A stretch of DNA of 64,000 nt from an uncultured Ignavibacteria bacterium (GCA_937873695.1 CALMYL010000008.1:173369-237368), one strand, 5' to 3'. Numbered from the stretch's first letter, positions 1 through 64,000 are shown. Notes: generated from the sequence alone by a model not told the origin. Translations and numbers: made by a program.

Positions 1-1
1 A

Positions 2-2833
2 AGCGGCGGTACAAGACAGAAATTGGCAGGCGGAAGAACATATACAATAGTGTATGATTCATGGGCCAGCTGGCCGGTTGATCTTGGTGCACCATACGTT
101 GAAGTAAACGGAATTCCCGGTTACCAGCCTGAATTTGACGGCGACAGACCGGGTATAGGTAACAGCATTGCTCGTCCGGATGAGATTATCTGGAGCGTGT
201 TTATGGATTATACAAACTGTACCAACAACATACATTTTTCAGAACTTTCATTACCGGGCGGTACATTGCCTATGGGAGCTGAAGTACAGCAAACTTCGTT
301 TGCATTCTTAGCCCCGGGTCTTTTGAATATGTATTTTGTTAAATGGAAGATCATTAACAAGAGTAATGATGTTTGGGACAGCACGTTTACAGCTATTGCC
401 TGCGATCCGGATTTAGGAAATTCAGGTGACGATGCTGTAGGATGCGATTCGACACAGAATATTGGTTTCTGCTACAACCAGGATAATGAAGATCCCGATT
501 ATGGCAGCGCACCACCTGCAGTAGGATTTAAATATCTTCAGAGCCCGATTGTTTATACGGGTGACCCGAATGATACTGCAAAATTACCATATGGTAATCT
601 TATTGGTTACAAATCCGTTGGTCTTTCACTCTTCACTACATTTATAAATGGACTTGATGCATGTCTTGGCGATCCTGACTTGGCTGAAAATGCATACAAT
701 TTTATGAAGTATGGTGAAGGCTGCGCTAATCCTCTGATCAACTGGACAACCGGCGGGCCATCTAAATACAAGTATAACGGTAATGCTTGTACAAAAACCG
801 GATGGTATGATAGTTTACCTGGTGATAAACGTTTTCTTCAGGTAAGCGGTCCGTTTGTTATGCAGTCTCAGGATACGCAGGTAATTGTAGTTGGAGCATT
901 TATCGAAAGAGGTTCTTCAAACAATCTTAGCGTTTGCGCGCTGCTTGAAGCAGGTTCCAGAGTGCAGAAATTCTACAACTCAAACTTCGCTGCAACACCG
1001 CTTCCGCCCGCTCCACAGGTGAATGCAGTTGCAAACGGCGACGGAAAGATCTCATTATACTGGGGTTCAAGATCAGAATCATATGATGTTTTTGATTCAT
1101 TAGGACTTACAGGACGCTGGAGATTCCAGGGATACAATGTTTACCAGGTAAAACCCGGAACATCAGGCGATAATGAATCAGACAGAACATTGCTTGCAGT
1201 ATATGATCTGGTAGATGGTATAAAATTGGTTTACGATACAGTTCGTGTTGGTCAGCCTAACGGTACCACTCAGGATGAATATAAACCAACCGCTTTCGGT
1301 AACGATAACAATATTTCGAGAGTTATAACTTTAACCTCAAATGCATATCCAACAGGAGTAAACGATTTCTTCATAAACGGTACTTCATACAGGTTTGCAG
1401 TTACGGCATATGGCGTTAACCTGAATGCAGGTAAGCCGTTTAAAGTTCTCGAAAATCCTGTATCATCACAGCTTATTAACATAATACCCAATTTCCCGAT
1501 GATGGGTACAAACTTTATCAACAAAAACCTGGATACACTTTCGATCAACAGGCCTGATAGAGTTTTCTATCCTATAGTAATTGATCCTATGAAGATCGTT
1601 TCTGCAACTTACAAGATGGTTTTCTCATCAGATACATCATGGAAAGTTGTCAGGATCCAGAATGCCCAGGTTGATACCATACTTGGCAATATGTACGGAA
1701 AATCAATACTGGACAACAATGCATATATTGCAGATGGACTTTTATTTAAGGCTGATACAATTAACAGCTTGAATTATGGAGTTATCAAAGATCCGGCAGC
1801 AGGCACACAGTCACTTAACAGAGGCTGGAACTACACCGGAGGTAACCTGAATCTTGCAGGCGCAGATACAGCTAGTCTGCGTGCATTGTATGCAAACTAT
1901 TCCGCGCCTCAAAGCATTTCAATGGGTCTTAGCTGGCCTTCAGGTTCTGCTTACAGAAGCGGTTATAATTCAAAGATCGATCTTGCATTCCTGAAAGTAT
2001 CTGCTTTAAAGAACGTAAAGATCACCTTTGGAACAACACAAAAAGCTTACAGATACAGGGGTTCAGTGATAAATTCGCCATACCAGGATTACGTAGATGT
2101 TCCTTTCAAAGTTGAAATTGATGATCCTCAGGATACAAATTCAACTGTACCAAGACAGTTAAATGTTGCTTTCTTTGATGGCGACAGCAGCGGAACATGG
2201 AATCCTAAAGCAACTGGTGATGGCGGTATTGAATATGTTTACATTATGTATTCAACATACGATCCGAATCCAAATACATTCTATACAACAAAGAATATCA
2301 GTTTCTCTGCTCAGTTCAGGCAGATGGATATCCAGTATGTATGGACACCAAGATTACTGAATAACGGCCCGGCTTATAATAACGGTGATGTACTGGAAAT
2401 AGTGCCTTACACAAGGTTACAGTATCAGCAGTCACCCGGAAAAGTAACCGAGGTAGTTACACAGAACACAACTGCTCCAACAATTGGCAGTACTGAATTA
2501 GCGTCTTCAAGAGGTGAATTGTCAACCGTAAGGGTAGTTCCTAACCCGTATTACGGCGGACATGCACAGGAAACAAGTCCGTTTGACAGATTTGTTAAGT
2601 TCATGAATATGCCTAAATCGGCAACTATATTCATTTATTCATTGAATGGAAATCTTGTAAGGCAAATCAACAAAGATGATAATACAACTTCGATCAATTG
2701 GGATCTGACGAATACTGATAGAATTCCGGTAGCAAGCGGAATCTATATAGCATTTATAGATGCCCCCGGAATTGGAACAAAGACCATTAAGTTGGCGATC
2801 TTCACTCCGGAAGAAAGAATTGACTCGTTCTAA
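2..2833 (+). CDS. Large secreted surface protein, 5'-truncated by the window edge, with a T9SS-like C-terminal sorting domain
   Basis: The frame is open from nt 2, so the TTG at 23 is probably internal. The visible N-terminus has no signal peptide. There is an FN3-like segment (PLPPAPQVNAVANGDGKISLYWG...GYNVYQV). The C-terminal ~90 aa (VRVVPNPYYG...IFIYSLNGNLVRQI...SGIYIAFI...KLAIF) resemble T9SS/FlgD-Ig-like tails. Confidence 0.6.
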   Translation, partial: SGGTRQKLAGGRTYTIVYDSWASWPVDLGAPYVEVNGIPGYQPEFDGDRPGIGNSIARPDEIIWSVFMDYTNCTNNIHFSELSLPGGTLPMGAEVQQTSFAFLAPGLLNMYFVKWKIINKSNDVWDSTFTAIACDPDLGNSGDDAVGCDSTQNIGFCYNQDNEDPDYGSAPPAVGFKYLQSPIVYTGDPNDTAKLPYGNLIGYKSVGLSLFTTFINGLDACLGDPDLAENAYNFMKYGEGCANPLINWTTGGPSKYKYNGNACTKTGWYDSLPGDKRFLQVSGPFVMQSQDTQVIVVGAFIERGSSNNLSVCALLEAGSRVQKFYNSNFAATPLPPAPQVNAVANGDGKISLYWGSRSESYDVFDSLGLTGRWRFQGYNVYQVKPGTSGDNESDRTLLAVYDLVDGIKLVYDTVRVGQPNGTTQDEYKPTAFGNDNNISRVITLTSNAYPTGVNDFFINGTSYRFAVTAYGVNLNAGKPFKVLENPVSSQLINIIPNFPMMGTNFINKNLDTLSINRPDRVFYPIVIDPMKIVSATYKMVFSSDTSWKVVRIQNAQVDTILGNMYGKSILDNNAYIADGLLFKADTINSLNYGVIKDPAAGTQSLNRGWNYTGGNLNLAGADTASLRALYANYSAPQSISMGLSWPSGSAYRSGYNSKIDLAFLKVSALKNVKITFGTTQKAYRYRGSVINSPYQDYVDVPFKVEIDDPQDTNSTVPRQLNVAFFDGDSSGTWNPKATGDGGIEYVYIMYSTYDPNPNTFYTTKNISFSAQFRQMDIQYVWTPRLLNNGPAYNNGDVLEIVPYTRLQYQQSPGKVTEVVTQNTTAPTIGSTELASSRGELSTVRVVPNPYYGGHAQETSPFDRFVKFMNMPKSATIFIYSLNGNLVRQINKDDNTTSINWDLTNTDRIPVASGIYIAFIDAPGIGTKTIKLAIFTPEERIDSF

Positions 2834-2871
2834 ACAGTATTGTAAATAAATCAATAAGGAGCTTAAAAAAA

Positions 2872-3936
2872 ATGAAATTATATCATAAAATAAAAAACGC
2901 TGCTAAATCAGCATTGATATTTACACTGCTGTTTGGTAGTATTAGCTTTGCAGGAGACCGTAGTAAATACGGTACTTCTGCAGCACCGGAATTATTGATT
3001 CCGGTGGGGTCAAGGGGCACCTCACTGAGCGGCTCTATGATCTCTTCAATTTCAGGTGTTGATGCTATGTACTGGAATCCTGCCGGTCTTTCTTTGATGA
3101 ACAATAAGACCGAAGTATTGGCTTCACACATGAAATATATTGCAGATATTAACATTAACTACGTAGCCGGCGCTGTGGATATGGGTAATTTAGGTGTAAT
3201 AGGTGCAAGTCTTAAATCACTGAGTTTTGGTGATGAGCTTGTAACAACACTTGAAAGTCCAAACGGTACAGGCGAAGTATGGTCTCCAACATATCTTACC
3301 ACTTCAATTTCTTACGCAAGAAAGATGTCGGATAAGATACTTTTTGGCGCAACCGTTAAAGTTATTTACGAGCAGATCCTGACAGTATCATCAACAGGTT
3401 TCGCAGTTGATTTCGGTCTTCAGTATCTTGCCGGTAAATCAGGTCTTAAGTTTGGTGTAGCTTTAAAGAACTTCGGACCTTCAATGACATTTGATGGCAG
3501 CGGTCTTGACCAGTATTATGAACCATATGGAACTCCTTCAGGTTCTACACCTGAACCAAGAAGAGTAACTTTGCAGGACTTTTCACTTCCTACAACACTT
3601 GAATTAGGTATATCCTATGATGTGCCGATAGGAAAGAAAAATAATGTACAGTTCTCAACAACATTCCAGAATAATAACTTTTCAAGTGATGAATACAGAG
3701 TTGGTTTGGAATATAACTATAACAACTACGTATTCTTAAGAGGCGCGTATGCCTTTACACCGGACTACAAAGCTGAAGATGGTCTTGCTAAAAAAGACCA
3801 GAATCTTTTTGGACCGTCATTTGGTGTAGGTTTACAGTATCCTTTTGGAACAGTAAAACTTGGACTTGATTATTCATACAGAATGACAGAGAAGTTCCAG
3901 CCCAACCAGTGGTTTTCTTTCACAATGGGCTTCTAG
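2872..3936 (+). CDS. PorV/PorQ-family-like outer-membrane beta-barrel protein
   Basis: It has a signal peptide (LLFGSISFAG). The N-terminal motif GTSAAPELLIPVGSRGTSLSGS...AMYWNPAGLS matches my recollection of the PorV/PorQ family. It shows an amphipathic strand pattern and an aromatic C-terminus (FTMGF). An AAGGAG sits upstream of the ATG. Confidence 0.5.
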   Translation: MKLYHKIKNAAKSALIFTLLFGSISFAGDRSKYGTSAAPELLIPVGSRGTSLSGSMISSISGVDAMYWNPAGLSLMNNKTEVLASHMKYIADININYVAGAVDMGNLGVIGASLKSLSFGDELVTTLESPNGTGEVWSPTYLTTSISYARKMSDKILFGATVKVIYEQILTVSSTGFAVDFGLQYLAGKSGLKFGVALKNFGPSMTFDGSGLDQYYEPYGTPSGSTPEPRRVTLQDFSLPTTLELGISYDVPIGKKNNVQFSTTFQNNNFSSDEYRVGLEYNYNNYVFLRGAYAFTPDYKAEDGLAKKDQNLFGPSFGVGLQYPFGTVKLGLDYSYRMTEKFQPNQWFSFTMGF

Positions 3937-3962
3937 TTCATCATTAAATTAATTTATAAAAT

Positions 3963-4000
3963 GAAAATGCCATTTACGTATGTGAATGGCATTTTCTGTT
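3963..4000 (+). terminator. Rho-independent terminator after the PorV-like gene
   Basis: A perfect 12-bp stem, GAAAATGCCATT (3963-3974) / AATGGCATTTTC (3985-3996), with a 10-nt loop and a T-rich 3' side. Confidence 0.6.
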
Positions 4001-4017
4001 ACTAATTCTTTAACAAT

Positions 4018-5385
4018 ATGCTCAACCGAATTTTTTACAAGATCCTCTTCTTTTTGCTTCTTAATTCAGCAGTAATTGCTCAACCCAATTTATCATTTGA
4101 ATATGACTATGCCATTTTCAGGGATGAAGGAACAAAAGTTTATCTTGAACTATATTATGCTTTTCCTTCAGCTGAATTGGTCTTTATTAAAAATTCTACA
4201 GGTTACGAAGCCAGTGGTAAACTTCAGCTTGATGTTATAAACAAAACAACAGGTAAAACCATTGTCGCAAAAGATTTCAAGATCCCTGTTATCGTTGCGG
4301 ATACATCCGGCAGCGGAAAAGACTTTAAGCTGACAGGTCAGATAAACCTGCTTCTTGATTCAGGAACCTATCTCTTCAAAATGAATGCCTCAGATTTCAA
4401 TGAATCCTCTAAAACCAATTCCGCGGAGGAAGAAATACTTCTTAAACCGTTCCAGGATGGTAAGCTGATGATGAGCACTATTGAATTGAGCACAGGCATC
4501 ACCAAAAGTGCAGATGAGGGGAGCCTGTTTTATAAGAACACACTGGAAGTTACCCCTAATCCGGGCAACTTGTTCGGCAATAATCTTTCCAAATTGTTCT
4601 ATTACCTTGAGCTCTATAACCTTAACAAGCAGGATTTGGGAGATAATTATTCAGTATCTGTGACAATTGCCAACAAAGACGGCTCGGAAATAAAGACCAA
4701 TACAAAGAAATACGAAGTTAAGTCAGAATCCAAAGTCGAATATGGCTCCGTTGATATAACAGGTCTTCCTTCCAACAGTTACCAACTTTTTGTTAAGTTA
4801 CTTGACAGCAAAGATAAGGAGTTGCTGAGGGCATATAAGTATTTCTATGTTTTCAGCAGTGATACAAATACCGTCAGCCAGCAGCTTACAGATATTGAAA
4901 ATGAATATTTGCTAAGCGAATATGCCAAAATGTCAGAAAAACAGGTAGATGAAGAGTTTAATAAAGCTATATACCTGATGAGCGATCAGCAGAAGGAAAG
5001 ATATGAAACTTTAAAAACGCTTGATGAAAAAAGGATGTATATGTTCAAATATTGGAAAGGAATTGCGCAGTACATTACAAAGAAAGAATACTTTTCGCGT
5101 TTAGATTTTGCGAATAAGAACTTTAAGAGCGATTTGCGTGAAGGATGGAAAACAGACAGAGGCAGAATCTACGCAATATACGGCAAGTATGACGAAATTG
5201 AAAGATTCCCGTATGAAGGTTCTACAAGGGCATACGAGATATGGACATACAATAAGCTTCAGGGCGGCGTGATTTTTGTATTTATGGATAACAGCTCCGG
5301 TTTTGGAGACTATGTACAGATCCATTCAACGGCACAGAATGAACCCAGTGATGACAACTGGAGGGAAAAACTGAATATCAGGTAA
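4018..5385 (+). CDS. GWxTD domain-containing secreted protein
   Basis: It has a signal peptide (LLLNSAVIAQ). The C-terminal region carries the eponymous motif REGWKTDRGRIYAIYG...YEIWTY (G-W-K-T-D). Confidence 0.7.
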   Translation: MLNRIFYKILFFLLLNSAVIAQPNLSFEYDYAIFRDEGTKVYLELYYAFPSAELVFIKNSTGYEASGKLQLDVINKTTGKTIVAKDFKIPVIVADTSGSGKDFKLTGQINLLLDSGTYLFKMNASDFNESSKTNSAEEEILLKPFQDGKLMMSTIELSTGITKSADEGSLFYKNTLEVTPNPGNLFGNNLSKLFYYLELYNLNKQDLGDNYSVSVTIANKDGSEIKTNTKKYEVKSESKVEYGSVDITGLPSNSYQLFVKLLDSKDKELLRAYKYFYVFSSDTNTVSQQLTDIENEYLLSEYAKMSEKQVDEEFNKAIYLMSDQQKERYETLKTLDEKRMYMFKYWKGIAQYITKKEYFSRLDFANKNFKSDLREGWKTDRGRIYAIYGKYDEIERFPYEGSTRAYEIWTYNKLQGGVIFVFMDNSSGFGDYVQIHSTAQNEPSDDNWREKLNIR

Positions 5386-5391
5386 CTGAAC

Positions 5392-5419
5392 AAAAGCCGG
5401 TTTTAAAACCGGCTTTTTT
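5392..5419 (+). terminator. Rho-independent terminator after the GWxTD gene
   Basis: AAAAGCCGGTTTT/AAAACCGGCTTTT is a perfect palindrome followed by a T-run, 7 nt after the stop codon. Confidence 0.7.
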
Positions 5420-5491
5420 ATGAGGCAATTTTAGGATTTAAACAAATAAATAATATACTGATATTTGCACAAATGCCAACTGAAGTGAAAA

Positions 5492-6415
5492 ATGTTTAAA
5501 TTCAAATATCACATATTGATAGCTTCATTCCTTCTATCTGCAGTATTGTGGATAAGCTTGAATTTAAATCAATCCTTTGAAATTGAAAAGACAGTTCCCG
5601 TTAAGATAAATATTAATAAGCCCTATGCTGTTTCAGGCAATATTCCTCTCAATATTGACGTGAAATTCCGCGGTGTGGGATGGAATCTTATCAGGCTTTT
5701 TACCTCTTTCAATCAGGAGTTTACTTATGACATTAATGCAAAGAAAAAAGACCAGTTTATCATACTTACAAAGGAATATCTGGATAATAATCTCGGCTTA
5801 AGCCAGAATCTTCAGATAATAGGAGTATCACCGGAAACTTTGTTTGTAAAGATCGAAAGCTATGAAGAGAAATATGTTAAGATAATTCCGAATCTCCAGA
5901 TAAACTGCATGGAGGGATACCAGGTCGTAGGTAGACCTGAGATTCGGCCTGACAGCATAAAGATAGGCGGCGCAATTGATATTTTGAGGATGCTTGACCA
6001 TCTGTATACCAGGAATATGTTATTTGATAAAGTAAATGCCGGTATTTCAAGGAAAATTAACGTCTCCGATAGTCTTTCGAATATACTTTGGTTTTCACAA
6101 AATGAACTTGACCTTAAGGTGAATATTGAGCCAACTGCTGAAAAAGAATTTGCCGATATTGAAATTAAAGTTACTGAACTACCGGATGATAAAGAGGTGC
6201 TGCTGATACCGCAGTCTGTTACAGTACAGCTAAAAGGCGGTGTAAATCAGCTTGCGGGAATTGAGCCAGGTAAGATCAAAGCGCACATAGATTACCGCAA
6301 AATATTATCAGATTCAACAGGTTCACTGACTCCGGTTTTTGATATTCCGGCAGGCAGCACGGTGATCTCGGCAAAACCCGAAACTATACAATACGTAATA
6401 AAAAAGAAATATTAA
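5492..6415 (+). CDS. YbbR-like domain membrane protein
   Basis: It has an N-terminal TM helix. This is followed by repeated modules of the type 'VPVKININKPYAVSG...IDVKFRG', 'PEIRPDSIKIGGAIDIL' and 'LIPQSVTVQLKGGVNQL', which are typical of YbbR repeats. Confidence 0.45.
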   Translation: MFKFKYHILIASFLLSAVLWISLNLNQSFEIEKTVPVKININKPYAVSGNIPLNIDVKFRGVGWNLIRLFTSFNQEFTYDINAKKKDQFIILTKEYLDNNLGLSQNLQIIGVSPETLFVKIESYEEKYVKIIPNLQINCMEGYQVVGRPEIRPDSIKIGGAIDILRMLDHLYTRNMLFDKVNAGISRKINVSDSLSNILWFSQNELDLKVNIEPTAEKEFADIEIKVTELPDDKEVLLIPQSVTVQLKGGVNQLAGIEPGKIKAHIDYRKILSDSTGSLTPVFDIPAGSTVISAKPETIQYVIKKKY

Positions 6416-6431
6416 ACTATCCGGATAATTT

Positions 6432-7199
6432 TTGAATTCATTAAAAACAGAACTTGGTTCTCTTTGGACTGCAATAAAAACTCTTAGCTTTAAAGAGACA
6501 TTTATTTTTTTATCTGTTGCTGTGATCACATTTCTTTCGATGCATTACGCATCACCTAATTTCTTCAGGAAAGTATTTGATACCAGTGATGATAAATTTT
6601 ACTCATTCCTGTATTGGTGCTCTGCTGACGGGTTTTTGATGTTTATTATCCCGATGATTCTGATACCCCTGGTATTGAAAGGTAAACCTGCTGATTATGG
6701 CTTCAGGCTTGGTGATTACAAATTCGGGCTGAAATCTTCGCTGCTTTTTGTTATTGTTATGATCCCATTTCTTTGGATCGCATCCGGTAATGAGAGTTTT
6801 GCCAGAACTTACCCGCAAGGGGGACCCTTTGTAAGGGAAAATATATCAGTACTTTTATATTATGAGTTGTTTGTGGGTTTTTATATGCTTGCCTGGGAGT
6901 TCTTTTGGAGGGGTTACATGTTGTTTGGACTGAAACAAAGATTTGGATTTTATGCAATTTTTATCCAAATGATCCCGTTCTTTATATTACACAGGGGTAA
7001 GCCGGATATCGAAACTTTTGCTTCTATTTTCGCGGGGCTTATACTTGGTATTCAGGCATGGCGAGCCAATTCATTCATTTATTGCTTTCTTGTTCATTGG
7101 GCCGTTATGATTTTTGTGGATGTGATCTCCGTTCTGCGATATAAGTCGCAGTCTTATGGTATTGGAATAGATGCATTTATTAAACTATTTACAAATTAA
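6432..7199 (+). CDS. CPBP-family intramembrane protease (CAAX-protease-like)
   Basis: It is a multi-TM protein with an E-x-x-x-R motif (WEFFWRGY) and a later FLVHW histidine motif. The start codon is TTG. Confidence 0.6.
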   Translation: MNSLKTELGSLWTAIKTLSFKETFIFLSVAVITFLSMHYASPNFFRKVFDTSDDKFYSFLYWCSADGFLMFIIPMILIPLVLKGKPADYGFRLGDYKFGLKSSLLFVIVMIPFLWIASGNESFARTYPQGGPFVRENISVLLYYELFVGFYMLAWEFFWRGYMLFGLKQRFGFYAIFIQMIPFFILHRGKPDIETFASIFAGLILGIQAWRANSFIYCFLVHWAVMIFVDVISVLRYKSQSYGIGIDAFIKLFTN

Positions 7200-7210
7200 A
7201 TTTTACCGAA

Positions 7211-7933
7211 ATGAGACTTTGTATTAATATTGATCATATTGCGACCTTAAGACAGGCAAGGTTGGAAAAAGAACCTGATCCGGTTTTTGCCGCTTATATC
7301 TGTGAAATGGCCGGAGCTGATGGTATCGTTTGCCACTTAAGAGAAGACAGAAGGCATATTGTTGATAGAGATGTTCATATTCTGAAGGAGACAGTTAAGA
7401 CCAAATTGGACCTTGAAATGGCAGCCACAGATGAAATGGTTAAGATAGCTTGTGAGATAAAACCATACATGGCAACTTTGGTTCCTGAAAAAAGACAGGA
7501 ACTTACTACCGAAGGCGGACTGGACCTTGTTGCAGCCGAATTTAAAGTAACACCGGCATTAGAAAAACTCAAAGAAGCCGGTATCAAAACAAGTGTTTTT
7601 ATAGAGCCAAATCCGGAAAGTGTTGACCAGGCTCTTGAAATGGGTGCTGATATGATAGAGATCCATACCGGTAAATACGGCTTGCTAAGTGAACCGCTTG
7701 AAGTATTGGCCGAACTTGAAAGGATAAGCCAGACCGCTAAGCTTGCCAAAGAACTTGGTATTGGCGTGAATGCAGGTCATGGTCTTAATTATCTTAACAT
7801 CACTGCTATTGCCAATATTTCTGAAATAGATGAAGTAAGCATAGGGCACTCAATTATTGCACGTGCAGCTTTTACCGGGCTTGAAAATGCAGTAAAGGAT
7901 ATGCTTACTATAATCAGAAGAGTAAGACAGTAA
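7211..7933 (+). CDS. pdxJ: Pyridoxine 5'-phosphate synthase
   Basis: It resembles E. coli PdxJ over its full length (INIDHIATLRQAR, HLREDRRHI, LVPEKRQELTTEGGLD, VNAGHGLNY, IGHSIIARA). Confidence 0.95.
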   Translation: MRLCINIDHIATLRQARLEKEPDPVFAAYICEMAGADGIVCHLREDRRHIVDRDVHILKETVKTKLDLEMAATDEMVKIACEIKPYMATLVPEKRQELTTEGGLDLVAAEFKVTPALEKLKEAGIKTSVFIEPNPESVDQALEMGADMIEIHTGKYGLLSEPLEVLAELERISQTAKLAKELGIGVNAGHGLNYLNITAIANISEIDEVSIGHSIIARAAFTGLENAVKDMLTIIRRVRQ

Positions 7934-8679
7934 TGGATTTTTCTTCTGAACTTCTTGAAAATCTCAGGAACGCAGAAAAAGTCGCTGTACTTACTGGCGC
8001 AGGAGTATCGGCAGAAAGCGGTGTCCCGACTTTTCGTGACCCCGGCGGGATCTGGGAGAAATTCAGACCTGAACAGCTTGCCAACTTTGAAGCGTTTATG
8101 AAAGATCCTGACTTTGTCTGGAGCTGGTATCAGCACAGGCGAGAGATCATGAGAGAAGTAACACCTAATAAAGGTCATTTAGCCCTCTCCGAAATGGAAA
8201 AAGTTTTTACGAACTTTGATCTCATTACTCAGAATATAGATAATCTGCATTTCAGAGCGGGGAGTAAAAGAGTTATTGAACTGCACGGAAATATTGAAAG
8301 AAACTTCTGCTTAAAGTGCCGCACGTTTTTTGATGTTATTGATCTGCAGGAAAAAAAAGTACTGAAATGCGATAAATGCGGCGGACTTATCAGGCCTGAT
8401 GTAGTTTGGTTCGGCGAAATGCTGCCGATGAAAGAACTGAGATATGCAGAAAAAAGGGCGGCTGAGTCAGATGTATTCTTTACAGTAGGCACTTCTGCTG
8501 AAGTTTATCCGGCAGCAATGCTGCCCGTTATTGCTAAAAGGGCGGGCGCTTATGTAGTAGAAGTGAATATCAAACCAACAGCAATTTCCGGAGAGCTTGA
8601 TGAGATCCTGACAGGAAAGAGCGGTGAAATTCTTGAAGAATTGCTAAAAAGGATAAAAGAAATAAGGAATATCAAATAG
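7933..8679 (+). CDS. cobB: NAD-dependent protein deacylase, Sir2 family
   Basis: It has the GAGVSAESGVPTFRD and QNIDNLH motifs and a Zn ribbon (CLKC...CDKCGG). Its ATG overlaps the pdxJ stop (TAATG). Confidence 0.85.
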   Translation: MDFSSELLENLRNAEKVAVLTGAGVSAESGVPTFRDPGGIWEKFRPEQLANFEAFMKDPDFVWSWYQHRREIMREVTPNKGHLALSEMEKVFTNFDLITQNIDNLHFRAGSKRVIELHGNIERNFCLKCRTFFDVIDLQEKKVLKCDKCGGLIRPDVVWFGEMLPMKELRYAEKRAAESDVFFTVGTSAEVYPAAMLPVIAKRAGAYVVEVNIKPTAISGELDEILTGKSGEILEELLKRIKEIRNIK

Positions 8680-9422
8680 TGCCGTCTATTCTAAAGGCAA
8701 ATAACCTCTTCAAACAGTACAGCAAACGGACCGTTGTTGACGGTGTTTCTGTATCTGTGAAGCAGGGTGAAATCGTCGGTTTGCTGGGTCCCAACGGGGC
8801 AGGCAAAACAACCACCTTTTATATGATTACAGGGATGATAAAGCCCAATTCCGGGGAGATACTGATTGATGGTGAGGATATTTCCAATGAACCGATGTAC
8901 AAGCGGGCCAGGCTTGGCATAGGGTACCTTCCGCAGGAAGCTTCGATCTTCAGAAAGATGTCTGTTTTCCAGAATATTTATTCTGTTCTGGAATTTATGG
9001 CTATGGATAAAAGCGAGAGAGAAGATAAGGCAAATGAACTTATGAAGGAGTTTGGTATTTCACATATTGCCGGAAGCAAAGGTTTTGTGCTCTCGGGAGG
9101 TGAAAGAAGAAGAACTGAGATTGCAAGGGCAATTGCTTCTGATCCCAAATTCATCCTTCTGGATGAACCGTTTGCCGGAATTGACCCGATAGCGGTTGAA
9201 GAAATAATGAAAATTGTGGCTAAACTGAAGAACAAGGGGATCGGGGTACTGATCACAGACCACAATGTCCACGAGACTCTTTCAATAGTTGATAGAGGCT
9301 ATATTCTGATAGAAGGAAAAATTTTCCGGCAGGGTTCTTCGGAAGTGCTTGCCGGTGACGAAATGGTTAGAAAATTATACTTAGGAGAGACATTTAAGCT
9401 TGACAGGTATCATACAAAATAG
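8679..9422 (+). CDS. lptB: LPS export ABC transporter ATP-binding protein
   Basis: It has Walker A GPNGAGKTT, signature LSGGERRR and Walker B ILLDEPFAGIDP. The overall length and the LptB-type N-terminus fit. Its GTG start overlaps the preceding stop. Confidence 0.85.
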   Translation: MPSILKANNLFKQYSKRTVVDGVSVSVKQGEIVGLLGPNGAGKTTTFYMITGMIKPNSGEILIDGEDISNEPMYKRARLGIGYLPQEASIFRKMSVFQNIYSVLEFMAMDKSEREDKANELMKEFGISHIAGSKGFVLSGGERRRTEIARAIASDPKFILLDEPFAGIDPIAVEEIMKIVAKLKNKGIGVLITDHNVHETLSIVDRGYILIEGKIFRQGSSEVLAGDEMVRKLYLGETFKLDRYHTK

Positions 9423-10104
9423 AACGCTGCTTGCAGTATCTGCCCACCCTGATGACATTGAGTTTTCCTGCGGCGGTACGATGTTCAAATTCAAGGAACT
9501 TGGATATGAAATATATTTTATTGTGGCAACAAACGGTGAAAACGGATTTAAAATAGCCCATAAACCTCGCTCTCAAAGGGTTAAGATCAGGCATAATGAA
9601 CAGCTGAAAGCCGCAAAACTTCTTGGAGTAAAAAAAGTCTTTTTTCTGAACCACAGGGATTGTTTTTTGAGATGTGATGACAAATTAAGGGAACAGATTG
9701 CGCTGGTGATCAAAAAAGTTAAGCCTGAAATTATATTTTCTTTTGATCCTTCCAACAGGTCCTTTGAAAGTGTGAATTTGCTTCACAGAGATCACCGAGT
9801 GATTTCTGAAGCAGTTTTTGACGCAGTCTTTGCGGCAAGGAACAGATATTTGCTGCCCGGTGAGACGCATTATGTTAAAAAATTATGGTTCTTTGGCTGC
9901 GATAAGCCAAATCACTTCGAAAATATTACCGGAGAAATAAATGATAAGATCAAACTTATTGAGGCCCATCGCTCACAATTTAGTGATCATGAAAGTATGC
10001 AGAAATGGGTGAAAGTCCATCTTTCTAAATATACAAAAAAGTATAAGTACAGCGAAAAATTCAGAATAGTATCTGTTACACAGCCGTTCACGGGAGGAGA
10101 TTGA
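9400..10104 (+). CDS. PIG-L/LmbE-family deacetylase
   Basis: It has the AHPDDIEFSCGGT motif and a downstream HRDH. The TTG start overlaps the lptB 3' end, so the exact start is uncertain. Confidence 0.75.
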   Translation: MTGIIQNRTLLAVSAHPDDIEFSCGGTMFKFKELGYEIYFIVATNGENGFKIAHKPRSQRVKIRHNEQLKAAKLLGVKKVFFLNHRDCFLRCDDKLREQIALVIKKVKPEIIFSFDPSNRSFESVNLLHRDHRVISEAVFDAVFAARNRYLLPGETHYVKKLWFFGCDKPNHFENITGEINDKIKLIEAHRSQFSDHESMQKWVKVHLSKYTKKYKYSEKFRIVSVTQPFTGGD

Positions 10105-10481
10105 ATTTGATATCTGTTAACGAAGAACATTTCAGTGAAATGATGGAACAGGCCCTGCACGCAATACCCGAGCCATTTAATGAAAAGATAGAGAATCTGG
10201 TGTTTATGGTTGAACCGTATCCTTCTGAAGCGGACCTGGGGAGAGTAGGTTTAAAGGATAAGTTCTCTTTGCTTGGCATATATTCTGGGGTACCTTATAC
10301 CAGCAGGAATACCTATTACATGAATACAACCCCAGACAGGATTATCCTGTTCCAGAAGAATATCGAAAGATACTGCCGTACCGAAGAAGAGTTAATGGAT
10401 AAGATCAGGGAAGTTCTGATACATGAAATTGCGCATTATTTTGGAATGGATGAGGACCAGGTAAGAGCTGCGGGTTATTAG
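10101..10481 (+). CDS. Small zincin-like metallopeptidase-family protein
   Basis: It has a C-terminal HEIAHYFG (HExxH) motif, is ~126 aa, and overlaps the upstream gene by 4 nt. Confidence 0.6.
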   Translation: MNLISVNEEHFSEMMEQALHAIPEPFNEKIENLVFMVEPYPSEADLGRVGLKDKFSLLGIYSGVPYTSRNTYYMNTTPDRIILFQKNIERYCRTEEELMDKIREVLIHEIAHYFGMDEDQVRAAGY

Positions 10482-12311
10482 TTAGATCTCGATCTGTGAC
10501 CCTACTTCAAACACCCTGTCGGTCGGAATATCGAAAAATTCAGTTGCTCTTTGAGAATTGCTGGATAGAATAGTAAACATCTTCTTCCTGAATCTGCTGA
10601 ACCCTGCTTTATCTTTTACAACAAGTAACTCTCTGCCAAGAAAGAAAGTAGTACGGTCCATTTTTATCTGGATATTCTTCCTGTTGAGAATTTCTATGAT
10701 CTCCTTTATGTTAGCATTATCCATAAAGCCGTAATATGCAACAACCCTGAAAAATCCTTCTGTCGGATTTAATATCTCAATGGTTGCTTCTGTGTTAACA
10801 CGAGGAACTTTTTGATATATAATGCTAAGAACAATTATCTGTTTGTGAAGTATCCGGTTATGCTTTAAGTTTTTTATAAGCGCAGGAGGGGTACCCTTGA
10901 AATTGCTCGACATATAAATAGCCGTTCCCGGTGTTGTCACAACTCTTGTGCTCATTACCTCATCAATAAACCCTTCTATAGGCTGAGTCTGTTCGACTAT
11001 CTTCCGCTGAAGATTTTTCCGTCCCCAATTCCAGGTGGTCATTACAAAATATACTGCAACGCCAAGTACTAATGGCACCCAGCCGCCATGCAGTAATTTA
11101 AGAAGATTGGCTCCCCAAAATGCCAGATCAATTACGATGAAAAATACCGAGATCAAAATTGCAAGAGGAACTGACCATTTCCACAGTTTTGTCATAGCAA
11201 CGAAAGCAAGTACCGTTGTAATAACCATAGTAGAAGTAACTGCTATACCGTAAGCGGCAGCAAGATTACTTGATGTCTTAAAACTTAGAACAAGCATAAT
11301 TGTACCAAAGAACAAAAGCCAATTGAGCTGCGGAATGTATATTTGTCCTCTTTCTTCCTGAGAAGTATGAATGATCCTTACCCTTGGAAGATAGCCGAGC
11401 TGCAATGCCTGCTGAGTAATTGAAAAAGCCCCGGAAATAAGTGCTTGAGAAGCTATTACAGTAGCAAGGGTTGAAATAACAACCATAGGATACAATGCCC
11501 AGTCAGGCGCAAGAAAATAGAACGGATTCTTGGCAGCTACCGGATTTTGCAGCATCATTGCGCCCTGACCGAAATAATTCATCAGCAGGCAAGGCAAAAC
11601 TATCAGAAACCAGGCAAATCTGATCGGCCTGGGTCCGAAGTGACCCATATCAGCATAAAGAGCTTCGCCGCCGGTTACAACAAGGAAAACTGAGCCAAGT
11701 ATTACAAAACCGTGAAACCCGTTATTAAGAAAGAAATTGAATGCGTATGTCGGATAGACTGCATGGAGCACTTCAGGATTCTTCATTATTGCTCCTAGTC
11801 CCAGAATTGCAATTGATAAGAACCAAATGATCATGATCGGGCCAAAAACCTGCCCCACTTTACTTGTTCCGCGTTTCTGAAAATAAAATAAAAGGAAAAG
11901 GATTACAATTGTTATTGGAATAACATAATGTTCAAATGCTGGTGTTGCTATCTGCAGACCTTCAACCGCTGAAAGGACAGAAATTGCAGGTGTTATAATT
12001 CCATCACCGTATAGCAGGGCTGCGCCAAACAGACCCAAACTTATTATTATCATATAACCTAAGCCTTGCTTTCGAGGTCTTACCAGCTCCATCAATGCAA
12101 GGATACCGCCTTCACCTTCGTTATCCGCACGCATCACAATAATAAGATATTTGATACAGATCACTATTATTAGTGCCCAAAAGACAAGTGAAAGTACTCC
12201 CAATACATTGTCATGAGTCGGTGTAACCCCGTGAGCAGGCGAGAAACACTCCTTTAACGCGTACAATGGACTTGTTCCAATATCACCATAAACAACGCCC
12301 AGTGCACCCAA
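10482..12311 (-). CDS. kup: KUP-family potassium uptake transporter
   Basis: It has GVVYGDIGTSPLYALKE near the N-terminus, about 12 TM segments and a cytoplasmic C-domain. The annotated TTG start probably truncates TM1 (see findings). Confidence 0.9.
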   Translation of the reverse strand: MGALGVVYGDIGTSPLYALKECFSPAHGVTPTHDNVLGVLSLVFWALIIVICIKYLIIVMRADNEGEGGILALMELVRPRKQGLGYMIIISLGLFGAALLYGDGIITPAISVLSAVEGLQIATPAFEHYVIPITIVILFLLFYFQKRGTSKVGQVFGPIMIIWFLSIAILGLGAIMKNPEVLHAVYPTYAFNFFLNNGFHGFVILGSVFLVVTGGEALYADMGHFGPRPIRFAWFLIVLPCLLMNYFGQGAMMLQNPVAAKNPFYFLAPDWALYPMVVISTLATVIASQALISGAFSITQQALQLGYLPRVRIIHTSQEERGQIYIPQLNWLLFFGTIMLVLSFKTSSNLAAAYGIAVTSTMVITTVLAFVAMTKLWKWSVPLAILISVFFIVIDLAFWGANLLKLLHGGWVPLVLGVAVYFVMTTWNWGRKNLQRKIVEQTQPIEGFIDEVMSTRVVTTPGTAIYMSSNFKGTPPALIKNLKHNRILHKQIIVLSIIYQKVPRVNTEATIEILNPTEGFFRVVAYYGFMDNANIKEIIEILNRKNIQIKMDRTTFFLGRELLVVKDKAGFSRFRKKMFTILSSNSQRATEFFDIPTDRVFEVGSQIEI

Positions 12312-12670
12312 CGAAAGGATGAGTAAGTATCTTAAGTTATTTTTATGACCGCTTCCGGTTTCAGAATTACTATGTATATGTTCTGTGCTTATTCTATTGG
12401 AAATTTATTTAACAATGCGTATCTGATATTTCATCAATCGTATTTACAAAGTTAACAAAAACCACAACATAAAAAAACCATTTAATAAATATCAAACATA
12501 AAGTTTAAACCATTAATTAACAGCAGTTAGAGCAGCTCTTATATTTATTTGCGCTATGTAATACTTTTTTCTGAAGACTGATTTTGATTGAATGCTGAGT
12601 GCAGATCCGCTTTTTATCCGGGCAGAGCAGTATTCTCAATATCAAAAATTTTTGCACTTTCAATTAAAAA

Positions 12671-12994
12671 ATGAGAAAATTATATTACATTGTTATGAGC
12701 AGAATATTATTTCAAATAAATTACGATGTTCATCCCGAAAAGAGGGATGATTACCTGGCTACAATTAAGGAACTTGAAGCTTACATGAAGTCAAATACAG
12801 ACCATAATTATATGGTTGTAGAAGATAAGAATAAAACTAACAGTTTTACAGAAGTTTACATTCTTAAAGATGAAGCTGAATTTGAAGGGCTGGAAGATGA
12901 GATGGATGATACTATATACAGCCTTACAACCAGGATCTTAAGCCAGTTTGTTGACGGAAAAACAAGATATTCAACTTTTTACGAAGTAAATTAG
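12671..12994 (+). CDS. Hypothetical small acidic protein
   Basis: This is an ORF only. A more likely start is the ATG at 12695 (MSRILFQINYD...). No motif was recognised. Confidence 0.35.
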   Translation: MRKLYYIVMSRILFQINYDVHPEKRDDYLATIKELEAYMKSNTDHNYMVVEDKNKTNSFTEVYILKDEAEFEGLEDEMDDTIYSLTTRILSQFVDGKTRYSTFYEVN

Positions 12995-13118
12995 TTTGCT
13001 TGTTTTTTGTGCCGGAGATATATTTGCGGCTTATTGAGTCAGTGCAACTGTACCTTTATATCTGGACATTTAGGAAACAATTTTATTGTTAATTTAGTCC
13101 GGAAACATCATACAAAAT

Positions 13119-15344
13119 TTGGCAAAACTCAGCAAAAATAAAACAGAGTTTAAAACTGATAAGACGGTAAAATTCTTCATTGCCTTTATTACGGTTATTT
13201 TGATAACTGTAATGTTTCCCAAATACGAAACAATAGAAACAGATTATATGACGGGGATGGTATGGAGCAAAGAAGATCTGATCGCTCCTTTCAGTTTTCC
13301 CGTATATAAAAGTGAAACTGTGTACAAAAAGGAGGTTGAAGACGCCTCTTCAAAAGTTTACCCTGTATTCGATGTTAATCTCAACAAAAATGGTTCGGGC
13401 AACTGGCTTGATTCCATTAATACACAATTCGCGAAACTGACACGAATAGCGGACTACGAAAACGAATTTGAAAAAGAAAGGTCACTTCCTGAAGAAAAGC
13501 GTACAACTTCTGAGCAGTCGCTTAATAAACTTAAATCAGAACTTAGTTTTACATTAACCGAAGCTGAATGGAGCAGTTTAAGAAGTACACTAAGCAACCC
13601 TTCTGCATCAGATGCTTTTAAGAAGAAAATAATCCAGTCCCTGAATCAGGTTTACGACAAGCAGATCATCGATCTTCCTAAAACATCAATTTCCTCCGGT
13701 AAGATCTCGTATATTAAAAATAAAGTTGAAGAAAGCATTGATCTCTCTGAGGTTAGGGATATTTCTGAAGTAGAAAAGATATTGAATAACGACTTCACGA
13801 GTTTCTACAAAAATCCGGAGCTTGCCGGTGTTTCTTTTAAGATCGCGAAATTGTACATCTATCCGGACTACATTTATAACGAACCTGAAACGCAGAAGAT
13901 ACTTAACTCTGTTACAGAGGCAGTTCCCAAAACATTCGGCCTTGTAAGAGAGAACGAAAGAATTATCAGTAAACATGAACCTATCAATGAAGCTGCAAAG
14001 CTGAAACTTGAATCTTATAAGAAGATCAGAAATGAGCAAATGGGTTCAAGTGATTTTTACATTCAGCAGCTTGGTCGATTTCTGTTTGTTACGCTGATGA
14101 TATTTCTCCTGGGCATTTTCCTTTACAAAATGAGAATGAAGATCTTTGAAGATAATTTGAAGTTGATCCTTATATCAACCATAATTCTGTTCCAATGTCT
14201 GCTTTCATACTTAAGTCTTCAGCTTAGGATTAATTATCCTATTGAGTACATCATATTTGTACCTGTAGCGGCGATGCTGCTTACCATAATATTTGACTCG
14301 CGGGTGGCTGTGTATGCTATAATAATAATATGTATACTTGTTTCTGCTGTAAGAGGCGGAGATTATGACATTCTTATCCCAAATTTTGCAGCTTCTGTTC
14401 TAGTGGTCTATTCTGTACGTGATATAAAGAAACGTTCGCAGATCTTTGTATCAATGATATACATCTTAATAGGATATTTTGCCGCTATTATTGCAATAGG
14501 ACTGGAACGTTACGATGATATTAATATGGTCAGAAGCCAGCTGATAGGCGCGGGCCTGAATGCAATACTTTCCCCAATTCTGGCTTATGGGCTGCTTATT
14601 TTTTATGAAAAAGTATTCAGGGTTGCAACTGACCTGGTGTTTCTGGAACTGAGTGACTTTAACAATCCCCTGCTGCGCGATCTTTCTTCAAAAGCACCCG
14701 GCACTTTTCATCATTCAATAATAATGGGTAATCTTTCTGAACAGGCGGCTAAGGAGATCGGGGCAAATCAAATATTAGCCAGGGTAGGGTGTTACTACCA
14801 CGATATCGGAAAGATCGTCAATCCTGATTATTTTGTAGAAAATCAGATGGATTCCAATAAACACGAAGAGCTTAACCCTTCACTTAGCGCGAAGATGATC
14901 ATAGCCCATGTTAAAAACGGCATAAAACTTGCTGAAAGGTTCCGGCTGCCCCGGGAAATCATAAATTTTATTCCTATGCACCACGGAACTAACCTGGTAT
15001 CATATTTTTATGAAAAGGCAAGAACGGAAGAAGGAGAGATAGATACGACACATGAATATATATACCGCTATCCCGGGCCCAAACCCCAGACAAAGGAAAC
15101 AGGTATAGTAATGCTTGCCGACTCTGTTGAAGCTGCAACTCGCTCAATTGAAGACCCGACGCCCGCAAAGCTTGAAACACAGATCAGCGAGATAATCCGT
15201 GCGAGATTCCTGGATGGTGAGCTTGATGAATGTGACCTGACACTGAAAGATCTGATAAAAATAAAACAGAGTTTTCTGAAAACCATCGTAGGAATTCATC
15301 ACCACAGAATAAAATACCCTGAAACTACAGATGAAGAAGAGTGA
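13119..15344 (+). CDS. 7TM-receptor / HD-domain phosphohydrolase (PgpH-like)
   Basis: It has an extracellular N-domain and a 7-TM block. The C-terminal HD domain carries HHSIIMGNLSE and YYHDIGK. The start codon is TTG. Confidence 0.8.
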   Translation: MAKLSKNKTEFKTDKTVKFFIAFITVILITVMFPKYETIETDYMTGMVWSKEDLIAPFSFPVYKSETVYKKEVEDASSKVYPVFDVNLNKNGSGNWLDSINTQFAKLTRIADYENEFEKERSLPEEKRTTSEQSLNKLKSELSFTLTEAEWSSLRSTLSNPSASDAFKKKIIQSLNQVYDKQIIDLPKTSISSGKISYIKNKVEESIDLSEVRDISEVEKILNNDFTSFYKNPELAGVSFKIAKLYIYPDYIYNEPETQKILNSVTEAVPKTFGLVRENERIISKHEPINEAAKLKLESYKKIRNEQMGSSDFYIQQLGRFLFVTLMIFLLGIFLYKMRMKIFEDNLKLILISTIILFQCLLSYLSLQLRINYPIEYIIFVPVAAMLLTIIFDSRVAVYAIIIICILVSAVRGGDYDILIPNFAASVLVVYSVRDIKKRSQIFVSMIYILIGYFAAIIAIGLERYDDINMVRSQLIGAGLNAILSPILAYGLLIFYEKVFRVATDLVFLELSDFNNPLLRDLSSKAPGTFHHSIIMGNLSEQAAKEIGANQILARVGCYYHDIGKIVNPDYFVENQMDSNKHEELNPSLSAKMIIAHVKNGIKLAERFRLPREIINFIPMHHGTNLVSYFYEKARTEEGEIDTTHEYIYRYPGPKPQTKETGIVMLADSVEAATRSIEDPTPAKLETQISEIIRARFLDGELDECDLTLKDLIKIKQSFLKTIVGIHHHRIKYPETTDEEE

Positions 15345-16257
15345 TACGCAATCTGTAAAAGACCTGAAACTTTCACAGGTACAGGGCTTTTTGCTTCATC
15401 TTGAACTTGAACGCTCCCTTTCGGCGAACACAATTAACTCATATTCATTTGATCTCGAAAAATTCAGACTTTTTGCAGATGAGCTGAAATTAGATAGTTT
15501 TGAAGATGTAAGAGACTATCATATCGAGAAATTTCTTGTCCGCCTTAAAGGTGAATACAAGGCCTCATCAACTGCGCGTCTTCTATCATCACTTAGGCAG
15601 TTTTATGAGCACCTTATAGATTCAGGATCTTTTAATATCAGTTTGAATCCGCTTCAATTTTTTGATTCACCCAAGTTAACACGGAAACTTCCTGAAATAT
15701 TGACTTTTGAGGAAATTGAAAAAATACTTTCTCAGCCTGATGTTAATTCGCCATTAGGATTACGTGATAAAACTATACTCGAAATTATGTATGCATGCGG
15801 CTTAAGGGTCAGTGAAGTATTGACATTAAAAACCTCTAACATACTGTATGAAGATGAAGTTATACGTGTAATTGGCAAAGGGTCAAAAGAAAGGATAGTG
15901 CCCATAGCGGCATCCACGCTTGAGTGGATCAGGCTTTATATTACCAATTCCCGCAGCACTCTTGCAAAATCAATATCCCAGGATTTTCTATTTCTTAACT
16001 GGCGCGGTATGTCTCTTTCACGTATGGCTATCTGGGATATGATAAGCAAGTATTCAAAAATGGCTAAGATAGATAAGAAAATCCATCCGCATATTTTCAG
16101 GCACTCATTTGCAACCCATTTGCTTGAAGGTGGTGCAGATTTGCGCAGTATCCAGGAAATGCTTGGTCACGCTGATATAAGCACAACTCAGATTTACACT
16201 CATGTTGATATATCTTACCTGAAACAGGTGCACAAAGAATTTCATCCAAGGGGCTGA
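15331..16257 (+). CDS. Tyrosine site-specific recombinase, XerC/XerD type
   Basis: It has an N-terminal SAM-like core-binding domain. The catalytic region reads GLRVSE...HIFRHSFATHLL...LGHADISTTQIYTHV. Confidence 0.8.
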   Translation: MKKSDTQSVKDLKLSQVQGFLLHLELERSLSANTINSYSFDLEKFRLFADELKLDSFEDVRDYHIEKFLVRLKGEYKASSTARLLSSLRQFYEHLIDSGSFNISLNPLQFFDSPKLTRKLPEILTFEEIEKILSQPDVNSPLGLRDKTILEIMYACGLRVSEVLTLKTSNILYEDEVIRVIGKGSKERIVPIAASTLEWIRLYITNSRSTLAKSISQDFLFLNWRGMSLSRMAIWDMISKYSKMAKIDKKIHPHIFRHSFATHLLEGGADLRSIQEMLGHADISTTQIYTHVDISYLKQVHKEFHPRG

Positions 16258-16333
16258 CTTCAAAAGCCGCTGGAAGAGATTTCCATTTGATTTTTTTTGA
16301 AATTACCAACAGTTAAGGGACACCTAGAAGTGA

Positions 16334-17752
16334 CTAATTTGTTTTTAAAACCTCATCTTTTATCCGATACAAATAACTCAGGGCAGCTTCATATTCATTT
16401 GGTATAATCCCGTCCAGAATAGCTTCTTCAATTGCAGATTTGAGCATTCCTACCTCTCGTGAAGGCTGCAAATTGCAGATTTTCATGATTTCTTCACCTT
16501 TTACGGGTGATTGGAAGTTTCTTATTTTGTCACGTTCTTCTACTTCTGCTACCTTTTTCTCCACCAGGTCGAAATTTTCGAGGTATTTTTTTACTTTTGA
16601 GGGGTCTTTGGAAGTTATATCAGCTCTGCAAAGAGTGAAGAGGTCCTCAATGTCATCCCCGGCATCAAAGATCAGGCGGCGTACGGCGGAATCAGTAACC
16701 TGCTCATTAACAAGTGCAATTGGGCGAAGGTGCAGCCTTACAAGCTTTTCAACATATGGCAGTTTATCAAAAGGCAATTTTAGCCGCGCAAATATTTTTT
16801 TTTGCCAGCGCGCTCCAAGATCCTCATGGCCGTGAAAAGTCCATCCTGTACCTTCAACAAACCTTTTTGTGGGGGGTTTGGCAATATCATGCATCAGTGC
16901 GGCAAACCGAAGCCAAAGGTTTTCAGTTTTTGCGGAAATGTTATCCAGAACCTTGAGTGTATGCCAGAATACATCCTTATGATGGTAATCCATGCGCTGG
17001 TCTATACCTTCAAGATTATGGACTTCAGGGAAAATAATTTCCATAATGCCTGATTTAAAGAGAAGGCTTAATCCAATTGAAGGTTTAGGTGAGGCTATTA
17101 TCTTTAAAAACTCATCTGTAATTCTCTCCTGAGAAACAACCGTATCTTCGCCTTTGATAATGCGAAGCCTGTCTTTCATCTGCTTCATTGCATGAAAAGT
17201 ATCCCCCGCAATTTCAAAGCCAAGCTGAGAAGCGAACCTGCATGCCCGCATCATCCTTAATGGATCATCGCTGAATGTTTTTTCAGGCTCTAAAGGAGTG
17301 CGCAGCACTTTTTCCTTCAGATCAATCTGACCATCAAACAGATCAATGATATCGTTCCTGTCATTGTTCAGAGAAACGGCCAGGGCGTTGACAGTAAAAT
17401 CACGCCTTTGAAGATCTTCCGTAAGATCGGCAAATTCAACTATTGGTTTGCGTGAATCAGCATTATAACTTTCTTTCCTTGCAGATGCGAATTCTATTTT
17501 TGTGCCGCCAACTTCAAGCAGAGCGGTGCCGAATTTTTTATAAACTGCCGAAAGGTTTTGATTAAATTCTCTCGCAGTTATCTCAGCGAAAGTTATCCCG
17601 TCGCCAACAACGGTAATATCTATATCAGTCTTATCCAGTCCAAGCAGCTTATCTCTTACGAATCCGCCTACCACATAAGCCTGAATATCTGCTTTGATGG
17701 CTATCCTGGAAATTTTCTTCAATATAGTATTTGATCCAATAAAATCCGTCAA
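16334..17752 (-). CDS. CCA-adding enzyme / poly(A) polymerase-family tRNA nucleotidyltransferase with HD domain
   Basis: It has the GGFVRDKLLG...DIDITV nucleotidyltransferase motif, RRDFTVNA, and the HD region HHKDVFWHTL...MHDIAKP. Confidence 0.75.
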   Translation of the reverse strand: MTDFIGSNTILKKISRIAIKADIQAYVVGGFVRDKLLGLDKTDIDITVVGDGITFAEITAREFNQNLSAVYKKFGTALLEVGGTKIEFASARKESYNADSRKPIVEFADLTEDLQRRDFTVNALAVSLNNDRNDIIDLFDGQIDLKEKVLRTPLEPEKTFSDDPLRMMRACRFASQLGFEIAGDTFHAMKQMKDRLRIIKGEDTVVSQERITDEFLKIIASPKPSIGLSLLFKSGIMEIIFPEVHNLEGIDQRMDYHHKDVFWHTLKVLDNISAKTENLWLRFAALMHDIAKPPTKRFVEGTGWTFHGHEDLGARWQKKIFARLKLPFDKLPYVEKLVRLHLRPIALVNEQVTDSAVRRLIFDAGDDIEDLFTLCRADITSKDPSKVKKYLENFDLVEKKVAEVEERDKIRNFQSPVKGEEIMKICNLQPSREVGMLKSAIEEAILDGIIPNEYEAALSYLYRIKDEVLKTN

Positions 17753-17758
17753 ACTGCT

Positions 17759-18751
17759 TCAGCTTCCATTCTTAATTATTTCAATTATCTTATCCGCTAC
17801 TTCAACTGCTGCTTTGCCTGCATTCAGGGTGACCTTCACAGGCTTATCATAAAAAATGCTTTCTATAAATGATTCCAATTCGTTCTTTATGGGGTTTATA
17901 CTTTCAGCATTTTCAGGCCTGGGTTCCTCGTAAATTATCTTTTTTGTCTCAGATACCGTAAATGACATCCCTTCACTTTTTGTCTCATTTTCTGTCAGCC
18001 TGAAAACCTCTGATTTGTTATTCAGGAAATCAACTGAAATATAAGCGTTTTCCAGGAAAATCCTCATCTTTCTCATCTTCTTCAATGAAATTCTGCTTGC
18101 TGTCAGGTTAGCAACACATCCGTTTTCAAGAGTAAGTCTTGCATTGGCAATATCAATTTCATCTGAAATAACGGCTACGCCGTTGGCATCAATTTTCTTA
18201 ACTGGTGAGCCGGCCAAATGGAGTATAATATCTATATCGTGTATCATAAGGTCCTGTATTACCGATACATCAGTACCTCTTGGATTAAACTGCGCCAGCC
18301 GGTGCGATTCAATGAATCGCGGTTTCATTTCAAATCTCTCAAGAGCAACCAGTGCGGGATTAAACCTCTCAACATGCCCGACCTGTATCTTAACTTTTTT
18401 GCCACCTGCCATTTTGATAAGTTCTTCGGCTTCTTTAAGTGAGCTTGTTACAGGTTTTTCAATAAAAATATTAATATCCTTATCAAGAGCTTTTTGGGCA
18501 ATTTCAAAATGAGTTGATGTTGGTGTAACAATTACCAGCGCGTCAACTTCGGCCAATATCTCATCAAGTGATCTGTAAGCTTTGATGCTATATTGTTTGC
18601 TTATAATCTCAGTAACTGCCGGGTCGGAATCATAAACACCTGCAAAATTTATAGATTGATCATTTTGGGCTATTTCATTTATAAGTCTGCAGTGTATCTT
18701 TCCCAAATGTCCGCAGCCTGTTAATCCTATATTTAAACTTTTTGTAGACAA
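17759..18751 (-). CDS. Gfo/Idh/MocA-family oxidoreductase
   Basis: It has an N-terminal Rossmann motif (IGLTGCGHLG), an IFIEKPV motif, and the typical length. Confidence 0.7.
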   Translation of the reverse strand: MSTKSLNIGLTGCGHLGKIHCRLINEIAQNDQSINFAGVYDSDPAVTEIISKQYSIKAYRSLDEILAEVDALVIVTPTSTHFEIAQKALDKDINIFIEKPVTSSLKEAEELIKMAGGKKVKIQVGHVERFNPALVALERFEMKPRFIESHRLAQFNPRGTDVSVIQDLMIHDIDIILHLAGSPVKKIDANGVAVISDEIDIANARLTLENGCVANLTASRISLKKMRKMRIFLENAYISVDFLNNKSEVFRLTENETKSEGMSFTVSETKKIIYEEPRPENAESINPIKNELESFIESIFYDKPVKVTLNAGKAAVEVADKIIEIIKNGS

Positions 18752-18779
18752 TTTATATTTTCTGATTTAGAAGAATTGT

Positions 18780-19661
18780 TTATGAAATATCTATGCTAAC
18801 GCGGTGCATAATGAATACACCAAGCAATGTGATAACTGAACCTATAATGAAAAATAAAGAAATATGCTCACCCAGAAATATAATTGAAAATAAAACAGTA
18901 AGCAGTGGAGAAATATTTGAAAGTGTAGTAAGCTTACTTACTGCAATACTGCGAAGTGCATAGTACCATACAAAATAAGCAAGGTATGCAACAAAAAATG
19001 ACAGGTAAACAAAACCAATAATTCCCTTATATGTAAGATGTTCCGTTGTGAAGTTTGGAAGGTCATAAATAAACAGGGGAATGTAAAGCACCGAACCAAC
19101 TAGAAATACGAAGGTAGATGTCTTAAGTGCTCCGTATTTTTCAATGGTTTTCTTGCCAAGCGTTAAGTACATAGAAAAGGTCAATACTGCGAACAGTAGC
19201 AGCACATCCCCGGTAATTACCTCACTTTCAATGGTTGATGATACAAAGCCCTCATAAAAAATGAAAAATATACCCACAACTGTAAGCAGAATTGAGAACA
19301 ATTTGGAATAATAGAATTTTTCATACCTGAAAATTACGGCTATAATATATGCATATACCGGATTAAGCGAGTATATGATACCGCTATGCGAAGCATAGCT
19401 GAGTTTTATACCGCTTAAGAAAAAGAACTGGTTGAGCGGGATGCAAAGCAGGGCAAGTAAAATAAGCTTTGGATAATCCTTTTTATCGAATTTCAGGTCA
19501 AGTTTTCTTACTCTTAAAGTAATGTAAAACAGAACTGCTGCAAATCCAAATCGGAAAAATCCTAATGACAGCGGAGAGACTTCTGCTACTGTCAGTTTAG
19601 CGAATATGGGTGTAAAAGTTGCTGCCAGTGTTATAAACACCAGCAGCATTATATTTTTCAT
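18780..19661 (-). CDS. EamA/DMT-family transporter
   Basis: It has about 10 predicted TM helices in two EamA-like halves and is 293 aa. Confidence 0.65.
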   Translation of the reverse strand: MKNIMLLVFITLAATFTPIFAKLTVAEVSPLSLGFFRFGFAAVLFYITLRVRKLDLKFDKKDYPKLILLALLCIPLNQFFFLSGIKLSYASHSGIIYSLNPVYAYIIAVIFRYEKFYYSKLFSILLTVVGIFFIFYEGFVSSTIESEVITGDVLLLFAVLTFSMYLTLGKKTIEKYGALKTSTFVFLVGSVLYIPLFIYDLPNFTTEHLTYKGIIGFVYLSFFVAYLAYFVWYYALRSIAVSKLTTLSNISPLLTVLFSIIFLGEHISLFFIIGSVITLLGVFIMHRVSIDIS

Positions 19662-19798
19662 TATTTCTTTGTTGCTTTAGCTTTTGATTCTTTTAACTTG
19701 GTTTTGGCTTTAGCCTGCTTTTTTCTGTGTTTGCCTGCTACTTTTTTTAATTTTTTGTTCATTTTATTATTGTTATTTATAAAAAAATTTTTCTGAAG

Positions 19799-20860
19799 TT
19801 ATGCTATTGTTACTTCTTTATCAAGATATACATCCTGAATTGCGTGCAGCAATTCAACGCCTTCATTCATTGGTTTCTGGAAAGCCTTTCTGCCGGAAAT
19901 GAGACCCATGCCGCCAGCCCGTTTGTTTATCACCGCGGTTTTGACCGCTTCTTTTAAATCTGAATCACCCTTGCCGGTTGATGCGCCGCCGGAGTTGATG
20001 AGACCGCACCTGCCCATATAGCAGTTAGCTACCTGGTAGCGTGTAAGATCGATCGGGTTATCGCTTGAGAGTTTCTCGTAAACAAGTTTGCTTGTTTTGC
20101 CGAACTTAACTGCATTATAACCGCCGTTGTTTTCAGGTAATTTCTGTTTTATGATATCAGCGCCAATAGTAACACCTAAATGATTAGCCTGCCCTGTCAG
20201 GTCTGCGGATACATGGTAATCCTTATCTCCTTTAACATTAAATGCTGAGTTCCGCAGGTAGCACCACAGTATGGTTGCCATACCAAGTTCATGGGCGTAC
20301 TGGAATGCCTGTGATATTTCCTGGATCTGCCTTGCAGATTCATCGCTGCCAAAATAAATTGTAGCCCCTATCGCTGCGGCCCCCATATTGAATGCCTGCT
20401 CAACGCTTGCAAACAAAATTTGGTCGTATTTATTGGGGTATGAAAGGAATTCATTGTGATTTATTTTGAGCACAAAGGGGATTTTGTGAGCGTACTTTCT
20501 TGATACAGCACCAAGTACGCCAAGAGTCGAAGCAACAGCGTTGCACTCGCCTTCAATTGCAAGTTTTACAATATTTTCAGGATCAAAATATACCGGGTTT
20601 GGTGAAAATGACGCGCCTGCAGAGTGTTCTATACCCTGGTCAACCGGCAGAATTGAAAGATATCCGGTTCCGCGCAATCTTCCGGCATTAAAGATAGCCT
20701 GCAGATTCCTTAGTACCTGCGGTGAGCGGTCTGAATCCTTCCAGACACGGTCTACAAAATCTCCGCCGGGTAAATAGAGTGATTCTTTGGGAATTGTTGT
20801 ACATTTGTGGTCAAGCAGTGATGAATCACTGCCCAATAATTCTTTAATATTAACTGACAT
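19799..20860 (-). CDS. fbaB: Class I fructose-bisphosphate aldolase (FbaB/DhnA type)
   Basis: It is near-colinear with E. coli FbaB as I recall it ([54 protein letters not shown]). Confidence 0.9.
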
Positions 20861-20892
20861 TTTTATTGCTCCTGATGATTTATATTATTTAT

Positions 20893-21846
20893 TTAAGCTG
20901 TAAAAGGCAGCTTCACAATACTGCAATCAAGCAAGCCTTCGTTATATTTTAGTTTATATGTTTTGCCGTAGTCTAAAAAAATGGTCTTCACAAAGCCCAA
21001 TGCAATGTACCCATATGTTTCTGAATATGCTGTGCTGGTTAAAAACCCGCATTCTTTACCATCAATGGTAATCTTAAACTGGCCTGCTTCGGCAGGCATA
21101 GTATCTGCGAATATCCTGAATCCGGTCAAGTGTTTGCTTATTTTATCATAAGCGTCAAGTCTTGCAATTACTTCCTGGCCAATATAGCAGCCTTTGGTAA
21201 AACTAACGTATCTATTCAGGCTGCACTCAAGCGGATTTGTAAGTTCACTCATTTCCCTGCCAAATGCTGGAATACCATGTTCGACTCTTAATACATTATA
21301 TTCTGCATCATTTATCTCATTCAGTGTGAATTCACTTCTGCTTTCAGCGGCAAATATTTTATTTTCCCAATAATCTTTATCAGCTGCAGAATAAATAAAC
21401 TCAGCACCGCCAAAAGCGTTATCATTTAAAGTTATAATTGCATCATGCTCGGCGGTAACAAGGAATCTGCCCTCATTTAAACTGGCAATATTACAGCCCG
21501 CGAACAAAGAAACAAATTCAATTGCTCTGTTCCCAAAAAACAATATTGCATTGTGAGCTCCGCTAAGATCAACGGCAGTAAAATCATCCATGATAGTATA
21601 TTTATCCAGATGTGCCTGTACCGCTTTGGCATTATTGAATGAACAGGAAGCAAAAATGACTTCGCCCAGGTTATACAAAGTAAGCAGGTCAATAATTCTG
21701 CCTTTATCTGAAGTTAATACCGTTTTAACACATGAAAATTTATCAAGGGGCAATACCATGTTGCTGGAAAGCCTGTTGATCAGGTCCAGCCTTTCATTGC
21801 CTGTAAATTTTAAATAGTCCTGTGGTAATCTATAGAAATTAAGCAT
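20893..21846 (-). CDS. YgfZ/GcvT-like folate-binding protein
   Basis: It has the signature KGCYIGQEVIARL and an aminomethyltransferase-like fold length of ~317 aa. Confidence 0.7.
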   Translation of the reverse strand: MLNFYRLPQDYLKFTGNERLDLINRLSSNMVLPLDKFSCVKTVLTSDKGRIIDLLTLYNLGEVIFASCSFNNAKAVQAHLDKYTIMDDFTAVDLSGAHNAILFFGNRAIEFVSLFAGCNIASLNEGRFLVTAEHDAIITLNDNAFGGAEFIYSAADKDYWENKIFAAESRSEFTLNEINDAEYNVLRVEHGIPAFGREMSELTNPLECSLNRYVSFTKGCYIGQEVIARLDAYDKISKHLTGFRIFADTMPAEAGQFKITIDGKECGFLTSTAYSETYGYIALGFVKTIFLDYGKTYKLKYNEGLLDCSIVKLPFTA

Positions 21847-22101
21847 TAATCATCAAATATACCTGTTTTTCAAATGTTATTCAATTTAAAAAGAAAGCCA
21901 GCGAACTAAAATTATCCGAGTTGAGCTGCCGGATTGCTGCAGGAATAGTTTTCATCATGCAGTTCCTGATGCAATTGTACGCCGGTGATTCTTACTTATT
22001 TTGAAAAAAGTTTCGTTTTTCTCATTAAATCAATTGAAATTAAAGTAAAGTTGCGTTATTTTAGTAAAATTGATATTTTTTAACCACCATCAAAGTAATG
22101 A

Positions 22102-23025
22102 ATGCTTAAGGAATTTGGCCAGGACCTGAAGAAGCTTCGCGAACTGAAAGGAATATCCATTGCGGAAATTTCTGCTGAAAGCAGAATTAATACTAAATTC
22201 CTGCAGCTTCTTGAAAACGGTAATTTTGATTTCCAGCCTGAAACTTACATCCGGTCATTTATTAAAGCATACGCACGCGCCCTTAACGAAAATGAAAATC
22301 AGATACTGAACGATTACGATAAAGCAAAAGCGGGTTTCTATGCACGCAGAAAATTTGCTGATGAAAATTCAAAAGATATCAGCGCACCTGATGCTAAACT
22401 GCGCATTTCTGTACTTGAACAGCCTTCAAAGAAGGAAGAAGATATTGATGAACCGGTTTATTCAAAAGGAATTGAAAGTGATAAACCGGATTACATGAAA
22501 TCAAAACCTGCTGAAATTAATGATACCCCGGAATATTCCAACAGATCAATAACTCAGAAGATACTTCTGGGTCTGCTTATTGCAGCCATTGTTGTGGGAA
22601 TATATTTTCTTATTGATTATCTTAACAACAGCGGAGAAAAGAAAACCGAAGTTAAGCCCAAATCGTTTAATGAGATCTCAAGCGAATACGAAAACAAGAT
22701 ATCGAACAAGATGATCGATTCTGCCCGAATAAAAGATTCACTAAAAACACTCGCAGAACTTGATTCACTTACATTAACCGTAAAAGCTATAAAAGATATC
22801 AAAATAAAGCTGTACATAGATGAAGACGCCGAAGCATATACTGAGAATCTTTCCGCAAAAGATTCTATTGTATTTAAGGCCAAAGAAAAATTCCGTTTCA
22901 GCGCCAGTACAAGCCATAATGTTGATCTTTTCCTGAACGGTAAATACCTGAAAAAATCCGGCCTTACACCCGGTACATCAATTAAAAATCTGATCATTAC
23001 CAAAGAAGGCATCCTGCAGCAATAG
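22102..23025 (+). CDS. RodZ-like HTH / DUF4115 membrane protein
   Basis: It has an N-terminal XRE-type HTH (LRELKGISIAEISAESRINTKFLQLLE), a central TM helix, and a C-terminal beta-rich domain (LTLTVKA...LFLNGKYL). Confidence 0.55.
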   Translation: MLKEFGQDLKKLRELKGISIAEISAESRINTKFLQLLENGNFDFQPETYIRSFIKAYARALNENENQILNDYDKAKAGFYARRKFADENSKDISAPDAKLRISVLEQPSKKEEDIDEPVYSKGIESDKPDYMKSKPAEINDTPEYSNRSITQKILLGLLIAAIVVGIYFLIDYLNNSGEKKTEVKPKSFNEISSEYENKISNKMIDSARIKDSLKTLAELDSLTLTVKAIKDIKIKLYIDEDAEAYTENLSAKDSIVFKAKEKFRFSASTSHNVDLFLNGKYLKKSGLTPGTSIKNLIITKEGILQQ

Positions 23026-23064
23026 TTACCGGGGATGCTCTGTAATTCGTATCATAAGCCATAA

Positions 23065-25077
<2,013 letters not shown>

Positions 25078-25109
25078 AAGGTAAAAATCATAAGGCAAAA
25101 ATATAACTA

Positions 25110-25129
25110 AAAGGGGCTTTCGCCCCTTT
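25110..25129. terminator. Probable bidirectional terminator between convergent genes
   Basis: An 8-bp GC-rich stem, AAAGGGGC-TTTC-GCCCCTTT, flanked by A- and T-runs. Confidence 0.6.
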
Positions 25130-25151
25130 CTTATTCAAACTGTAATTTCTT

Positions 25152-25799
25152 TTACTTCAAAAAATTATAGCTGAACACAAAATATATCCCGCCGAAGTTC
25201 TTCATTTCAGCAGTGGATAGACTCTGAATACCATCGCCAAAAAGATGCAAATAATAGTACCGCAGATTAAAACTCAGGCCCGAACTGCGGTTTGTAATAT
25301 AATCCAGTCCAAGTCCAACATATCCGCCAACAGTGTATTTAGCTTTAGCGTACTTAAAACTTGTAAAGAATGATTCCTTATACGGGGTGTACATAATTGC
25401 AGCGGGAGATACCCCAAAGTTCACAAATGGTCTCATATTATCTGTAACATCATCGCGAAACAGCCTGTACTGCAGCCCGATATTCACAACCGGGAACATA
25501 AACAGCCTGTTAACTTTGAATGGAGTAACTGAATTACCGAAAAAGTCGGTTTGCTCAAATTCTCTGTCATCCTTGGCGCCGGAAAAAAATATACCTGTCT
25601 GTAATGAAACATCCCTTGATAATGCAAAGTATTTGGTTGCGCCAAGTCCAAAACCATTATCAGAAAATGAGAGGTTTATGGACCAGTTGTTTTGCGGTTC
25701 CTTTTTGATCTTCATTTTTTGTGATAGTGAATCTGACCCCTGGGAAAAAGAGAACGCTGTTAAAAAAAGAAAGGCTGATAAAAATATTAGTTTTTTCAT
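25152..25799 (-). CDS. Small outer-membrane beta-barrel protein (hypothetical)
   Basis: It has a signal peptide (FLFLTAFSFSQG), alternating hydrophobic strands, and a C-terminal YNF(LK) aromatic end. Confidence 0.45.
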   Translation of the reverse strand: MKKLIFLSAFLFLTAFSFSQGSDSLSQKMKIKKEPQNNWSINLSFSDNGFGLGATKYFALSRDVSLQTGIFFSGAKDDREFEQTDFFGNSVTPFKVNRLFMFPVVNIGLQYRLFRDDVTDNMRPFVNFGVSPAAIMYTPYKESFFTSFKYAKAKYTVGGYVGLGLDYITNRSSGLSFNLRYYYLHLFGDGIQSLSTAEMKNFGGIYFVFSYNFLK

Positions 25800-25922
25800 T
25801 TGACCTGCTGTAATTACCTGATTATATTGTTATTTTAATGAACTATGTTTGTAAAATCAATCCCTATATAAGGGTTATTGCATAATAAATTGCGTTGTTA
25901 AAATTGCTAATAATCTTTAATT

Positions 25923-26822
25923 TTGTTCCTAAATCTCAAAAACTTGAAGACATCATCACTCGAAAAAAGCAAAACTGTTAAATCTGTCAAAGAGGATATA
26001 ATTATCAGCAACGGCAGCAAATCCTACAATTTAAGTAACAGCAAAGGTCTTTTTTTAATTGCAGGTCCCTGTGTGGTGGAGTCACAAAAGCTGTGCATGG
26101 ATACAGCTAAAAGACTGAAAGATATTACATTACGGCTTAATATTCCTTTCATTTTCAAAGCATCCTATAAGAAGGCAAACCGAACAAGCGGTTCATCATT
26201 CCGTTCAATAGGTGTAATGGAATCACTTGATATACTTGGTAATATCAGGGAAAAGCTTGGGATTCCCGTACTTACCGATATTCACTCCGAAGTTGAGGCT
26301 GAAATTGCCGCTGAATATGTTGATGTGCTCCAGATCCCGGCATTCCTTTCACGCCAGAGTGAGCTTTTGGAAGCAGCCGCGGAAACCGGGAGAATTGTGA
26401 ACATAAAAAAGGGTCAGTTCCTTTCACCCTATGATATGGTGTACCAGGTAAACAAAGTAAAAGCAGCCGGCAATAATAAAATTATGCTTACAGAGCGCGG
26501 TACTACATTTGGATACAATAATCTTGTTGTGGATATGCGTTCACTTGAGATAATGAAATCATTCGGCTGCCCTGTTGTGTTTGATGCTACTCACTCCGTG
26601 CAGATGCCATCAAAGAATGCGGGAGTATCCGGGGGTAACCCTGAATTTATTGAGCCGCTCTCAAAAGCCGCCGCCGCTATTGGTGTAAACGGTGTATTCA
26701 TTGAAACACACCCCAATCCTGCAAAAGCATTAAGCGATGCAAGCAGTATGCTGAAGCTTGATAAAATAGAAGTACTGCTTAAAAAGCTTCTTGCCATACA
26801 TAAAACAGTTAATTCCAGATAA
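25923..26822 (+). CDS. kdsA: 3-deoxy-8-phosphooctulonate (KDO8P) synthase
   Basis: It is colinear with E. coli KdsA (FKASYKKANRTS, LTDIH, LQIPAFLSRQSELL, NIKKGQFLSP, FDATHSVQ, FIETHPNP). The TTG start and N-terminal extent are uncertain. Confidence 0.9.
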   Translation: MFLNLKNLKTSSLEKSKTVKSVKEDIIISNGSKSYNLSNSKGLFLIAGPCVVESQKLCMDTAKRLKDITLRLNIPFIFKASYKKANRTSGSSFRSIGVMESLDILGNIREKLGIPVLTDIHSEVEAEIAAEYVDVLQIPAFLSRQSELLEAAAETGRIVNIKKGQFLSPYDMVYQVNKVKAAGNNKIMLTERGTTFGYNNLVVDMRSLEIMKSFGCPVVFDATHSVQMPSKNAGVSGGNPEFIEPLSKAAAAIGVNGVFIETHPNPAKALSDASSMLKLDKIEVLLKKLLAIHKTVNSR

Positions 26823-28218
26823 TAAATTGTACAATAAGGTAACCCCCGAAATTCTTGACAGACTTTCCGGCATTGTTGGAAAAGATAATGTTTTGTTTGA
26901 TGAAGAATCAATAAAACTGCATTCAGTTGATGAGACCGAAGACCTCAGCTTCCCGCCGGAGGTAGTTGTTAAGCCGGGCACGGCTGGGGAAATTTCAGCG
27001 ATATTCAAACTGGCTAATGAATTTAGTATTCCTGTAACTCCGCGGGGTGGGGGCACGGGACTCTCAGGCGGAGCTCTGACAATCAATGGCGGAATATGCC
27101 TGAGTATGGTGCGCTTTAATAAGATACTTGATATTGATACACAGAACTTCCAGGCAACTGTTCAGCCGGGCGTGATAACCCAGGTATTTCAGGAAGAAGT
27201 TGAAAAGCTGGGGTTATTCTACCCTCCGGATCCTGCTTCAAGGGGTTCGTGTCACTTAGGGGGTAACCTTGCGGAGTGTTCCGGGGGTCCCAGGGCGGTT
27301 AAATACGGTGTTACCAAGGATTATGTACTCGGACTAGAAGCCGTGCTTCCTACAGGGGAAATTATCAATACAGGCGGCAGGGTATTAAAAAATGTTACAG
27401 GATATAATTTAACACAGCTTATAGTTGGCAGTGAAGGTACACTTGCTGTCATTACAAAAATAAATTTCAGGCTGATACCGCTGCCGAAGTTTAAGAAAGT
27501 AATACTTGCGGCATTCAGTACGCTTGAAGATGCAACCGATGCGGTTGCGAAGATATTCCAGCGGGGAATAACACCCTCGGCAATTGAGTTCATGGAAAAA
27601 GCAGCAGTCCGCGCCGCAGAAGAGCGGCAGAACAAAAAATTCCCAAACAGCGATGCCGAAGCGCAGCTTTTCATAGAGGTTGACGGCAACTATCCCGAAC
27701 TGCTTGATAAGGATATTGAGCAAATTGCAGAAGTTGTTGAAGAATTCAACCCGCTTGATATGGTGCTTGCAGAAGATGAACAGAAGGTACAGGATGTATG
27801 GTCGCTGAGGCGTGGTATTGGCGAAGCGGTGAAATCAATTTCAGCCTATAAAGAAGAAGATACTGTTGTACCAAGGGCTAACATGACAAAGCTTATCCGT
27901 GGAGTTAAGGAAATATCAGCGCGCTACGGCATTACAACTATTTGCTATGGCCACTCAGGTGATGGTAACATTCACGTGAACATATTAAAAGATAAGCTTG
28001 ATGAAAAAAGCTGGGAAGAGAATCTGGATAAAGCCATACGCGAAATATTTGAGCTGACAGTTTCGCTGGATGGAATGATCTCCGGGGAGCACGGTATAGG
28101 CTACTCGCAGAAATCATACCTGCCTATTGCCATTGCAGAAGCGGAGCTTGAGCTTATGCGGAAGATCAAAAAGACATTCGACCCGAATAATATCTTAAAT
28201 CCGGGCAAGATATTTTAG
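26791..28218 (+). CDS. FAD-linked oxidase (GlcD-like glycolate/lactate dehydrogenase family)
   Basis: It has an FAD-binding PCMH-type N-domain (PRGGGTGLSGGA) and a C-terminal GEHGIG motif. The start is either the TTG at 26791 (overlapping kdsA) or the TTG at 26829. Confidence 0.8.
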   Translation: MPYIKQLIPDNKLYNKVTPEILDRLSGIVGKDNVLFDEESIKLHSVDETEDLSFPPEVVVKPGTAGEISAIFKLANEFSIPVTPRGGGTGLSGGALTINGGICLSMVRFNKILDIDTQNFQATVQPGVITQVFQEEVEKLGLFYPPDPASRGSCHLGGNLAECSGGPRAVKYGVTKDYVLGLEAVLPTGEIINTGGRVLKNVTGYNLTQLIVGSEGTLAVITKINFRLIPLPKFKKVILAAFSTLEDATDAVAKIFQRGITPSAIEFMEKAAVRAAEERQNKKFPNSDAEAQLFIEVDGNYPELLDKDIEQIAEVVEEFNPLDMVLAEDEQKVQDVWSLRRGIGEAVKSISAYKEEDTVVPRANMTKLIRGVKEISARYGITTICYGHSGDGNIHVNILKDKLDEKSWEENLDKAIREIFELTVSLDGMISGEHGIGYSQKSYLPIAIAEAELELMRKIKKTFDPNNILNPGKIF

Positions 28219-28224
28219 ACGTTG

Positions 28225-28346
28225 ACCTCACCCTCCGTCTCCCTCTCCTGTGAGGAGAGGGAGAGCCAAAACTGCAAATGATTGACACCCCTCTCCTTTT
28301 CCCAAAGGGACTCCTTTGGAGTAGGAGAGGGGCTGGGGGGTGAGGT
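28225..28346. repeat. Composite nested GC-rich palindromic element (outer stem plus two inner hairpins)
   Basis: The outer 9-bp stem is ACCTCACCC (28225-33) / GGGTGAGGT (28338-46). Hairpin A is CTCCCTCTCCT-GTG-AGGAGAGGGAG (28239-63). Hairpin B is CCCCTCTCCT...AGGAGAGGGG (28288-332), enclosing CCAAAGG-GACT-CCTTTGG. Confidence 0.8.
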
Positions 28347-28377
28347 TATAACAGGAGATTGCAGAACTATATGGAAC

Positions 28378-28445
28378 ACTGATGACACTGATTTAGCGGA
28401 TTTTCACTGATAAATGAGTTTTCTCTGTGTTTCAGTTTCTCTGTA
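28378..28445. repeat. Copy of a dispersed intergenic repeat family (ACACTGAT / TAGCGGATTTT motifs)
   Basis: CACTGATGACACTGATTTAGCGGATTTTCACTGAT shares ACACTGAT and TAGCGGATTTT with the 34008-34125 region. Confidence 0.5.
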
Positions 28446-28464
28446 TTAGTAAATTTGTTTATAT

Positions 28465-28869
28465 ATGATAAAATCTGAAATAAACATAAGGGTACTGTAC
28501 GCTCATACCGATAATATGGGCATTGTAAATAACGGAAGGTATCTGGAGTACTTCGAAGCGGGCAGAAATACGCTCCTGCGTGAGCTGGGTTATCCGTATA
28601 CGGAGCTTGAAAAGCTGAATTACGGTCTGCCTGTGATTGAAGCTCATGCTAATTATATTTCAACCGCAAAGTATGATGATGTTGTAACCGTTAAAGCTCT
28701 CCTGCAAACCAAACCCGGGGTCAGAGTTAAGATAGATTACGAGCTTTTCGTAAACGAAAGACTCATTGTTACAGGCTATACAGTGCATTCGTTTATAAGC
28801 CTTGCCACCATGAAGCCCGTGCGTCCACCGAAAGATTTTATGGAAATAGTGGGTCCGCATTTTATATAA
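28465..28869 (+). CDS. Acyl-CoA thioesterase, 4HBT/YbgC family
   Basis: It has the hotdog-fold N-terminal motif RVLYAHTDNMGIVNNGRYLEYFEAGR and is ~134 aa. Confidence 0.7.
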   Translation: MIKSEINIRVLYAHTDNMGIVNNGRYLEYFEAGRNTLLRELGYPYTELEKLNYGLPVIEAHANYISTAKYDDVVTVKALLQTKPGVRVKIDYELFVNERLIVTGYTVHSFISLATMKPVRPPKDFMEIVGPHFI

Positions 28870-28874
28870 ATTTT

Positions 28875-29087
28875 ATGAGCGAAGTTAAATTCATAGAAGA
28901 CCTTGTTTGCCCGATCGGAAAGCATCCGCTGGTTCAAAAAGGTGAGTATCTTGAATGTACAAACTGCGGTGTGAAGTACCCGGTTGATTCAGGCATACCG
29001 TTATTATTAATTGATGATTCCATCCTTCCGGATGGAGTGAATAATATTGAAAGCCTTAAATGTTACATAGAAGCAAAAAACAGATGA
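28875..29087 (+). CDS. Trm112-like small zinc-ribbon protein
   Basis: It is 70 aa with CP...CTNCG cysteine pairs and the GIPLLLIDD motif. Confidence 0.6.
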   Translation: MSEVKFIEDLVCPIGKHPLVQKGEYLECTNCGVKYPVDSGIPLLLIDDSILPDGVNNIESLKCYIEAKNR

Positions 29088-29971
29088 TCATGGAACTGAA
29101 AGAATTTTATAAAATATACGGCAAAGAAATTGATTCAAAAATAAAGCAGGCAATTGCTGAAGATAAAATTACCAGGGATGTAACCACTGGTCTGCTGCTT
29201 AAAGGAAAAGCCGGTGATAAGAAGCTCAAAGCAATTCTGTTATGCAAACAGGATTGTGTACTGGCGGGTTTGGATATTTTTAAAAAGACTTACAGATTTA
29301 TTGATAAAAGTGTAGAGTTTAAATCATTTGCGGCTGATGGCGACAGATTAAAAAAGGGCAGGAAAGTACTTGAAGTAACCGCATCGCGCAGTGTGCTGCT
29401 TAGAGGTGAAAGAACCGCGCTCAATTTTCTGCAGCGTATGAGCGGTATTGCGACTATGACAAACAGTTTTGTAAAACTGCTGAAAGATAAAAATTCCAAA
29501 ATTCTGCACACACGCAAAACCACACCTAATTTCAGGGTCTTTGAAGCGGCTGCGGTTAAGACAGGCGGCGGCGATTTCCACAGGCTGAGCCTTTCCAGCG
29601 CGGTCATGATAAAGGATAACCACATTGAAGCGCTTGGCGGTATGGCAAATGCAATGGATGAGCTGCTTAGAAAAAAAATTCCTTACAGGCTGAAACAAAA
29701 ATTTGAAATTGAAGTAAAAACTTTTGAAGAGCTTGATCTGGTAATAAAATACGGCAGGGGACTAATTGAAATAGTAATGCTAGATAATTTTGACCCTTCT
29801 GCATTGGCAAAGGCAATAAAGCTGCTTAAGGCAAATAAGTTCAAGATAGAGCTATCAGGAGGCATAAATGCCTCAAATTTCGCCAAATATCAGAAAAAAG
29901 GGGTAGATTATTATTCACTGGGTGCATTAACACACTCTTATAATTCATGTGATTTTTCGCTGGAATTTTGA
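29084..29971 (+). CDS. nadC: Nicotinate-nucleotide pyrophosphorylase (carboxylating)
   Basis: It has the ERTALNFLQRMSGIAT, TRKTTPN, MIKDNH and ELSGGIN motifs. I place the start at the ATG at 29084, which overlaps the upstream TGA (ATGA), rather than the ORF-track start at 29060. Confidence 0.85.
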   Translation: MIMELKEFYKIYGKEIDSKIKQAIAEDKITRDVTTGLLLKGKAGDKKLKAILLCKQDCVLAGLDIFKKTYRFIDKSVEFKSFAADGDRLKKGRKVLEVTASRSVLLRGERTALNFLQRMSGIATMTNSFVKLLKDKNSKILHTRKTTPNFRVFEAAAVKTGGGDFHRLSLSSAVMIKDNHIEALGGMANAMDELLRKKIPYRLKQKFEIEVKTFEELDLVIKYGRGLIEIVMLDNFDPSALAKAIKLLKANKFKIELSGGINASNFAKYQKKGVDYYSLGALTHSYNSCDFSLEF

Positions 29972-30159
29972 AATTCCTGAAATTTATCAATTATTTACAA
30001 TTCATTATTGATTATTTTCCAAAAAATGCATAATTTTGACTTGAAATCCAACCTAAATCAGGCATTTCAGTAGTGTCATATCTTTTCACATTTATTGGGG
30101 TCAAAACAAATTTTTAAATCATATCTGTACAAACTAACTTTTCTAAAGGAGAAAACAAA

Positions 30160-30699
30160 ATGTTAAACAACCACAAATTAAAGTTCTTAATTGCTTTAAT
30201 GGTTATGTTTGCGGTTGGCTATGTATGCAGCTCAAACAAAGATGATAAGAAGGAAGATAAGAAAGAGGACACAAAGAAAGAGGATACGAAGAAAGAAGAT
30301 ACAAAGTCTGACGAAAGAAAGACCGAAGACAGGAAAACCGATGAAACTTCATCAAGCGATGTTAAGCTCTATTTCTGTGAAGAATACACAGGAGGCAAAG
30401 AAATAGGCAAGTCAGATGAGTTCATTATCGGCAGAAACGGCGGATATTTTACCTGCATGATCGATATGAGAGGCTCAGGAAAGAAAATTGGAGTTGGCAA
30501 GCTTGAGCTCAGGATCACAAAACTTGGGAACAGCGAAAAAATTATAGCCACAGAAAAATTTGACGTACAGCCTGACTGGGATTATATCTTCTTCGATAAA
30601 TTCCACACATTCTATTCAGCAGGTGACTACAAAGTTACAGCTTTAAAACCTGATGGAACACCGGTTGCATCTGGCGAAGTAAAAATTTCAATGAAATAA
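30160..30699 (+). CDS. Putative lipoprotein with a KKEDT low-complexity linker and a C-terminal 'YFCE' beta-rich domain
   Basis: AAAGGAG lies upstream. It has a signal peptide ending ...VGYVC. A (KKEDT)n tract is encoded at about 30238-30345. The C-domain is paralogous to the next gene. Confidence 0.45.
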   Translation: MLNNHKLKFLIALMVMFAVGYVCSSNKDDKKEDKKEDTKKEDTKKEDTKSDERKTEDRKTDETSSSDVKLYFCEEYTGGKEIGKSDEFIIGRNGGYFTCMIDMRGSGKKIGVGKLELRITKLGNSEKIIATEKFDVQPDWDYIFFDKFHTFYSAGDYKVTALKPDGTPVASGEVKISMK

Positions 30700-30824
30700 T
30701 ATAAGCATATTTTTACAGGCATCTCAGTAAGAGAGGTGCCTGTACTGATTTTACAGCTGTATTATTTATACGGGTATTATATATAAAAGAAACATAAATC
30801 AGAAGGAAAGGATCATTTAAGATA

Positions 30825-31214
30825 ATGATTAAAAAATTACTCACCTCAGCGCTGTTCGCAGTTGCTCTTCTGCTTATCAGCAGCAGCACCAACGCGCAGT
30901 CAATTTATTTCTGCGAAGGCGTATCCGATGACGGATATCCTATCACAGAAAGCTCAACATTCAACATCGGCTCAGGCGGCGGATATGTTTACGTGCTTGT
31001 AAGGCTTCCGTATGAGATAGCATGCCGTTCAGTAAGATTTGAAGTTTATAAGAACGGCGCTTATGACAACACAATATATGTTGATACAGAAAAAAGCTGG
31101 GTTTGGTTCTGGAAGAAAGTTACATTTTACGATGCAGCAAGGTATGAATTTGAAGTTTATGACTGTTTTGATTACAAATTAACTTCAGGCAGTGTAAGAA
31201 TTAACTGGAGATAA
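30825..31214 (+). CDS. Secreted 'YFCE'-domain protein, paralogue of the 30160 C-domain
   Basis: It has a signal peptide (ISSSTNAQS). It shares YFCE...F.IG..GGY...W.Y/WFW.K..F...G/A.Y...SG.V.I with the upstream gene. Confidence 0.45.
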   Translation: MIKKLLTSALFAVALLLISSSTNAQSIYFCEGVSDDGYPITESSTFNIGSGGGYVYVLVRLPYEIACRSVRFEVYKNGAYDNTIYVDTEKSWVWFWKKVTFYDAARYEFEVYDCFDYKLTSGSVRINWR

Positions 31215-32681
31215 TTTTGATTTATATTTAGAATTTGAAGGCAGCTTTTTGGGCTGCCTTTTTTTTATATACTCATTGATTTTTTCCAGTAACCATTCTT
31301 TATAAGAAAATCTTTTAGAATTCTGTATTTCACTTAACAGACTAGGAATTTTTTTTAAATTGTTAATTTCAAGTAGACTGATGTACCTTGTTAAAAATTT
31401 TACAAAATTTTTTTGATTGCTTTTCATAAAAGGATAAACTACACGATTTTTATTACAGTAACTGAATAATTGACTGCTAAGTAACCGTACAGATTTAAAA
31501 TCGTTTAGTTCAAAGAAACAAATTAATGAATTACTCATTGCCTGTACTTTATAATACCAATGGTTGTGTTTAACTTTGCTAAAAAATTGGATTGCTTTGC
31601 CAAATTCTTTCATTGAACTATGCAATTTACCTAAGGCTGTATTTACTACGGAATTAGCAATTTTTGAATTGAGGTATTTGTTATACTTATCAATGAAAAC
31701 CAGTGTATCAGGAAATTTTTTCATTCTAAGCTGCAAACATACGGTATTGATAAAAATACTATCTGGAATAAAGCCTTTGGAATCAATAGTTGTTTCTATC
31801 TGATGCAACCTTAATTCTAGTTCTTCATTGCAATATCTGGTTAAAGACTCTAAACTTCTTTCCTCAACTAGAAAATTTAAGAGATAAGAATAAACTAGTG
31901 ATTTTTCATTTATAGAAATGTTATCATAATTTTTGTATAAAATTTCTTTTAATTTATGATAATAAATCTCATTTTTAGTTTGCCTTAATTTAAACTTGTA
32001 GTATTGTATCTGAACTGATATGGGATATTCTTGAATATTCAACTTTTCAATGTAACTACTAATGTGATTTCCAAAATCACAATTTATCTTTTGCTTTTGT
32101 GAAGAAGAAATAAGTTTTGCTGCACTGTAGTATTTTAGACTTGCTTCAAAAACTAAAAGATCTAATTTATTGATTAATTGAGAAAGCAAATTTGGATGGA
32201 TGCTGTTACTAAGACGAATGCTTAAGTCAAAAACCTGTTCAACCTTACTTAATATTACACTGGGTACGTCATTTATGGAAGAGTCCGTTTTAATATTCTG
32301 AATTAGTTGTTCCAGATACTTTTGTTCATCATATTTAAATGACATTGAGGATATCTGATCGTGCAGAAGTTTCTTCTTTAAGGATTCATTCTTTTCTAAA
32401 TGTAGAAATAGGAGGAAATTCTTCAGAATTAACAGCATCTCCGAACTTAAATTTCTTAATTTTTTATCACTAAATTTTCCTTCTTTAAATACATAATTGA
32501 AAATAATTTCCTTTGCTAACCCTGTAGTAAGCAATTTATCGTAATGCTTTTTGATATAACTATATAGGATGATTATATTTTTATTTGTGTTGTAAATTGG
32601 AGATAATAAAAATTTATGAAGTAATTTAAATTCATCCTTGTTCAATAATCTGATGATTTTAAGAAATTTTGGGTTATACAT
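31185..32681 (-). CDS. Hypothetical ~500 aa helical protein, paralogue of 49934..51439
   Basis: This is a long uninterrupted ORF in a very AT-rich patch. Its N-terminal motif LNKDEFKLLHKFLLSPIYNTNKNIIILYSYI matches LTRDEIRSLRKFIISPYFNRSQKVVKLFDII in the other gene. The lengths are similar and the ...WLL.K... C-terminal regions also match. Confidence 0.5.
   Translation of the reverse strand: MYNPKFLKIIRLLNKDEFKLLHKFLLSPIYNTNKNIIILYSYIKKHYDKLLTTGLAKEIIFNYVFKEGKFSDKKLRNLSSEMLLILKNFLLFLHLEKNESLKKKLLHDQISSMSFKYDEQKYLEQLIQNIKTDSSINDVPSVILSKVEQVFDLSIRLSNSIHPNLLSQLINKLDLLVFEASLKYYSAAKLISSSQKQKINCDFGNHISSYIEKLNIQEYPISVQIQYYKFKLRQTKNEIYYHKLKEILYKNYDNISINEKSLVYSYLLNFLVEERSLESLTRYCNEELELRLHQIETTIDSKGFIPDSIFINTVCLQLRMKKFPDTLVFIDKYNKYLNSKIANSVVNTALGKLHSSMKEFGKAIQFFSKVKHNHWYYKVQAMSNSLICFFELNDFKSVRLLSSQLFSYCNKNRVVYPFMKSNQKNFVKFLTRYISLLEINNLKKIPSLLSEIQNSKRFSYKEWLLEKINEYIKKRQPKKLPSNSKYKSKLSPVNSYTA
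31238..31266 (+). terminator. Rho-independent terminator after the 30825 gene
   Basis: AAGGCAGC-loop-GCTGCCTT is followed by a T-run of 8 or more. It lies inside the 3' tail of the convergent 31185..32681 ORF. Confidence 0.55.
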
Positions 32682-32873
32682 ATTTTATATAATAAGTGGA
32701 CAATTTTAGGAATCTGTTTTAATAAAAATAGCCTAAAATAAGCTGAAATTCAAGTATTTTATTAATTATAAATTTTATAATTAGTTAAAATGAATGGACA
32801 TTTGAGATTATTTTGTATTTGCTATGTGGAAATAATAAATATATATTTGAATAACTTAAAAATCAAATTACTT

Positions 32874-33944
32874 ATGATATTTGCCGACCGGAATATCAGC
32901 ACAAAAAAAGTCTTACAAAATTATTCAATCTATTTGATATTGTTTCCCGTTTTTTTATTCTTAGCCTGCAAAGAAGATCCAACTTCACCAAATCCGCCTC
33001 CTGTTATTATAGATACCGTTGACAGATATGAATGGTCAATGGATACAATATACGGTTACGCGTTTAACAATTTATATGTAGCCGATTCAAGTAATATCTT
33101 TATAACCTCTCCGCTTTCTCTTGTCTATTATAATGGCGAGACATACTCGTCTATTAGTATAAATGATCCCGATTTTCGCTTTGTAGGTGTAAAAGGTTTT
33201 GATAAAAATAATGTTTTTGCCGGTGGAAACAGAGTTAACTCAAGTACACCTGTTTTAAAGAAAGTAGAAAATACAAGTGTTTCTAGCTATGATATAACCG
33301 GTGATACGGGGGGTACTATTTCAGGTATATTTGTTGAGGGACCTAATCAGTCGTGGTTATCAATTTCTGAAAGTAACACGATTTATTTTTTCAATTCAGG
33401 GTTAATTACACCCTATACATTAGACAGTGGTGTGAGATCAGGCGGATTTTTTAGAGATTCATTAAATATATTGTATTATATCGGAATGAAATTATATCCA
33501 AATGACAATTTTAGATTTTATATCTATGAATATATAAATGATTATTTTAATTTAGTTAATATTGATAGTATTAACACAATATCCGAATTATACGGCGCAA
33601 TAACAATATGTGGTTCGGATTTTATTGCTATGGGCAGAACTTCAATTTATTATTTCACTAATGATAGATTGGAAAAATTGTGTAATACCCCCAATTTTCT
33701 ACCCATTAAAATATGTGGCTCTTCAAAAAATCATTTGGTCTGTTATGGCCAAACTAGTGATATAACTGGGGCTATTTTCACATGGGATGGAGAAAAATGG
33801 CATGAAGAAAAAAGCCAAATAATACCAGATAAATTTTATTATGCTGTAAGAAGTACGATGGTTAATGGAAGAGTAAATATAATTATAAGCGATAATTTTA
33901 ACTTAGGCAGGTCTTATCATTTAAAAGGAGTTCCAAAAAAATAG
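32874..33944 (+). CDS. Putative lipoprotein with beta-propeller-like repeats
   Basis: The likely start is the ATG at 32874 (MIFADRN...LFPVFLFLAC lipobox), not 32790. It has repeated blade-like segments (NIFITSPLSLVYYNG, NNVFAGGNRV, FIAMGRTSIYYF, HLVCYGQTSDITGAIFTWDGEKW). Confidence 0.45.
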   Translation: MIFADRNISTKKVLQNYSIYLILFPVFLFLACKEDPTSPNPPPVIIDTVDRYEWSMDTIYGYAFNNLYVADSSNIFITSPLSLVYYNGETYSSISINDPDFRFVGVKGFDKNNVFAGGNRVNSSTPVLKKVENTSVSSYDITGDTGGTISGIFVEGPNQSWLSISESNTIYFFNSGLITPYTLDSGVRSGGFFRDSLNILYYIGMKLYPNDNFRFYIYEYINDYFNLVNIDSINTISELYGAITICGSDFIAMGRTSIYYFTNDRLEKLCNTPNFLPIKICGSSKNHLVCYGQTSDITGAIFTWDGEKWHEEKSQIIPDKFYYAVRSTMVNGRVNIIISDNFNLGRSYHLKGVPKK

Positions 33945-33963
33945 AATGGAGGATTACCCCCCC

Positions 33964-33988
33964 GTTGTTGGTGTTTTTCACCAACAAC
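33964..33988. repeat. Perfect 10-bp hairpin downstream of the lipoprotein gene
   Basis: GTTGTTGGTG-TTTTT-CACCAACAAC. No T-run follows, so it is not a canonical terminator. Confidence 0.5.
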
Positions 33989-34007
33989 TAGTATTAAAAA
34001 AATAGGA

Positions 34008-34125
34008 CACTGATATCGACTTTCATAAAGTCAACGTCGTAGCGGATTTTACGAATACACACGGATAAAATCCGTGAAAATCAGTCTCATCCGTTAAATC
34101 CGTGTTCTGATTTCTACTGTCTTTA
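34008..34125. repeat. Copy of the dispersed intergenic repeat family (ACACTGAT / TAGCGGATTTT / ATCCGT motifs)
   Basis: The sequence is GGACACTGAT...GTAGCGGATTTTACGAATACACACGGATAAAATCCGTGAAAATCAGTCTCATCCGTTAAATCCGTGTTCTGAT. It contains the 9-bp inverted repeat CGGATTTTA/TAAAATCCG and iterated ATCCGT. Confidence 0.5.
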
Positions 34126-34171
34126 CCAGCAACTTATAAAAAACCTTTATTTTAGCTATATTTGTAGCTGA

Positions 34172-35611
34172 ATGCTCGATAAAATTAAAAGTCTTTCCAA
34201 ACAAACCCTGATATACGGCACAAGTACAATTATTGGCCGTTTCCTCAATTTTATTCTCGTTCCGTTCTACACCAATGTTTTCCCGCCATCTGAGTACGGC
34301 GTAGTTGCGGTCGTTTTCGCCTACATAGCTTTCCTGAACATTGTGTATTCATTCGGCTTTGAAGCCGGATATTTCCGCTTCGCTTCGGCAAAGGAAGTTG
34401 GTGATGAAAAACAGAACTTCACTCATCCGTTTTTATTTATTACAGCAAACAGTTTTGTTTTATCCGGTTTGATACTGGTATTTCACAGCAGCATAGCTGC
34501 GTTAATAGGGGTGAAGGATGAATCAATAATAATTTACTCCGCATTCATTCTGTTCTTCGATGCGCTTGCGCTCATTCCCTTTGCTTACCTCAGACTCAAA
34601 AATAAAGCCAGGGTATTCGCTTCTATAAAGCTTGTAAATATTTTTGTAAATGTTGCATTAAACCTGGTATTAATACTTGTGTTTAAGCTCGGACTTGAAG
34701 CTGTGTTCATAAGTAATCTTGCGGCTTCACTTGTAACATTGCTGCTTCTTCTGCCCAATATATTAAAAAATATTTCATTCACATACCACAAGCAATTATT
34801 TAATGAGCTGTGGAAATTCTCTATCCCGTACCTTCCCGCTGCGCTTGCATCAATGGTGGTGCAGACCCTGAACATCATTATACTGCGGTATTTGGTAGAT
34901 GTAAAGACCGTGGGTATCTACAACGCGAATTATAAGCTTGGCATATTTATGATGCTGATAGTATCAATGTTCGAGTATGCATGGCGTCCGTTCTTTTTAA
35001 ATAACGCCAAAGATCCCAATGCCAAGGCATTGTTCGCCAAGATACTTACGTTGTTTACAGGGGGAGCCTCGGTTGTGCTGATAATGCTTACTTTTACAAT
35101 TCAGGATATCATTAAGATTCCGCTGCCGTTTAAGGGATACATTATTGGTCCGGGTTACTGGAGCGGCGTTGTAATTGTGCCGATAGTACTTTTTGCTTAC
35201 ATGTTCCTTGGTATTTACACCAATCTTATTGCAGGCGTATACATTGAAAAGAAAACAAAATACCTGCCGCTTATTACGGGACTTGGTGCCGTTTTAAATA
35301 TCGCATCGGCATTCCTGCTTATACCAATTTGGGGAATAACCGGCGGGGCAGTATCAACACTTATAAGTTACGTTGCAATGGCTGTGTATATGTATATCGT
35401 TTCGCAGAAATTCTATCCTGTTAAATACGAAACAGGCAAACTGGCGCTGATATTGTTAATTGATATAACGGCATTGGGGGTATTCTTCTATACTTTCGGG
35501 GGCCTCGATATAATTTACAGGATTATTTTTGCGGCAGTACTCTCCGGCGGGATAATTTCTATTGCGCAGCTTTATAAGGTGAAAAAACTCTTAAAGTCAA
35601 ATAACAAATAA
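34172..35611 (+). CDS. MOP-superfamily polysaccharide/oligosaccharide flippase (Wzx/MurJ-like)
   Basis: It is 479 aa with about 12-14 TM helices and the typical N-terminus (SKQTLIYGTSTIIGRFLNFILVPFYT). Confidence 0.7.
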   Translation: MLDKIKSLSKQTLIYGTSTIIGRFLNFILVPFYTNVFPPSEYGVVAVVFAYIAFLNIVYSFGFEAGYFRFASAKEVGDEKQNFTHPFLFITANSFVLSGLILVFHSSIAALIGVKDESIIIYSAFILFFDALALIPFAYLRLKNKARVFASIKLVNIFVNVALNLVLILVFKLGLEAVFISNLAASLVTLLLLLPNILKNISFTYHKQLFNELWKFSIPYLPAALASMVVQTLNIIILRYLVDVKTVGIYNANYKLGIFMMLIVSMFEYAWRPFFLNNAKDPNAKALFAKILTLFTGGASVVLIMLTFTIQDIIKIPLPFKGYIIGPGYWSGVVIVPIVLFAYMFLGIYTNLIAGVYIEKKTKYLPLITGLGAVLNIASAFLLIPIWGITGGAVSTLISYVAMAVYMYIVSQKFYPVKYETGKLALILLIDITALGVFFYTFGGLDIIYRIIFAAVLSGGIISIAQLYKVKKLLKSNNK

Positions 35612-35722
35612 CAAATATCAAATATCATTTTTCAAAATCAAACTACTGCTTACCAACTTATTTACTCACCCACTCAACTAATTCCAAATTGTTCACAAGA
35701 AAATTACAGTGTAATTTTCGAA

Positions 35723-35739
35723 GTCCCGCCTTGGCGGGA
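35723..35739. terminator. Weak hairpin between convergent genes
   Basis: TCCCG-CCTTGG-CGGGA sits between the flippase stop and the stop of the minus-strand gene. The T-tracts are poor. Confidence 0.35.
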
Positions 35740-35749
35740 TTGTTCATTG

Positions 35750-36439
35750 TTAATGGTGATGATCATGATGTTCATGATGTATTTCATCAAGAAGCTCGCG
35801 TTTATTGGCTTTAGTGCCGGCATTCATTGATACAATATAACTTGGCACACCGATATCATTCATAACGCATGGCACGAGTACGGATATTACCAGTATTGGC
35901 AGGAAAATCAGCGCTTTTAGTGAAATTACTTCAACTCCGTATGTAATAAGGTACATTCCCGCTGCTGTTGAGCTTAGGAATATATGCAAACCGTGTGTAT
36001 AACGTGAGAGCTTGCGGACCGACTGTGAGAGCAGGAATCCAAGTAACGCGCCTGTAATGATAAACGTCCATGCTGTAACCGGTTCTTCAATTATGCATAC
36101 ATGAAAGTGCATATCGTAGCCAAGTGCAAGTCCGCCAAGGTATGGCAGAACAATATCGCTTAATGTGCATGTTATTGATGAAGTAAGTATTGCGACAAAA
36201 ACCCCAAGCCAAAGTGCCTTTTTGTATTTTGCGAGAAGTGATGCGGGCGTAAGCGAAGCAAAGAATAAATGTGCGATGAAAAATCCTTCGAAAAGATGTT
36301 CTGTTTCAGGTGCGGCTTCGGGGAAAATGGCAAGCTTTAATATTGCGATAATTATCCCGGATACAACAACAGCTCCGGCTGTAAATTTCCAGTGGGTACT
36401 CAGTTCATCTATGAAAATGTTCTTGTGTGTATGTTCCAT
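35750..36439 (-). CDS. Polytopic membrane protein with a His-rich C-terminal tail (possible metal binding)
   Basis: It has about 6 TM helices, a C-terminus reading ...DEIHHEHHDHHH, and an N-terminus reading MEHTHKN. No family was recognised. Confidence 0.4.
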   Translation of the reverse strand: MEHTHKNIFIDELSTHWKFTAGAVVVSGIIIAILKLAIFPEAAPETEHLFEGFFIAHLFFASLTPASLLAKYKKALWLGVFVAILTSSITCTLSDIVLPYLGGLALGYDMHFHVCIIEEPVTAWTFIITGALLGFLLSQSVRKLSRYTHGLHIFLSSTAAGMYLITYGVEVISLKALIFLPILVISVLVPCVMNDIGVPSYIVSMNAGTKANKRELLDEIHHEHHDHHH

Positions 36440-36560
36440 TGGTTAGAATATTGAAGATTGCAGATCGCAAATTACAGATCTTAACTTCTTTTGGGTTTCT
36501 GTAATCAGTGGGAGAAGGATGCTTTTATTAATTTGAAATTTTTAATCTGGAATTTGTAAT

Positions 36561-36836
36561 TCAAGGAGTGTAATCCTTTAACTTTTCTTTTATCGCGGCT
36601 TTTTCAACGGTATTGCCTTCGTTAAGCTCTTTTACGATGCTCTCTATTATCAGCTTTGCTTCTTCTTTTTTGTAGTCTTTAATGAATCCATCGAAGTAGC
36701 TCTCGCCCGCAAGCGCGCGGTTTATTTCGATGTGCTTATTGTGCTCATTCAGCTCTGTGTAATAAACAACGTGGAATTTCTCGTTATACTGCTTATCGCG
36801 GTAAATTTCGAACATTATTTTATCTGACTCGTACAT
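36561..36836 (-). CDS. Hypothetical small protein
   Basis: This is a 91-aa ORF with ordinary codon composition. No motif was recognised. Confidence 0.3.
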   Translation of the reverse strand: MYESDKIMFEIYRDKQYNEKFHVVYYTELNEHNKHIEINRALAGESYFDGFIKDYKKEEAKLIIESIVKELNEGNTVEKAAIKEKLKDYTP

Positions 36837-36983
36837 TGGAATTTATGGATGAAAATTATTGATTTTAGCCTATTTATATTGATTTAGCTACAAATTTAGC
36901 TTAAAGTATGTATTTAGACAAGGCATTTTAATTAGTGCTCTTGAATACCATTTTTTTATGAAAAGTATCATATATATTAGCGT

Positions 36984-37175
36984 ATGCAAAGTACAAAACT
37001 AAAAGAATCTCTGATAAAAATTGCAGAAAGGGTTGAGCCGGATACTACCCTTGAAGATATATATAAATAGCTTGCTTATCTTTCGGATATAGAAGAATCA
37101 GAAGAACAGAATTCCCGTGGTGAAGTTGTTACCCAGGAGGAAGTTGAGAAGAAGTTTAGAAAATTAGTGTTATAA
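36984..37175 (+). pseudogene. Small acidic ORF (62 sense codons) interrupted by one in-frame TAG
   Basis: From the ATG at 36984 it reads MQSTKLKESLIKIAERVEPDTTLEDIYK, then TAG (37068-70), then in the same frame LAYLSDIEESEEQNSRGEVVTQEEVEKKFRKLVL and TAA at 37173-75. Confidence 0.35.
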
Positions 37176-37331
37176 GAATACCGCCCCTTATTTGCTTGAT
37201 TTATTCTAAATAAATAATTATTGTTGCTTTACACGCTAGGGGGTTGGCAAGACACTATGTCTTATTAGCTTCCTATTTTATTTTCAGTTCTTTATAATTT
37301 TATTGAAAATTATAAAAATTAATTTTATCAA

Positions 37332-38660
37332 ATGTCTAAATTGAAAAATAAAACAATTAGAATCAAAAGAATTATTGTAGAAAAGTTATTTGGCTTTTAT
37401 AGTTATGATTTAATCGTTAAGAATATTAACGATGATTTAAGCAGATTAATGATTTTGTATGGAGATAATGGTGTAGGTAAAACGACCATTTTGAGATTAT
37501 TGTTTTACCTTATTTCAACACTAGACAATAGTGGATACAAATCTGAAATTGCCAAAACCAAGTTTAAAAGATTTTCTGTAATGTTTGACAATGGTGTTGA
37601 AATTACGGCCGAAAGAAATAGTAAGGATTTAATTGGTACGTATACCTATGGCATTAGAAAAAGAAGTAAAATTGTATATGCGCAAACACTGAAAGTACAA
37701 GATGATTTAACTATAAGACTTGATGAAAAATCAAAAGAATATCAAGTTTACAACAATATTTTGAGGTACATTAAAGAATTAAATATTCTAGTCTTTTACT
37801 TATCAGATGAAAGAGAATTGTTGATCGGTGATTTAGAAAAAAAAGATGATGGTGATTATTTTGATACAGAAACTATAATTACTGCATCAGGCCAAAAAAG
37901 AAAAATTCGCAATGAGTCGAAACATTTTTTGCTTGAGAACACTGTAAATAAACTTAATAACTGGATTCGAACTCAAGTTTTAAAAGCTTCAAATTTAGGT
38001 TCACAAAATACGAACAATATATATCTTGAAATTATTAAACAAATTGTACAATCAAAGAAGGGTTTTAAAACGTTATCAGTTTCAAAGAGAAGCGCAGAAG
38101 TAATAAACAATTTATCGAAAATAGAAAAAGTTGCCGCTGAGTATTCAAAATTTGGGATAATTTCAATGTTTGACTTCAATGAGCTAAAAAAGTTAATTGT
38201 AAATATACCAAATTATAAACTGAAGATAATCTTTAATATTTTGGAACCTTATATCGAGGGAATACAAGCAAGATTAGAAGCCTTGTCGTCAGTGCAAACT
38301 GTTATTTACAAATTTGTTAGTAGCGTAAATACATATTTCAAAGATAAAGTGATAAATTATCATTTATCGTCAGGTTTTAGAATATTTGATAAGGAAAATG
38401 TGAAATTGGATTTAAATAAACTTTCTTCAGGTGAGAAGCAAATGCTTATATTATTCTGTAATGCCATAACAGCAAACGATGAAGGCACAATATTCATTAT
38501 CGATGAACCTGAAATTTCTTTGAATATCAAATGGCAAAGGGAACTCTTAATGACTCTACTAAACTTTAGTAGTGATGGAAAAGTGCAATTTATTCTAGCA
38601 ACACATTCAATTGAATTACTAACTCCATTTAGAGAAAACGTAACTAGGTTATTTAATTAA
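37332..38660 (+). CDS. SMC/ABC-type ATPase with a long helical insertion (AriA-like / OLD-ATPase-like)
   Basis: It has Walker A G44DNGVGKTT52, ABC signature L364SSGEKQ370, Walker B I387FIIDE392 and H-loop ATH425S. The N-terminal IKRIIVEKLFGFYSYDL is RecF/SMC-like. The gene is very AT-rich. Confidence 0.7.
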   Translation: MSKLKNKTIRIKRIIVEKLFGFYSYDLIVKNINDDLSRLMILYGDNGVGKTTILRLLFYLISTLDNSGYKSEIAKTKFKRFSVMFDNGVEITAERNSKDLIGTYTYGIRKRSKIVYAQTLKVQDDLTIRLDEKSKEYQVYNNILRYIKELNILVFYLSDERELLIGDLEKKDDGDYFDTETIITASGQKRKIRNESKHFLLENTVNKLNNWIRTQVLKASNLGSQNTNNIYLEIIKQIVQSKKGFKTLSVSKRSAEVINNLSKIEKVAAEYSKFGIISMFDFNELKKLIVNIPNYKLKIIFNILEPYIEGIQARLEALSSVQTVIYKFVSSVNTYFKDKVINYHLSSGFRIFDKENVKLDLNKLSSGEKQMLILFCNAITANDEGTIFIIDEPEISLNIKWQRELLMTLLNFSSDGKVQFILATHSIELLTPFRENVTRLFN

Positions 38661-38664
38661 ATAG

Positions 38665-39543
38665 ATGCCAGACTCTAATATTCCTAGAAATAATATTGAA
38701 GAAATAATATCAAAGTTCGATTTAGAACCAGATTCTCGCGCTATTTTTGTTGAGGGCATAACTGACCAAAACTTTTTCGAACAATTTATTGAAGAAAATA
38801 ATTTGAAAAATGTGGCTGTTAATTTAATTGAATGGTTTGACTTCAGTAATCATTTTGATGATAATCCTGAACTGATTAGAAATAATAAGGAAAAGGTAGT
38901 TTTTCTATCAAATTGTTTCAAGAATAAATTAAGTGTTTTTAATGAAAACATTATGTTTATAGTTGATAAAGATTTTGATAAATTAATATTCAGAACATAT
39001 GATAATGATTATATATTCACAACAGATTATAATTCTATTGAATTGTATTTGTTTAATAAAAAATTCTTAGAAAAATATTTCAAAGTTGTGTTACATGGTT
39101 TTCCAATATCTTCTCTTGATACATTAAAAAAATTGAGTACAATTTTACAAGAATTATTTATTATTCAATTTGTTGTAAAATCATATAATGCTGATATTGA
39201 AATGATTAGATTGAATAATTCTTGTGAAATTAAAAAAAATGGAGAAATTAAATTTGATTTCGAAGATTATTTGACTAGATTGCTAAATAAAAATAAAATG
39301 TTAAAACTAAAGAAGAATATTATAGATGTTATTTCTGAATCTAAAATTTTATTTGAAGAAGAAATCAGAAACCAAATTTGTGGACATATGTTTTTTGATT
39401 TATTATATTTGTATATAAATAAAATTAAAAACAATATTGATCTCAAACTAGCTTCATTTCAAAGGACAATTTTCCTAACTGTTGATTATAAAGATTTATG
39501 TAAAGAACCGTTATTTGCTAAATTAATAAAAACCTATAGTTAA
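38665..39543 (+). CDS. DUF4435/TOPRIM-like protein (AriB-like putative nuclease effector)
   Basis: It starts 4 nt after the ATPase stop. It has acidic motifs AIFVE30GITD34 and MFIVD101KD103FD in the TOPRIM E...DxD arrangement. It is 292 aa and very AT-rich. Confidence 0.55.
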   Translation: MPDSNIPRNNIEEIISKFDLEPDSRAIFVEGITDQNFFEQFIEENNLKNVAVNLIEWFDFSNHFDDNPELIRNNKEKVVFLSNCFKNKLSVFNENIMFIVDKDFDKLIFRTYDNDYIFTTDYNSIELYLFNKKFLEKYFKVVLHGFPISSLDTLKKLSTILQELFIIQFVVKSYNADIEMIRLNNSCEIKKNGEIKFDFEDYLTRLLNKNKMLKLKKNIIDVISESKILFEEEIRNQICGHMFFDLLYLYINKIKNNIDLKLASFQRTIFLTVDYKDLCKEPLFAKLIKTYS

Positions 39544-39547
39544 TAGT

Positions 39548-40117
39548 CTAAGTGACACCATCTATCGCCTCAGCAATTGTCGTTCCGCCGTTTATGTCCG
39601 TACGGGGAACGGACGCTGCGAACTCATCTTTCAATTCATCCCATTTCTTGCCGATCTCGGTCTGATTCGGTACAAGCAATTCATCGGTGATCTCATCGCC
39701 ATCATTAAAATTCAGCTCACATGCATGCACGTTTTGGGGATTTTTATAATCATAAATAGGCATGCCAAATCTCCGGCAGATGACGGGTCTGGCTTCGTAG
39801 ATGGTGCATTCACCTTCGGAGCCAAGTGCAGGGCAGGGGACCCCCTCCCGCTTCGCGGACTCCCCCTTGCTAAGGGGGAGATGTGATAAGTAGTCCCGGG
39901 CTTTTTGCTGCAGCGCTTCGCGCTGCTCAGGAGGCAGTGACCTGATATGCTCGCCAATAATAAATGCATCAATATTGGTAATATTAAATATCTGTGAGCA
40001 GCATTTTGAGCAGCCCTTGCGGCATTGTATCTTATCGCCGTATGTATCCAGATTGCGGTCAAATTCCGCCTGAATCAGAGATGTAATATCGAAAAATTTT
40101 TGTTTAAAGTCTGCCAT
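39548..40117 (-). CDS. YkgJ-family (CxxCxxCC) cysteine-cluster protein
   Basis: It has CRKGCSKCCSQ and a second cluster, CPALGSEGECTIYEARPVICRRFG. I prefer the ATG at 40117 (MADFKQKFF) over the ORF-track start at 40189. Confidence 0.65.
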   Translation of the reverse strand: MADFKQKFFDITSLIQAEFDRNLDTYGDKIQCRKGCSKCCSQIFNITNIDAFIIGEHIRSLPPEQREALQQKARDYLSHLPLSKGESAKREGVPCPALGSEGECTIYEARPVICRRFGMPIYDYKNPQNVHACELNFNDGDEITDELLVPNQTEIGKKWDELKDEFAASVPRTDINGGTTIAEAIDGVT

Positions 40118-40249
40118 TTGTTGTGGAACAAATATACATATTCTGCCTATAATGTAATATTCCCAACAAACACAGGAATTTTCTATCACCTAAAAATGGT
40201 TTGAAATAGTGTGGAATTTAAAGTAAATTTACGGTTCTAATTTAAAATT

Positions 40250-41404
40250 ATGGCAAAAAAGGCATTAAATTACAGGTTTTTGGGCATTTTTATGGTTGTG
40301 ATCATCATGGGGTTAATGGTTACTCAGATTGATTATGGACAGGAAGCCAATAAATCAACCAAGATTGAAGAAACTATTGAAACGAACAATAACACCATAC
40401 AGCAGGGTTATACCAAAGTAACGCTTCCGCTGGAAAGTGTTGATAATATTGATGCCCAAATAGAGGAGTATTTGTTTGACCTTTGGCCTATAATGAATGA
40501 TGAAGAAATAGAGGCAATTAAAGGCAGCAAGGATATAGGCAAGAAACTTGTGAATGATACTCTTGGACTGGTTGAGTTCAGCCTTAATATCAATGTGCCT
40601 TCCCACTATCTTGACCCTGAGCCGACAATGCTGTGGGAGCTGAATATTCCCGAATTTACATCCCGCATTTACCAGATATATAATAACGATACAATACTGA
40701 TAACAGTCTGGCCAAACGTTGTAGGTGCTCCATCAACTAAAACTTACACCGGTTATTATAATATTTTCAGACTGCGCAACTGGCCAACATGGAAGGACCC
40801 TGAAAGCGACCCGCTTGAACCGGGTACACCGCCCGGACCGGGCAACCCGCTCGGGTTATTTGCCGCGCATTATGACGAGAACTCACTGCGCTATTTTCAC
40901 GGTACCAACAGGAACGGTCTGCTTAAAAATGAATACCGCGCACTTTCACACGGCTGTGTAAGGAATGATAACGGAAACATTGATAAAATGAAGAAGTTCA
41001 TTGTGAAGAAGATGGTTACCAGCCAGGATATCAGCTGGTGGGCAAACAGTAAAAAATCCATGATGTACAATTTTACCGAAGAAGAAAAACAGAAATTCCC
41101 GGTAAGAATAAAATACAAGACTTTTGAAATCGGGAACGATTCCTATGGTGATTACATTGTTTTCTTTAAGGATGTATATGGTTACGCCCGCGGTAACCGG
41201 TGGAGCAAGTTTGACAGGGAAGAGCTCATGATCTTTTCAACAGTTGAAAATATTGCCGCAGAATATAAAGCGGAACATAAACCGAATCAATTTCAATTAT
41301 CCGATGATAAATTAATACCAATTATTGAAAGCCTGATAGCAGATCACAAAGATTACGAAAAGTATTATTTTGATGATATTGTAACAGGTTCCGGAACAAA
41401 ATAA
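40250..41404 (+). CDS. L,D-transpeptidase (YkuD) domain protein
   Basis: It has an N-terminal TM/signal anchor and the catalytic motif HGTNRNGLLKNEYRALSHGCVRN. Confidence 0.7.
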   Translation: MAKKALNYRFLGIFMVVIIMGLMVTQIDYGQEANKSTKIEETIETNNNTIQQGYTKVTLPLESVDNIDAQIEEYLFDLWPIMNDEEIEAIKGSKDIGKKLVNDTLGLVEFSLNINVPSHYLDPEPTMLWELNIPEFTSRIYQIYNNDTILITVWPNVVGAPSTKTYTGYYNIFRLRNWPTWKDPESDPLEPGTPPGPGNPLGLFAAHYDENSLRYFHGTNRNGLLKNEYRALSHGCVRNDNGNIDKMKKFIVKKMVTSQDISWWANSKKSMMYNFTEEEKQKFPVRIKYKTFEIGNDSYGDYIVFFKDVYGYARGNRWSKFDREELMIFSTVENIAAEYKAEHKPNQFQLSDDKLIPIIESLIADHKDYEKYYFDDIVTGSGTK

Positions 41405-41460
41405 CAGCTAAACCGTTTCACTTTCTGCTGCGGGAAGCTTAACTATTCGACTGGTATTAT

Positions 41461-44400
41461 TTGAAGCGAAATCAGAAAATTACGCTGATCCTGTTTTTCA
41501 TCTTAGCCGGGGTAACATACTCCCAGCCTGAGACCTTTACCGATATTAATTATAAAAAATTCATAACAACCGTTGCCGGCGAAGACTCGCTTATTTCCCT
41601 TCCTGATAAATTCATCAGGTTTGGAAGTTTAACTATTTATTCTGACTCCGCAGCCATTAGCCCCGCGAATTATTATGTTGATTACCGTTTCGGAAAGATC
41701 AGGCTTTATAAATCCTTAATTGAAGATATTATAAACAGCGGGCAGCCTGAAAGGCTGCAGCTGATAATCACCTACAGGAATTTCCCTTTTGATATTGCAG
41801 ACAGCTATTCCAGGTTTGAGATCCTGACAAAACTGGATACCGCAAAAGGAGACAGTGTAAAGGTTGTTGAAATTAAAACCGATTTTGTAGAGGATATTTT
41901 CGCCGGAACTGATTTGCAGAAATCAGGAAGTATATTCCGGGGATTCACTGTTGGCAATAACCGTGATCTTTCGCTGCAATCAGGCTTCCGCCTGCAGTTA
42001 AACGGCAAGCTTTCAAGCGATATTGATATTACCGCTGCATTGACAGACGAAAATACTCCCATTCAGCCCGAAGGCAATACCCAAAAGCTGCAGGAAATTG
42101 ATAAGGTGTTTGTTGAATTGCGCTCAAGCAATATAACAACCACGCTTGGCGATATTGAAGTGAATTTTGCGGGGAGTGAATTCTTTAATTTCAATAAAAA
42201 ACTGCAGGGTGCAAAAGGATTTGCCAATTTCAATAAAACTGATCTCTTTTTGACCGGCGCCATAAGCCGGGGCAGATTCAACAGTAATACGTTCAATGGT
42301 CAGGATGGCGTACAGGGTCCTTACCGCCTGATCGGCGCGGATAATGAAGTGAATATTGTGGTAATTGCGGGCAGTGAAAAAGTTTATCTTGACGGGATTC
42401 TAATGACAAGGGGCGAAAGTAATGATTATACTATTGATTACTCCAATGGTCAGATAAAATTTACCAATAACAGACTGATTACAAATGCATCAAGAATTGT
42501 TGTGGATTTTGAATATTCCGATAAAAAATATTCCCGAAGTTTTATTGCGGGTCAAACCAAAACTGCTGTTATAAATGACAGAATAAAACTCTCATTTTCT
42601 TACCTGCGTGAGCGTGATGACCCGGATAAACCTATAGATTTTACATTATCAGATACTGACCGCACGATAATTTCTGAAGCGGGAGATAATAAATTTCTTG
42701 CATCTAAAAGCGGGGTTGTATTTGTGGGCAGAGATTCTCTTGGTAACTCACTCGGTTTATACATAAAGCGTGATACGGTCATTAATTCCCAAAACTTCAC
42801 AAAGTATATTTATGCACCCGGCGATACTTCGGCTCTTTATCAGGTTTCGTTCTCATTTGTGGGCGCCGGCAAAGGTGATTATAACAGTTTAAGCAGTAAC
42901 GCGTATGTGTTTGCGGGAATTGGGCAGGGGGGATACCTCCCGTTAGTTTTCTTCCCATTACCGGTAGCATACCAATCCGCTGATGTTGGAATGGACCTGC
43001 GGATAACGAAAGATCTTTCGCTGATACTTGAAGGCGCGGCAAGTGATTTTGATGCCAATTTGTTAAGTGATTTTGATGACACAGAAAATAAAGGGGGAGC
43101 ATTCACATCATCACTTATATTTTCACCTAAAAATTTCAGGTTAGGCGGCCTTTCACTGGGTGAAGTGCAATTCACTTTGAGACAAAGAGTCATAAATAAG
43201 TTATACAATGCTGTTGACAGGCTGAATAGTGTTGAATATAACCGCGTATGGGATATCCAGGATTCTAGCAAACTCACCGAAGTAACCACGGAAGCGGGGC
43301 TAAGCATTAATCCGCAAAAATATTTCAGGGTAACAACATCCGCAGGCAGGATAAAACGCGGAGATACGTTCAATTCTTTAAGGGGAGCAGTGGACCTTAA
43401 ATTCGAAGGAGATAGCCTTCGTGCGCCATCATTCACTTATTATGCTGATTATATTTCAAGCAAAGATAACTCTCTTGATTACGGCGGCAACTGGATAAGG
43501 CAGTATGGTGCAATTGATTATGAGCTCAGGCCTTTCAGTAATGCAAAACTTGGGAAGTATAATTTGATTTTGGAATTCAGCGGTGAAGATAAACAAACCC
43601 GTTCGCTTACTTTTGATACAACCAACATCGGCAGCTTCAGGTTCTATGAATTCAAACCCAAATTATTAATAACTGATCTTTATAATTTAGACCTGGCTTA
43701 CCAATTCAACTACCGATTTGATGACCAGTTCAGTAAGGGAACAATTTCACGGCAGTCAAATTCATACACAAGTACAATTGGTATCAGAGTTAAGAACCTG
43801 AATTTCCTTTCAGCTTCAGGGGATATAGTAATGTATGATAAGAAGTATACTCCTGACTTTCAGTCGTTGGGATTTGTTGATTCCAGAACAATACTGGTAA
43901 CTTCACAAAGTAATATTTGGTTTTTAAACCGCGGATTTAATACAAACCTGTTCTATAAAGTTTCAAGTGAACGTACAGCAAGGCAGGAAGTAGTATTCAT
44001 TGCTGTACCGATAGGAACGGGAAATTACAAGTACATTGGTGATATTAACAGAAACGGATTGCAGGATGAAAACGAGTTTGTACTTACCAGTTTTGATGGT
44101 GATTATATAAAAATATTAAGACCCACTGACCAGCTTTTCCCTACTACAGACCTGCAAAGCTCCGCTTCGCTTAATCTTGTACCTTCCAGATTCCTTGCGG
44201 CAATATCAGATGGTATATTAAAAACAATTGTGAATAACATCACTTCAGATACATACGTAAGCGTTTCTGAAAAAAGCAAAGATCCTTTGCAACGTAATAT
44301 TTACCTGCTGAAGTTCAGTACATTTCAGAACAATGAGAATACAATTGCCGGTGCAACAACAATACAGCAGGATCTTGGCGTATTCGAAAATTCCGAGTAT

Positions 44401-44994
44401 TTCGGAGTAAAGCTTAGGTTTGTTCAGCGCAAAGGCTTTAACCAGTTCTTTTCAGGGAATGAAAGAGTACTTAATGTAGAAAGAACCGCAAGACTCAGGT
44501 TATCATTTACACCTGATCTTGCACTGATAACCGATTATGTAACTCAAATTGAACGGAATTTCGCGCCCTCGGTTGAGATCCGCAATTGGAATATCAATAC
44601 TGAAGGTGTTACATCAGAAATTGTTTATAAGCCAATTGCTTCAGTTGAGGCGGGATTCAAGGTCTCGTTGAAACGTGCAAAGGACGTGTTCCCCATTGTG
44701 AACACGCAGGCTGATATCAATGTTCAGACCTTCAGGCTGACATATTCACTTTCAGGCAAAGGTACTCTGCGAAGTGAAATTTCAAGAAATGAAGTATTGC
44801 TGAACACAAATCCCGCTTTTGTTCCGTTTGATCTTACTAAAGGGTTAGTTGCAGGAAAGAGCTATTTCTGGTCTTTGAACTTTGAATACAGGATCAGTAA
44901 TTTTATACAGGCTACAATAAATTATTTCGGCAGGGCAGAAGATAAATCAAGAGTGATACATACAGGAACTGCCGAAATAAGAGCATACTTCTAA
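41461..44994 (+). CDS. Very large (1177 aa) outer-membrane beta-barrel-like protein of unknown function
   Basis: The start is TTG and there is a signal peptide (LFFILAGVTYSQ). It has a long beta-rich sequence and a C-terminal ...EIRAYF aromatic terminus typical of OMPs. Confidence 0.5.
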   Translation: MKRNQKITLILFFILAGVTYSQPETFTDINYKKFITTVAGEDSLISLPDKFIRFGSLTIYSDSAAISPANYYVDYRFGKIRLYKSLIEDIINSGQPERLQLIITYRNFPFDIADSYSRFEILTKLDTAKGDSVKVVEIKTDFVEDIFAGTDLQKSGSIFRGFTVGNNRDLSLQSGFRLQLNGKLSSDIDITAALTDENTPIQPEGNTQKLQEIDKVFVELRSSNITTTLGDIEVNFAGSEFFNFNKKLQGAKGFANFNKTDLFLTGAISRGRFNSNTFNGQDGVQGPYRLIGADNEVNIVVIAGSEKVYLDGILMTRGESNDYTIDYSNGQIKFTNNRLITNASRIVVDFEYSDKKYSRSFIAGQTKTAVINDRIKLSFSYLRERDDPDKPIDFTLSDTDRTIISEAGDNKFLASKSGVVFVGRDSLGNSLGLYIKRDTVINSQNFTKYIYAPGDTSALYQVSFSFVGAGKGDYNSLSSNAYVFAGIGQGGYLPLVFFPLPVAYQSADVGMDLRITKDLSLILEGAASDFDANLLSDFDDTENKGGAFTSSLIFSPKNFRLGGLSLGEVQFTLRQRVINKLYNAVDRLNSVEYNRVWDIQDSSKLTEVTTEAGLSINPQKYFRVTTSAGRIKRGDTFNSLRGAVDLKFEGDSLRAPSFTYYADYISSKDNSLDYGGNWIRQYGAIDYELRPFSNAKLGKYNLILEFSGEDKQTRSLTFDTTNIGSFRFYEFKPKLLITDLYNLDLAYQFNYRFDDQFSKGTISRQSNSYTSTIGIRVKNLNFLSASGDIVMYDKKYTPDFQSLGFVDSRTILVTSQSNIWFLNRGFNTNLFYKVSSERTARQEVVFIAVPIGTGNYKYIGDINRNGLQDENEFVLTSFDGDYIKILRPTDQLFPTTDLQSSASLNLVPSRFLAAISDGILKTIVNNITSDTYVSVSEKSKDPLQRNIYLLKFSTFQNNENTIAGATTIQQDLGVFENSEYFGVKLRFVQRKGFNQFFSGNERVLNVERTARLRLSFTPDLALITDYVTQIERNFAPSVEIRNWNINTEGVTSEIVYKPIASVEAGFKVSLKRAKDVFPIVNTQADINVQTFRLTYSLSGKGTLRSEISRNEVLLNTNPAFVPFDLTKGLVAGKSYFWSLNFEYRISNFIQATINYFGRAEDKSRVIHTGTAEIRAYF

Positions 44995-45005
44995 CGTATT
45001 TAGTC

Positions 45006-45058
45006 TTGGAATGCATCAACTGTGTTGATGCCGCATTGACGCAGTCAATGCATTCCAA
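45006..45058. other. Three-way nested hairpin element immediately after the large OMP gene
   Basis: The outer 11-bp stem is TTGGAATGCAT (45006-16) / ATGCATTCCAA (45048-58). It encloses CATCAAC-TGT-GTTGATG and CATTGAC-GCA-GTCAATG. Confidence 0.6.
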
Positions 45059-45085
45059 AAAATACAATTTTATTAAGATTATAAT

Positions 45086-45625
45086 ATGAGAAAACTTACA
45101 CACGAAGAAGTCGGTAAAAAGCGTATTACGCTAGATGAAACCAAAAAGATCAAGCGGCATCCGGTATATGCTCTGGCGGATAATATTCGAAGCATATATA
45201 ATGTTGGCTCAATTTTCCGCACCAGCGATGCTGCCTTGATAGAGAAGCTTTATCTTACCGGTTATACGCCTTATCCGCCAAGACAGGAAATTGAAAAAGT
45301 TGCGTTAGGCGCGACTGAAGCTGTGCCATGGGAGTATATCAAGGATCCTATGGAGGCTGTAAAGAAGATAAAAGAACAGGGAATCAAAATTGTACCGCTG
45401 GAAATCACCCAAAACAGCAGGAATTACACGGAAATTGAAGCTTCTGAATTTCCTTTATGCCTTATACTCGGCAATGAGCTGACAGGTGTATCAAATGATA
45501 TTATTGAGCTTTCGGATTTTTCAATTGAAATACCGCAATTCGGTTTCAAGCATTCTATAAATGTTTCAGTGGCATATGGAGTAGCGGTTATGGAGTTAGT
45601 AAGAAGCTTCAAAAAAAGTTCTTAG
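45086..45625 (+). CDS. SpoU/TrmH-family RNA 2'-O-methyltransferase
   Basis: It has the NVGSIFRTSDA, LILGNELTGVS and IPQFGFKHSINVSVAYGV motifs. Confidence 0.75.
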   Translation: MRKLTHEEVGKKRITLDETKKIKRHPVYALADNIRSIYNVGSIFRTSDAALIEKLYLTGYTPYPPRQEIEKVALGATEAVPWEYIKDPMEAVKKIKEQGIKIVPLEITQNSRNYTEIEASEFPLCLILGNELTGVSNDIIELSDFSIEIPQFGFKHSINVSVAYGVAVMELVRSFKKSS

Positions 45626-46697
45626 AAGTTTTTTTTCTTTTTAGGATGGAAATAATCCGCATACCTGCACCGGGTTTTCCGTAGACATTACTGAAATTCC
45701 GTTTCTTTTTCAAAGAAATATCGACACATTTCAGGATTTTATCAGATTTAAAACCCGCCAGTATATTAGCATTGTTCTTTAAGGTTTCATTTCTTTCTGT
45801 GTTATCTCTAATAGTAACGCAAGGTGTTTTTAAAATACACGCCTCTTCCTGGACGCATCCGCTGTCTGTTAGGATGAGCCGTGCTGATTTCTGTAATGAA
45901 ACAGAATGCAGAAATGATACGGGAGATATTAAGGATATCCCGGATGTTAATTCAGTTTTCAGATTATATTTTTCTAAATAGGATTTTGTTCTGGGATGCA
46001 GTGGAAATATTATTTTTAAACCAGTCGTGCTTTTAATTTTCCTAAGTACATCTATAAATGTCTTCATCCTGTGCTGAGAATCTGTAAATTCTTTTCTGTG
46101 CATAGTAACAAAAATATAGTCTCCAAAGTCAGTTTTGAATTGTTTGGCATATTCCTTAATAACTTTCTGTTTGGAATATATTACGTCCACGGTTGTATTG
46201 CCAACATTGTAAATTTTTCCTCTTAGTCCCTCTGTCTTAAGTAAAAGTTCTTTCTGATACTTTGTGTACGTAAACAGATAGTGTGCTGAAAAATCTGCAT
46301 ATATCCGATTGCGTTCTTCATACATATATTTATCGAAACTCCGCAACCCTGCTTCAATGTGTGCAATACTGATATCTGTTTGTATTCCTGCTACTGTTCC
46401 TACTAATGATGTAGTTGTATCACCGTTTACAATGATTAGGCTGAATTTCTCCTTTAGAATATATTTGATCAAATTATCAATACATTCACCAATTCTGAAT
46501 TTTTTCATCAGAATTTTGTCGGGTTTGTAAGTCAGTTCATCAAATATAAGTTCATTCATAAGGTAGTCATTATGTTGATTTGTGTAAACCACTTTATGGG
46601 AGACTTTCTGTTGTTTCAGTGCCATGACCACAGAATAATTTTTTATGATTTCGGGTCGGGTTCCTAAAAGCAACAAAATCTTAAGGTTATTTTTCAT
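45609..46697 (-). CDS. UDP-N-acetylglucosamine 2-epimerase-like protein (WecB family)
   Basis: It has LLLGTRPEIIK, VNGDTTTSL and HIEAGLRSFD...EERNR. It is somewhat AT-rich, and its 3' end overlaps the trmH-like 3' end by 17 nt. Confidence 0.7.
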   Translation of the reverse strand: MKNNLKILLLLGTRPEIIKNYSVVMALKQQKVSHKVVYTNQHNDYLMNELIFDELTYKPDKILMKKFRIGECIDNLIKYILKEKFSLIIVNGDTTTSLVGTVAGIQTDISIAHIEAGLRSFDKYMYEERNRIYADFSAHYLFTYTKYQKELLLKTEGLRGKIYNVGNTTVDVIYSKQKVIKEYAKQFKTDFGDYIFVTMHRKEFTDSQHRMKTFIDVLRKIKSTTGLKIIFPLHPRTKSYLEKYNLKTELTSGISLISPVSFLHSVSLQKSARLILTDSGCVQEEACILKTPCVTIRDNTERNETLKNNANILAGFKSDKILKCVDISLKKKRNFSNVYGKPGAGMRIISILKRKKTSKNFF

Positions 46698-46713
46698 ATA
46701 ATATACTAAATGT

Positions 46714-47274
46714 TTATGAGTTGATAATCTTAGTAAAGAAAGACTTGGCGACGCTCATGTTTCCCTTTTCGCTGAAATGGACGCTATCTTCAAAACATTC
46801 AATGCTGAGGTCAAATCTAACAAGTTCAATCCTCTTATCATTACTGCAAATTTCATTGATTACATTGTTAAGCTCAATTCGCTTTTCTATAGTTTCTTTA
46901 GGGAAAAAAGGATGTGCATTTTGTACTATACCGGGAATTTCGCCCAAATATATTCTTTTTCCTTTTTTAATATAAATTGCATCAAGCAATTGCTGCAAGT
47001 AGGACTTAAAAATTGAACTATCTGAAAGCTCTGAACAATCGTTTGTGCCAATAAGTACACAACTTAGATAAGTATCAGTAAGTTTTTCAAGCTCCCAGTT
47101 AACTTTAAACCAAAGATCTCTTGCTGTGTATCCGTTTACTCCGCGATTAATGGCTCTCCAGTTATAAGGAGTTGCTGAATTCAACAAGTCTACAAGGTAC
47201 ATGGGGAAACAGCCATAAGTTCTTGCTCCAAATGTCAGACTATCTCCCCAGAAAACTATGTTATTATAATTCAT
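46714..47274 (-). CDS. SGNH/GDSL-family hydrolase
   Basis: It has block I VFWGDSLTFG, GxND (IGTNDC) and a C-terminal D..H (EDSVHFS). Confidence 0.65.
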   Translation of the reverse strand: MNYNNIVFWGDSLTFGARTYGCFPMYLVDLLNSATPYNWRAINRGVNGYTARDLWFKVNWELEKLTDTYLSCVLIGTNDCSELSDSSIFKSYLQQLLDAIYIKKGKRIYLGEIPGIVQNAHPFFPKETIEKRIELNNVINEICSNDKRIELVRFDLSIECFEDSVHFSEKGNMSVAKSFFTKIINS

Positions 47275-47306
47275 AAAACTAAAATAGCGAAAGTTTACTT
47301 TTATTT

Positions 47307-48866
47307 CTACTTCATTTGTATGCCAGACAGGTAAGTGGATAATCTAAAATAGAGCATCTTGAGAAGTTCATTAGTCTCTGTGATTCCATCATCCATTACA
47401 ACAAAATCAGCAACTTTTCCTTTGCTGATACTCCCAACAGCGTCTTCGTTATGATTTGAATATGCATTATTTATAGTATAAGCCTTAAGGCATTCATGCA
47501 GCGAAATTTTATGCTGAGGTGTGAATTCTCCGTCATCTGTAATTCTTGTCACCGCAAGCCTGATATTCTCAAATGGGTCAGCTTCAACAGTTGGGAAGTC
47601 AGTTCCGAAATTAAGCATGCCCCCATACGGCATAATATGTGCATAGTTGTGAGTATTCGGGATCAGTTTATCAGGCAGTTTTTCTAATACAGTATGTGCA
47701 TCGTATTTCAAATGTATCGGCTGAACTGATGCTAATATACCATAATTGCCGAACTTGTTATAATCATCCGGTTTAATATGCTGCGAATGTTCTATACGGT
47801 GACGTAGCATTTTCGTGTTTGCCAAGCCTGCGTACAATTCAATCACTTCATTAACAGCCTTATCGCCTATGGCGTGTATTATCATCTGCATTCCTGCAGA
47901 ATCAATTTGTTTAGCAAGTTCATATATCCTGCCTGATTTTACTATTTCTGTTTTTAAACCACTGGATGAGCTTCCTTTGTAATTGTGTGAAAACAATGCC
48001 GTTTCAGAACCCAGTGCTCCATCCCAGAATGCTTTGAAGCCGCTTATTGTATAGTAATCTTTACTTATCAGGGAAATTTTATCTTTGTAAATTTGCAGGT
48101 TTTCAAATTCTGTAAAGGGAATATAGGAGTTGATCCTGAGTTTTAATTTATCACGTTTCCATAGCTCAATATATACTTCAATATCTTCAGGTAAAGTAAT
48201 ATCACTGACCGAAGTAATTCCGTATTTGTGGAGCATTGCAATGCATTCAGTTACCGCATTTACCTTTTCTTCAAGTGTGGCAGGAGGGATAGCATTATAG
48301 ACCACATTCATAACGCTTTCGCTTATGAATCCTGTTAAGTCACCGGTTGTGGATACTTCTGCTTCGTCCTTCGGGAAATTATCTGTTTTATAGTTCATCC
48401 CAGCCGCGACCAGTGCTTTGGTATTACATATTGCGGAGTGATAATCATAATTTGTGATGTAAAGGGGCAGCTCAGAAAATATTTCATCAATAACATTACC
48501 TGCCTGTTTTGAGTGACCAGCGAAAAGTCTGTTCAGGTCAAGATTTCCGCCTACAACCCAGCTTACTTTGTTATCTCTAAGGTACTTACTGATTGCGTCT
48601 TTTAGTCCATCAATTGAATTGATTTTAGAACAATCCAGCCTCTTCATCATCAGCGCGCCGTTTACAAGATGCAGGTGACCATCAATCAGTCCCGGCAGAA
48701 CAAGTCTGCCTTTAAGATTAATTATTTCTGTATAATTATTTCGCAGGGAGTCTGCCTCTGCATCTGTACCCGAAAAATCAAAATGCCCGTTCTTAACACC
48801 AAAGCTTTCTGTAAAACTGCCATCCGGCTGCCAGACTTTGCCATTAATGAAAAGTGTTGAGCTCAT
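47307..48866 (-). CDS. Amidohydrolase-family metal-dependent hydrolase (YtcJ-like)
   Basis: It has PGLIDGHLHL near the N-terminus, internal HAIGD and a C-terminal GSISKGKVADFVV. It is ~519 aa. Confidence 0.75.
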   Translation of the reverse strand: MSSTLFINGKVWQPDGSFTESFGVKNGHFDFSGTDAEADSLRNNYTEIINLKGRLVLPGLIDGHLHLVNGALMMKRLDCSKINSIDGLKDAISKYLRDNKVSWVVGGNLDLNRLFAGHSKQAGNVIDEIFSELPLYITNYDYHSAICNTKALVAAGMNYKTDNFPKDEAEVSTTGDLTGFISESVMNVVYNAIPPATLEEKVNAVTECIAMLHKYGITSVSDITLPEDIEVYIELWKRDKLKLRINSYIPFTEFENLQIYKDKISLISKDYYTISGFKAFWDGALGSETALFSHNYKGSSSSGLKTEIVKSGRIYELAKQIDSAGMQMIIHAIGDKAVNEVIELYAGLANTKMLRHRIEHSQHIKPDDYNKFGNYGILASVQPIHLKYDAHTVLEKLPDKLIPNTHNYAHIMPYGGMLNFGTDFPTVEADPFENIRLAVTRITDDGEFTPQHKISLHECLKAYTINNAYSNHNEDAVGSISKGKVADFVVMDDGITETNELLKMLYFRLSTYLSGIQMK

Positions 48867-48874
48867 AAACTGAA

Positions 48875-49873
48875 TTACTTTTCATCTTTAAGATTTCGAG
48901 TCATTAGTTTTTCTGTTGCATGGTGCGGGTCTTTACCAAGGAAGAGTACCTTGTAAACCTGCTCTATTATCGGAAGCTCAACTCCGAGTTTTTGGGCTAG
49001 TTCGTGGGTTGATTCAGTTGTCGCAACACCTTCTGCAACCATTTTCATTTCAGCAAGTACCTGCTTCAGTTTCTTTCCCTTGCCAACCTCTTCACCTACA
49101 AAGCGGTTACGGGAGTGTTTGCTCATGCATGTAACAATTAGATCACCTATCCCGGATAGCCCCATGAAGGTATGTTCGTGAGCGCCAAAGCGCATACCGA
49201 ATCTTGTGATCTCCCTGATACCGCGAGTCATAATAGCGGCCTTTGTATTATCACCAAAACCTGCGCCGTCAGCAATTCCCGCCGCTATCGCAATAACATT
49301 CTTCAATGCGCCGCCAAGCTCAACACCAATAACATCACTGCTTTTGTAAACCCTGAAGTATTTATTTGAAAAAGCTTTTTGTATGACTTCCGAGTTCTTC
49401 TCATCATAACCGGCAGCGGCAACAGCTGTGGGGATATGTTTTGCAACTTCTTCGGCGTGTGAGGGACCCGAAAGAACAGTGATGTTTTTCTTATGGATAT
49501 TTTTAAAAACATCCTGAAATATCTGCGAGACTGTCATAAGACTGTGGTTCTCTATCCCTTTAGAAACACTAAGGATCACCCGGTTGGTAAAATCTATATT
49601 CTTAATATTCTCAATAACGCTGCGAATAAACTGTGTTGGAGTAGCAACAACTATCATATCGGCATTCTTAACTGCCTCACTGATTTCGCAGCTAATAGTG
49701 ATCTTTTCCGGAATTCTTATTTTTGGAAGATAATAGAAATTTTCGCGGTATTCGTTAAGTGTATGGGCATATTCTTTGTCATACTCCCATAAAGTGACCT
49801 TATGCCTGTTGTTATGGAGGATAATCCCGAGTGCTGTACCCCAGCCGCCTGATCCTAAAATACATACGTTCAT
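48875..49873 (-). CDS. gpsA: NAD(P)H-dependent glycerol-3-phosphate dehydrogenase
   Basis: It has ILGSGGWGTALG, SKGIE, GALKNVIAIAAGI and MTRG...G. Confidence 0.9.
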   Translation of the reverse strand: MNVCILGSGGWGTALGIILHNNRHKVTLWEYDKEYAHTLNEYRENFYYLPKIRIPEKITISCEISEAVKNADMIVVATPTQFIRSVIENIKNIDFTNRVILSVSKGIENHSLMTVSQIFQDVFKNIHKKNITVLSGPSHAEEVAKHIPTAVAAAGYDEKNSEVIQKAFSNKYFRVYKSSDVIGVELGGALKNVIAIAAGIADGAGFGDNTKAAIMTRGIREITRFGMRFGAHEHTFMGLSGIGDLIVTCMSKHSRNRFVGEEVGKGKKLKQVLAEMKMVAEGVATTESTHELAQKLGVELPIIEQVYKVLFLGKDPHHATEKLMTRNLKDEK

Positions 49874-49933
49874 ATAAGCTAATTTATCTATAAAAAATTA
49901 CTTATAAAATGTCATTTTAAATAGGAAACAGGA

Positions 49934-51439
49934 TTATACCGCCTTCTTAACAGATTTGTCAAGACTTTGTACTTTGGAGAGCAGCCAGATTTTTGAATTT
50001 ATAGTCTTGCATTTATTTAAACGGACCATTAGTGAGCTCAAGTCAGTCTTTGAATTTGTATTGTGGTAGTTAATGAGTTTTACAACATATTTGCATAAGT
50101 TCTCGCATCCGGTACGTTTCTCATCACTTACCATTGTATTATCTTTCAGGTATTTTCTGAAAGCGTTTGCAGCTGAAAGCGCAGCATCATGCTCACCAAG
50201 CTCGTAGTACAGCATTATATACAGGCTCCTGATATCAAGATGATACGAAAATTCTTCCAGACGTATTCTGCTTAACCATTTGAGTGAATCATCAAAATTA
50301 CCCTGCTCAAACCTAAGGAATGCGTAACTGTAATTGATAACGTCTGTTTTTCTGCGGGGGTGGATCTGCCTGCCGTATTCTTCTATGAATTCCTCAAGCC
50401 ACCTTAGCTCCTTCATCTTTACGGCCTGTATAAGTATATTCCTGTAAAGATCAACAGGCATGTACTTACTTGCTTCGGTCTGGTAATATTTAGCAGTGAG
50501 CATTTTTTTGTATATTCCAAAAAGTTCGTTCTCATATTTCAGGTCATTTGGAGGAAGTGTTTCTCTCTTCAGTATGCAGTATCCGCTCAACCTGGCAAAA
50601 AGAAAATGTTTATCTGTCTGGCTGAATCTTTCCAGGTTATCAAATACCGATGATTTGAGCTGTGAGTAATACTCTTCATTATCAAAATACAGGTAAGCTT
50701 TAAGCGAATTTATATATGCCTGTACTATCTCTATTCCGGATAGAGAGTGTGTTTTCATGAATATTTCAAGACGCTGGAAATCGAACAAATCAAGGAATTG
50801 TGATATGAATTTCTTATTTTGTTTTATGTTGAAAGAGCGGGAATAATTGAGAAGCGTATCATTATGTTTGATCGATTCAAGCATGAAGTAGCTTATAAAA
50901 TATGTGATGCCGTTAATCAGCTTGCCTGCTTCGGTATCTACAAAACTCTTTTTGTTTATCTTATCATTTATCATCCCGAAATAGAACTTTTCGGTTTCCA
51001 GCTTGAACTTGTTGAGGCATGAATCCGCATCAATGTGCTCAATGGAATTCATGATTTTTTCAGCATCCCTTATGGTTATAGAATGCATTCTTTCAGCGCC
51101 TCTGATAGCAAGTTCTTCTATGGTGAAAATGGCTGATTCAGCTTCTTTTCTGTCTACATACTGCTGCCGAATAAATTTCGAGATAAGCTGCTGGAGGTCG
51201 TAAAGAAGCCTGCGCATGGTGACTTCGTTATAAGGCAGCTTAGGGGATATTTTTCTATGCAGCTCCTCTTTGGAAAGTTTTGGACTTTCAAAGTTAGGAT
51301 GAAATTTTATAATAATATCAAATAATTTAACCACTTTTTGGCTGCGGTTAAAGTACGGAGATATTATGAACTTTCTGAGTGATCTAATTTCATCTCTGGT
51401 AAGGGATTCCAGCAATTCTATGAACGCATAATCCAGCAT
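49934..51439 (-). CDS. Hypothetical ~500 aa helical protein, paralogue of 31185..32681
   Basis: It shares the N-terminal L..DE...L.KF..SP..N motif, is similar in length (501 vs 498 aa), and has a TPR-like helical C-half (FEQGNFDDSLKWL...LYYELGEHDAALSAANAF). Confidence 0.5.
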   Translation of the reverse strand: MLDYAFIELLESLTRDEIRSLRKFIISPYFNRSQKVVKLFDIIIKFHPNFESPKLSKEELHRKISPKLPYNEVTMRRLLYDLQQLISKFIRQQYVDRKEAESAIFTIEELAIRGAERMHSITIRDAEKIMNSIEHIDADSCLNKFKLETEKFYFGMINDKINKKSFVDTEAGKLINGITYFISYFMLESIKHNDTLLNYSRSFNIKQNKKFISQFLDLFDFQRLEIFMKTHSLSGIEIVQAYINSLKAYLYFDNEEYYSQLKSSVFDNLERFSQTDKHFLFARLSGYCILKRETLPPNDLKYENELFGIYKKMLTAKYYQTEASKYMPVDLYRNILIQAVKMKELRWLEEFIEEYGRQIHPRRKTDVINYSYAFLRFEQGNFDDSLKWLSRIRLEEFSYHLDIRSLYIMLYYELGEHDAALSAANAFRKYLKDNTMVSDEKRTGCENLCKYVVKLINYHNTNSKTDLSSLMVRLNKCKTINSKIWLLSKVQSLDKSVKKAV

Positions 51440-51673
51440 TTTCGCAATTATTTATATGTAAATATAAGCAACTCAAAATCAGTAGTCAATAGTATATTTA
51501 ATTAAAAAAATGCCCAAAAACAGCACAAAATGGGGAGATAGGTGAAATAGAAGAGCAAAAATAAGCAACTTTAGGCTTAAAATGTAGTGGCAGAGTCTGA
51601 ATTTATGAGTTATGTTTGAACAGATAAGAAAATAAACAAACAATTAATAACAATCCCTATAAAAACAGTAAAA

Positions 51674-51886
51674 ATGAAAAAGACATTATTAACAATCGCA
51701 ATTACCCTTAGCCTTTTAACCGGTTTCACATCAGTAAGTACCTTTGCAGCAGTAAATACAGTAAATACGGCAGAAACAAGCGCAGCAAGAGTATATATAA
51801 AGGTTTATGAAGATGGCGCAATTTGGGTGTACGTGTACGAAGAAGACGGAACATATGTTGGTAAGTTTATAGATGAAAGTTTTTAA
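51674..51886 (+). CDS. Small secreted protein (possibly the 5' half of a decayed T9SS cargo gene)
   Basis: It has a signal peptide (LLTGFTSVSTFAA) followed by about 45 aa. It is followed 17 nt later by a tail-only ORF in another frame. Confidence 0.3.
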   Translation: MKKTLLTIAITLSLLTGFTSVSTFAAVNTVNTAETSAARVYIKVYEDGAIWVYVYEEDGTYVGKFIDESF

Positions 51887-51903
51887 ATTAAGGAAATAAT
51901 AAA

Positions 51904-52125
51904 TTGTCTAAGATCAAATTCAGCATAGAAAAGCCCGGAGAAGTTACCCTTGAGATTTTCAATCTGATAGGCTTAAAAATTGATGAACTTCCGGCCGGAC
52001 ATCTTGAAGTGGGGGATCACACGGTGTTCTGGAAGCCAAAATACAATCTTTCGGGCAGTGTGCTGAACTACAGAATAGAGCTGAATAAACAGGTTATCAA
52101 GGAAAACATGTTTATTGTTAGATAG
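51904..52125 (+). pseudogene. Stand-alone T9SS C-terminal sorting-domain ORF (fragment)
   Basis: It has a TTG start directly after an in-frame TAA. The sequence KIKFSIEKPGEVTLEIFNLIGLKIDEL...HTVFW...YRIELNKQVIKENMFIVR covers only a T9SS-type tail. Confidence 0.4.
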
Positions 52126-52217
52126 GTCTGAAATCACCAGTGAATATTCCGATTATATCGGATGCACCCGAAAAAAGGCCTAGCACAAAAAAGAGTCTCT
52201 TATGTTAATTGACCTGA

Positions 52218-52255
52218 TAGAGCAGTAAATGAAGATTTACTGCTCTATTTTTATT
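52218..52255 (+). terminator. Strong rho-independent terminator
   Basis: A 13-bp perfect stem, TAGAGCAGTAAAT-GAAG-ATTTACTGCTCTA, is followed by TTTTTATTTT. Confidence 0.7.
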
Positions 52256-52305
52256 TTATTTTTTAATTGATTTTATTTAGCTAAATTATCTAATAGTAAT
52301 GATAT

Positions 52306-52575
52306 TTGTTTAATCCGGTTACTAAAATAAAATATACATTAAAATACGATTCTAAAGTTACTTTGAGGGTTTATAATATCCTTGGACAGTTGATTAAAGA
52401 AATTGTTAATAGTTTTGAAAGTAAAGGATTTAAAGAAATTATATGGAACGGCACAAATGAATTTGGTAATCAGGTTTCAACCGGAGTATATTTTTATAAG
52501 TTAACCGCCCGTCACAATGCCGGGTCTTTGACTGGCGATTTTGTAGATCAAAAAAAGCTGGTTATTATCCGTTAA
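52306..52575 (+). pseudogene. 5'-truncated T9SS C-terminal sorting-domain remnant
   Basis: The ORF begins (L)FNPVTKIKYTLKYDSKVTLRVYNILGQLIKE...GVYFYKLTA, which falls inside the canonical NPFNPVT motif. An in-frame TGA lies 2 codons upstream. No cargo domain is present. Confidence 0.45.
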
Positions 52576-52599
52576 CAAAAAATTTCATAAAAAATTATT

Positions 52600-53838
52600 A
52601 TGAGTACAAAAACTAGAAATATTAAAGTATCAATCTTTGCAGTTTTCTTTTTTGTTGCAATTACAAGTATCTACACACAACAAGGTTGGCAAAACCTAAA
52701 TACCACGTTTGGTGGGGGTGATATACATTTCAAAAATATAAATACCGGCATAATTTCAGGTTATAAGACAACTAATGCGGGAAATAACTGGTACCCAATT
52801 AATTTTAATGGTTATCTTAGTTTTCCCGATCAAAATACAGGTTATTCAACTGGTGGAGGGTTACTTTATAAAACTACAAATTTCGGTGATAACTATTTTA
52901 TGCAGAATCTTCCGCCTGGTATAATTCTAAACGATATAAACTTCCCAAATGTTAATATAGGTTATGGTTGCGGTGAGACTGGTAAAATTGTAAAAACTAT
53001 TAGTGGCGGTGATAACTGGTTTATTGTTAGTAATCCTTTGAACAACAATTACAATCTGTATAATATACAATTTATTGATTCAGAAACTGGTTATGTATCC
53101 GGTATTACTTATTTTTTAGATACCAGTGTGGTAATGAAAACCACTAATGGAGGAAATAACTGGAATGTACAGTATTATTTGCCTAGTAATTGGGGTATAT
53201 TCAGTGCGATGTATTTTGTAAATACATTGACAGGCTACATTGGTGCAGCCTCAAAAGGCTATATGCTAAAATCCACAAATGGAGGTGTTAACTGGCTGCA
53301 ATATAATATTCCGACATCAAACAGGATTTATTCAATTCACTTTCCCAGCGCTAACACTGGCTATGCAAGCTGTTACAGCGGGCAGATAATTAAAACAACA
53401 AACGCTGGAATTAACTGGTTTCTGCAAACAACTGGTACAGGCAGTTCATTACGAAGTATTTTTTTTATAAATGATCTAACCGGCTATTGCTCAGGTGAAA
53501 ATAACACTGTATTAAAAACCACCGATGGTGGCGGTGCGCCTATTGGTATTTCGCCAATAAGCACCGAAGTGCCGAAAGATTTTGTTCTTGAACAGAATTA
53601 TCCAAATCCGTTCAATCCTGTTACCAATATTAATTTCAGTATTCCAAAAGCCGGATTTACTTCGATCAGGATATATGATATAATGGGCAGGCTTGTCCAT
53701 ACACTTTTCGAAACACAGTTAGCCCCGGGCAGTTACAAGGCTGACTGGGATGCCTCACAAATGCCTTCGGGGATTTATATATACCGAATCGAAAGCGGCA
53801 ATTATACGCAAAGCAGGAAAATGATTTTAATAAAATAA
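52600..53838 (+). CDS. Ycf48/BNR-like seven-bladed beta-propeller protein with T9SS C-terminal sorting domain
   Basis: It has a signal peptide and seven repeats of the K-T-T-N-G-G-x-N-W type (TTNAGNNW, TTNFGDNY, ISGGDNW, TTNGGNNW, STNGGVNW, TTNAGINW, TTDGGG). The tail reads LEQNYPNPFNPVTNINFSI...GIYIYRI. Confidence 0.7.
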   Translation: MSTKTRNIKVSIFAVFFFVAITSIYTQQGWQNLNTTFGGGDIHFKNINTGIISGYKTTNAGNNWYPINFNGYLSFPDQNTGYSTGGGLLYKTTNFGDNYFMQNLPPGIILNDINFPNVNIGYGCGETGKIVKTISGGDNWFIVSNPLNNNYNLYNIQFIDSETGYVSGITYFLDTSVVMKTTNGGNNWNVQYYLPSNWGIFSAMYFVNTLTGYIGAASKGYMLKSTNGGVNWLQYNIPTSNRIYSIHFPSANTGYASCYSGQIIKTTNAGINWFLQTTGTGSSLRSIFFINDLTGYCSGENNTVLKTTDGGGAPIGISPISTEVPKDFVLEQNYPNPFNPVTNINFSIPKAGFTSIRIYDIMGRLVHTLFETQLAPGSYKADWDASQMPSGIYIYRIESGNYTQSRKMILIK

Positions 53839-53920
53839 AAAGGGATATATAATTCGATTTGTTGTTGGTATTAACACAAACAACTGGGAATAATAAAGAA
53901 ATTAAAATTATATAAACACA

Positions 53921-53944
53921 AAAGGCGGGATAAACCCGCCTTTT
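53921..53944. terminator. Bidirectional terminator between convergent genes
   Basis: AAAGGCGGG-ATAAA-CCCGCCTTT, flanked by A- and T-runs. Confidence 0.65.
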
Positions 53945-53947
53945 CAA

Positions 53948-54664
53948 TTATAAATCTTTAACTTTTTTCTTCCGTTTAAATGGCGCGTCAATCTGTATCC
54001 AGCGGACCTTCCACCATTTTTCAAACCTGTTCTCCTCGCCGTACATCAGTCTTTTAATATTTGCACGGTGGTTATATGTTAAAAATATACAAACCGCCAG
54101 ACTGAAATATATCAAAGTATGGTAGCCGTCAATTTCAACTCCGAAGAAATTTTCCCTGATGAACATTGCGCTTGGAAAGGAATACGCGGCGATTATTGAG
54201 CCAAGTGAAACATACCCTGAAAACATAAGGACTAAAATAAACATCCCTATTGCTATTGTAGCGTCTATTGGAGCCAAGCTAAGCAGCATACCGGCAGTAG
54301 TATTAATGCCTTTACCGCCTTTAAAGCCTGCAAAAACTGTCCACACATGCCCAATTATTGCGGAAATACCGGCAATTAACTGAACAATTGTAATATCCTG
54401 GAACGGTGTGCGGTTTTCAAACGGCAGGTTACCAAAGAACAACTTGCTGATAAGCAGTGTAGCGATAAATCCCTTGGCAATATCAACCAATTGCACAAGA
54501 ACGCCTACCTTCCAGCCAAGAACCCGGAAAGCATTCGTGCTTCCCATATTTTTGCTGCCAAGCTGCCTTATATCAACACCCTTAAACAACTTGCCAAATA
54601 CAAGCGCGGTGGGGAAAGATCCCACAAGATAACTAAGTACAATTACTATAAATAAATATAACAT
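53948..54664 (-). CDS. plsY: Glycerol-3-phosphate acyltransferase PlsY (with a basic C-terminal extension)
   Basis: It has the GSFPTALVFGK, GSKNMGSTNAFRVLG and FKGGKG motifs. Confidence 0.85.
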   Translation of the reverse strand: MLYLFIVIVLSYLVGSFPTALVFGKLFKGVDIRQLGSKNMGSTNAFRVLGWKVGVLVQLVDIAKGFIATLLISKLFFGNLPFENRTPFQDITIVQLIAGISAIIGHVWTVFAGFKGGKGINTTAGMLLSLAPIDATIAIGMFILVLMFSGYVSLGSIIAAYSFPSAMFIRENFFGVEIDGYHTLIYFSLAVCIFLTYNHRANIKRLMYGEENRFEKWWKVRWIQIDAPFKRKKKVKDL

Positions 54665-54718
54665 ATCCTAATATACTATACTCTTTTGTTAATTAACAGT
54701 CCTATTATTCAAAAAACG

Positions 54719-54970
54719 TTAGTTAAAACACTCAATTCTCTTAATTTCAGGTATTTCATGCATTAAAGCGCGCTCAATTCCTGCTCTTAATGTCATTGGT
54801 CTAAGCGGACACGTGTTGCATGAACCCAAAAGCTTCAATTCCACAATACCTTCATCTGATATTTTGTCAAGCATCACATCACCTCCATCCTGCTGAAGAT
54901 ATGGTCTTATACGTTCAAGAACTGAATTAATTTTAGCTTCAATTTCCGCTGTTTTTTCAGTTACAAGCAT
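54719..54970 (-). CDS. NifU-C/Nfu-type Fe-S cluster scaffold protein
   Basis: It is 83 aa with IRPYLQQDGGDV...LLGSCNTCPLRPMTLRAGIE (CxxC). Confidence 0.75.
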   Translation of the reverse strand: MLVTEKTAEIEAKINSVLERIRPYLQQDGGDVMLDKISDEGIVELKLLGSCNTCPLRPMTLRAGIERALMHEIPEIKRIECFN

Positions 54971-55043
54971 TTAAATGACCTTACTCTCCGCAAAAATAAG
55001 TAAACTTTATTAAAAAAACATTAGTGTTAATATGATTTTTCTC

Positions 55044-55281
55044 TCGTGCCAGCAATAGAGTTTTCTATAATTCAAGAGAAAATTAAGATTTTAAACTCGC
55101 ATATTTATTTTTAGAAACTCATTTGGTGGCACGAGTATCTTTGAAACTTGAAGCACACTAGTTATTCGTGCCACGAAATCAAGAATTTACAAAACTTTCA
55201 TAAAAACTACAGATTAAAACATATCAACCAGGAATATTGAATCCTCTATTCGTGGCACGAAAAAAGCTGTCTTCGTGGCAC
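55044..55281. promoter_or_regulatory. Array of five TTCGTG(G/C)CACGAA-related motifs in the nfu upstream region
   Basis: Full 13-nt near-palindromes lie at 55165-55177 (TTCGTGCCACGAA) and 55249-55261 (TTCGTGGCACGAA). Partial copies lie at 55044-51 (TCGTGCCA), 55126-34 (GTGGCACGA) and 55272-81 (TTCGTGGCAC). Confidence 0.3.
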
Positions 55282-55307
55282 AAAAAGGTAATCCACCAGA
55301 TGCCAAA

Positions 55308-56177
55308 TCAGATCTCTATAATCGGCAGTTTTGGCTGCAGCTTTGCTTTAGCAATTACGTTTTCAGCCAGATTCTTTGCGATATTGTAAAATTGTTCTGC
55401 TTCAGTTGAATCTGGTTTGCCCAATACTATTGGTTTACCTTCGTCTCCTCCAATACGTACATCTGTATTAATCGCTATTTCACCAAGAAAGTTCATCCCA
55501 AGCTCACCGGCAAGTTTCTTCCCGCCGCCTTCTCCAAAAATGTATTCCTTTGAGCCATCCTGCCTGGAATAATAACTCATGTTCTCAATAATTCCAAGCA
55601 CAGGCACATTTACCTTTTCAAACATCTTAGCACCCTTGCGGGCATCTATGATGCTTATTTCCTGGGGAGTTGAAACAATCACAGCACCTGTTAAGGGTAT
55701 TGACTGTGTTAAAGTAAGCTGAATATCACCTGTACCGGGCGGCATATCATATAAAAGGAAATCAAGTTCATCCCACTCTACATCGCTCATAAACTGCTTT
55801 AATGCGCTTGCTGCCATGGGTCCGCGCCATACAACGGCTTCATTGGGATCAACCAGGAAGCCAATTGACATCATCTTTATTCCGTATTTAACAACCGGAA
55901 GAAGTCTGTTCTTTTCGTTAATTTTAACCAGCTTGGGTTTTTCTTCAGCAGCACCAAGCATAGTTGGTATTGAAGGACCGTATATATCGGCATCTATGAT
56001 GCCTGTTTTGTATCCTTCTTTAATTAATGCTCCGGCAAGATTGACCGCTACGGTAGATTTACCCACGCCGCCTTTTCCTGAGGATACTGCTATTGTGTAT
56101 TTTACTTTCGGCAGGATCTGTTCTGCCTGTGTGACCGGGTTTGTTGTATTAATGGTATTTGTATTTGAATTTGACAT
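55308..56177 (-). CDS. Mrp/NBP35/ApbC-family Fe-S cluster carrier ATPase
   Basis: It has the deviant Walker A SSGKGGVGKST, plus DMPPGTGD and the CxxC-free Mrp core. I prefer the ATG at 56177, because the ORF-track start at 56198 lies inside the upstream terminator stem. Confidence 0.85.
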   Translation of the reverse strand: MSNSNTNTINTTNPVTQAEQILPKVKYTIAVSSGKGGVGKSTVAVNLAGALIKEGYKTGIIDADIYGPSIPTMLGAAEEKPKLVKINEKNRLLPVVKYGIKMMSIGFLVDPNEAVVWRGPMAASALKQFMSDVEWDELDFLLYDMPPGTGDIQLTLTQSIPLTGAVIVSTPQEISIIDARKGAKMFEKVNVPVLGIIENMSYYSRQDGSKEYIFGEGGGKKLAGELGMNFLGEIAINTDVRIGGDEGKPIVLGKPDSTEAEQFYNIAKNLAENVIAKAKLQPKLPIIEI

Positions 56178-56192
56178 AAAGTACAAATATAG

Positions 56193-56230
56193 CAACAAAA
56201 AACCTCATTTTTAGTGTAAAAATGAGGTTT
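56193..56230 (-). terminator. Rho-independent terminator of the 56280..56750 gene
   Basis: A 13-bp stem, AAACCTCATTTTT / AAAAATGAGGTTT. On the minus strand it is followed by TTTTGTTGC. Confidence 0.55.
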
Positions 56231-56279
56231 AAAAAACCAACTTAAATGCTTTGATTTACAGCTTTTTATAATTGGTTTA

Positions 56280-56750
56280 TTATTTGTTTTCTTCAGGCTC
56301 AATCGGTTCTTTATAGTTATCCGATGAGCAGATATAGTCTTTCACATAACTCCATGGGTCAATATAATCGCTTGATGCCTCTGAAATGCCGCGCGGGATT
56401 ACTTTATATGCTCCGTACTCTTCGGTGAATTTAAACACCAACAAATGCTGCCATGAAGAGCCGCCAATTGTGGCCACACAGATATCACCGCCTGAATACA
56501 GAATTTCGTAATTTTCGGGGGAGTAGTTGTTAATGAGGTATTTCTTTACATTCAGTTTTTTGGTATCAAGCCAGTCTTCTGAAATGTACTTGCGAAGTTT
56601 CTCGGAAGTGTTATCTCCCTTTACCATCATCTCAAGTATCTCTTTTGTAACCTGTTCCATTTTCTTCTTATTAAGGTCATCTGCTTTTATGTTCACATTC
56701 ACAGCGAACATAACAAGCAGTACAGCAATTGTGAATTTAAATAGTTTCAT
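56280..56750 (-). CDS. Secreted hypothetical protein
   Basis: The likely start is the ATG at 56750 (MKLFKFTIAVLLVMFAVNVNIKA signal peptide), which avoids overlap with the upstream gene. No motif was recognised. Confidence 0.4.
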   Translation of the reverse strand: MKLFKFTIAVLLVMFAVNVNIKADDLNKKKMEQVTKEILEMMVKGDNTSEKLRKYISEDWLDTKKLNVKKYLINNYSPENYEILYSGGDICVATIGGSSWQHLLVFKFTEEYGAYKVIPRGISEASSDYIDPWSYVKDYICSSDNYKEPIEPEENK

Positions 56751-56778
56751 TTTTACCTTTCGTATTTTATGTGATAAT

Positions 56779-57507
56779 TTAATTTTTTTCTGCAATAATG
56801 TAATTCATTCCATGAATTACATCTGAAAATGTGACTGATAGTCCAAAACCCTGTATCATTTTTGTAATGTCATTTGCCGGGAGCTTCAATTTGGGATATG
56901 AGCTTACTTTCATTTCCCATTTATCGTTTACTTTTTCATGTAAAATATCATTAACTATTACATATGATTCAAAGTATTCCAGAAAACATGTGAGTATTCT
57001 TGTATCATCACTTTTCACGGGAAAGAACCTTGAAGTTTCGGTTAACTCCACTGAAAGATCCCTGTATGAAAGAACAAGTCTGCCGTTTTTATGCAGATTC
57101 TCTGCTGCATTACCGATAAGCCTGTTTACTTCTTTGATTGAAGGCAAATGGGTTAATGTATCACCCATGCAGACTACTAATTCCGGCATATTTTCCGCGG
57201 GATAAACAAATTCAGTTATATCCCCGTTTAATGCTTTTACTTTTTTTGCTGTATTTTGTTTCAGCTCAAGCAAAAGTTTTTCACTGAAATCGACCGCTAT
57301 TACATCAAAGCCGATTTCCCCCAGGGCTGCTGATTGTATACCATGCCCGGAGCCGAGATCAATTGCTAAATGAGTTGAAGAGGGTTTTATATTACTTTTG
57401 ATGAAAAACTCAATGGTTTGGTTTACTTTTTCCCTGAAGTCACCGGCCATCCAGCTGTACACATCAGCCAGAAGTGAATCATAGTGTGCTTTGACCTTTT
57501 CGTTCAT
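56779..57507 (-). CDS. Class I SAM-dependent methyltransferase
   Basis: It has motif I, AIDLGSGHGIQS, and post-I DVIAVDFS. The likely start is the ATG at 57507 (MNEKVKAHYD), which removes the overlap with the GNAT gene. Confidence 0.7.
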   Translation of the reverse strand: MNEKVKAHYDSLLADVYSWMAGDFREKVNQTIEFFIKSNIKPSSTHLAIDLGSGHGIQSAALGEIGFDVIAVDFSEKLLLELKQNTAKKVKALNGDITEFVYPAENMPELVVCMGDTLTHLPSIKEVNRLIGNAAENLHKNGRLVLSYRDLSVELTETSRFFPVKSDDTRILTCFLEYFESYVIVNDILHEKVNDKWEMKVSSYPKLKLPANDITKMIQGFGLSVTFSDVIHGMNYIIAEKN

Positions 57508-57517
57508 GTTTTGGAAA

Positions 57518-58072
57518 TTATTCTCTATCCCTGATATGCCAGAGCATCTTAACATCACTCATCATTGATTCCAGATTTGACGGCTCAGGCGGTTTGGAAT
57601 ATTTGAATTCATAAAAACCGTTCCTTTTCAATGCTTTTATTGAAGGAATATTATCTTCACGGGTTTCAGCAATTACAGCTTTTACCTCCGGGTATGTGAA
57701 AGCCCAGTTGACCATTGCGCCTATCGCCTCTGTCATATAGCCCTGCACTCTGAACTTCGGCTGGGTTGAGTAACCAATTTCAACATATCCGTTTTCATCA
57801 GGTTTGCGCTTAAAGCCAATATCGCCCGCAACAGTGTTAGAAGCTTTTTCAACAATTACCCATATTGTCGCGAACAAATAATTTTCCGGGTCATCCTTCA
57901 TCCATTGGAGCGTGTATTTCCTGATAGCATCGCGGAACTGGGTTGTTAACACCCTCTCAGCCCGGTTAATGCCCAATGAATCTTCAAGCCGGCTATCTAA
58001 ATGCGTGAACATTTCAGCCTGCTCAAGTGTGAGCGGTATTAACCTCAGTCTTTCGGTTTTTATTGCGCTCAT
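57518..58072 (-). CDS. GNAT-family N-acetyltransferase (RimJ/RimL-like)
   Basis: It starts TERLRLIPLT, has the acetyl-CoA region RVQGYMTEAIGAMVNWAF, and is 184 aa. Confidence 0.7.
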   Translation of the reverse strand: MSAIKTERLRLIPLTLEQAEMFTHLDSRLEDSLGINRAERVLTTQFRDAIRKYTLQWMKDDPENYLFATIWVIVEKASNTVAGDIGFKRKPDENGYVEIGYSTQPKFRVQGYMTEAIGAMVNWAFTYPEVKAVIAETREDNIPSIKALKRNGFYEFKYSKPPEPSNLESMMSDVKMLWHIRDRE

Positions 58073-60237
58073 CGGCTTGCTGAAAATGTTATTGTCTCTA
58101 TTACATCTCCAATCTGAATTTTGTCAACTACATCGAAACCTTCAACAACTTTGCCGAACATTGTATATTTCCCGTCAAGATGCGGCTGGGGTGAGTGTGT
58201 AATGAAAAACTGGCTGCCCTCGGTATCCTTACCGCTTGAAGCCATGCCAATGGTGTATTCATCAAAAGGAAAGGGGGAGAGTTCACTGCGAATTGAGTAA
58301 CCGGGACCGCCAAAACCTGTACCGGTAGGGTCACCGCCCTGAATCACAAAATTTGGCACAACCCTGTGGAATATTGTATTATTGTAATATCCATTTTCTC
58401 CCAGTTTTACAAAATTTTGTACAGTAAACGGAGAGATCTTATAATTCAGCTCTGCAACAATGATACCTTGATTTGTCTTTATTGCTGCAAATTTTTTTTG
58501 TTCAAGCTTTGCGATAAAATCCCAGTCAAAATCAGTGCGGTATTTTGGGGCAGTTATTTTACCGGATCTATCTTCACCCGTAATTTTCTGTAACGCATCA
58601 CTTGATGTTTTTGCAATATCGTAATCACTGCTTTTTAAGTTATTGGTAAGAATATCTTTAGCACCGTCAAATTTCATATTTCCCCATGCTTCTATATACA
58701 TAAGCATTACATCTTTATCCTTAGGCAGTGTAAATGACTGGTAATCAAATGTCATTATCTGGCAGGTCTCAGCTCTGTACTGCATGTAAATTGAATCCTG
58801 CAGATTGCTTAAACAGATTTCAGTTAATGGCGCGTCCTTTGAAGATGCGAATTCAGAAAATATCAGCCTGATGATATTACGGTTCTCGCTATCCATTTTG
58901 TCATCAAGCTCTGTAAGCGCGTTCACAAAAGCGCGGTACATTTTAGCAAGGTCATTTGAGCCAATCATGGAGCCATCTTTATTGGGGTGGATTTCATTAT
59001 ACTTCATCACATCATTGCTTACATTTTCGCGGAGATCTTTATACACCAAAGGGTCATCAAAAAAACCGAATGATTCAACCACCGCTGATTTTATGTCGTA
59101 GTTATCAGTGGAATTAAATATCGCAAAAAGATCGGCTTTAGCCTCATCTTTAAATATCCTGGCATATGTCTTGATCGCCTCGGCTTTTATTTGCCAGTCA
59201 TACGCCTTGCCGGGAGTAGTTATAAATAATATTTCCTGCTGAATTTTACGGGTAAATGGATTTCGAGTATCTGCCCCGGCGAACAATTTTCCGAGCGCCT
59301 GCCAGCTTACAATTGATACATGAACAGAAGGGTCATTTTCGGCATGCTCAATGAGTGCATTTACGGTTTTTTCAAGCAGGGGAGAGTTCAGGTCAATTTT
59401 ATAATTACCCAGCGCGTTAACAATGTTTACTCTCACGCGCCAGTCAATTTCTTTTGAGAGCACATCCAGCAGAAATTCTATTGAAGCAGTATCCTGTTGT
59501 TTGCCGATGGCTGATACTGCCCACATTCTCGCCAATGGATCAGGTGAAGTGGCTGAAATGATAAGCTCAGTATTATAAGCAATTAATGCATCTTTATCAT
59601 TTATACGGTTGAAAGCATAAGTAACATTCCTGCGGACTGTTGAGTCGGCAGTCTGTTCAAATAACTCCGCAAGTTTTCTGAATCCGGCATCACTTTTAAT
59701 CTTCCTCATACCAAATCTTGCAATTGCCATTGCAATTGCGGCGTTTATCAGCCGATTTTCTGAATTTATTTTTGTTAACATATTCAGATCTTCTTCATTT
59801 CCAGTTTTGCCAAGACTGTTGATTATTTCTGTTGTCAGCAGTGCTTTGTTATTATCAACTAATACATCGTTCAATTTCTGTTTAAGATAAACCGGACTTT
59901 TGAAGCTGACTATCTGGCCCAATGCAAAGGCTAAAATTCTGGATGAAAACTCGTCTGACTCTTGATCTAACATTTTTTCTCCTATTATTTCAAGAATGGT
60001 CGTATCACTAAAATTTGAAAGTACAAACGCAGCCATAGACGATTTATATTTATCTGATGATCTCAGCATCTCAATTAGGTGATTATCTTTTCCTAATGAT
60101 CTGGTATCTTTTAATTCAAAGATCATTTTTTCATCTTCATTTAAGGTTTGTGAAGACGTACTGAAACTGGTAAGTATAATCAGCAGTACGAGATTTTTCA
60201 CTGTGCTCAGAAATGGGTTATCTCTTCTTAACATCAC
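58069..60237 (-). CDS. Cyclophilin-type peptidyl-prolyl isomerase fused to a long N-terminal HEAT/ARM-like repeat region
   Basis: The C-terminal ~170 aa read FHRVVPNFVIQGGDPTGTGFGGPGYSIRSE...GKYTMFGKVVEG. The N-terminal ~540 aa are helical repeats after a signal peptide. Confidence 0.8.
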   Translation of the reverse strand: MMLRRDNPFLSTVKNLVLLIILTSFSTSSQTLNEDEKMIFELKDTRSLGKDNHLIEMLRSSDKYKSSMAAFVLSNFSDTTILEIIGEKMLDQESDEFSSRILAFALGQIVSFKSPVYLKQKLNDVLVDNNKALLTTEIINSLGKTGNEEDLNMLTKINSENRLINAAIAMAIARFGMRKIKSDAGFRKLAELFEQTADSTVRRNVTYAFNRINDKDALIAYNTELIISATSPDPLARMWAVSAIGKQQDTASIEFLLDVLSKEIDWRVRVNIVNALGNYKIDLNSPLLEKTVNALIEHAENDPSVHVSIVSWQALGKLFAGADTRNPFTRKIQQEILFITTPGKAYDWQIKAEAIKTYARIFKDEAKADLFAIFNSTDNYDIKSAVVESFGFFDDPLVYKDLRENVSNDVMKYNEIHPNKDGSMIGSNDLAKMYRAFVNALTELDDKMDSENRNIIRLIFSEFASSKDAPLTEICLSNLQDSIYMQYRAETCQIMTFDYQSFTLPKDKDVMLMYIEAWGNMKFDGAKDILTNNLKSSDYDIAKTSSDALQKITGEDRSGKITAPKYRTDFDWDFIAKLEQKKFAAIKTNQGIIVAELNYKISPFTVQNFVKLGENGYYNNTIFHRVVPNFVIQGGDPTGTGFGGPGYSIRSELSPFPFDEYTIGMASSGKDTEGSQFFITHSPQPHLDGKYTMFGKVVEGFDVVDKIQIGDVIETITFSASR

Positions 60238-61615
60238 TTTTCTTTTTAGGTTCAGTTTTCTTTTTCTCTGTTGGTTTCTTTACGTCAGTCTTTTTCTTCA
60301 CATCAGTTTTCTTCTTTACGTCTGTTTTCTTCTTCGTATCAGTTTTTTTATCTGTCTGCTTTTTATCGGCAAACTTCTTTTCATTCTGTTTCTTAAGCTG
60401 CTCTTCTTTTGCTTTTTCCTGTCTTAAAAGCTCTTCCTTCTCAAACGCGTCTTTCTTTGCGGAGTAATCAGCAAAGTTATAAAACTTGTAGCCAAGTTTT
60501 TTAAGCCTGAGTATTTCATCATAGAATAGCCCAAATTCATCTTTGTTCACTGCAATCGATGTAATTACGCTTTTTGCCAGATTACCTTTGGTTTTAAGGT
60601 TAGCTGCGAATAATGCGTATTTCTCCTTTGACTCATCTTCCGCTTTTGTAACAAGCTGCGCAAGTTCAGTATCGGGTATGACCTTAATCTTATATGAAGA
60701 AAGACCATTTGAAATTGATGCAATTAATTTCGGGTCTATATCATTATCCTTTTTTGAAAGTATCACAGATGTTACCGTAGGAAAATCAACACTGAAGTTT
60801 TTTACACGCTCGTGAATTGCCTTTTCATCCATAGAAGCGTTGAAGTCAGTCTCGTAATTTTCCCTGCCGCCTACTGTAAGATTGATAATTACATCCTTCT
60901 TGCTGTGAAGCAGTTTATTCTGCAAATCAATTTCATCCAGGTTCCTTGGGAAAACAAAACTGAACTCACTTTTGTTAATAAGGTACTTATCTATATCTTC
61001 GTCAGAGTAATCGGTGATGTTATTGATTATCACGCATACTATCGCGCTTTCCCTGTGAATCTTATCTGAATGTGAAATATTCAGCTTTGCAAGCGGCAAT
61101 TTGGATGTTGAATCAGGATTGTTAACTATTATGACAATATCCTTGGTAATTATATCCTCGTTTACTGATGAACTAAGCCCCAGGCTGCTGAAATACCCGG
61201 CAAGGTCAGCATTTACCTCAATTGATGTAAGGTCACCCGGAATAATAACATTCTTCACAAAAAGTTCAGCATTACCGGGGTTATTTTTGCCCGATTTCTT
61301 CTGTGATTTTGTATCACCTGTAGTGAGGGATGATTCATTCTTTATCCATTCGTTTTTTATCCCGAAATTTCTCAGAACTGAATCTACACCGGGTGAAAGG
61401 TTTTGCCTTAAAGCTTCAATATTCTGTTTTCCGGGCAGTGTGCTGACTTCATCTGTTTCTGTGATACTGCCCGATGGGTCTTTTACGGTAACGGGCTCGT
61501 TTTTCAGCACATATTTTGATACTAATAATGCAGCAGCAACCACAATTAGAGCAGCAATAACAATTACTTTGTTGCGGAACGATTTAAAGAATTCTTTTAT
61601 TTTAGATATTATCAA
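60218..61615 (-). CDS. Membrane-anchored protein with a Lys-rich hexapeptide-repeat C-terminal tail (possibly a divergent polysaccharide-deacetylase-like core)
   Basis: It has an N-terminal TM anchor (VIVIAALIVVAAALLV). The C-terminus reads TDKK-TDTKKK-TDVKKK-TDVKKK-TDVKK-PTEKKK-TEPKKK-SDVKKR. The core assignment is only a weak impression. Confidence 0.45.
   Translation of the reverse strand: MIISKIKEFFKSFRNKVIVIAALIVVAAALLVSKYVLKNEPVTVKDPSGSITETDEVSTLPGKQNIEALRQNLSPGVDSVLRNFGIKNEWIKNESSLTTGDTKSQKKSGKNNPGNAELFVKNVIIPGDLTSIEVNADLAGYFSSLGLSSSVNEDIITKDIVIIVNNPDSTSKLPLAKLNISHSDKIHRESAIVCVIINNITDYSDEDIDKYLINKSEFSFVFPRNLDEIDLQNKLLHSKKDVIINLTVGGRENYETDFNASMDEKAIHERVKNFSVDFPTVTSVILSKKDNDIDPKLIASISNGLSSYKIKVIPDTELAQLVTKAEDESKEKYALFAANLKTKGNLAKSVITSIAVNKDEFGLFYDEILRLKKLGYKFYNFADYSAKKDAFEKEELLRQEKAKEEQLKKQNEKKFADKKQTDKKTDTKKKTDVKKKTDVKKKTDVKKPTEKKKTEPKKKSDVKKR
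60221..60355 (-). repeat. Coding 18-nt tandem repeat (about 8 units, TDVKKK)
   Basis: On the plus strand, iterated CTTTACGTCAGTCTTTTT / CTTCACATCAGTTTTCTT / CTTTACGTCTGTTTTCTT units are visible. Confidence 0.7.
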
Positions 61616-61742
61616 TTAATTAGCTGAATTTACTACCATATTAATATAAATATGGCAGTTTTATATGACTAAAAATATTTATATTTTGTCATTAATACTA
61701 CATAATTTTCAATCTTAAACATTAATAGAGGAGAATAGGGAT

Positions 61743-62456
61743 ATGGAACCAATTCCTGTAATGCGGGAGAGTTTTTCGGAAGTGCAGGATTCTGCAAGAA
61801 CATTCATTCTGAAAGTATATATGTGGATGACTGCGGGATTAATGATAACTGCTGTTATTTCAATAGCCCCTTTTCTTATTTTTACCGAAACTCAATTCAT
61901 GAACCTGATAACAGAATATATTTTTGTATTCTACGGATTAATGATATTTGAGCTGCTTATTGTATTTGGACTATCATATGCAATTAACAAAATACCTGCA
62001 ATTCTGGGACTTCTTGTGTTCCTGTTCTATTCATTCCTGAACGGGGTAACGCTTTCACCAATATTTCTGATCTATACAGGTTCATCGATATTTTCAACCT
62101 TCCTCATTTGCTCGATGATGTTTGGCGGAACCAGCATTCTTGGCTTCATCACCAAAATGGATCTTACAAAATTTGGTGCATATTTAACAATGGCGCTTAT
62201 CGGACTTATTGCCGCAATGGTTGTTAACCTGTTCCTGAACAGCAGCATGATGAGCTGGATAATTTCGCTTATCGGAGTGTTCCTTTTTGTAGGACTTACT
62301 GCTTACGATACCCAAACGATCAAGAAGATGGCCGGCGGAATTGACGCGGCATCAGAAGACGGTAAAAAAGCATCTATAATGGGAGCGTTGACTTTATACC
62401 TGGATTTCATAAATCTTTTCCTCTTCTTACTGCGTTTACTTGGCAGAAGAAACTAA
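61743..62456 (+). CDS. Bax inhibitor-1 / YccA-family membrane protein
   Basis: It is 237 aa with 7 TM helices, an N-terminal FILKVYMWMTAGL, and a charged C-terminus (LLRLLGRRN). Confidence 0.8.
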   Translation: MEPIPVMRESFSEVQDSARTFILKVYMWMTAGLMITAVISIAPFLIFTETQFMNLITEYIFVFYGLMIFELLIVFGLSYAINKIPAILGLLVFLFYSFLNGVTLSPIFLIYTGSSIFSTFLICSMMFGGTSILGFITKMDLTKFGAYLTMALIGLIAAMVVNLFLNSSMMSWIISLIGVFLFVGLTAYDTQTIKKMAGGIDAASEDGKKASIMGALTLYLDFINLFLFLLRLLGRRN

Positions 62457-62477
62457 TTAACTAACTATATTATATTA

Positions 62478-63917
62478 ATGATCAAAAACTTAAAATTACT
62501 GCTCATTCTCTCGTTTTTCGCGGCGGCGCAGGTTTACCCGCAGGTAAACTTTGTAAATGCGTTTCCCAATCTTTCATTTTCACTGCCCTTGTTCTTAACA
62601 CACTCAGGTGATGGCACCAACAGGATATTTGTTGTGCAGCAGCGCGGAATAATAAAAGTATTCCCGAATGATTCAATGACAACCAATGTTCAGAATTTCA
62701 TTGATCTATCCAACATAGTAAGCTCATCCGGCAATGAAAGAGGTTTGCTGGGGCTTGCCTTCCACCCGAACTATTCATCCAACAGATATTTCTTTGTCTA
62801 TTATACCAGGCAAAGCGATGGGGCTCTGAGAATATCAAGGTTTACTACTCAATCAGGAAACCCCAATAAAGCAGATTCTTTAAGCGAGCTTAATATGCTC
62901 ACAATAGCCCACCCAACATACTCAAATCATAACGGCGGATGCCTGATGTTCGGCGCAGATGGTTATCTCTATGCCGGCACAGGTGATGGCGGCTCAGGCG
63001 GTGACCCCAATGCGAACGCGCAAAATGTTAATGTTCTTCTCGGTAAAATTTTAAGAATTGATATCAACACTCCAAGCGGCGGTAACAATTACAGTATTCC
63101 TCCAACAAATCCGTTCGCAGGCGGCGGCGGAGCGCCTGAAATATACGCTATCGGTATGAGAAACCCGTGGAGATTTTCACGTGACGCAGTCACAGGCACT
63201 ATCTATTGCGGTGATGTAGGACAGGATGCCTGGGAAGAAATTGATACTCTTGCAGTTGGTAAGAACTATGGCTGGAGATGTTATGAAGGAAATGCAACTT
63301 ATAATACTTCAGGATGCGGACCAATCGGAAATTATACATTCCCCATTGCAGTTTACCAGAATGTTGGTTCTGATATATCTGTGACCGGTGGGTATGTTTA
63401 CCGCGGGTCAAGGGTGCCGTGGCTTGTTGGCAGGTATATTTACGCTGATTATGGCAGCAGAAAAGTATGGAAGCTGCTTCTTAGCGGCGGCGCTGTTAGC
63501 GATAATTCGGTGATTGGCATTGCTCCGCAGGGTGTTCCTTCATTCGGGGTTGACCAGAGCAATGAGTTATATATTGTAGGCTCAAGCGGTACTATATTCA
63601 AATTACAGGATGCTTTGATTGGCGTGCAGGGGACATCGAACGAAATACCAAATGGATTTTCTCTGGAACAGAATTATCCGAATCCATTCAACCCCACCAC
63701 AAATATATATTACAATGTTGGTATGACAAGTGTTGTCAGCATTTCAGTTTACGATATGACAGGTAAAGAAGTTGCTGTACTTTTGAATGAATCGAAACCT
63801 GCGGGAAGGTATTCAGTTGAATTCAATGCTTCAAACTTGCCAAGCGGAGTCTATTTCTATAAAATGACAATTAACGGCAGCCAGTCAATTGAAAAGAAAA
63901 TGGTGTTGGTAAAGTAA
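62478..63917 (+). CDS. PQQ-dependent (soluble) sugar dehydrogenase-like beta-propeller with T9SS C-terminal sorting domain
   Basis: It has ERGLLGLAFHPNY, HNGG, GMRNPWRFS and GKNYGW. The tail reads LEQNYPNPFNPTTNIYYNV...GVYFYKM. Confidence 0.8.
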   Translation: MIKNLKLLLILSFFAAAQVYPQVNFVNAFPNLSFSLPLFLTHSGDGTNRIFVVQQRGIIKVFPNDSMTTNVQNFIDLSNIVSSSGNERGLLGLAFHPNYSSNRYFFVYYTRQSDGALRISRFTTQSGNPNKADSLSELNMLTIAHPTYSNHNGGCLMFGADGYLYAGTGDGGSGGDPNANAQNVNVLLGKILRIDINTPSGGNNYSIPPTNPFAGGGGAPEIYAIGMRNPWRFSRDAVTGTIYCGDVGQDAWEEIDTLAVGKNYGWRCYEGNATYNTSGCGPIGNYTFPIAVYQNVGSDISVTGGYVYRGSRVPWLVGRYIYADYGSRKVWKLLLSGGAVSDNSVIGIAPQGVPSFGVDQSNELYIVGSSGTIFKLQDALIGVQGTSNEIPNGFSLEQNYPNPFNPTTNIYYNVGMTSVVSISVYDMTGKEVAVLLNESKPAGRYSVEFNASNLPSGVYFYKMTINGSQSIEKKMVLVK

Positions 63918-63945
63918 TTTCTGTAGTATCACCAAGCTACTAATC

Positions 63946-63978
63946 AAAAAGCGTTTCGTCATGCGAAACGCTTTTTTT
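63946..63978 (+). terminator. Rho-independent terminator
   Basis: AAAAAGCGTTTCG-loop-CGAAACGCTTTTT followed by a T-run. Confidence 0.75.
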
Positions 63979-64000
63979 ATTTTCTATAAATTTGTATTTT

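Follow-up and report, generated by a model that had tools for sequence, protein, structure and literature searches.

Cargo of the type IX secretion system (T9SS) is recognised by a C-terminal sorting domain and comprises adhesins, gliding-motility proteins and degradative enzymes, which define how Bacteroidota deal with surfaces, polymers and hosts. The T9SS machinery is under the global control of the PorX/PorY two-component system and the ECF sigma factor SigP. To our knowledge, it is only for this machinery (PorX/PorY/SigP) that T9SS regulation is understood; the literature searched agrees, and no cargo-specific T9SS regulator was found in it. A link between secretion and transcription is known from type III secretion, where some of the TPR chaperones of the SycD/LcrH/IpgC class, which are about 160 aa long, have three TPRs and are operonic with their substrates, double as transcription co-activators. 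Another group of TPR-type proteins is formed by the RNPP regulators of Firmicutes quorum sensing (NprR, PlcR, PrgX, Rap), which have an XRE-type helix-turn-helix (HTH) at the N-terminus and a small secreted pro-peptide gene adjacent.

Here, an unannotated family of about 470 aa is described from a stretch of 64,000 nucleotides of an uncultured Ignavibacteria bacterium (the window), and is compared with these systems.

Two family copies in the window

The window carries two members of the family, and the features of the first locus are as follows:

31185..32681, minus strand: copy A, a 498-aa ORF for a cytoplasmic, all-helical protein, a divergent member of the unannotated family
32682..32873: divergent spacer A, 192 bp, 17% GC
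32874..33944, plus strand: putative lipoprotein of 356 aa, whose gene opens the divergent unit (full ORF 32790..33944)
31237..31261, plus strand: terminator-like hairpin within the low-confidence 3' tail of the copy A ORF, common to the convergent 129-aa gene

The second member lies elsewhere in the window:

49934..51439, minus strand: copy B, a 501-aa ORF, a more typical family member than copy A

The initial annotation had placed the 498-aa minus-strand ORF, a plus-strand start at 32874 and a spacer of about 190 bp in a patch more AT-rich than its flanks, and this description holds, with GC contents of 26.7% in the copy A gene, 17.2% in spacer A and 31.5% in the 356-aa partner, as opposed to 37.9% in the whole window. 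It had also called the 498-aa and 501-aa proteins paralogues, which pairwise comparison confirms. Copies A and B align over their full length (E=3e-16, 19% identity, composition-adjusted BLASTP), and the family HMM matches both end to end, copy A with E=1.7e-52 (HMM positions 1-467) and copy B with E=5.8e-100. Because of these end-to-end matches the paralogy is real and not compositional; together with the composition-adjusted E value they rule out a compositional artefact, and copies A and B are true but remote paralogues. The N-terminal SPxFN-type and C-terminal WLL motifs that had been quoted as shared are the most conserved columns of the family (invariant or near-invariant), SPxFN lying near the N-terminus and W-L-L near the C-terminus.

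The AF2 model of copy A is all-helical with a pLDDT of 75.8, near 90 in the C-terminal half and below 50 in residues 480-498; the orthologue in a syntenic relative (L090) is 22 residues shorter. A defence-system reading of copies A and B and the 356-aa partner was ruled out, as PADLOC gave no defence-system match for any of the three. An AriA/AbiL-like pair at 37-39.5 kb is an islet separate from the copy A locus.

Family genes stand head-to-head with T9SS cargo genes

The family comprises 12,689 representatives (50%-identity clusters) at E<=1e-3, and 7,724 at E<=1e-30, nearly all of 460-490 aa and matched over their full length, and the source name of every member seen is 'hypothetical protein'. 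Neither Pfam nor NCBIfam gave a curated match for the window copies or for 24 consensus-like members, which agrees with the earlier remark that the protein is not assignable to a known family and rejects a known regulator or T9SS component as its identity; no description of the family was found in the literature searched. Its members lack a signal peptide and TM segments and are soluble cytoplasmic proteins, net basic overall (charge about +5.5). Several copies occur per genome, each adjoining a different cargo gene.

Gene neighbourhoods were surveyed in the best 80 loci, from 69 assemblies, gathered via six sequences sharing LLKTYYE and NYCI(K/R)KIN, with genes taken as crude longest-ORF calls; the survey is thus drawn from consensus-like Bacteroidota members, the core of the family, rather than from its full range. 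Six of the first seven independent homologues inspected had a divergent T9SS partner. Within this sample, a divergent gene lies upstream in 62 of 72 Bacteroidota loci (86%), as opposed to divergence in 38 of 128 control adjacent pairs (p=6e-15), with a median divergent spacer of 235 bp, and a T9SS sorting domain was found in 56 of 60 testable divergent neighbours as opposed to 9 of 69 downstream neighbours (p=7e-22). Orthologous pairs of family gene and cargo gene can be followed from one species to another, and in them the family gene is conserved as well as the cargo gene or better, so that fast evolution as a family trait was rejected for these Bacteroidota pairs. It has thus been shown that a family gene and a T9SS cargo gene, or short operon, stand head-to-head on either side of an AT-rich spacer and are inherited together across species. 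These counts support the functional two-gene module that had been proposed, of a helical cytoplasmic regulator or chaperone and a secreted surface protein. Of the neighbours anticipated in the initial annotation, T9SS cargo is the one that recurs, while propellers do not: the cargoes, several hundred to about 1,600 aa long, are mostly adhesin-like (Ig, cadherin, PKD, SprB repeats), and a propeller occurs in 1 of 54. In the window lineage, by contrast, the cargo associated with either family copy is a BNR/Ycf48-type propeller. An ECF sigma factor gene lies near one examined locus only (L007), and a DDE transposase gene lies beside the cargo gene in another (L005).

It seems highly improbable that this synteny reflects a co-mobilised cassette without functional link, or a coincidental pairing in the window. 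Such a cassette would fit the GC content of the family genes, which is about 5 points under that of their neighbours in 95% of loci, the transposase gene just mentioned, the clean cargo-gene loss in the window and a family allele that differs drastically between two close relatives. However, an integrase, transposase or repeat boundary does not generally accompany the pair in the loci examined (including L090), and the conserved orientation and spacer length, the vertical inheritance of pairs and the extreme enrichment statistics speak against this reading.

The copy A and copy B loci and their spacers

In the survey, the conserved partner of the family gene is a T9SS cargo gene, so the 356-aa putative lipoprotein, which had been taken as the conserved partner of copy A, does not fill this place: it has no Pfam or NCBIfam match at E<=1, and hence no Por_Secre_tail (TIGR04183) or CHU_C sorting domain. 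Its description as a beta-propeller lipoprotein is supported in one half only. A hydrophobic segment (15-aa hydropathy 2.49) is followed by ...FLFLAC, with Cys32 invariant in all 5 relatives, and this signal segment and Cys are, at the level of sequence, consistent with a lipoprotein. The propeller is not borne out by Pfam, NCBIfam, internal repeats (best self-alignment score 38, versus 35.5 +/- 4.9 in shuffles) or profile similarity, since hhalign gave a probability below 1% against both the window propeller and the L090 cargo. Homology of the partner to either of these, or to the no-Pfam divergent neighbour in L001, was rejected. Its relatives number 5 only, and one that is 35% identical (P0279) is not adjacent to any ~470-aa no-Pfam gene.

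The syntenic relative L090 shows where the cargo gene would belong. There, the lipoprotein gene has the family gene on one side and, on the other, a gene for a 1,154-aa T9SS cargo of propeller type, and blastn collinearity with the window breaks at the following segment:

33953..34140: unique 188-bp segment, where L090 has a 3.7-kb segment with the 1,154-aa cargo gene

No cargo remnant was found here by tblastn, and a repeat element or RNA was rejected for the segment, which has no second copy in the window and no Rfam match. Judged from this alignment, the copy A module of the window is incomplete, its lipoprotein gene kept and its propeller-type cargo gene lost, so that what the window preserves is a family locus after cargo-gene loss. 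Relaxed selection following this loss was rejected as the cause of the divergence of copy A, as the L090 allele, whose cargo is kept, is equally far from the family HMM.

This loss bears on whether the family protein is a cargo-specific cytoplasmic chaperone or targeting factor, which would bind the large T9SS pre-protein, or accompany it, ahead of its export by Sec. A TPR-like fold, one family member per cargo gene, cargoes that are often 800-1,600 aa long and the analogy with TPR chaperones of other secretion systems all point in this direction. Yet chaperones are normally co-transcribed with their substrate, whereas 86% of the loci here have the two genes head-to-head; passenger domains vary widely while the family stays conserved; and the ORF of copy A, at 27% GC, is still intact after the loss of its cargo gene. 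Sec carries T9SS substrates across the inner membrane in an unfolded state, and we know of no cytoplasmic chaperone for them, which also counts against a chaperone. Such a role is judged quite unlikely.

The copy B locus was likewise found to differ from its first description, in which copy B was directly divergent from a secreted propeller gene:

51440..51673: divergent spacer B, 234 bp, 27% GC, close to the family median length
51674..51886, plus strand: 70-aa ORF whose N-terminus resembles a signal peptide, the nearest divergent gene to copy B, no Pfam match
51904..52125, plus strand: 73-aa ORF in another frame, with the look of a T9SS sorting domain by eye and a weak FlgD_ig match (E=0.32)
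about 52222-52250: terminator-like hairpin after the 73-aa ORF, read by eye
52306..52575, plus strand: 89-aa fragment of a T9SS sorting domain, an orphan that lacks a passenger domain
52600..53838, plus strand: 412-aa BNR/Ycf48-type propeller with a T9SS type-A sorting domain

The propeller gene starts 1.16 kb away from copy B, and of the three small ORFs that intervene only the 89-aa fragment has significant sorting-domain matches (FlgD_ig 1.2e-8, CHU_C 2.1e-6, Por_Secre_tail 5e-4), as well as a tblastn match to the C-terminal domain of the L090 cargo. The 73-aa ORF is possibly the remnant of a small cargo gene. The 412-aa propeller (Por_Secre_tail 3e-13, PSII_BNR 1.6e-12, TIGR04183) is related to the L090 cargo propeller (E=2e-9).

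Between the window and L090, identity is about 95% in spacer A and 83% in the partner CDS, as opposed to the copy A gene body, which gives no alignment at the DNA level. The Bacteroidetes promoter consensus is TTTG/TAnnTTTG; a promoter-like site of this kind was located in spacer A, and paired repeats in both window spacers:

32697..32709, plus strand: proximal direct-repeat copy TGGACAATTTTAG, imperfect, 16-28 nt upstream of the copy A ATG, kept in L090
32795..32806, plus strand: distal direct-repeat copy TGGACATTTGAG, 98 bp from the proximal copy, just upstream of the partner's promoter-like site
32818..32849, plus strand: promoter-like site TTTG-N20-TATATTTG of Bacteroidota type, 25 nt upstream of the ATG at 32874, identical in L090
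51464-51473 and 51561-51570: exact direct repeat ATAAGCAACT of spacer B, 97 bp apart

It is because of the promoter-like site that the lipoprotein start at 32874 is favoured over 32790. The proximal repeat overlaps a one-mismatch -7-like box, TAAAATTG, on the minus strand and may have a functional role, and GGACATTTGA of the distal repeat is kept in L090. In both window spacers the two repeat copies are separated by 97-98 bp, and the one nearer the family gene lies 16-34 nt from its ATG. Exact 10-mer direct repeats about 100 bp apart occur in 7 of 61 family spacers. With separation set at 95-115 nt, a range picked after seeing the data, such repeats make up 7 of 13 exact 10-mer repeats in module spacers as opposed to 3 of 71 in control intergenic regions, and shuffling gives an expectation of 0.6, with 0 of 200 shuffles reaching 7. 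A general excess of internal repeats was rejected, since direct repeats of at least 9 nt are found in 36% of module spacers and 21% of control intergenic regions, a modest difference; only the separation of exact repeats stands out, and one-mismatch repeats are mostly noise. The motif TTATCGGA is strand-biased and was found in 21 of 61 spacers, and spacer footprints have -7-like boxes facing both genes and group-specific elements each present twice.

A putative local switch and its comparison with known systems

The family protein is modelled as an orphan basic N-terminal helical module followed by a TPR-like alpha-solenoid. Foldseek with the copy A model returned many TPR solenoids, with a probability of ~1.0 but E values of ~1e-3 to 1e-2 and TM of 0.2-0.5; these matches are generic, and none is to other than TPR-type or helical-repeat proteins. 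The family profile matches consensus TPR designs in the PDB at E about 1e-3, whereas TPR_19 of Pfam in copy B is sub-threshold (18.5 bits versus a cut-off of 25), as are scattered TPR matches in 2-3 of the 24 members. Among the Foldseek matches are the HAT-repeat proteins RRP5 and RNA14, equally weak as the other solenoids, and these, along with the net basic charge, would suit an RNA-binding protein of the helical-repeat type, acting on the cargo mRNA through its translation or stability. This is very unlikely: the RRP5 and RNA14 matches are generic, an RNA-binding role would leave the divergent arrangement and the conserved features of a non-transcribed spacer unexplained, and we know of no bacterial precedent of RNA-binding control linked to the T9SS.

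The N-terminal module of copy A was modelled separately:

32346..32681, minus strand: N-terminal module, residues 1-112, seven helices, invariant SPxFN loop, two basic patches

When residues 1-112 were predicted alone from a 125-sequence alignment, AF2 gave a pLDDT of 90.2 and a pTM of 0.78. Foldseek of this model against the PDB gave a best match of E=1.0, with HTH domains only among very low-probability matches, and profile searches with 32 N-terminal fragments gave no PDB match, no recurrent Pfam family and no HTH. An HTH in the module was accordingly rejected, and of the TPR and winged-HTH domains that the initial annotation had suggested seeking, the former is matched only weakly by the solenoid and the latter was not found; no winged HTH, HTH, ribbon-helix-helix or the like was detected in the family by Pfam, NCBIfam, PDB profile search or Foldseek. 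The module is a confident fold that matches nothing solved, and would be a new DNA-binding domain if it binds DNA. Alignment columns 1-30 have a net charge of +3.1 and are positive in 95% of members.

The regulator-like features are the lack of a signal peptide or TM segment, the basic N-terminus, the conserved spacer, the paired repeats and the presence of one copy per cargo. We put at about even the chance that the family protein regulates transcription at its own locus, by a putative contact with the DNA of the shared spacer. In such a mechanism, the N-terminal module would contact the divergent spacer, with the paired direct repeats about 100 bp apart, one copy of which adjoins the family gene start in the window spacers, as candidate binding sites; the solenoid would sense a signal or mediate oligomerisation; and the protein would thereby control both the adjacent cargo promoter and its own. 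What the family gene is linked to is a secretion route, marked by the sorting domain, rather than any single passenger function; this would be unusual for a local ligand-sensing regulator and speaks against it. An adaptor or anti-factor, which would regulate the cargo gene by way of a sigma factor, RNA polymerase or DNA-binding protein and not bind DNA itself, shares the genomic-context evidence, and fits both the absence of a DNA-binding fold from the searches and the typical use of TPR-type solenoids as protein-protein scaffolds. It is nevertheless rather unlikely, as no partner-factor gene is consistently nearby, the ECF sigma gene being confined to L007, and the conserved basic N-terminus and paired spacer repeats fit direct DNA contact better.

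As a locus-specific regulator, the family is the best candidate yet for a dedicated local switch of T9SS surface-protein genes. With more than 12,000 unannotated clusters, head-to-head with T9SS genes in most sampled loci, it offers a testable handle on cargo-specific control; thousands of 'hypothetical proteins' would become an interpretable class, and the family gene is a useful annotation flag for adjoining surface-protein loci. A bolder proposal, which is unlikely, is that the family makes up a novel transcription-factor class with an unseen DNA-binding fold and one copy per T9SS adhesin gene, whose solenoid reads a signal tied to secretion or surface state, and whose paralogue network decides which adhesins are displayed in a contingent or mutually exclusive manner. 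If true, it would govern which adhesins Bacteroidota or Ignavibacteriota cells show, comparable in logic to UpxY/UpxZ in the capsule loci of Bacteroides.

Compared with PorX/PorY/SigP, the family is like these in its connection with T9SS-related expression, but differs in having one gene per cargo gene and no NCBIfam or Pfam match. Chaperones of the SycD/LcrH/IpgC class are similarly TPR-type scaffolds that each serve certain secreted proteins and may connect secretion with transcription, as opposed to a family of ~470-aa proteins that is divergent from its partner and whose cargo is Sec-dependent. The RNPP proteins are also cytoplasmic, combine a small N-terminal module with a long TPR-type solenoid, and form multi-paralogue families controlling secreted or surface factors, as the present family may do. 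NprR is the top Foldseek match of the full-length model, although at E ~1e-3 and TM 0.33-0.44 it is no better than unrelated TPR proteins. In contrast to RNPP proteins, the family module is not an XRE-type HTH by Pfam, PDB profile or fold searches, its conserved neighbour is a large T9SS cargo gene, the 70-aa secreted ORF beside copy B being an isolated case when set against RNPP-type pro-peptide genes, and the phyla differ. LysR-type regulators likewise stand head-to-head with a presumed target across a short shared control region with repeats, each target locus having its own regulator and each genome many paralogues. They consist of a winged HTH and a substrate-binding domain, neither of which the family has, so that, with no sequence or fold relationship, the likeness is one of genomic logic only.

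Copy A, its paralogue and the family

The AT-rich patch in which the initial annotation had placed a 498-aa minus-strand ORF facing a plus-strand ORF is real, with a G+C content of 26-31% across 31-34 kb as against ~38% for the whole window (26.7% in the copy A gene, 17.2% in the spacer and 31.5% in the partner). The two ORFs were called as follows.

31185..32681, minus strand: copy A, ORF of 498 aa
32790..33944, plus strand: partner ORF in its longest form

The partner is likely to start at the in-frame ATG at 32874, since TTTG-N20-TATATTTG lies upstream of this codon and the encoded protein opens with a hydrophobic segment followed by ...FLFLAC; this start would give a spacer (spacer A) of 192 bp. 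The label of beta-propeller that had been attached to this 356-aa putative lipoprotein found no support in Pfam, NCBIfam, self-repeat or profile comparisons. Just downstream of the copy A 3' end lie genes for two small secreted proteins of 179 aa (30160..30699, plus strand) and 129 aa (30825..31214, plus strand), the latter ORF overlapping the 3' end of the copy A ORF convergently by 30 bp. The two appear paralogue-like, with a common YFCE...G..I..S..F.IG..GGY motif recognised by eye, and are 93-97% conserved in L090, a relative syntenic with the copy A region, as is (97%) a 229-aa multi-pass membrane protein (35750..36439, minus strand) with a His-rich C-terminal tail (HHEHHDHHH), which is possibly a metal transporter.

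Copies A and B, the latter a 501-aa protein (49934..51439, minus strand), are true, remote paralogues, as had been proposed: their full-length alignment shows an identity of only 19% but is significant after adjustment for composition (E=3e-16), and both match the family HMM end to end (E=1.7e-52 for copy A, E=5.8e-100 for copy B). They are the only family copies in the window. The earlier statement that no known family could be assigned holds for the curated Pfam and NCBIfam models searched, none of which was matched by copy A, copy B or 24 consensus-like relatives, and PADLOC gave no match for either copy. A word-indexed search recovered only 12 distant matches; an exhaustive HMMER search with the alignment of those 12 found 12,689 cluster representatives (50% identity) at E<=1e-3, 7,724 of them at E<=1e-30. 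Almost all of these members are 460-490 aa long and match from first to last residue, the names given in the sources are all 'hypothetical protein', and the named members carry no precomputed Pfam domains. An N-terminal hydrophobic segment is absent from all of 124 members, and even borderline hydropathy (1.62) is reached in just one of them over its whole length; the family is therefore cytoplasmic, without signal peptides or transmembrane segments.

The AlphaFold model of copy A is all-helical (pLDDT 75.8, with the C-terminal half near 90), and Foldseek matched it only to generic TPR-type solenoids, the top match being the RNPP quorum sensor NprR (E about 1e-3, TM 0.33-0.44), beside LapB, LGN, APC subunits and HAT-repeat proteins. 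Residues 1-112, when folded alone with a 125-sequence alignment, form a confident seven-helix module (pLDDT 90.2, pTM 0.78), for which a PDB fold search gave nothing better than E=1, a PDB sequence-profile search no match and a Pfam search no recurrent match. A TPR or wHTH N-domain had been proposed at first as a thing to look for; the TPR-type solenoid matches are generic and weak, and no XRE or wHTH domain was found. Family columns 1-30 carry a net charge of +3.1, positive in 95% of members, and columns 91-120 one of +2.7, and the central part is acidic.

A second low-GC patch (37001-39500) holds adjacent ORFs of 442 and 292 aa (37332..39543, plus strand; 27-28% GC), whose matches suggest an anti-phage system of two genes. 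Those of the first are to the ABC-type ATPase models AriA, AbiLi and PtuA of PADLOC (best E=1e-24); the second shows weak similarity to AbiLii and to the C-terminal half of AriAB.

Family genes are linked head to head with T9SS surface-protein genes

All but one of the first homologues, the exception being L004, are arranged divergently with a `Por_Secre_tail` gene; they comprise both adjacent paralogues of locus L001 as well as the copies in L003, L005/L006, L007 and L009. The survey covered 80 loci from 69 reference assemblies, nine of which contributed two or three loci each, all from Bacteroidota (Chitinophagales, Saprospiraceae, Flavobacteriales, Vicingaceae), with crude gene calls. A divergent upstream neighbour is present at 62 of 72 family loci, as compared with 38 of 128 other adjacent pairs at the same loci (p=6e-15), and the expected enrichment for secreted neighbours is evident in the T9SS sorting domain carried by 56/60 divergent upstream neighbours (55 `Por_Secre_tail`, one `CHU_C`) against 9/69 downstream ones (p=7e-22). 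The association is statistically overwhelming, and the linkage is one-to-one, head-to-head and vertically inherited, with a conserved spacer length (median 235 bp, IQR 190-264). Orthologous family-cargo pairs are kept across species, the family gene being usually as conserved as the cargo or more so (for example 76% vs 60% and 86% vs 51% identity), and mere co-mobilisation is a highly improbable account of the pairing. That the family protein serves as a chaperone for its cargo is rather unlikely.

The propeller did not hold up as the usual partner, as a BNR-type propeller was found in only one of 54 partners scanned at full length; adhesin-like architectures dominate, with Big_9 in 17, Cadherin_5 in 15, SprB repeats in 8, PKD in 8, dockerin or cohesin in 4-5 and DUF7619 in 3. 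In 95% of cases the family gene lies ~5 points of GC below the other genes of its locus and the cargo genes are not lowered, so the AT-richness at locus A is partly a family trait. Adjacent family genes also occur, tail-to-tail in L001 (8001-10882) and L064, as a tandem in L035. The L001 pair face outward, each towards a divergent gene of its own: one of these is a `Por_Secre_tail` cargo gene, the other an ORF without Pfam match that overlaps a `Por_Secre_tail` ORF.

Cargo genes and allele divergence at the two window loci

Copy B had been described as divergently arranged with a propeller gene (412-aa T9SS protein, 52600..53838, plus strand). The arrangement is not direct, with small ORFs intervening between 51440 and 52600.

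51440 (start): spacer B, 234 bp, first element between copy B and the propeller gene
51440 to 52600, after spacer B: 70-aa ORF with signal peptide
51904..52125, plus strand: 73-aa ORF resembling a sorting domain by eye
~52222-52250: terminator-like hairpin, read by eye
52306..52575, plus strand: orphan T9SS sorting-domain fragment with no passenger domain

The passenger-less fragments at 51904..52125 and 52306..52575 point to earlier rearrangement or decay among the cargo genes of this locus.

Only five relatives of the 356-aa partner were found, one of which (84% identity) lies in L090, a contig that shows collinearity to the window, with an identity of 83-91% at the nucleotide level. The L090 order is nadC, two small secreted-protein genes, a 476-aa family gene (minus strand), a 356-aa lipoprotein gene (plus strand), a 1,154-aa `Por_Secre_tail` gene and a polysaccharide-synthesis gene. 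In the place of the 3.7 kb of L090 that include the 1,154-aa cargo gene, only 188 bp of unique sequence are present in the window (33953-34140), with no cargo remnant, no repeat elsewhere in the window and no Rfam match, and copy A appears to be a module that has lost its cargo. Within this 188-bp segment are a hairpin rich in G+C (GTTGTTGGTG...CACCAACAAC) and several short repeats of the ATCCGT type. At its N-terminus the L090 cargo carries a propeller of the BNR/Ycf48 type, a relative of the window propeller (E=2e-9), and through this kinship both family copies appear, in the window lineage, to be tied to propeller-type T9SS cargo, at least one gene beyond the divergent promoter. The lipoprotein, taken at first for the module partner of copy A, is an accessory rather than the conserved partner, since its 35%-identical relative P0279 has no adjoining ~470-aa gene without Pfam match. 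A tblastn search with the C-terminal domain of the L090 cargo also located a T9SS type-A sorting domain at ~63624..63914 (plus strand; 47% identity, E=4e-19), so the window has at least one further T9SS cargo gene without an adjoining family gene.

The family alleles at this same syntenic site (window 31185..32681, L090 5995..7425) differ sharply, with identity dropping abruptly at the family gene ATG.

Identity between the window and L090
Neighbouring proteins: 83-97%
Spacer A DNA: about 95%
Family protein, residues 1-100: 46%
Family protein, residues 101-475: 26%

Neither allele is disrupted, and the two stand at an equal distance from the family HMM, which excludes cargo loss as the cause of the divergence of copy A. 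The contrast would reflect either recombinational replacement of the allele or lineage-specific diversification of the family gene.

The shared spacer and a candidate regulator

In the window lineage the conservation of spacer A exceeds that of the coding DNA beside it. Footprints within orthologous groups comprise TAnnTTTG-like -7 boxes facing both genes and group-specific elements that are each present twice, and the motif TTATCGGA is present in 21 of 61 spacers, with one orientation predominating. Exact 10-mer direct repeats form 13 pairs, as compared with 5.0 +/- 2.4 in shuffles. Of these pairs, seven are separated by 95-115 nt, a range picked post hoc after the data had been seen (shuffles 0.6 +/- 0.8, with 0/200 reaching 7; control intergenic regions 3/71, p=4e-5). 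Spacer B carries ATAAGCAACT at 51464 and 51561, 97 bp apart, and in spacer A, TGGACA(A)TTT stands at 32697 and again at 32795, a distance of 98 bp, and is conserved in L090, the proximal copy in both lying 16-34 nt from the family gene ATG.

Cytoplasmic location, head-to-head linkage, the conserved spacer and the paired repeats suggest that the family protein may be a locus-specific transcription regulator, a reading to which we give an even chance and in which DNA binding is predicted. The basic N-terminal module would bind the paired sites in the shared spacer, and the solenoid would serve in sensing or oligomerisation. The main weakness of this reading is that the protein has no recognisable DNA-binding fold; that it acts as an adaptor which does not bind DNA is unlikely, and that it is an RNA-binding regulator is quite improbable. 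The two-gene module of the initial annotation stands as a regulator-like helical protein linked to a gene for a secreted T9SS protein, with a mechanism that is proposed from sequence.

A full-text literature search returned no description of the family, and the family does not, as far as we know, belong to the established T9SS components or regulators. It would represent a very large, undescribed group of local regulator-like partners of secreted-protein genes with an orphan N-terminal domain, relevant to the cargo-specific control of T9SS substrates. Among known systems, the RNPP regulators differ in having an XRE domain and an adjacent pro-peptide gene, and are like the family in combining a small N-terminal module with a TPR-type solenoid. 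The LysR-type divergent regulators, which differ in their wHTH domain, have their genomic logic in common with the family modules.
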